DNA of 11,071 bases from an uncultured Methanosarcinales archaeon (GTDB taxonomy: Archaea; Nanobdellota; Nanobdellia; Woesearchaeales; UBA583): the NCBI GenBank assembly GCA_964429995.1, contig CAYSDY010000005.1, forward strand, positions 20,930-32,000, given 5' to 3'. The notes below the pieces were generated by a model that worked only from the letters and a program-made list of their open reading frames with translations, made no database searches and was not told where the DNA came from. Numbering within the stretch: the stretch's first letter is position 1; each line of letters begins with the position of its first letter. This document shows, in pieces, positions 1 to 11,071 of the stretch. The translations under genes and the position numbers were made by a program.

Positions 1-55
1 AATGGAGTAGGTCGTTTTGCCGGAAGCAATCCCTACGATTTAACACCAAGCGATG
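1..55. repeat. Copy 1 of a 55-nt perfect direct repeat (partner at 538..592)
   Basis: aatggagtaggtcgttttgccggaagcaatccctacgatttaacaccaagcgatg is identical at both sites and encodes NGVGRFAGSNPYDLTPSD in the same frame. The two copies diverge at nt 56 versus 593. The repeat may extend left of the window. Confidence 0.95.
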
Positions 56-1083
56 AGATTTTAGATGTATATGGAGACTTAGAAGTATACAGATCTTCCA
101 GTCATAACTTAAGTGTAAAAGATGTTTTTAACTACAAGAGCGACATTTTAAGTATACATGCCGGTAATTACTTTTCGTTCAACAACAGCAAGATAGGTTT
201 TTTGCTTAACGAGAACTTTCTTGTTAATAGTTCCTACTTTGAAGTTTTATACGGTGATAGTTTCTACTTTAAGAATTATCAGGGCAAAATCTTTGGAATC
301 AATAACAGTGTGGGTATAGGCAGTACATATTCTAATACCATACCATTATCCAACAACAGCTTATACGTTGAAGGTGACATAGGCATACGAACACTCAATC
401 CAGGCAATGAATTATCTGTAAATGGAAGCGTAAGCATAGGAAGCACATATGCTCAAGTAAGTGCAGAATCCAATAGCCTTATTGTAGAAAACAAAATAGG
501 TATCAATACAAGTAATCCAACAGTTGCTTTAGATGTTAATGGAGTAGGTCGTTTTGCCGGAAGCAATCCCTACGATTTAACACCAAGCGATGGAGTGGTA
601 CATGTGTTAGGAGATGTTCATGCAACTGGTGAATTAATTGCAGATGGTGCAGATCTTGCAGAAAAATACTTATCAGATTCAAATGAAGAATTTTCTGCTG
701 GTGATGTTGTTGTCATATCCAAAACACAAGATGATTCAATAGAAAAAAGCACTTATTCATATCAAAAAGTTTTAGGAGTTATATCAACTAAACCTGGTTT
801 GGTTATAAACGGTAACGAAGAAAATGGTCATCTTGTTGCACTTGTAGGAAAAGTTCCAACTAAAGTAATTGTTGATGAATCAAATCCTATAAAAAGAGGT
901 GATAGGTTAGTTGCATCTGATATAAAAGGGCATGCAAAAAAATGTGAACTTATAAATCCATCACAATCATCACTACCAATAGAAGAGGTAATATATAACA
1001 ACCAATTATGTATTGATGGAACTATAGGTTACGCTTTACAGCAGACAGATAAAACAGGTAAAATATTAATAGTTTTAAAATAA
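1..1083 (+). CDS. Tail-fibre-like beta-helical repeat surface protein, 5'-truncated by the window edge (361 codons visible)
   Basis: Frame 1 is open from nt 1, with no stop before the TTG at 202 that the ORF track used as a start. Stop is TAA at 1081-1083. It has degenerate fibre-type repeats (V/I)GI(G/N)(S/T)xxPxxxLxVxG, e.g. NSVGIGSTYSN, GDIGIRTLNPGNELSVNG, NKIGINTSNPTVALDVNG. The C-terminal ~150 aa form a non-repetitive part beginning ADGADLAEKY. A 5-nt gap to the next gene suggests an operon. Confidence 0.8.
   Translation, partial: NGVGRFAGSNPYDLTPSDEILDVYGDLEVYRSSSHNLSVKDVFNYKSDILSIHAGNYFSFNNSKIGFLLNENFLVNSSYFEVLYGDSFYFKNYQGKIFGINNSVGIGSTYSNTIPLSNNSLYVEGDIGIRTLNPGNELSVNGSVSIGSTYAQVSAESNSLIVENKIGINTSNPTVALDVNGVGRFAGSNPYDLTPSDGVVHVLGDVHATGELIADGADLAEKYLSDSNEEFSAGDVVVISKTQDDSIEKSTYSYQKVLGVISTKPGLVINGNEENGHLVALVGKVPTKVIVDESNPIKRGDRLVASDIKGHAKKCELINPSQSSLPIEEVIYNNQLCIDGTIGYALQQTDKTGKILIVLK
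538..592. repeat. Copy 2 of the 55-nt perfect direct repeat
   Basis: Exact match to 1..55. The offset is 537 nt, which equals 179 codons and is therefore in frame. Confidence 0.95.
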
Positions 1084-1088
1084 AAAGA

Positions 1089-2849
1089 ATGGTAGAAAAA
1101 AAAATAAAAATGAAAAAAGGCTTTAGCGGAAAACAAATGATAAATATCTTAACAATTTTAATGTTTTTATTTGTGTTTGCAACATCTTTTACATATGCAG
1201 TAACACAGATAAATCCATACGAAAATTTTAGGTATAGAAACTTAATCAGTCTAAATCAAGTTATTAATGAATCAAACAGAGATTACTATGATTTTGTTGT
1301 AAATATTGACACAAAAACTTTGATAAGTTTGGGTAAAATGAAGAGTGATTGTTCAGATATTCGTTTTAGTGATAATGATGGAGTAACTTTACTAAACTAC
1401 AATCTAAATGCTTTCACATGTAACACAAATTCTACTTATTTTAAGGCAAGAGTTCCTAAAAAAGAGATTTCAACAGAAAACTTAACAGATGAATATCACA
1501 TATATGCATACTTTGGAAATCCAACAATGAACAGTGATTTAAACAATAGTATTGGAGTTACAAATGGATTAAGCCCTGGATTTTTAACAGAAAGTGTTTA
1601 TTCAACATATCATAGATGTTATATTGATAAAATTGGAGATGTTTATTGTGTAGGTGATAATACATATGGTCAACTGGGAGATGGAACAGCAACAGTAAGG
1701 TATAGTCCTGTAAAGGTTGTTGGCTTAGATGGTGCTACAATTCAAGTTGTGGTAAATAATGTTGCAACATGTGCTTTATTACAAAATGGTTCAGTTTATT
1801 GTTGGGGATATGGAGGAAATGGGCAATTGGGAAATGGAGGTTCTACAACATATTATACTCCTGTAAAAGCTTCAATAGATAATGTTACACAACTAGCAGG
1901 AAATGGTGTTCAAGCATTTTGTGGGTTAAAATCAGATGGTAAACTTTATTGTTGGGGATATGGTCCATACGGTGATATAGGTGATGGATTGGCTGCGACA
2001 AGTACATTGAATCCTACTTTAGTAAGCGAAGGTGCTGGTTTAATACAGGGAGATATTGGATTTGTTACAGGTGGTTATTATTCTTTTTGTGCGATCACAA
2101 AATCTACAAAAAAAGCATTTTGCTGGGGTTATGAACAATATGGTCAACTTGGAGATGGTATAGGATCAAGGGCAACTGTTCCTAGCAAAGTTGCAACGCC
2201 TGAATTTTCAGAAGATGCTGTTTATATAGCACCGATTCATTTTGGATATTGTGGAATAAAGTCAGACGGTTCACTTTATTGTTGGGGTTATGGGGGATAT
2301 TATCTTACAGGATTGGGAAGTGCTAACAATTATAATTATCCAGTAGATACTGGGTTAGATAATGTAGTTCAGGTTCTTGGTTCATCAGATCAGTCCGCAA
2401 CATGTGCCATAACAAAAAATATGCAGATGTATTGTTGGGGACATAGTCAGACAATTCCTGGATGGGATCCTGGTTATGGATATTTAACAACACCTGTACT
2501 CATAACAGAATATGGTGAAGGTTTAGATAATCCTATTGCACTTGGTTCTTCTTATGGTGCATTTTGCGGAGTTAATAAGAATTTAAGTGTTTATTGCTGG
2601 GGTTTTTATAATGCTTATGGAACGATGGGTATAGGTAACATAACAGTATATCCAAATCCAAAATACATAAATAGTTTATCAGCTGGCTACATTCATAACA
2701 AAAAACCAACATCAGATACATCAACATTACAGATACCAGATTTACAGTCTCAATACTATATGTCAGACTCTATAAACATATCAATTCAGCCAGAACAAAC
2801 ATGGATTAGCATAGGCAATATGGATGTTTCAAACATTCAGATAAAATAA
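1089..2849 (+). CDS. Secreted DUF2341-domain + seven-blade RCC1-like beta-propeller protein (586 aa)
   Basis: The N-terminal signal peptide or anchor is KKGFSGKQMINILTILMFLFVFATSFTYA. A DUF2341-like block follows (FRYRNLISL...DYYDFVVNI...DCSDIRFSDNDGVTLLNYNL...TYFKARVPK...IYAYFGNP). After that come seven repeats of C-x9-10-(Y/F)C(W/V)G-x4-5-G(Q)LG(D/N)G. The ORF is long and starts 5 nt after the previous stop. Confidence 0.88.
   Translation: MVEKKIKMKKGFSGKQMINILTILMFLFVFATSFTYAVTQINPYENFRYRNLISLNQVINESNRDYYDFVVNIDTKTLISLGKMKSDCSDIRFSDNDGVTLLNYNLNAFTCNTNSTYFKARVPKKEISTENLTDEYHIYAYFGNPTMNSDLNNSIGVTNGLSPGFLTESVYSTYHRCYIDKIGDVYCVGDNTYGQLGDGTATVRYSPVKVVGLDGATIQVVVNNVATCALLQNGSVYCWGYGGNGQLGNGGSTTYYTPVKASIDNVTQLAGNGVQAFCGLKSDGKLYCWGYGPYGDIGDGLAATSTLNPTLVSEGAGLIQGDIGFVTGGYYSFCAITKSTKKAFCWGYEQYGQLGDGIGSRATVPSKVATPEFSEDAVYIAPIHFGYCGIKSDGSLYCWGYGGYYLTGLGSANNYNYPVDTGLDNVVQVLGSSDQSATCAITKNMQMYCWGHSQTIPGWDPGYGYLTTPVLITEYGEGLDNPIALGSSYGAFCGVNKNLSVYCWGFYNAYGTMGIGNITVYPNPKYINSLSAGYIHNKKPTSDTSTLQIPDLQSQYYMSDSINISIQPEQTWISIGNMDVSNIQIK
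1224..1526 (+). other. DUF2341-like domain (aa ~46-146 of the 586-aa protein)
   Basis: Motif order YRxxI...DFxVxI...DIRFxDxDG..L.Y......(V/F)xxxVP.....I..Y(Y/F)GNP matches my recollection of the Pfam DUF2341 signature. Confidence 0.65.
1602..2663 (+). repeat. Seven protein-level RCC1-like repeats (blades), period ~50-56 aa
   Basis: VYCVGDNTYGQLGDG, VYCWGYGGNGQLGNG, LYCWGYGPYGDIGDG, AFCWGYEQYGQLGDG, LYCWGYGGYYLTGLG, MYCWGHSQT, VYCWGFYNAYGTMGIG. The recurring nucleotide core is tattg(t/c)tgggg. Confidence 0.85.
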
Positions 2850-2853
2850 AAAA

Positions 2854-3663
2854 ATGGATAAAAAAAAATATATAAAACTATCAATCTTATTATTGGTTTT
2901 GTCAGGTTTAGTATTTTTAGCATACTACTACATGCCAAATATAAACAGAGTTGTTGTACCCATGCAATTAGTTGAAGTTTCAGTTCTTCCAACTGATGTA
3001 GATTATTTAAAATCAAGAGAAGAAGAACAGACTGCACTTGAAAATGCAGGTTCTGATTCAAAAAAGATTGATTTGCATTTATCTTTTGCAGAAAAAAGAC
3101 TATCTGAATCATTGCAAATGAAAAAACTTGGAAGAACCAAAGAACACTACGATACTTTTAGAGATTACACAAATGAACTTACATACGCATCCTCATATAT
3201 GACAAAAACAGAAGACATTATAAGTATGCTAAATAAACATTCTAAGATAATATTAGACTACGAAATAGATCTAGAAACAAAATCTAATGTGTTATCAATT
3301 ATAAACAACCAGTTATCATACATTGCAAAAGAAGAGAAAAATCCTGAAAAAGAATTCAAACTTTATACATCCATCTTGCAAAAACAAATAGAAATCATGA
3401 ATAAATTGATTGATGATAAAGTTGCAGAGAATGATTTTTATTCTTTTGCAAGATTATATAGCCAAAGACAGCAAAACATTAAGTTCTTAGTTGTTGATAA
3501 TTCACAAAATACAGCATTTATAGGCAAAATAAAAGATGAAATAGGATCACAGAGTAATCAGCTTGAAAAACTTATTGCTAAAGCTCCAACAGATGGCATA
3601 AAACAATCTTTGACAATGCTTTTAAATGAGAACAAGATGATGTTTGCTCCTTTGGATGCGTAA
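2854..3663 (+). CDS. N-terminally membrane-anchored, predominantly alpha-helical protein (269 aa), function unknown
   Basis: A single N-terminal TM is present (KKKYIKLSILLLVLSGLVFLAYYY). The remainder is K/E/L/I/N-rich with a helical or coiled-coil character. The segment LHLSFAEKRLSES resembles the helical DUF5667-type motif from memory. A 4-nt gap to the upstream gene suggests an operon. Confidence 0.75.
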   Translation: MDKKKYIKLSILLLVLSGLVFLAYYYMPNINRVVVPMQLVEVSVLPTDVDYLKSREEEQTALENAGSDSKKIDLHLSFAEKRLSESLQMKKLGRTKEHYDTFRDYTNELTYASSYMTKTEDIISMLNKHSKIILDYEIDLETKSNVLSIINNQLSYIAKEEKNPEKEFKLYTSILQKQIEIMNKLIDDKVAENDFYSFARLYSQRQQNIKFLVVDNSQNTAFIGKIKDEIGSQSNQLEKLIAKAPTDGIKQSLTMLLNENKMMFAPLDA

Positions 3664-3707
3664 AATAAAAAAAAACACACCATTTTAAAGATAACCACAA
3701 CAATCAC

Positions 3708-3722
3708 TTATTTTTAAATTTT
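3708..3722 (+). terminator. Candidate archaeal oligo-T terminator for the <1..3663 operon
   Basis: ttatttttaaatttt contains T5 and T4 tracts 45-60 nt downstream of the stop at 3663. Archaeal termination typically occurs at oligo-T runs. Confidence 0.3.
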
Positions 3723-3726
3723 AACA

Positions 3727-3739
3727 AATATTTAAAAAC
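3727..3739 (+). promoter_or_regulatory. Candidate TATA box for the 3764..4141 gene
   Basis: aaatatttaaaaa is centred about 30 nt upstream of the ATG at 3764. No Shine-Dalgarno lies between them, which is consistent with a leaderless or very short-leader archaeal transcript. Confidence 0.35.
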
Positions 3740-3763
3740 AGCAAGTACTCAATAATCTTAATA

Positions 3764-4141
3764 ATGCCAAATAAAAAATCTTTTGTGCCATCAATTGTTG
3801 CAGTATTGCTTGTTTTTACAACAATTGTATCTTTTATCATACTTATGGGATGGCATCTATCACTTATAGATGGGATAAGTTATGAATTAAAACACAAGAC
3901 AAGATTAGACAATATGCAGATATTAGGTTTTAATGATAGTTCTATTCTTCTTGTTAATGTAAGAGAATTAGAATTTGAGCCAACACTCCTTAAAATCAAC
4001 AACAACACATGTCCTCTAAATCCTTCAAAATACAGATTAGGGATAAATGCAATAAATCTTAGTGCGTGTCTTGAATCAGGTTATAATGATATATTCTTAA
4101 CTGATGGCAAAAACACATACACATACAGCACATACAGATAA
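3764..4141 (+). CDS. Small N-terminally anchored protein (125 aa), possible class III signal peptide / pilin-like
   Basis: MPNKKS followed by a 23-aa hydrophobic segment, FVPSIVAVLLVFTTIVSFIILMG. This is followed by a ~90-aa beta-rich body with two Cys (NNTCPLNP...LSACLESG). It appears to have its own promoter-like box. Confidence 0.7.
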   Translation: MPNKKSFVPSIVAVLLVFTTIVSFIILMGWHLSLIDGISYELKHKTRLDNMQILGFNDSSILLVNVRELEFEPTLLKINNNTCPLNPSKYRLGINAINLSACLESGYNDIFLTDGKNTYTYSTYR

Positions 4142-7100
4142 TTAAAGTATCATATCAAGTTTTTCAACTATTGTTTTTCTGTTATATATTTCTGACTTAC
4201 TTCCTAAAAATATTTTATATCTTTTCTGAACCTGATATGATGTTGTTACTATGTAAAATTTATCATATTTAAGTTTTAGGTTATGAAGTTTTAATAATAG
4301 TGATTTTTTCCTAAATTTAAACATTTTTCCTGTTTCAATTTCTATTGCAATCAGTCTTTTTGATTTATCATAAAATATAATATCAGCATCTTTTACAACA
4401 TTAACATCAACTTTGTATCCTTTATTTTGTATGTACTCTCTTAATTGTTCAACAAGAAACGTATGTTCAATTGATTCAACATTATTAGTTTTAACAAAAT
4501 ATTCTTTATACCTTCTATCATTTAAGCCTACAAAATTACCAATTCCAAACCCTGTTGACATAAGATAATTCTTTTCTTCACATGTTAACATAAGACTTTC
4601 AAAAACATTTTTAGAAGTGTCAATCTTGATTTTACAGTCTTCTTTTCTACTTAATGGGTATTTTTTAGAATAGAACTTTTCATTAGGGTTTGTTGTAATA
4701 ATCCTGTGTTCATTTTCACTTGCAATTATGTTTAATGCTTCATGTCTGTTGTCAAGTATTAATATTCCTTGTCCAACATCAGCCATTTTAAGTATATTAC
4801 ATTCCTTTTCAGATAAATTAAACATTTTTGATAACATCTCAATTCCTGCACTTTTCTGTTTTAAAAGTACTGTATATGAGATATTTGTAATTATTGCTCT
4901 AGCATTGTATGAATTTATCAAATCTTCTAAATCCTGAGTTACAAGCAATATTCCAAGATTAAATTTTCTACATGTTTTAACTATTTCAAATATATAATTA
5001 GCATCAGAGCTGTTATTTATCAAAAGCCATGCCTCATCAATAAGAAGTATTTTTTTAACTGATGAATTTTTTTTCATTCTTGTATATATCTCTTCAAGTA
5101 TTATAAACATCATAACAGGTTTAAGTTGCTTATGAATTTTGGATATATCAAAATTAATCCATGCCTCATCACTTATATTTACAGAAGTTTGAGCATTTAA
5201 AAATGAAAAAACACCATATACATATATGTATAATCTGTTTATCAGCGATTCGTAACTATATTGCTCCATTTTTGATGCCTTTTTATAATTTTTTTCAAGT
5301 ATTTTATACAAATCTTCAAGAATAGGCATTTTCTTTGATTCATAACTTTCATCAAATATTCCATACAAATCATATACCTCTTTTAAGTTTTTATCAAGAA
5401 CAGTTCTTTGTGCAAATGTAAGTTCACCAAGCATTATTGCAAATAATTCAAGTAATGACATTCTTTTCTGCATATATGTCTGGCTTAACAAATCAAGCGG
5501 ATTAATTATAGATTTTTTTTCTTTTGATATTTCAATATTTTTACCCTTAGCATACTCTGTTATTCCCATGTATTCTCCTTGTGGATCTATTATTATGATA
5601 TTTGTTCCCATCATAAAATTTCTTAAAAGAAATAGTTTTGAAAAATAGCTTTTTCCTCCCCCAGAAGTTGAAAGAATCAATCCATTTGCATTTGGCAATT
5701 TAAAAACATCTCTTATTATTGGAATCATGTTGCTATTAACTCCAAATAGGCTACCATATTCATCGTTTTCCATAAACCTGCTTGTAAAAGGGAAAAATGC
5801 ACTAAGAGCTCTTGAAGTAATATTTTTCTTATTATTTTTTACAGGGTTATGTCTTATAGGAGAATTGATTTTATAATTTTCAGCCTGTCTAAACTTTTCA
5901 ACATCACAAAGCAACATTACAGAGTTTAAGCTTGTTATCACCTTTTCTGTAAGATAATCCATTTCACTTTTTTTATCTGAATGTATGCTAAATGAAAGTG
6001 TAATATTAAAAAGCCTCTCATCACCTTTTTGCAGGCTTTCTAATACATTTAATGTGTCATTATGCTGAATTTGTAAGGATGGATTAATTGAATTATTCAA
6101 AGTATATGCATAAAGGTCAGCCCTTTGTTTTATTATTTGCCTGTTAAGCATTATCATAACATCTTCAATTTTAAAGGGTTCTATGTGAAAAGACATATCA
6201 ATATTTTCATTGTTTGCAATTATTGTTGATATGAATCCAGGCTCAACACTTCTGGGGTACCCTTTTACAATCACTGTTCTGTAAAATCTATTATCAATCT
6301 TTATGTAATCAAGTCTGCCAGTTATCTTTAAAGGCCCAGTAAAATGAGTTATAGCCTGTTTGTTCTCAAATCCAGATTTTTTATCAGAATCAAAATCATA
6401 ATGCATATTTGTTTTATTTTCCCTATTATAGAATTTTCTGTAAAAATATATCAATTCATCATTTTTTAAAAGATATGGCTTAATCTGAAGGTTTTTAAGA
6501 TTATCACTAAATATTAAGGATTCTACATCAATATTTCTAAATTCCTCAAGTATTACAAAAAATTCCTTATTTCTTAGATGATTTTTTTTTATATAATCAT
6601 CAAGAAAAACCCTATAAGAACTGCAAAGTTGTGCATAGTCTGCAATGTTTTGATTAATTTTATGGTTTTGCCTTGTAAAATCTAAAACGAGTGAGTCAGT
6701 TAGAACAACTATTTGAATGCTATTGTTAAGCGAATTTAGAAGTTTTTCAAAGCATTTTAATGTATCCTTTTTAGATTCATCATTAAGAATATCAAAATCA
6801 ATAGGCATAACTTTAAACACGCATATTCTTTTTTCTTTTTTTACTCCACTTGTTTTGTTTTGCAATATAGTAATTTTATAATCATCAATTCTGCTTATAG
6901 GTATAAGATCATTCATATCATCACTATCCTGCTCTATTACAATATTTCTAAGAAAAAAAAACATATACTTGCAAAACTGCATCATATCAAAAAATGCAAA
7001 ACCTATCATCATTGTAACAAGCAATGGAACCAAAAACCAATATACAAATATAATATTAAGATTGCTTTTTATTGCTAAAATCATAAAAGGCATAAAAATA

Positions 7101-7183
7101 CATATTAAGACTATTTGCTTAAAAGTTAGATTGAAGAATATTTTTTCTTCATATTCAAGCTGTTTAGGAATTTCATAAGCCAT
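4142..7183 (-). CDS. virB4: VirB3(PrgI-like)-VirB4 family T4SS ATPase fusion with an additional C-terminal PD-(D/E)xK nuclease-like domain (1013 aa)
   Basis: The N-terminus EIPKQLEYEEKIFFNLTFKQ plus two TM helices is PrgI/VirB3-like. The VirB4 N-domain motif is FYRTVIVKGYPRSVEPGFISTII...IDMSFHIEPF. Walker A is LILSTSGGGKSYF and Walker B is KKILLIDEAWLL, followed by GILLVTQDLEDL. About 150 extra residues follow the ATPase. The start overlaps the upstream gene's stop by 11 nt. Confidence 0.88.
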   Translation of the reverse strand: MAYEIPKQLEYEEKIFFNLTFKQIVLICIFMPFMILAIKSNLNIIFVYWFLVPLLVTMMIGFAFFDMMQFCKYMFFFLRNIVIEQDSDDMNDLIPISRIDDYKITILQNKTSGVKKEKRICVFKVMPIDFDILNDESKKDTLKCFEKLLNSLNNSIQIVVLTDSLVLDFTRQNHKINQNIADYAQLCSSYRVFLDDYIKKNHLRNKEFFVILEEFRNIDVESLIFSDNLKNLQIKPYLLKNDELIYFYRKFYNRENKTNMHYDFDSDKKSGFENKQAITHFTGPLKITGRLDYIKIDNRFYRTVIVKGYPRSVEPGFISTIIANNENIDMSFHIEPFKIEDVMIMLNRQIIKQRADLYAYTLNNSINPSLQIQHNDTLNVLESLQKGDERLFNITLSFSIHSDKKSEMDYLTEKVITSLNSVMLLCDVEKFRQAENYKINSPIRHNPVKNNKKNITSRALSAFFPFTSRFMENDEYGSLFGVNSNMIPIIRDVFKLPNANGLILSTSGGGKSYFSKLFLLRNFMMGTNIIIIDPQGEYMGITEYAKGKNIEISKEKKSIINPLDLLSQTYMQKRMSLLELFAIMLGELTFAQRTVLDKNLKEVYDLYGIFDESYESKKMPILEDLYKILEKNYKKASKMEQYSYESLINRLYIYVYGVFSFLNAQTSVNISDEAWINFDISKIHKQLKPVMMFIILEEIYTRMKKNSSVKKILLIDEAWLLINNSSDANYIFEIVKTCRKFNLGILLVTQDLEDLINSYNARAIITNISYTVLLKQKSAGIEMLSKMFNLSEKECNILKMADVGQGILILDNRHEALNIIASENEHRIITTNPNEKFYSKKYPLSRKEDCKIKIDTSKNVFESLMLTCEEKNYLMSTGFGIGNFVGLNDRRYKEYFVKTNNVESIEHTFLVEQLREYIQNKGYKVDVNVVKDADIIFYDKSKRLIAIEIETGKMFKFRKKSLLLKLHNLKLKYDKFYIVTTSYQVQKRYKIFLGSKSEIYNRKTIVEKLDMIL
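4325..4477 (-). other. Core of the putative PD-(D/E)xK (restriction-endonuclease-fold) domain, aa 903-953
   Basis: ESIEHTFLVEQLREYIQNKGYKVDVNVVKDADIIFYDKSKRLIAIEIETGK has an acidic residue in a helix, then a D-hhh strand, then an hhhh-E-h-x strand, then GK. This resembles NucS/DUF91- and Hjc-type cores, e.g. the pattern G-x-I-D-hh-x-x-D-x4-hhhh-E-h-K-x-G-K. Here the canonical K position is E950, and a K follows at 953. Confidence 0.45.
5027..5050 (-). other. Walker B (ILLIDEAW, aa 712-719)
   Basis: A hydrophobic strand followed by DEAW is the form typical of the VirB4/TraC/TrbE family. Confidence 0.85.
5648..5671 (-). other. Walker A / P-loop (STSGGGKS, aa 505-512)
   Basis: The reverse complement of 5648..5674 reads ctt tca act tct ggg gga gga aaa agc, which translates to LSTSGGGKS. 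Confidence 0.9.
6944..7183 (-). other. PrgI/VirB3-like membrane domain (aa 1-80)
   Basis: The motif IPKxLxxYxEKIFFxLTxKQ is followed by two hydrophobic helices (IVLICIFMPFMILAI; IIFVYWFLVPLLVTMMIGFAFF). Confidence 0.65.
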
Positions 7184-7958
7184 TTGCTGATACCTGCTGA
7201 TATTTTAGTGCATAAAAAAAACCTGCTATGTAAAGAATACTTACAAGCATAAGTCCTGCTGAATAGAAAAATGGTTTAAACAAAATTGCATCAGAACATA
7301 GTTTTTTTGTAATCATCATTATAAACGCTGAAGGGATTGACACAATATTAAAAAAAAGTATAATATTTAAAAAAAACATTCCAATCCTTCTTGTGTAAGT
7401 AATACATGTACAAAATATGACAAAAGGTAATAACACAATTCCTAATACAATTATTATAATTCTTATATAAAACAACAAAAGTGAGAACATAAGTACAATC
7501 GTTAATATTCCAAAAGCAATAATATCAAAATCTAAAAGCATATTGCTATCAATAACAAAATTTCTGCCTGCACTGTATGCAATTTGAGATATTATGTTAT
7601 TTAGTAAAGAGTACAAGTAAAATGATGCGTGTAAGAATATCATTGCAATAAGATTTTTTTTCAAGTTTTCCTTAGCATTATACCTTTTTTCAATAGCATA
7701 AGAAGAATTAATAAATTCAAATCCATTAAAACAGAGAACTATAACAAAGAAAAAAGATATTAGTTTAACATTAAACATCCACATATCCCTATATTCATCA
7801 AAATCAACATTGTAAGAATTTATGTATGTAAAAGCAGAAGAAAGAATATCGCTTGGAGACATAAAAAAAGATTTAAGATCAATAATCTCAAACCCATATA
7901 CATTTCCTATACCAATCAATATAAGTAAAGGCATTATGAATGCGATTTTCATCTTCAT
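7173..7958 (-). CDS. Polytopic membrane protein (~6-7 TM), VirB6/TrbL/CedA-like by topology and context (261 aa from the preferred start; the ORF track start at 7994 gives 273 aa)
   Basis: The preferred start is the ATG at 7958-7956, which forms an ATGA overlap with the TGA stop (7957-7955) of the upstream gene. It yields a signal-like N-terminus, MKMKIAFIMPLLILIGIGNVYG. Six or more further hydrophobic helices follow (e.g. LISFFFVIVLCF, IIAFGILTIVLMFSLLLFYI, IIIIVLGIVLLPFVIFCTCI, IGMFFLNIILFFNIVSIPSAFIMMI, AGLMLVSILYIAGFFYAL). The stop is TGA at 7173-7175. The function call rests on topology and position only. Confidence 0.8.
   Translation of the reverse strand: MKMKIAFIMPLLILIGIGNVYGFEIIDLKSFFMSPSDILSSAFTYINSYNVDFDEYRDMWMFNVKLISFFFVIVLCFNGFEFINSSYAIEKRYNAKENLKKNLIAMIFLHASFYLYSLLNNIISQIAYSAGRNFVIDSNMLLDFDIIAFGILTIVLMFSLLLFYIRIIIIVLGIVLLPFVIFCTCITYTRRIGMFFLNIILFFNIVSIPSAFIMMITKKLCSDAILFKPFFYSAGLMLVSILYIAGFFYALKYQQVSANGL
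7192..7195 (-). promoter_or_regulatory. Shine-Dalgarno-like AGGT 8 nt upstream of the virB4-like ATG
   Basis: The minus strand reads tcagcAGGTatcagcaaATG, inside the 3' end of the upstream gene. This fits coupled translation of an internal operon gene. Confidence 0.35.
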
Positions 7959-8317
7959 CCAAGTATAAAATTCACAATATAAGGAGCACTCCATATAATT
8001 ATTAGCCCTATTATTATGTAAACCATGGAATTTTTGGCATTATCTCTTTTTATATTATTATTTCCAGCAGTCATAAAGCTAAACCCTGCAAACAATATTG
8101 CGATCATTCCTATAATTGATCCTGCATACTTAAAAAGCATGTAAAGTTTTGCAACAGGCTTTAATATATTATCAAAGTTTTCTCTATCTTTTGTTGATAA
8201 ATCATCATCAATATCAAAACTTACCGAATCAGCATAAACTACATTTTCTGTAACCGATAAAAAATATAAGAAACAGAGCATAATTAGTATAAAAAAACAG
8301 TTTTTTTTTCTGTTCAT
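7955..8317 (-). CDS. Small secreted two-helix membrane protein, VirB2/TrbC/CedA1-type pilin candidate (120 aa)
   Basis: The signal peptide is MNRKKNCFFILIMLCFLYFLSVTENVVYA, followed by an acidic spacer. Hydrophobic helix 1 is LYMLFKYAGSIIGMIAILFAGFSFMTAG. A short basic loop, NNNIKRDNAKNS, joins it to hydrophobic helix 2, MVYIIIGLIIIWSAPYIVNFILG, at the C-terminus. It is the first gene of the operon. Confidence 0.8.
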   Translation of the reverse strand: MNRKKNCFFILIMLCFLYFLSVTENVVYADSVSFDIDDDLSTKDRENFDNILKPVAKLYMLFKYAGSIIGMIAILFAGFSFMTAGNNNIKRDNAKNSMVYIIIGLIIIWSAPYIVNFILG

Positions 8318-8338
8318 AAAACATATTTATCATTTAAG

Positions 8339-8346
8339 TTTAAAAA
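8339..8346 (-). promoter_or_regulatory. Candidate TATA box for the minus-strand three-gene operon
   Basis: The minus strand reads gaTTTTTAAActtaaatgataaatatgttttATG, with the box at -29..-22 relative to the ATG at 8317. No SD is visible, which suggests a leaderless first gene. Confidence 0.35.
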
Positions 8347-8488
8347 TCTTTCTATTTTTACAACTACAAAGTCATTAAAAACAAAACTAATTAAATAATG
8401 ACAAATCAAGGTTTCCTTGCGGTAAAACAGGCTTTTTGGATGAAAATAATAGGGGTTTATAAAGTTAATGTATCATTTTTTCGCAACC

Positions 8489-8498
8489 TTTATAAATA
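8489..8498 (+). promoter_or_regulatory. Strong TATA-consensus-like box (tttataaata), distal candidate promoter of the S-layer gene
   Basis: It matches the archaeal TTTAWATA-type consensus and lies ~210 nt upstream of the ATG at 8710, which would give a ~185-nt leader. Confidence 0.3.
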
Positions 8499-8609
8499 AA
8501 AAATGCCAATCTTATATTAGCCCTTGGAACAAGAATGAATATTTGGTTGTTTCATATTCGGGGGCTGGAAAAAAGTCAAATTGATTAATCAAAAAGTGGT
8601 AATAAATAA

Positions 8610-8616
8610 TTATATA
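8610..8616 (+). promoter_or_regulatory. Proximal TATA-like box (ttatata) upstream of the S-layer gene
   Basis: It lies ~95 nt upstream of the ATG at 8710. The implied ~70-nt leader would contain the weak hairpin 8657-8662/8674-8679 and the SD. Confidence 0.3.
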
Positions 8617-8693
8617 CCATTGATTATATCAGATTACTGTAAGTTCCTAAGCTAGGCAAGGTCTTGTAAGTGAACCTTGTACCGAATAAAAAA

Positions 8694-8698
8694 AGGTG
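8694..8698 (+). promoter_or_regulatory. Shine-Dalgarno (AGGTG) of the S-layer gene
   Basis: In aaaaAGGTGtaaaaacaaaaATG the motif is complementary to the CACCU of the 16S rRNA 3' end, with an 11-nt spacer. It is the clearest SD in the window, consistent with a highly expressed gene. Confidence 0.55.
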
Positions 8699-8709
8699 TA
8701 AAAACAAAA

Positions 8710-11071
8710 ATGAATAAATTAAGAAAAGCAACAAAAAGAATTGCTGCTATTGCAGCTTCAGCTGCTATGGTAAGTTCTGCTGTTTTTGGAGCAGGATTAA
8801 GCACATATCCTAACAATTTTGTTAAGAATGGCAAGTTTGTAGGTCAGGTTGTTGTAGGTTCAACAGCTGATGCTATGGATAGTACTTCAGCTTCAAGCGT
8901 TATTGAGGATTTGAAGGCAGAGTTCTCTGGAAGTTCTGAAAAAGTAGTAATTACTTATAAAAAATCAGGCTCAGGTGGAGAAGAATTAAATGCTGTAAGA
9001 AGCAATAATGAGTTAAACTACGGTGAGAACTTAGGAGATGTTACAGAACAGTCAGGTTTTGATTCTCGTGATATTGATGTTCTAGCAGATGGTAGATTCA
9101 GAAACGGTGTTTCAGATGAAGATTACGAACAGTTATTGTACGTAGCTTACGATAAGACAACTGGTTTTGGTAAATTCAACTACGCTTTAAGAGATAAAGT
9201 TGAAGATGTTAGAGACATTGTTGATGGTGTTTATTTTGAATACGATGATGTTTTTGCAATGTATGAGTTGTCACTTAAAACAGCAATAACAGGCACATTA
9301 ACAACATCTGCAAATAAGGATGACTTTATTGGTCAAGAACTTATAATAATGGGTAACGAATTCACAGTTGGTGATATTGCATTTACTGGTAACAATCTTG
9401 ATAAATTGGTATTACTTGGTGGAGCAAACAAGATATCATTAGGTGAAGGAGAAAGTACAAAAGTATCAATGGATGGCAAAGATTATGATATTGCTGTAAT
9501 GTCAGTTTCTGATACAAAAGTATTGTTGACTATAAACGGACAGTCAAGATCAATTTCAGAATACGATACAGAGGAGGTTTCAGGTATTACAGTTGCTGTT
9601 ACAGATTTAGTTTCATCTTCAAGAGATGCTGTAAAAGGTTATGCTGAGATAGTTGTTGGTGGAAACAAAGTTGAATTACTAGATGGTAACAAGCTTGTTA
9701 AAGTAAACAACGAAAAAATAAACGATATGTTTGAAGGTTATGAAATATGGTCTGACTTTACAGGTTCTGGAATTGATACAATACAGATTACATACAAAGT
9801 AAAGGACGATACATTATTGCAGAAAGGAGAGCACCTTGAAGATGTTTTATTCCAGTCTTTCAGATTAGTTTACGAAGGAACAAATGAACCAAAATACTCA
9901 ACAGTTGAAGTAAGAGTTAATGATGAGGATGTTAAGGTTTCTGGAAAAACAATTAGAGGAGAATCATTCTCAAGAGATTTGATACACCTAGGAGCTAAAA
10001 CAGCTGCTGACAGTATAGTTTACTTTAAAGGTAACAGAGCCGGAGACAGAACATTCTTTAGAAACTCTGAGGACTTTACAGCTGGTACAACAGGAACAGT
10101 AGGAGATTTAGCTGCAGCATTACTTGATGGAACAGCTCCAACATTCGACTTGACAAGTGCTAATACAAGAGGTTCAGGTTTCCTTTTATCAAAGGATAAT
10201 GATGAACAGTACATGTTTGAAATTAGAACTCTTGATACAAGTGATGTTGATAAAGAGATTGATTTCCTTGAATACCTAAGAGGTGGCGGAAAAGATGATA
10301 TTAAAGAGTCACAGTGGGAAACTAAATTAGCTTGGGGAGTAACAGGTTTATTAGATGGTACAAGTGCACCTACAAACAAAATATTAAATGTTACAAAACT
10401 TGGAAATCTTATAGGATTTGAGAATGATTTGTTACTAGACTTAACAAATGCTGAAACAATAGACATCAGTGCTACAACTCCAAAATTTGTATTCAAACTT
10501 GATAGTGCCGATACAAGAGGAGACAGTGCAACAGATGATCAGCAACAGGTAAGAGTTGAATTTGATCTTGATACAACAGATGATGAATTTATGATTAAAG
10601 GAGTTAGTTCATTAGATAGTACAGGAACACTTGCAACTTTTGCTAATGCAGGTTTTGAAAACAATGAATACAGAAATTCCGATAGAAAAACATACGTTGA
10701 TGTTTTCGGAACAAAAGTTGAATTTGATAACAAGGATAAAGAATTCGTAAGAATTATGGTTCCTGAAGAACAAGTTAGAGCAAATGTTAAATTAGTATTT
10801 GGTGCAGCTTCTGATTCATACACAGTAACAGTTGACGCTGATAAAGTTGACTCTAAAAAGAGTGAATTGAAAGCAGATGGTTACACAGTTGTAAAAGAAG
10901 AAAAACTAAGTGCTGAAGCAATAACATTTGATGTTAAATCAGCTGTTCTTGATACACAGGTTTCAGGTTCATCAGACATGATTGTTGTTGGTGGTCCAGC
11001 AATAAACTCAGTAGCAAGAAGTTTATTAGGTATAAATACATACACAATAGACCAAGCTGGCGTTTCTGAAA
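8710..11071 (+). CDS. Archaeal S-layer protein (Methanococcales/MJ0822-type S_layer_N family), 3'-truncated by the window edge (787 codons visible)
   Basis: I translated it by hand and found no stop from the ATG at 8710 to the end of the window. The N-terminus is MNKLRKATKRIAAIAASAAMVSSAVFGAGLSTYPNNFVKNGKFVGQVVVGSTADAMDSTSASSVIEDLKAEF, i.e. a signal peptide followed by the VVVG-x-x-A-x-x-D...(A/S)xxI motif of archaeal S-layer N-domains. The late motif SDMIVVGGPAINSVARSLLG resembles the conserved (L/V)VGGPxxN segment. Composition is acidic and T/G/V/D-rich with no Cys. Confidence 0.8.
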   Translation, partial: MNKLRKATKRIAAIAASAAMVSSAVFGAGLSTYPNNFVKNGKFVGQVVVGSTADAMDSTSASSVIEDLKAEFSGSSEKVVITYKKSGSGGEELNAVRSNNELNYGENLGDVTEQSGFDSRDIDVLADGRFRNGVSDEDYEQLLYVAYDKTTGFGKFNYALRDKVEDVRDIVDGVYFEYDDVFAMYELSLKTAITGTLTTSANKDDFIGQELIIMGNEFTVGDIAFTGNNLDKLVLLGGANKISLGEGESTKVSMDGKDYDIAVMSVSDTKVLLTINGQSRSISEYDTEEVSGITVAVTDLVSSSRDAVKGYAEIVVGGNKVELLDGNKLVKVNNEKINDMFEGYEIWSDFTGSGIDTIQITYKVKDDTLLQKGEHLEDVLFQSFRLVYEGTNEPKYSTVEVRVNDEDVKVSGKTIRGESFSRDLIHLGAKTAADSIVYFKGNRAGDRTFFRNSEDFTAGTTGTVGDLAAALLDGTAPTFDLTSANTRGSGFLLSKDNDEQYMFEIRTLDTSDVDKEIDFLEYLRGGGKDDIKESQWETKLAWGVTGLLDGTSAPTNKILNVTKLGNLIGFENDLLLDLTNAETIDISATTPKFVFKLDSADTRGDSATDDQQQVRVEFDLDTTDDEFMIKGVSSLDSTGTLATFANAGFENNEYRNSDRKTYVDVFGTKVEFDNKDKEFVRIMVPEEQVRANVKLVFGAASDSYTVTVDADKVDSKKSELKADGYTVVKEEKLSAEAITFDVKSAVLDTQVSGSSDMIVVGGPAINSVARSLLGINTYTIDQAGVSE

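Follow-up and report, generated by a model that had tools for sequence, protein, structure and literature searches.

A candidate minimal T4SS-derived DNA-translocation module with a nuclease fused to its VirB4 motor in Nanoarchaeota-group DPANN archaea

The Ced system of Sulfolobales and the Ted system of Thermoproteales combine a VirB2-like pilin, a VirB4-like ATPase and a VirB6-like protein with seven transmembrane (TM) segments whose N-terminus is homologous to the pilin; TedC has a cleaved signal peptide, and both systems lack a relaxase (PMC9905601). They are crenarchaeal and fixed in the chromosome, with extra subunits (CedA2) or scattered genes, and no nuclease tail is reported fused to their motor. 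In Patescibacteria (CPR), a T4SS without a relaxase is found in ultra-small, reduced-genome episymbionts and consists of a VirB4 of the monoderm (MPF-FATA-like) type together with PrgI/VirB3, VirB6 and a VirB2-like pilin recognized by the Pfam models PF18895 and PF04956, which is unusual for monoderm systems; its genes are mostly chromosomal and near dnaA, pilin arrays and TrsD are common, and the study reports no VirB3-VirB4 fusions and does not mention a nuclease (PMC12102498). Archaeal ICEs and the conjugative plasmids of Sulfolobus are known to carry TFIIB homologues beside their conjugation genes and no relaxases, together with tyrosine integrases, restriction-modification (R-M) cargo and VirB3 and VirB6 homologues, and they use a pair of ATPases, VirB4/TrbE plus VirD4/TraG, alongside which parts of type IV pili are often present (PMC6563490).

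The locus analyzed here lies in the window, by which we mean the whole stretch of 11,071 nt that was analyzed (contig CAYSDY010000005.1, positions 20,930-32,000, forward strand; assembly GCA_964429995.1), and was read together with the surrounding 23 kb of the 63-kb source contig. It belongs to a DPANN family that shares with the CPR systems the type of VirB4, VirB6 and pilin, the lack of a relaxase and the ultra-small, reduced-genome type of episymbiotic host but is archaeal, usually element-borne and built around a VirB3-VirB4-nuclease fusion. Its element-borne members share with archaeal ICEs all the traits listed above except the ATPase pair and type IV pilus parts, in place of which the family relies on one ATPase that carries the fused nuclease, and on a pilin of the VirB2 type; in the window copy the element context was lost or never present. 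The likeness to Ced and Ted is drawn here from the parts and architecture described for those systems. The closest sequence relatives of the window VirB4 are of the Firmicutes/Tenericutes type. No published description of the triad family was found, and it is previously unremarked.

Operon organization and encoded proteins

Three genes that overlap one another make up the operon; all are read from the minus strand, and they encode proteins of 120, 261 and 1013 aa (Table 1). The first two share an ATGA overlap (TTGGATGAAGATG) and the last two an 11-nt overlap (ATGGCTTATGA), as expected of the translationally coupled operon proposed in an earlier note on this DNA; the ATG at 7958 yields the 261-aa product, the longest ORF beginning at 7994. 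The pilin ATG is preceded, at a distance of about 30 nt, by an A/T-rich, TATA-like element (TTTTTAAA), and the promoters of the operon and of the divergent S-layer gene are presumably both contained in the intergenic region. The borders of the module are also as previously claimed: the S-layer product matches Pfam S_layer_C (6.2e-7, 29.7 bits, above the cut-off of 23.9), and on the other side the convergent gene, whose product matched nothing in family searches (Pfam and NCBIfam among them), stops one base short of the VirB4 stop codon (4142-4144).

Table 1. Coordinates of the features in the window
Feature	Position	Strand	Basis or remark
VirB2/TrbC-type pilin gene	7955..8317	-	Pfam T4SS_pilin, TrbC
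VirB6/CedA-like polytopic membrane protein gene (predicted)	7173..7958	-	Family HMM, hhalign, AlphaFold, Foldseek
VirB3/PrgI - VirB4 ATPase - PD-(D/E)xK nuclease fusion, 1013 aa	4142..7183	-	Pfam, NCBIfam, PDB, Foldseek
VirB3/PrgI-like module, residues 1-113	6845..7183	-	Pfam PrgI, TM prediction
VirB4 core, residues 124-830: TraC-like N-domain and P-loop ATPase	4694..6814	-	NCBIfam, Pfam, PDB
Walker A GGGKS	5648-5662	-	Within VirB4 core
Walker B DE	5033-5038	-	Within VirB4 core
C-terminal tail, residues 836-1013: small beta-rich subdomain and PD-(D/E)xK nuclease domain	4145..4678	-	AlphaFold/Foldseek
E903, putative active site	4475-4477	-	Conserved in 61/66
D934, putative active site	4382-4384	-	Invariant, 66/66
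E948, putative active site	4340-4342	-	Invariant, 66/66
E950, putative active site	4334-4336	-	Invariant, 66/66
K965, putative active site	4289-4291	-	Conserved in 61/66
Divergent intergenic region	8318..8709	.	392 bp between pilin operon and S-layer gene; sequence reading
Divergent S-layer protein gene	8710..11071	+	Partial in window; full product 831 aa in the 23-kb locus; translation, Pfam
Convergent gene, 125-aa membrane-anchored protein	3764..4141	+	ORF list; abuts VirB4 stop

The 120-aa protein matches Pfam T4SS_pilin (2.9e-12) and TrbC (2.9e-9), each above the cut-off, and with an E-value of 2.2e-6 the NCBIfam Mbov_0395 pilin-like model, below its cut-off (27 vs 40). Residues 1-29 form a Sec-type signal peptide, ending in VVYA before DSV, and the mature pilin comprises two hydrophobic helices arranged as a hairpin around the polar loop NNNIKRDNAKN. 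In alignments with the pilins of 23 related loci, whose genes likewise precede VirB4, its identity is 35-46%.

The 261-aa protein contains 6-7 hydrophobic segments: it begins with a signal/TM helix, continues with a hairpin resembling that of pilins (approximately residues 55-115) and ends in another four TM helices. Pfam and NCBIfam searches gave no match and a profile search of PDB sequences found nothing; against a family HMM made without it, the protein scores 80.3 bits (best of 500 shuffles, -2.9). Comparison of the middle-protein and pilin families by hhalign (probability 97.4%, E 9e-12) parallels the relationship known from Ced and Ted, and weak Pfam matches to TrbL_3 or T4SS_pilin occur in part of the family. 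The AlphaFold model is all-helical (pLDDT 87.5), with TrwI/VirB6 of R388 as the top four, weak, Foldseek matches in the PDB (E 0.04-0.08, probability 0.75-0.93, TM ~0.3). On the basis of these weak fold matches, the gene position and the pilin-like N-terminus, the protein is predicted to be VirB6/CedA-like.

The 1013-aa protein covers the NCBIfam VirB4_plasma model (6e-89) nearly end to end, the alignment placing residues 5-829, including the N-terminal membrane part, onto model positions 3-893 of 894; further matches are to the NCBIfam CD1110 family (5.6e-85, residues 124-812), P-loop_TraG (3e-30) and the PDB VirB4 entry 4ag5 (1e-27, residues 496-830). The best-scoring curated models for both ATPase and pilin are thus those of Mycoplasma ICEs and Firmicutes (VirB4_plasma/Mbov_0397, CD1110, Mbov_0395), with scores far below their cut-offs (299 vs 590, 286 vs 325 and 27 vs 40, respectively), and the best plasmid matches are TrsE and CD1110-family VirB4 proteins of Bacillus and Clostridium; the Mycoplasma and Firmicutes proteins are 22-32% identical to the window protein, and none of them spans residues 836-1013. 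The VirB3/PrgI-like module has TM helices at residues 24-42 and 44-62. Pfam PrgI matches it below the cut-off (2.3e-4); among 41 homologues, 36 match PrgI (best 5.2e-7) and 27 of the 41 match the TraC N-domain. Nine related loci encode this part as an ORF of its own, and the split always falls at residues 114-118. Within the ATPase, all 66 sequences compared agree at K511, S512, D716 and E717.

The nuclease-like tail noted earlier does have a nuclease fold according to its AlphaFold model (pLDDT 91.8), for which Foldseek returned NucS (2vld, 7.8e-5, probability 1.0) and EndoMS (5gke, 5e-4), followed by Card1/Cdn1, YaeQ, BamHI, Hjc and XPF. The small beta subdomain and the restriction-endonuclease-like core are shared with NucS/EndoMS and BamHI-type enzymes, which are free repair or restriction enzymes, whereas the tail is fused to a membrane-anchored motor. 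At the sequence level, the tail has no significant match among PDB chains and matches the Cas4 motif weakly; the sole recurring Pfam model, CoiA_nuc, was obtained for 4 of 25 homologous tails (best 1.2e-5). Each of the 41 aligned homologues and each of the 66 locus-derived proteins carries the tail, whose domain constitutes a family of its own with about 800 clusters, some members being stand-alone or membrane-anchored. Besides the positions in Table 1, H907 and G952 are invariant (66/66) and Y989 nearly so (65/66). The acidic pattern reads E..PD..ExE, with ExE where ExK is expected, as in the site of BamHI. By likeness to that enzyme we assume that the tail would be an active nuclease, and the ATPase and putative nuclease active-site residues are all intact. 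Profile, PDB and AlphaFold/Foldseek comparisons agree with the three products originally proposed, a VirB2-like pilin, a VirB6-like channel and a VirB3-VirB4 ATPase.

A DPANN family and its genomic setting

The earlier note had regarded the module as Ced/Ted-like but architecturally distinct. A synteny survey in DPANN places it in a widespread family, of which species-representative genomes contain at least 411 loci, mostly near mobile-element hallmarks; the proteins form about 100 clusters at 35-45% identity. The gene order pilin-(DUF8186-like)-mid-VirB4 is kept in 65 loci, and a T4SS pilin is translationally coupled upstream in at least 60. Every close homologue belongs to the Woesearchaeota, Pacearchaeota or Nanoarchaeota, consistent with the suggested reduced or episymbiotic type of archaeon.

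A tyrosine integrase is encoded within 7 kb in 21 of the 40 fully flanked loci, and 36 have some mobile-element or defence hallmark, among them orphan methylases (N6/N4, 17/40), NikA-like RHH proteins (11/40) and TFIIB (9/40). Type I/III R-M genes adjoin the module in about ten loci, a tRNA gene directly adjoins the integrase in at least seven, and several genomes carry two copies of the module; a search for att repeats within the 7-kb flanks found none. From these integrase, hallmark, tRNA and two-copy counts, we infer that the T4SS genes of the relatives reside inside integrated elements; at the level of the family, the module therefore resembles the transfer part of integrative elements rather than an importer with a housekeeping role.

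The window copy branches most deeply and shares no more than 41% identity with the other members, whose median nearest neighbour is at 73%. None of 13 hallmark families sought was present in the 23 kb around it, and domain searches of all window ORFs and of this larger region found no relaxase, VirD4/TraG, VirB8-11 or lytic transglycosylase, which confirms the lack claimed for the window and extends it to the wider locus. The flanking genes encode the S-layer protein, CysRS (to one side, separated from the operon by about 5.6 kb), STT3 (to the other, by about 5.4 kb) and a polysaccharide synthase, the GC3 of the module is 0.195-0.214 compared with 0.14-0.245 in the flanks, and the identical protein occurs on nine contigs from at least four samples. 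Since hallmarks are lacking in the 23 kb, the flanks are envelope genes, the composition is host-like and the branch is the deepest, the window copy is probably a domesticated orphan; the envelope-gene flanks and neighbour-like GC3 speak against a plasmid or ICE with a full conjugation set, the outcome that would have overturned the earlier reading. Of that reading, the component identities, the nuclease fold, the DPANN host and the isolation within 23 kb stand, whereas the architecture is not unique to this copy, and Ced/Ted alone are not the best frame for it.

Proposed function and alternatives

We consider it likely, with a probability of about 0.72, that the module is a minimal T4SS-derived DNA-translocation apparatus, widespread in Nanoarchaeota-group DPANN, and that the window copy is kept by the cell for DNA exchange. 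Judged from gene content, the most likely function would be pilus-mediated DNA translocation in which the fused nuclease cuts DNA at the motor. A VirB3-VirB4 hexamer would dock onto the VirB6-like platform, pull pilin out of the membrane to form a conjugative-type pilus through the S-layer, and power DNA movement via the channel, while the nuclease on its cytoplasmic face would cut or nick to produce a DNA end. In bacteria, DNA-end creation for transfer is served by the relaxase and the VirD4 coupling protein, both of which are missing from the 23 kb read and, in general, from archaeal conjugative elements; the fused nuclease may stand in for them. In most relatives the module would export its tRNA-integrating mobile element; the window copy, deep-branching among core cell-envelope genes, was probably retained for the cell's own DNA exchange.

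A possible but clearly less probable alternative is that the domesticated triad is a Ced/Ted-like importer that draws DNA from a host or neighbour cell, its cytoplasmic nuclease readying the DNA for recombination or degrading it to nucleotides. The orphan chromosomal setting among envelope genes and the host-like composition are in its favor, a module without a cognate element to move must serve the cell, and the only characterized domesticated archaeal T4SS derivatives import DNA (PMC9905601); loss of nucleotide synthesis in DPANN (2026 preprint) and the weak similarity between the tail and the nuclease part of CoiA, a competence protein, also fit. This similarity and the orphan context suit import just as well as the reading preferred here. 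The nuclease fusion and the other parts, however, are common to element-borne relatives and so were not invented for import, and genes for competence, recombination or nucleoside salvage do not adjoin the operon in the window or the 23-kb locus. We lean slightly towards a donor-side cut-and-pump role, the putative ancestral function of the family, over Ced-like import for the window copy.

It is unlikely that the window is an ordinary piece of a large ICE, with the integrase, TFIIB and replication genes and the rest of the transfer genes lying farther out. Most relatives do sit in such elements, archaeal ICEs can be large (median 64 kb in Thaumarchaeota; PMC6563490), and some 40 kb of the contig extend beyond the 23 kb read; against this are the S-layer gene 392 bp from the operon, CysRS and STT3 on opposite sides, the absence of all 13 hallmark families from the 23 kb, a GC3 indistinguishable from that of the flanks, and the identical locus in at least four samples. 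We regard as similarly improbable a conduit in which pilus and channel deliver proteins to a host, or take non-DNA material from it, with the nuclease as a delivered toxin or in another role. The organism is of DPANN type, and the CPR system with VirB4, PrgI, VirB6 and VirB2-like pilin, essential for epibiotic growth, is a close functional analogy (PMC12102498), but a nuclease that is fused to a membrane-anchored motor, behind its cytoplasmic ATPase domain, is unlikely to be secreted, effector-like or immunity-like genes are not adjacent, and DNA is what the mobile-element setting of the family points to. A HerA/FtsK-type ATPase-nuclease pair for anti-phage defence or DNA repair, placed by chance near small membrane proteins, is highly improbable and largely refuted: PADLOC mad8 matches the P-loop domain (3e-15), Pfam DUF87/HerA also gives a match (7e-12) and R-M genes often adjoin relatives, but models specific for VirB4 score far better and do so over their full length, the TraC and PrgI domains recur among the homologues, and the coupled pilin exceeds Pfam cut-offs.

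For the reading that we prefer, a DNA-translocation apparatus, the fusion of motor and nuclease suggests a route by which archaeal DNA transfer may be started without the usual bacterial nicking enzyme.

Operon layout, pilin and motor

The triad is encoded by three minus-strand ORFs (see table), which, as read directly from the sequence, are joined by an ATGA stop/start overlap between the pilin and middle genes in TTGGATGAAGATG and by an 11-nt overlap between the middle and large genes in ATGGCTTATGA. The operon described in the earlier note is thus confirmed, as are its proposed boundaries, by the coordinates of the abutting convergent gene and by the divergent gene, which in its full length (831 aa in L001, the 23-kb locus around the window copy) lies above the Pfam S_layer_C threshold. 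The convergent product starts MPNKKS/FVPSIVAVLLVF..., resembling a class III (type IV pilin-like) signal peptide of archaea with a small extracellular domain behind it, and has zero family matches in Pfam, NCBIfam, PADLOC and PHROGs. Upstream of the convergent gene, on its strand, lie the gene for a secreted protein with a DUF2341 domain and six RCC1 repeats (beta-propeller) and, next after it, that for a DUF5667 protein with a membrane anchor; along with the genes for the S-layer protein and STT3, this pair marks the surroundings as a cell-envelope gene cluster. The tRNA and Rfam scans of the window returned zero matches.

Positions of the triad and neighbouring genes in the window, and of the parts of the large protein
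Feature	Position	Strand	Product or remark
Pilin ORF	8317..7955	minus	120 aa
Middle-protein ORF	7994/7958..7173	minus	273/261 aa, depending on start
Large-protein ORF	7183..4142	minus	1013 aa
Two TM helices	residues 24-62 of large protein		
VirB4 part	residues 124-830 of large protein		
Nuclease tail	residues 836-1013 of large protein		predicted PD-(D/E)xK fold
RCC1/DUF2341 gene	1089-2849	+	586 aa
DUF5667 gene	2854-3663	+	
Convergent gene	3764-4141	+	125 aa; end directly abuts large-gene stop codon
Divergent gene	from 8710, beyond window end		S-layer; 392-bp spacer separates operon

The first product, previously taken for a VirB2-like pilin on account of its signal peptide and two-helix hairpin, exceeds the curated cut-offs of both Pfam T4SS_pilin (46.9 bits against 26.6; 2.9e-12) and TrbC/VirB2 (37.5 bits against 27.9; 2.9e-9), and we assign it as a predicted VirB2/TrbC-type pilin. 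The signal peptide ends VYA and precedes the hairpin, and identity to the equivalents in related loci is 35–46%. The start of the gene is ambiguous (window 7955-8353), public gene calls giving 108, 120 and 127 aa; the 120-aa form, with its basic n-region MNRKKN, is the most signal-peptide-like of the three.

VirB4-family ATPases are the only ubiquitous T4SS proteins, and the large protein aligns over residues 5-829 to positions 3-893 of the 894 of NCBIfam VirB4_plasma (6e-89), followed by the models CD1110 (5.6e-85), TraC-F (1e-31) and VirB4_CagE (4e-30), although it scores under every NCBIfam equivalog or subfamily cut-off for VirB4 models and is therefore a member of none of those named families. 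The PDB VirB4 entry 4ag5 also matches (1e-27), the TraC_F_IV N-domain is present in 27/41 homologues, and among plasmid proteins Firmicutes TrsE and CD1110 VirB4 come closest, at 22–32% identity. Some family members are already auto-annotated "VirB4 family protein". Two TM helices precede this VirB4-family ATPase; the PrgI (VirB3) match in the window protein reaches 22.1 bits, under the cut-off of 27, and PrgI is matched in 36 of the 41 homologues (best 5.2e-7). Since the same part is a separate ORF in nine related loci, with a constant split at residues 114-118 of the window protein, it is a true fused VirB3 module with a predicted membrane hairpin, and the membrane-tethered VirB3-VirB4 ATPase proposed earlier holds. 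The separate VirB3/PrgI ORF overlaps the start of a ~900-aa VirB4 in L055, L066, L067, L068, L070, L072, L078 and L084 (homologous loci in related genomes); in L079 the VirB4 gene is broken mid-way (430 + 545 aa), which probably makes it a pseudogene.

A grouping with non-T4SS HerA/FtsK ATPases is rejected on the VirB4-specific models, which match far more fully, and on the TraC N-domain and PrgI of the homologues. Defence (PADLOC) and terminase (PHROGs) readings drew only generic P-loop matches, such as that to mad8 (3e-15, residues 498-812), and were likewise rejected; as the PADLOC search found none of the other MADS components, the protein does not qualify as a defence ATPase of the HerA/FtsK type.

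The predicted nuclease tail and the middle protein

Pfam detected nothing in the tail of the window protein, and the tail profile, searched against PDB sequences, yielded nothing beyond ubiquitin matches due to chance and a marginal match to the Cas4 motif, so that a fold search was required. The tail was modelled with 24 homologous tails (pLDDT 91.8), and Foldseek retrieved NucS (2vld, 7.8e-5), a second NucS (1e-4) and EndoMS (5gke, 5e-4) with probabilities of 0.99–1.0, and at lower rank Card1/Cdn1, YaeQ, BamHI, Hjc and XPF. All 66 locus-derived proteins share H907, D934 (in the PD motif), E948, E950 and G952, and E903 (61/66), K965 (61/66) and Y989 (65/66) are nearly invariant; the resulting E..PD..ExE pattern is that of BamHI, itself among the fold matches. 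Pfam CoiA_nuc is matched by four of 25 homologous tails (best 1.2e-5). The modelled restriction-endonuclease-like alpha/beta core and the conserved acidic residues place the tail in the PD-(D/E)xK superfamily as a putative nuclease, in line with the nuclease-like character first suspected for it.

The tail domain family extends to ~800 clusters at 50% identity. Besides the VirB4 fusion, the domain occurs stand-alone (170–190 aa), behind a zinc ribbon (239 aa), or behind several TM helices and a coiled coil (370–395 aa), as in the cluster members P0174, P0206, P0175, P0176, P0182 and P0188; the last architecture indicates that a membrane-anchored nuclease without the motor exists. These genuine free forms dispose of the view that all short tail-matching proteins are VirB4 fragments, which P0177, P0181, P0203 and P0221, from metagenomes, are.

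The middle protein is more difficult to place. It has no match in Pfam or NCBIfam, and a single-sequence search retrieved only the protein itself; its family was therefore assembled from the neighbours of VirB4 homologues. Against an HMM of the same-position proteins of relatives, built without it, the window protein scores 80 bits (best of 500 shuffled controls, -2.9). The four best Foldseek PDB matches of its model (pLDDT 87.5) are all TrwI/VirB6 of R388 and are weak (E 0.04–0.08, TM ~0.3), TrbL_3 is weakly matched by the middle proteins of some relatives, and neither the family profile against PDB sequences nor tblastn of a typical member against plasmids matched anything, so that the VirB6 assignment remains weak. 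In profile–profile comparison, the N-terminal 115 columns of the family are homologous to nearly the whole pilin (probability 97.4%, E 9e-12), the same relation that has been reported for CedA/CedA1 and VirB6/VirB2 (PMC9905601). Of the 6-7 TM VirB6-like protein that had been proposed, the TM topology stands and is joined by a pilin-like N-terminal half, and the fold match to VirB6 is weak; we regard the protein as putatively VirB6/CedA-like.

Relatives on probable integrative elements and a probable orphan copy

The large protein belongs to a family of ~100 homologous clusters at 35–45% identity, nearly all of ~1000 aa and named Woesearchaeota, Pacearchaeota or Nanoarchaeota, and a scan with one genome per species revealed at least 411 loci; the triad is thus less singular than the earlier note implied. 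ORF clustering of 84 loci, the DPANN synteny survey which that note had called for, recovered a conserved order of pilin, optional extracellular protein, middle protein and VirB4. The optional protein (380–470 aa, DUF8186-like) is separate or fused to the middle protein (~680 aa), and in some loci a small ~130-aa protein takes its place; it is missing from the window, whose bare-triad layout recurs in L036, L053, L062 and L035. In most relatives it is secreted and contains Cys (e.g. L008 7908-9068, L045 4847-6172, L005 7743-9746); might it be an adhesin or an analogue of VirB5/VirB8?

Among the 40 loci with full flanks, a tyrosine integrase occurs in 21, an N6/N4 DNA methylase just upstream in 17, a NikA-like RHH protein in 11, TFIIB in nine and type I or III R-M genes in ~10, and only four carry none of these hallmarks. 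At one side of the T4SS-like locus, a tRNA gene directly adjoins the integrase in at least seven loci. It is tRNA-Asp, a recurrent apparent target, in four genomes (L027, L029, L045, L063), and tRNA-Leu, tRNA-Thr and tRNA-Ile in L022, L073 and L006, respectively. Archaeal ICEs are known both for lacking a relaxase and for carrying TFIIB beside the transfer genes (PMC6563490). In this context the most plausible reading of the family is a transfer module of integrative elements, many relatives having the integrase and tRNA of an ICE, though att-type repeats of the tRNA ends were not found within the 7-kb flanks of 11 relatives. In IMG/VR the best match reached only 26–27%, so that close relatives, and with them any sign of small extrachromosomal forms, are lacking there.

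Two copies of the module occur in at least eight genomes. Whole-module copies lie ~3 kb apart on JAHWHZ010000001.1 (L013 and L038) and ~26 kb apart on JAIORZ010000011.1 (L050 and L061); other MAGs have their two copies on separate contigs. A reverse-transcriptase gene (Pfam RVT_1, family F24) recurs near the module (L005 115-1236, L025, L053, L054), and directly behind VirB4 there is often a type I or type III R-M operon that includes a Cas4-like/DUF2779 gene. The contigs of L016, L020, L062 and L071 are filed as Bacteroidota, Cloacimonadota, 'bacterium', Bacteroides or Methanosarcinales MAGs, and many 'uncultured Methanosarcinales' records likewise carry the DPANN-type module; L016 also carries an archaeal TFIIB. 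Such labels probably stem from errors in binning or labelling and do not show the true hosts.

The window copy has a different setting. Its 23-kb locus contains no integrase, methylase, RHH, TFIIB, R-M or tRNA gene and no att sites, its neighbours being the genes for the S-layer protein, CysRS, the RCC1/DUF2341 surface protein, STT3 and a polysaccharide synthase. Profile searches of all ORFs of the window and of the 23 kb detected no VirD4/TraG coupling protein or relaxase domain, and Pfam and NCBIfam no VirB8-, VirB1- or VirB9/10/11-like component, as the earlier note had stated; its alternative of an ordinary fragment of a full conjugation gene set or ICE finds no such genes here. VirD4/TraG and relaxase are also not among the recurrent neighbour families of the 84 loci, some of which have only the small NikA-like RHH protein; judged by these two parts, the window module is not a conjugative system in the bacterial sense. 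The GC3 of the three genes (0.195–0.214) is within the range of the flanking genes, on which ground recent horizontal acquisition was rejected. In a neighbour-joining tree the window VirB4 branches off deepest, with no other member more than 41% identical to it (median nearest neighbour of the others, 73%), nine contigs, drawn from at least four samples, carry an identical protein, and all ATPase and nuclease motifs are intact. These observations argue for an orphan rather than a fragment of a recent ICE, and the window copy is, to judge by its sequence, old, fixed and apparently functional.

Possible mechanism and significance

No recognisable relaxase is found in archaeal conjugative plasmids, in ICEs or in the Ced/Ted importers (PMC6563490, PMC9905601), leaving the processing of their DNA before transfer to be explained. 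With the parts list and the conserved catalytic residues demonstrated in sequence, a VirB3-VirB4 hexamer seated on the VirB6-like platform would extract pilin to build a VirB2-type pilus and drive DNA through the channel, and the nuclease at the cytoplasmic end of the motor would make the cut that bacteria obtain from a VirD4-delivered relaxase, both of which are absent at the window locus. A HerA/FtsK-superfamily motor paired with a nuclease is reminiscent of HerA-NurA, a link already raised by Beltran et al. in discussing the missing relaxase (PMC9905601).

As to direction, the element-borne relatives argue for export; for the window copy, three things argue for import into the cell: its setting as an orphan, the precedent of Ced/Ted and the weak similarity of the tail to CoiA. 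Less likely is a conduit for something other than DNA, of the kind considered in Patescibacteria (PMC12102498), since the motor that carries the nuclease is cytoplasmic and anchored in the membrane. We tentatively propose, at a probability of about one in three, that the VirB4-fused PD-(D/E)xK nuclease is the long-sought archaeal stand-in for relaxase and coupling protein, a single polypeptide that would both cut the DNA and feed it into a conduit made of VirB2 and VirB6, and that DPANN archaea possess mobile (ICE-borne) and domesticated forms of this cut-and-pump machine, that of the window exchanging or acquiring DNA with host cells across the S-layer.

The likeness to Ced/Ted, which are mutually without recognisable similarity (PMC9905601), is one of architecture only: a VirB2-like pilin, a VirB6-like 6-7 TM protein with a pilin-like N-terminus and a VirB4-like ATPase on an archaeal chromosome. 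The module would work like Ced/Ted and the T4SS of CPR (Patescibacteria), and its relatives resemble archaeal ICEs. Three traits set it apart from each of these: it has one ATPase only, its VirB3, VirB4 and nuclease are fused, and it pairs a monoderm-type VirB4 with a VirB2 pilin in an archaeon. VirB3-VirB4 fusions were explicitly not found in the CPR systems (PMC12102498), and in open-access papers and bioRxiv neither the DPANN triad nor a fusion of VirB4 with a nuclease was found to be described.

A VirB4 motor with a conserved predicted nuclease is a concrete, biochemically testable candidate for the relaxase step, and so offers a testable answer to how archaeal DNA transfer may start without a relaxase. 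The family further suggests that Woesearchaeales and Pacearchaeales, the most abundant DPANN lineages, possess integrative and probably conjugative elements of their own, equipped with a VirB2-type pilus; this bears on gene flow among these symbionts and on the manner in which they touch host cells, in parallel with the Patescibacteria, whose T4SS is essential for epibiotic growth (PMC12102498). The window copy would then exemplify the domestication of such a module, as with Ced and Ted.

What the first reader, a model, noticed from the sequence alone, without database searches (positions are those of the whole stretch)
4145..4606. VirB4-family ATPase carries an extra C-terminal PD-(D/E)xK nuclease-like domain with a shifted or substituted catalytic lysine
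About 150 residues follow the last ATPase motifs (aa ~860-1013). The core is EHTFLVEQLREYIQNKGYKV...KDADIIFYDKSKRLIAIEIETGK. This has the helix-acid, D-strand and E-strand layout of restriction-endonuclease-fold proteins and resembles NucS/DUF91 and Hjc cores. The canonical ExK lysine position is Glu (E-I-E), with a Lys three residues later. I do not recall a nuclease-fold domain fused to a T4SS VirB4 motor as a described architecture. On the cytoplasmic face of the motor it could process transferred DNA, for example by cutting or degrading incoming DNA for recombination or nucleotide salvage. If catalytically dead, it could act as a DNA-binding clamp that substitutes for a coupling protein.
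Basis: partly seen in the sequence, partly recalled or inferred. Interest (0 to 1): 0.75.

Follow-up and report, generated by a model that had tools for sequence, protein, structure and literature searches.

The report
Nuclease domain fused to archaeal VirB4
The motor ATPase of a minimal type IV secretion (DNA-transfer-like) system in tiny DPANN archaea carries a conserved, apparently intact DNA-cutting domain on its cytoplasmic end. This undescribed fusion suggests how archaeal systems that lack a relaxase might process the nucleic acid they move.

Summary
ORF 4142..7183(-) encodes a 1013-aa VirB3/VirB4-type ATPase. A short variable linker follows its last ATPase motifs, then a 164-aa tail (aa 850-1013, nt 4145-4636).

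- **Conservation:** 98 of 102 homologues have the tail, all from DPANN archaea.
- **Fold:** AlphaFold2 models it at pLDDT 95.6. Foldseek returns almost only PD-(D/E)xK nucleases: NucS/EndoMS, YaeQ, Hjc, BamHI/OkrAI, Cas4, XPF.
- **Active site:** E903, H907, D934, E948, E950, K965 and Y989 are each conserved in 86-91 of 92 homologues. The ExK lysine position is an invariant Glu, as in BamHI.
K953 is not conserved (21/92). K965 on the next helix is the better candidate for a relocated lysine.
- **Closest sequence family:** Homologous tails weakly hit Pfam CoiA_nuc, the competence nuclease. The window's own tail does not.
- **Wider distribution:** The same domain occurs unfused in DPANN, often directly downstream of a tyrosine recombinase, and once fused to half an HsdS.
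- **Gene context:** pilin, six-TM protein and VirB4, with no relaxase or coupling protein. This matches the Ced/Ted layout.

Most likely it is an active endonuclease tethered to the motor's cytoplasmic face that cuts translocated DNA. Activity, substrate and direction are untested. I found no prior description in Pfam, NCBIfam or the literature searched.

The parts
4142..7183 (-). Whole gene: VirB3-like TM segment, VirB4 ATPase, linker and PD-(D/E)xK tail. 1013 aa; stop codon at 4142-4144.
   Evidence: An identical protein (P0001) is found on 9 metagenome contigs.
6944..7171 (-). N-terminal VirB3/PrgI-like membrane segment (aa 5-80), with two hydrophobic stretches at about aa 15-70.
   Evidence: Pfam PrgI 2.3e-4, 22.1 bits, below the cutoff of 27. 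Hydropathy analysis.
4748..5731 (-). VirB4/TraG-type P-loop ATPase domain (aa 485-812). Walker A at 505-512, Walker B at 712-717.
   Evidence: Pfam P-loop_TraG 3.2e-30, AAA_10, DUF87. Motifs located.
4631..4678 (-). Variable, gap-rich linker (aa 836-851) between the ATPase and the tail.
   Evidence: Column statistics show low conservation and up to 21/92 gaps. Median distance between the ATPase and tail profile matches is 13 aa.
4484..4630 (-). Tail sub-domain 1 (aa 852-900): beta-alpha-beta-beta. Conserved D855, L874, G878, Y879 and K898. It always accompanies the nuclease core, including in unfused paralogues.
   Evidence: AF2 secondary structure. Conservation. Profile matches start at positions 1-10 in most hits.
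4145..4483 (-). Tail sub-domain 2 (aa 901-1013): PD-(D/E)xK nuclease core, alpha1-beta1-beta2-beta3-alpha2-beta4 plus two helices.
   Evidence: AF2 pLDDT 92-96. Foldseek PDB and viral hit lists are almost all PD-(D/E)xK nucleases. Cas4 profile hit. CoiA_nuc and other PDDEXK-type Pfam hits in homologous tails.
4463..4477 (-). Codons for E903 and H907 on helix alpha1 (E-S-x-x-H motif).
   Evidence: E 86/92 and H 91/92. E 117/117 and H 116/117 in GTDB loci, where these residues were not part of the search pattern.
4382..4384 (-). Codon for D934 of the (P/A)D motif at the start of beta2.
   Evidence: D 91/92. Codon checked.
4328..4342 (-). Codons for E948-I-E950-T951-G952 on beta3. This is an ExE in place of ExK.
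   Evidence: E948 91/92, E950 91/92, T 90, G 90. Aligns to the E-I-K-T-G of Cas4 4r5q.
4289..4291 (-). Codon for K965 on helix alpha2, the candidate relocated catalytic or phosphate-binding lysine.
   Evidence: K 90/92. K or R 117/117 in GTDB loci. Spatial position not measured.
4217..4219 (-). Codon for Y989 on helix alpha3, a conserved residue of unknown role.
   Evidence: Y 90/92. Y 114/117.
7173..7994 (-). Polytopic membrane protein (273-aa ORF; gene callers give 256-261 aa, 7173..7958 in the longest contig). About 6 TM segments. VirB6/CedA/TedA-like by position and topology only. Its end overlaps the VirB4 start.
   Evidence: Hydropathy analysis. No Pfam, NCBIfam or PHROG hit. A similar protein lies upstream on the same strand in 37 of 79 related loci.
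7955..8317 (-). VirB2/TrbC-type T4SS pilin (120-aa ORF; gene callers give 108 aa, 7955..8281, or 127 aa).
   Evidence: Pfam T4SS_pilin 2.9e-12 and TrbC 2.9e-9. NCBIfam Mbov_0395 pilin-like 2.2e-6, below cutoff.

Best explanation
**What it is.** The tail is a catalytically competent, metal-dependent endonuclease of the PD-(D/E)xK superfamily. It has a BamHI-like acidic ExE variant and is distantly CoiA-like. It is covalently tethered by a ~15-aa flexible linker to the C-terminal ATPase domain of VirB4.

**Where it sits.** VirB4's N-terminal domain faces the membrane and its C-terminal domain faces the cytoplasm. A VirB4 hexamer would therefore carry a ring of up to six nuclease domains at the cytoplasmic mouth of a minimal T4SS made of pilin, a six-TM channel protein and VirB3/4.

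**How it most likely works.** It is a translocase-coupled nuclease. The motor threads nucleic acid and the tethered domains cut it as it enters or leaves the channel. I favour action on imported DNA, either cutting it for recombination or breaking it down for nucleotide salvage. The reasons are the Ced/Ted-like system layout, the chromosomal location, the absence of a relaxase or coupling protein, and the fact that the closest sequence family is the competence nuclease CoiA.

**Shown:** the fold, the fusion, family-wide conservation of the catalytic set, the gene context and the taxonomic range.

**Inferred:** catalytic activity, DNA as the substrate, position relative to the hexamer pore, and direction of transport.
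For: **Fold**
- AF2 pLDDT is 95.6 and 92.4, with the canonical alpha-beta-beta-beta-alpha-beta order.
- Foldseek PDB hits: NucS 2vld 1.3e-4 (prob 1.0), EndoMS 5gke, YaeQ, VC1899/Card1, McrC, Hjc, BspD6I, EcoO109I, OkrAI/BamHI, Cas4-like, Hef/XPF and VRR-NUC.
- The viral library returns restriction endonuclease, MmcB, VRR-NUC and endonuclease I proteins.

**Sequence**
- The tail profile hits Cas4 4r5q (E 0.067), aligning D...E-V-E-T-G to D...E-I-K-T-G.
- 9 of 56 tails hit Pfam CoiA_nuc, best E 8.8e-6. Others hit AHJR-like, HSDR_N_2, YaeQ, ERCC4 and RE_XcyI.
- VirB4-fused tails score 14.6-19.4 bits against a CoiA_nuc cutoff of 20.3. The alignment runs from the E-S-x-x-H helix to ExE-T-G, on profile positions 1-55.

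**Active site under selection**
- E903, H907, D934, E948, E950, K965 and Y989 are conserved in 86-91 of 92 homologues at only ~35% mean identity.
- The same residues are kept in unfused paralogues.

**DNA context of the module**
- 19-21 of 41 unfused copies sit immediately downstream of a tyrosine recombinase.
- One copy is fused to half an HsdS specificity subunit and one to a DDE_3 transposase.

**System**
- The window encodes a pilin, a six-TM protein and VirB3/4, with no relaxase or T4CP in 23 kb of chromosomal context.
- This is the same three-part composition as Ced/Ted, where no relaxase is known (PMC9905601).

**Precedents**
- CoiA is an ssDNA endonuclease needed for transformation, with a non-canonical active site (PD-ExQ plus a conserved Arg).
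- HerA-DUF4297 and HerA-NurA are ATPase-nuclease machines from the same ATPase superfamily.
- VirB3 wraps the VirB4 N-terminal domain at the membrane (PMC9259494).
Against: - No activity data exist for any member.
- Structural similarity to solved nucleases is only moderate (TM 0.35-0.54, best E 1e-4).
- The window's own tail hits no Pfam nuclease family on its own.
- The canonical lysine is missing.
- I could not obtain model coordinates, so I did not measure whether K965 reaches the active site.
- Nothing in the window shows that this T4SS moves DNA at all. In Patescibacteria and nanohaloarchaea, related systems have been proposed to move proteins or RNA.
- Direction of transport is unknown.
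- The unfused paralogues are never next to VirB4 in the 8-kb pieces examined. The domain therefore has functions independent of secretion.
Confidence: 0.6

Rival explanations
1. Relaxase substitute for export. The tethered nuclease nicks or cuts the cell's own DNA, or an element's DNA, at the motor. This creates the free end that is then pumped out through the pilus, filling the role relaxases play in bacterial conjugation.
For: - No relaxase homologues are known in archaeal genomes or conjugative plasmids, and how ssDNA substrate is generated is an open question (PMC9905601).
- No relaxase or T4CP lies in the 23-kb context.
- The nuclease is fused to the one ATPase of the system.
- Unfused copies pair with tyrosine recombinases, which are typical of integrative elements.
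Against: - The locus is chromosomal and flanked by housekeeping genes (CysRS, STT3). There is no integrase or replication gene, so no obvious element to transfer.
- PD-(D/E)xK enzymes do not form the covalent 5' adduct that pilots DNA in conjugation (own knowledge).
- The closest sequence family, CoiA, acts on incoming DNA.
Confidence: 0.18
2. Gatekeeper or restriction function. The nuclease destroys foreign DNA that enters through the T4SS channel, possibly guided by neighbouring methylation systems. It would then be a defence module rather than a transfer-processing one.
For: - In L009, L046, L048 and L064, HsdM and HsdS follow the VirB4-nuclease gene on the same strand within 85-238 nt. No HsdR is visible in the L009 and L048 pieces.
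- About 8 more loci have an N6_N4 methyltransferase nearby.
- L089 fuses the first half of that HsdS to the same nuclease domain.
- HerA-DUF4297 is an ATPase plus nuclease defence complex.
Against: - Only about 5-16 of 79 loci show R-M neighbours, and the window's own 23-kb context has none.
- PADLOC gives no meaningful hit for the tail.
- R-M genes often cluster in variable islands without any functional link (own knowledge).
Confidence: 0.12
3. Catalytically inactive nucleic-acid-binding or protein-docking domain. It would act as a substrate receptor standing in for a coupling protein.
For: - The canonical Lys is replaced by Glu.
- No T4CP is present.
- Inactive PD-(D/E)xK folds exist. RPB5-like folds appear among the Foldseek hits.
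Against: - Four acidic residues, a His and a Lys are nearly invariant at ~35% overall identity, in both fused and unfused copies.
- ExE is active in BamHI (own knowledge), and ExQ is active in CoiA.
Confidence: 0.07
4. RNA rather than DNA is the substrate. The nuclease would process host RNA taken up for nucleotide supply.
For: - A Patescibacteria episymbiont with T4SS-like pili is reported to feed on host RNA (bioRxiv 10.64898/2026.06.21.733656).
- The H...PD...ExE...K layout recalls His-containing cap-snatching endonucleases (own knowledge).
- A viral RdRp N-terminal region is among the Foldseek hits.
Against: - All other associations of the module are with DNA enzymes: recombinase, transposase, HsdS and methylases.
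- The best structural and sequence neighbours are DNA nucleases.
Confidence: 0.05

Closest known systems
CoiA nuclease-like domain (Pfam PF06054), competence protein of Bacillota
   Same: - It is the nearest sequence family. 9 of 56 tails hit it (best E 8.8e-6).
- VirB4 tails score 14.6-19.4 bits, aligning the E-S-x-x-H helix through PD and ExE to profile positions 1-55.
- Both lack the canonical Lys and keep a basic residue elsewhere (CoiA: PD-ExQ plus a conserved Arg).
- Both are linked to DNA uptake or transfer machinery.
- Some unfused DPANN paralogues also carry an N-terminal Cys4 zinc ribbon, as CoiA carries a zinc finger.
   Different: - Scores are below the gathering cutoff in every tail for which I saw a bit score, and the window's own tail does not hit at all.
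- The motif is ExE, not ExQ.
- CoiA is a free cytosolic protein of bacteria with a long C-terminal region. This domain is archaeal, has an extra beta-alpha-beta-beta sub-domain, and is fused to a motor.
NucS/EndoMS (archaeal mismatch endonuclease, PDB 2vld and 5gke)
   Same: It is the best Foldseek match (1.3e-4, prob 1.0, for the whole tail; 2.4e-3, TMq 0.46, for the core). It is archaeal, with a two-part layout and a C-terminal RecB-like PD-(D/E)xK core.
   Different: - Identity is 14%, and RMSD is 17 A over both parts, so the domain arrangement differs.
- NucS has a canonical D..ExK (own knowledge).
- No Pfam or NCBIfam NucS hit.
BamHI / OkrAI restriction endonucleases
   Same: The same four-acid arrangement: helix Glu, Asp, and Glu-x-Glu with Glu at the 'Lys' position (BamHI E77/D94/E111/E113, own knowledge). 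Both appear in the Foldseek lists.
   Different: Foldseek E is only 0.03-0.1. There is no sequence relationship. BamHI has no conserved His or downstream Lys equivalents that I know of.
Ced and Ted DNA-import systems of Crenarchaea
   Same: Minimal T4SS derivative made of a VirB2-like pilin, a VirB6-like polytopic protein and a VirB4/HerA-like ATPase. Chromosomal, with no relaxase (PMC9905601; window).
   Different: - No nuclease domain is mentioned for CedB, CedD or TedB in the passages I read of the two papers.
- Ced and Ted components share no detectable sequence similarity even with each other.
- I did not test homology of the window's proteins to them.
- The host lineage differs (DPANN).
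HerA-NurA and HerA-DUF4297 ATPase-nuclease complexes
   Same: A hexameric ATPase of the FtsK/HerA/VirB4 superfamily works with a ring of nuclease subunits stacked on it. In HerA-DUF4297, assembly activates both enzymes (PMC11291478).
   Different: Those nucleases are separate polypeptides and the ATPases are soluble, not part of a membrane secretion system. NurA has an RNase H fold.
Nanohaloarchaeal SPEARE giant proteins
   Same: DPANN proteins with a VirB4/TraG-like ATPase for which a 'restriction endonuclease' domain was claimed.
   Different: That claim was re-examined and rejected (PMC10266531). The architecture is entirely different: giant Ig-repeat proteins. Here the nuclease fold is supported by structure prediction and conserved catalytic residues.

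Membership tests
VirB4/TraC/TrbE T4SS ATPase | P-loop ATPase domain of the TraG/VirB4 type with Walker A and B | tested here: met
   Pfam P-loop_TraG 3.2e-30 (105.5 bits, cutoff 25.8) and AAA_10. Walker A at 505-512 and Walker B at 712-717.
VirB4/TraC/TrbE T4SS ATPase | End-to-end match to a curated VirB4 model, including the N-terminal domain | tested here: inconclusive
   NCBIfam VirB4_plasma 6.2e-89 over aa 5-829 against profile 3-893/894, but 298.8 bits is below the cutoff of 590. CD1110 family 286 bits is below 325. This is homology to the family, not membership of those equivalogs. Homologues carry a weak PF26593 TraC-like hit.
VirB4/TraC/TrbE T4SS ATPase | Encoded with other T4SS parts (VirB2 pilin, VirB3, VirB6) | tested here: met
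   Pilin: T4SS_pilin 2.9e-12 and TrbC 2.9e-9. A PrgI/VirB3-like N-terminus, weak. An adjacent six-TM protein identified by topology only. The same order is seen in L125 and in 37 of 79 GTDB loci.
PD-(D/E)xK nuclease superfamily | alpha-beta-beta-beta-alpha-beta core fold | tested here: met
   AF2 secondary-structure order at pLDDT 92-96. Foldseek hit lists are dominated by PD-(D/E)xK enzymes.
PD-(D/E)xK nuclease superfamily | Acid on helix alpha1, Asp at the start of beta2, (D/E)-x-K on beta3 | tested here: inconclusive
   E903, D934 and E948 are conserved. The K position is an invariant Glu (E950). This is a known active variant: ExE in BamHI (own knowledge), ExQ in BglII and CoiA.
PD-(D/E)xK nuclease superfamily | Metal-dependent phosphodiesterase activity | not testable with these tools
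   Needs biochemistry.
CoiA_nuc (PF06054) | Score at or above the Pfam gathering cutoff (20.3 bits) | tested here: not met
   The window's tail gives no hit. Ten homologous VirB4 tails give 14.6-19.4 bits or nothing. One of 56 reaches E 8.8e-6 (bit score not shown). Unfused paralogues give 16.7-19.5 bits.
CoiA_nuc (PF06054) | PD-ExQ active site with a conserved Arg; N-terminal zinc finger | tested here: not met
   Here the motif is ExE, with a conserved Lys 15 residues downstream. There is no zinc finger in the VirB4 tail. A Cys4 ribbon occurs only in some unfused paralogues.
NucS/EndoMS (DUF91) | Sequence match to the family, canonical D..ExK, N-terminal DNA-binding barrel | tested here: not met
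   There is no sequence hit in Pfam or NCBIfam. Only fold similarity is seen, at 14% identity and TMq 0.36-0.46.
Ced/Ted-type DNA import system | Pilin, polytopic channel and VirB4-like ATPase, without relaxase or T4CP | tested here: met
   Gene content of the window and 23-kb context, compared with PMC9905601.
Ced/Ted-type DNA import system | Homology to CedA/B or TedA/B/C, and demonstrated DNA import | not tested
   I had no Ced or Ted sequences to compare. Import needs experiments.

The most novel reading that the evidence does not exclude
The VirB4-fused nuclease is the missing DNA-processing enzyme of relaxase-less archaeal T4SS-type machines. A single polypeptide both cuts and pumps nucleic acid across the membrane. 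In DPANN episymbionts this would be a dedicated device for taking DNA from, or delivering it to, the host cell, for example to harvest host DNA as a nucleotide source. The same nuclease module would be reused with tyrosine recombinases and HsdS as a lineage-specific DNA-cutting cassette.
Probability: 0.25. Interest if true: 0.85.

Novelty: new variant of a known kind. Interest (0 to 1): 0.7.

Why it matters
- **An open question in archaeal DNA transfer.** T4SS-derived systems (Ced, Ted, conjugative plasmids) have no recognisable relaxase, and how their DNA substrate is cut and prepared is unknown (PMC9905601). A nuclease welded to the only motor of such a system is a concrete, testable candidate for that step.
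- **DPANN biology.** These archaea are host-dependent, with reduced biosynthesis (own knowledge). This motor-nuclease is conserved across Woese-, Pace- and Nanoarchaeota and a few Iainarchaeia. It could be part of how they obtain or exchange nucleic acids with hosts.
- **Annotation.** The work defines a previously unmodelled PD-(D/E)xK family with at least 826 cluster representatives. It has an unusual E-x3-H / PD / ExE / K signature and is currently annotated only as 'VirB4', 'ATP-binding' or 'hypothetical'.
- **A recurring theme.** It extends the pairing of an FtsK/HerA-superfamily ATPase with a nuclease to a membrane secretion motor, here as a covalent fusion.

Tried and rejected
- **Tail-only sequence searches.** The word-indexed protein search found nothing. 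The PDB phmmer search gave only noise, Atg18 at about E 0.06. The profile search gave ubiquitin hits that come from an 'IxLEVE' low-information match. I rejected all of these as meaningless.
- **Locus search by alignment.** I replaced it with a degenerate DNA pattern, P-D-x-[IV]-F-N21-A-x-E-[IV]-E-T-G. That pattern fixes D934, E948 and E950 by construction. Conservation of those three residues is therefore taken only from the independent set.
- **PF26593.** I suspected this Pfam family, listed for most homologues, was a model of the tail. It is 'TraC-like' and sits at the N-terminal side. Rejected.
- **Defence and phage libraries.** PADLOC and PHROGs gave nothing useful for the tail.
- **Neighbouring genes.** Pfam, NCBIfam and PHROGs gave nothing for the six-TM protein or the 125-aa neighbour.
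- **Iyer et al. 2004.** This paper on the FtsK-HerA superfamily might mention nuclease fusions, but it is not in the library. I could not check it.
- **Core-only model.** It did not sharpen the Foldseek statistics (best 2.4e-3, TMq up to 0.54). The domain is a divergent member of the fold, not a close relative of any solved structure.
- **Mobile element.** I considered that the cluster lies on one. The 23-kb context has CysRS, STT3 and polysaccharide genes and no integrase, so this was not supported for this locus.
Full report
**1. The observation**

The window is AT-rich (26-35% GC). Its largest ORF, 4142..7183 on the minus strand, encodes a 1013-aa protein.

The first ~830 residues are a VirB4-type T4SS ATPase:
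- Pfam P-loop_TraG 3.2e-30, AAA_10 and DUF87, plus a weak PrgI (VirB3-like) match at aa 5-80.
- NCBIfam VirB4_plasma 6.2e-89, aligned end to end (aa 5-829 against profile 3-893/894), and the CD1110 VirB4 family at 5.6e-85. Both are below the curated equivalog cutoffs.
- Walker A (STSGGGKS, 505-512) and Walker B (ILLIDE, 712-717) are present.

**2. The tail is a conserved domain**

On its own the tail matches no Pfam or NCBIfam family and no PDB sequence above noise.

The full-length protein finds 102 homologues at 27-46% identity (34-46% apart from two distant outliers). Those with names are Nanoarchaeota, Woesearchaeota or Pacearchaeota, and nearly all are about 1000 aa.
- A tail profile detects the domain in 98 of the 102.
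- The exceptions are two fragments and two distant (27-31% identity) VirB4s that end right after the ATPase.

In a 92-sequence alignment, ATPase conservation ends at IITTNP(D/N)E (829-835). A gapped, variable stretch follows (836-851), and conservation resumes at 852.

Near-invariant tail positions, out of 92:

| Residue | Conserved in |
|---|---|
| E903 | 86 |
| H907 | 91 |
| D934 | 91 |
| E948 | 91 |
| E950 | 91 |
| T951 | 90 |
| G952 | 90 |
| K965 | 90 |
| Y989 | 90 |

**3. Fold**

AlphaFold2 on a 56-sequence tail alignment (A1) gave mean pLDDT 95.6 and pTM 0.89. The model has two parts:
- a small beta-alpha-beta-beta unit (tail residues 11-49);
- a core ordered alpha(56-71)-beta(76-78)-beta(86-89)-beta(95-101)-alpha(110-123)-beta(126-131), followed by two helices.

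The conserved residues map as the PD-(D/E)xK template predicts. E903 and H907 lie on alpha1, D934 at the start of beta2, E948-x-E950 on beta3, and K965 on alpha2.

Foldseek against the PDB gave NucS 2vld at 1.3e-4 (prob 1.0) and EndoMS 5gke at 8e-4. After these came YaeQ, VC1899/Card1, McrC, BspD6I, Hjc, EcoO109I, Cas4-like ACE1, OkrAI, BamHI, Hef/XPF and VRR-NUC.

A core-only model (pLDDT 92.4) gave the same families, with TMq 0.42-0.54. The viral library returned restriction endonucleases, MmcB-like proteins, VRR-NUC and endonuclease I.

The similarity is moderate. This is a divergent member of the fold, not a close relative of any solved enzyme.

**4. Sequence links**

The tail profile's best PDB sequence hit is a Cas4 (4r5q, E 0.067). 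The alignment places D...E-V-E-T-G on D...E-I-K-T-G.

Scanning all 56 tails against Pfam gave CoiA_nuc (PF06054) for 9 members, best E 8.8e-6. Single or double hits went to AHJR-like, HSDR_N_2, YaeQ, ERCC4 and RE_XcyI.

Ten VirB4-fused tails scanned individually gave CoiA_nuc at 14.6-19.4 bits (cutoff 20.3). Tail residues 54-103, from the E-S-x-x-H helix to ExE-T-G, aligned to profile positions 1-55. Unfused paralogues gave 16.7-19.5 bits.

CoiA is described as a PD-ExQ variant with an additional conserved Arg at the position of a 'migrated' Lys (PMC1189080). It has now been shown to be an ssDNA endonuclease required for natural transformation, with D95 and E105 essential (bioRxiv 10.1101/2024.02.06.579203).

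So the tail is best described as a new family near CoiA_nuc. It has ExE, as in BamHI (own knowledge), and a conserved Lys on the following helix. I could not measure whether K965 reaches the active site, because model coordinates are not exposed.

PF26593, listed for most homologues, turned out to be 'TraC-like' at the N-terminal side and not the tail.

**5. Distribution beyond VirB4**

A full HMMER search with the A1 profile over 1.84 billion cluster representatives found 826 proteins at E<=1e-3 and 588 at E<=1e-10. Many of the best 150 are short proteins whose N-termini do not match VirB4.

- Nearly all loci are labelled Woese-, Pace- or Nanoarchaeota. A few are Iainarchaeum and one is Micrarchaeota.
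- About a dozen are labelled 'Methanosarcinales' and three carry bacterial labels. These are probably mislabelled or misbinned.
- About 79 copies are fused to VirB4 and 41 are not. None of the unfused copies has a VirB4 in its 8-kb piece.

Unfused architectures:
- two TM helices, a coiled coil and the domain;
- a Cys4 zinc ribbon and the domain;
- the domain alone;
- a DDE_3 transposase and the domain (L061, 1.3e-25);
- the first half of an HsdS and the domain (L089).

E903, H907, K965 and Y989 were not part of the search pattern. They are conserved in 114-117 of 117 copies in both groups.

In 15 unfused loci a ~390-aa divergent tyrosine recombinase lies immediately upstream on the same strand (XerA-like, NCBIfam 1.2e-8 but far below cutoff; PDB XerA 0.0022). 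In 4-6 further loci a Phage_integrase protein (1.2e-29) is adjacent. Six loci have a reverse transcriptase next door.

The module is therefore repeatedly combined with DNA-processing enzymes.

**6. The system around it**

The VirB4 gene's start overlaps the end of a ~270-aa protein with about six TM segments (7173..7994). That gene is preceded by a VirB2/TrbC-type pilin (7955..8317; T4SS_pilin 2.9e-12).

The same order recurs in L125 and in 37 of 79 GTDB loci.

The longest contig carrying the identical protein shows chromosomal neighbours: CysRS, a radical-SAM enzyme, STT3/AglB and polysaccharide synthesis genes. It has no relaxase, coupling protein or integrase within 23 kb.

This three-part composition is that of the archaeal Ced and Ted DNA importers. 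For those systems no relaxase is known, and how the ssDNA substrate is generated is an acknowledged gap (PMC9905601).

In the R388 T4SS, VirB3 wraps the VirB4 N-terminal domain at the membrane (PMC9259494). A C-terminal appendage should therefore sit on the cytoplasm-facing end of the hexamer. This is an inference.

**7. Mechanism**

The best-supported reading is an active, metal-dependent endonuclease held by a flexible linker at the cytoplasmic mouth of the VirB4 motor, acting on the nucleic acid the system moves.

Precedents for an FtsK/HerA-superfamily ATPase working with a ring of nucleases are HerA-NurA and HerA-DUF4297.

I favour action on imported DNA for four reasons: the Ced/Ted-like layout, the chromosomal location, the CoiA affinity, and the host dependence of DPANN (own knowledge). 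Direction, substrate and activity are all untested.

Rival readings:
- a relaxase substitute for export;
- a restriction-like gatekeeper, supported in a minority of genomes where HsdM-HsdS directly follow the VirB4-nuclease gene;
- an inactive docking domain, which the conserved catalytic set disfavours;
- an RNA substrate.

**8. Novelty**

No Pfam or NCBIfam model covers the tail. Source annotations read 'VirB4 family', 'ATP-binding', 'DUF87' or 'hypothetical'. Full-text searches found no description of a VirB4-nuclease fusion.

The nearest literature item is the disputed, and later rejected, 'restriction endonuclease' domain of nanohaloarchaeal SPEARE proteins, which are unrelated in architecture. 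Iyer et al. 2004 could not be consulted.

I rate this a new variant of a known kind: a known motor, a known fold, an undescribed and lineage-wide fusion, and a new nuclease family signature.

Noticed in passing
L007 2200-3462 and 3564-4430; also L015, L028, L031, L041, L052, L058, L070, L073-L075, L078, L093, L112, L117: Unfused copies of the tail domain lie immediately downstream, on the same strand, of a ~390-aa divergent tyrosine recombinase. The recombinase is XerA-like but far below the family cutoff. It matches between genomes at BLAST E values of 1e-114 to 1e-180, which suggests a recombinase-nuclease gene pair or a small integrative element spread among DPANN.
   Followed up: partly
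L009 700-3437, L046 3945-6991, L048 192-2987, L064 2981-6766, L066 1076-7182: Type I R-M genes HsdM (N6_Mtase 7.8e-75) and HsdS (Methylase_S 1.8e-18) directly follow the VirB4-nuclease gene on the same strand. No HsdR is seen in the L009 and L048 pieces. L066 has a 993-aa ORF after HsdS that was not identified.
   Followed up: partly
L089 891-2135 (-): A 415-aa protein whose first ~230 aa closely resemble (by eye, roughly three-quarters identical) the first half of the HsdS found next to VirB4 in L046. Its C-terminus is the tail domain. It is a specificity-subunit-nuclease fusion.
   Followed up: partly
L061 6174-7538 (+), Micrarchaeota: A DDE_3 transposase domain (1.3e-25) fused through a charged linker to the same nuclease domain.
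   Followed up: partly
L091, L102, L105, L123: Unfused paralogues with an N-terminal CxxC...CxxC zinc ribbon before the domain. This recalls the zinc finger plus nuclease layout of CoiA.
   Followed up: partly
L041, L070, L073, L098, L105, L123: A reverse transcriptase (RVT_1, 1.7e-7) lies next to unfused copies of the domain in six loci.
   Followed up: no
L048/L049 (JAIORZ010000011.1) and L019/L095 (CAZNJU010000001.1): Two separate VirB4-nuclease genes on the same contig in some DPANN genomes.
   Followed up: no
window 1089-2849 (+) and 202-1083 (+): Two proteins of unknown relation to the T4SS. The first is a 586-aa protein with an N-terminal hydrophobic segment, DUF2341 and six RCC1 repeats. 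The second is a 293-aa protein with a weak Peptidase_G2 / phage tailspike-chaperone-like region (phrog_22593, 2.8e-8).
   Followed up: no
window 8710-11071 (+), runs off the window: A large gene (831 aa in L001) with a faint S_layer_C hit, divergent from the T4SS operon. GC skew changes sign near 8.4 kb, where the strands of the genes switch.
   Followed up: no
window 3764-4141 (+) and 2854-3663 (+): A 125-aa protein with one N-terminal TM segment ends one base before the VirB4 stop codon, in convergent orientation. Next to it is a 269-aa N-terminally anchored DUF5667 protein. Neither has an informative hit.
   Followed up: no
L020, L027, L057 and about a dozen loci titled 'uncultured Methanosarcinales' (e.g. 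L021, a 774-kb chromosome): DPANN-type VirB4-nuclease or domain genes sit on records labelled Babeliales, Bacteroides, 'bacterium' or Methanosarcinales. These are probably mislabelled or misbinned contigs.
   Followed up: no
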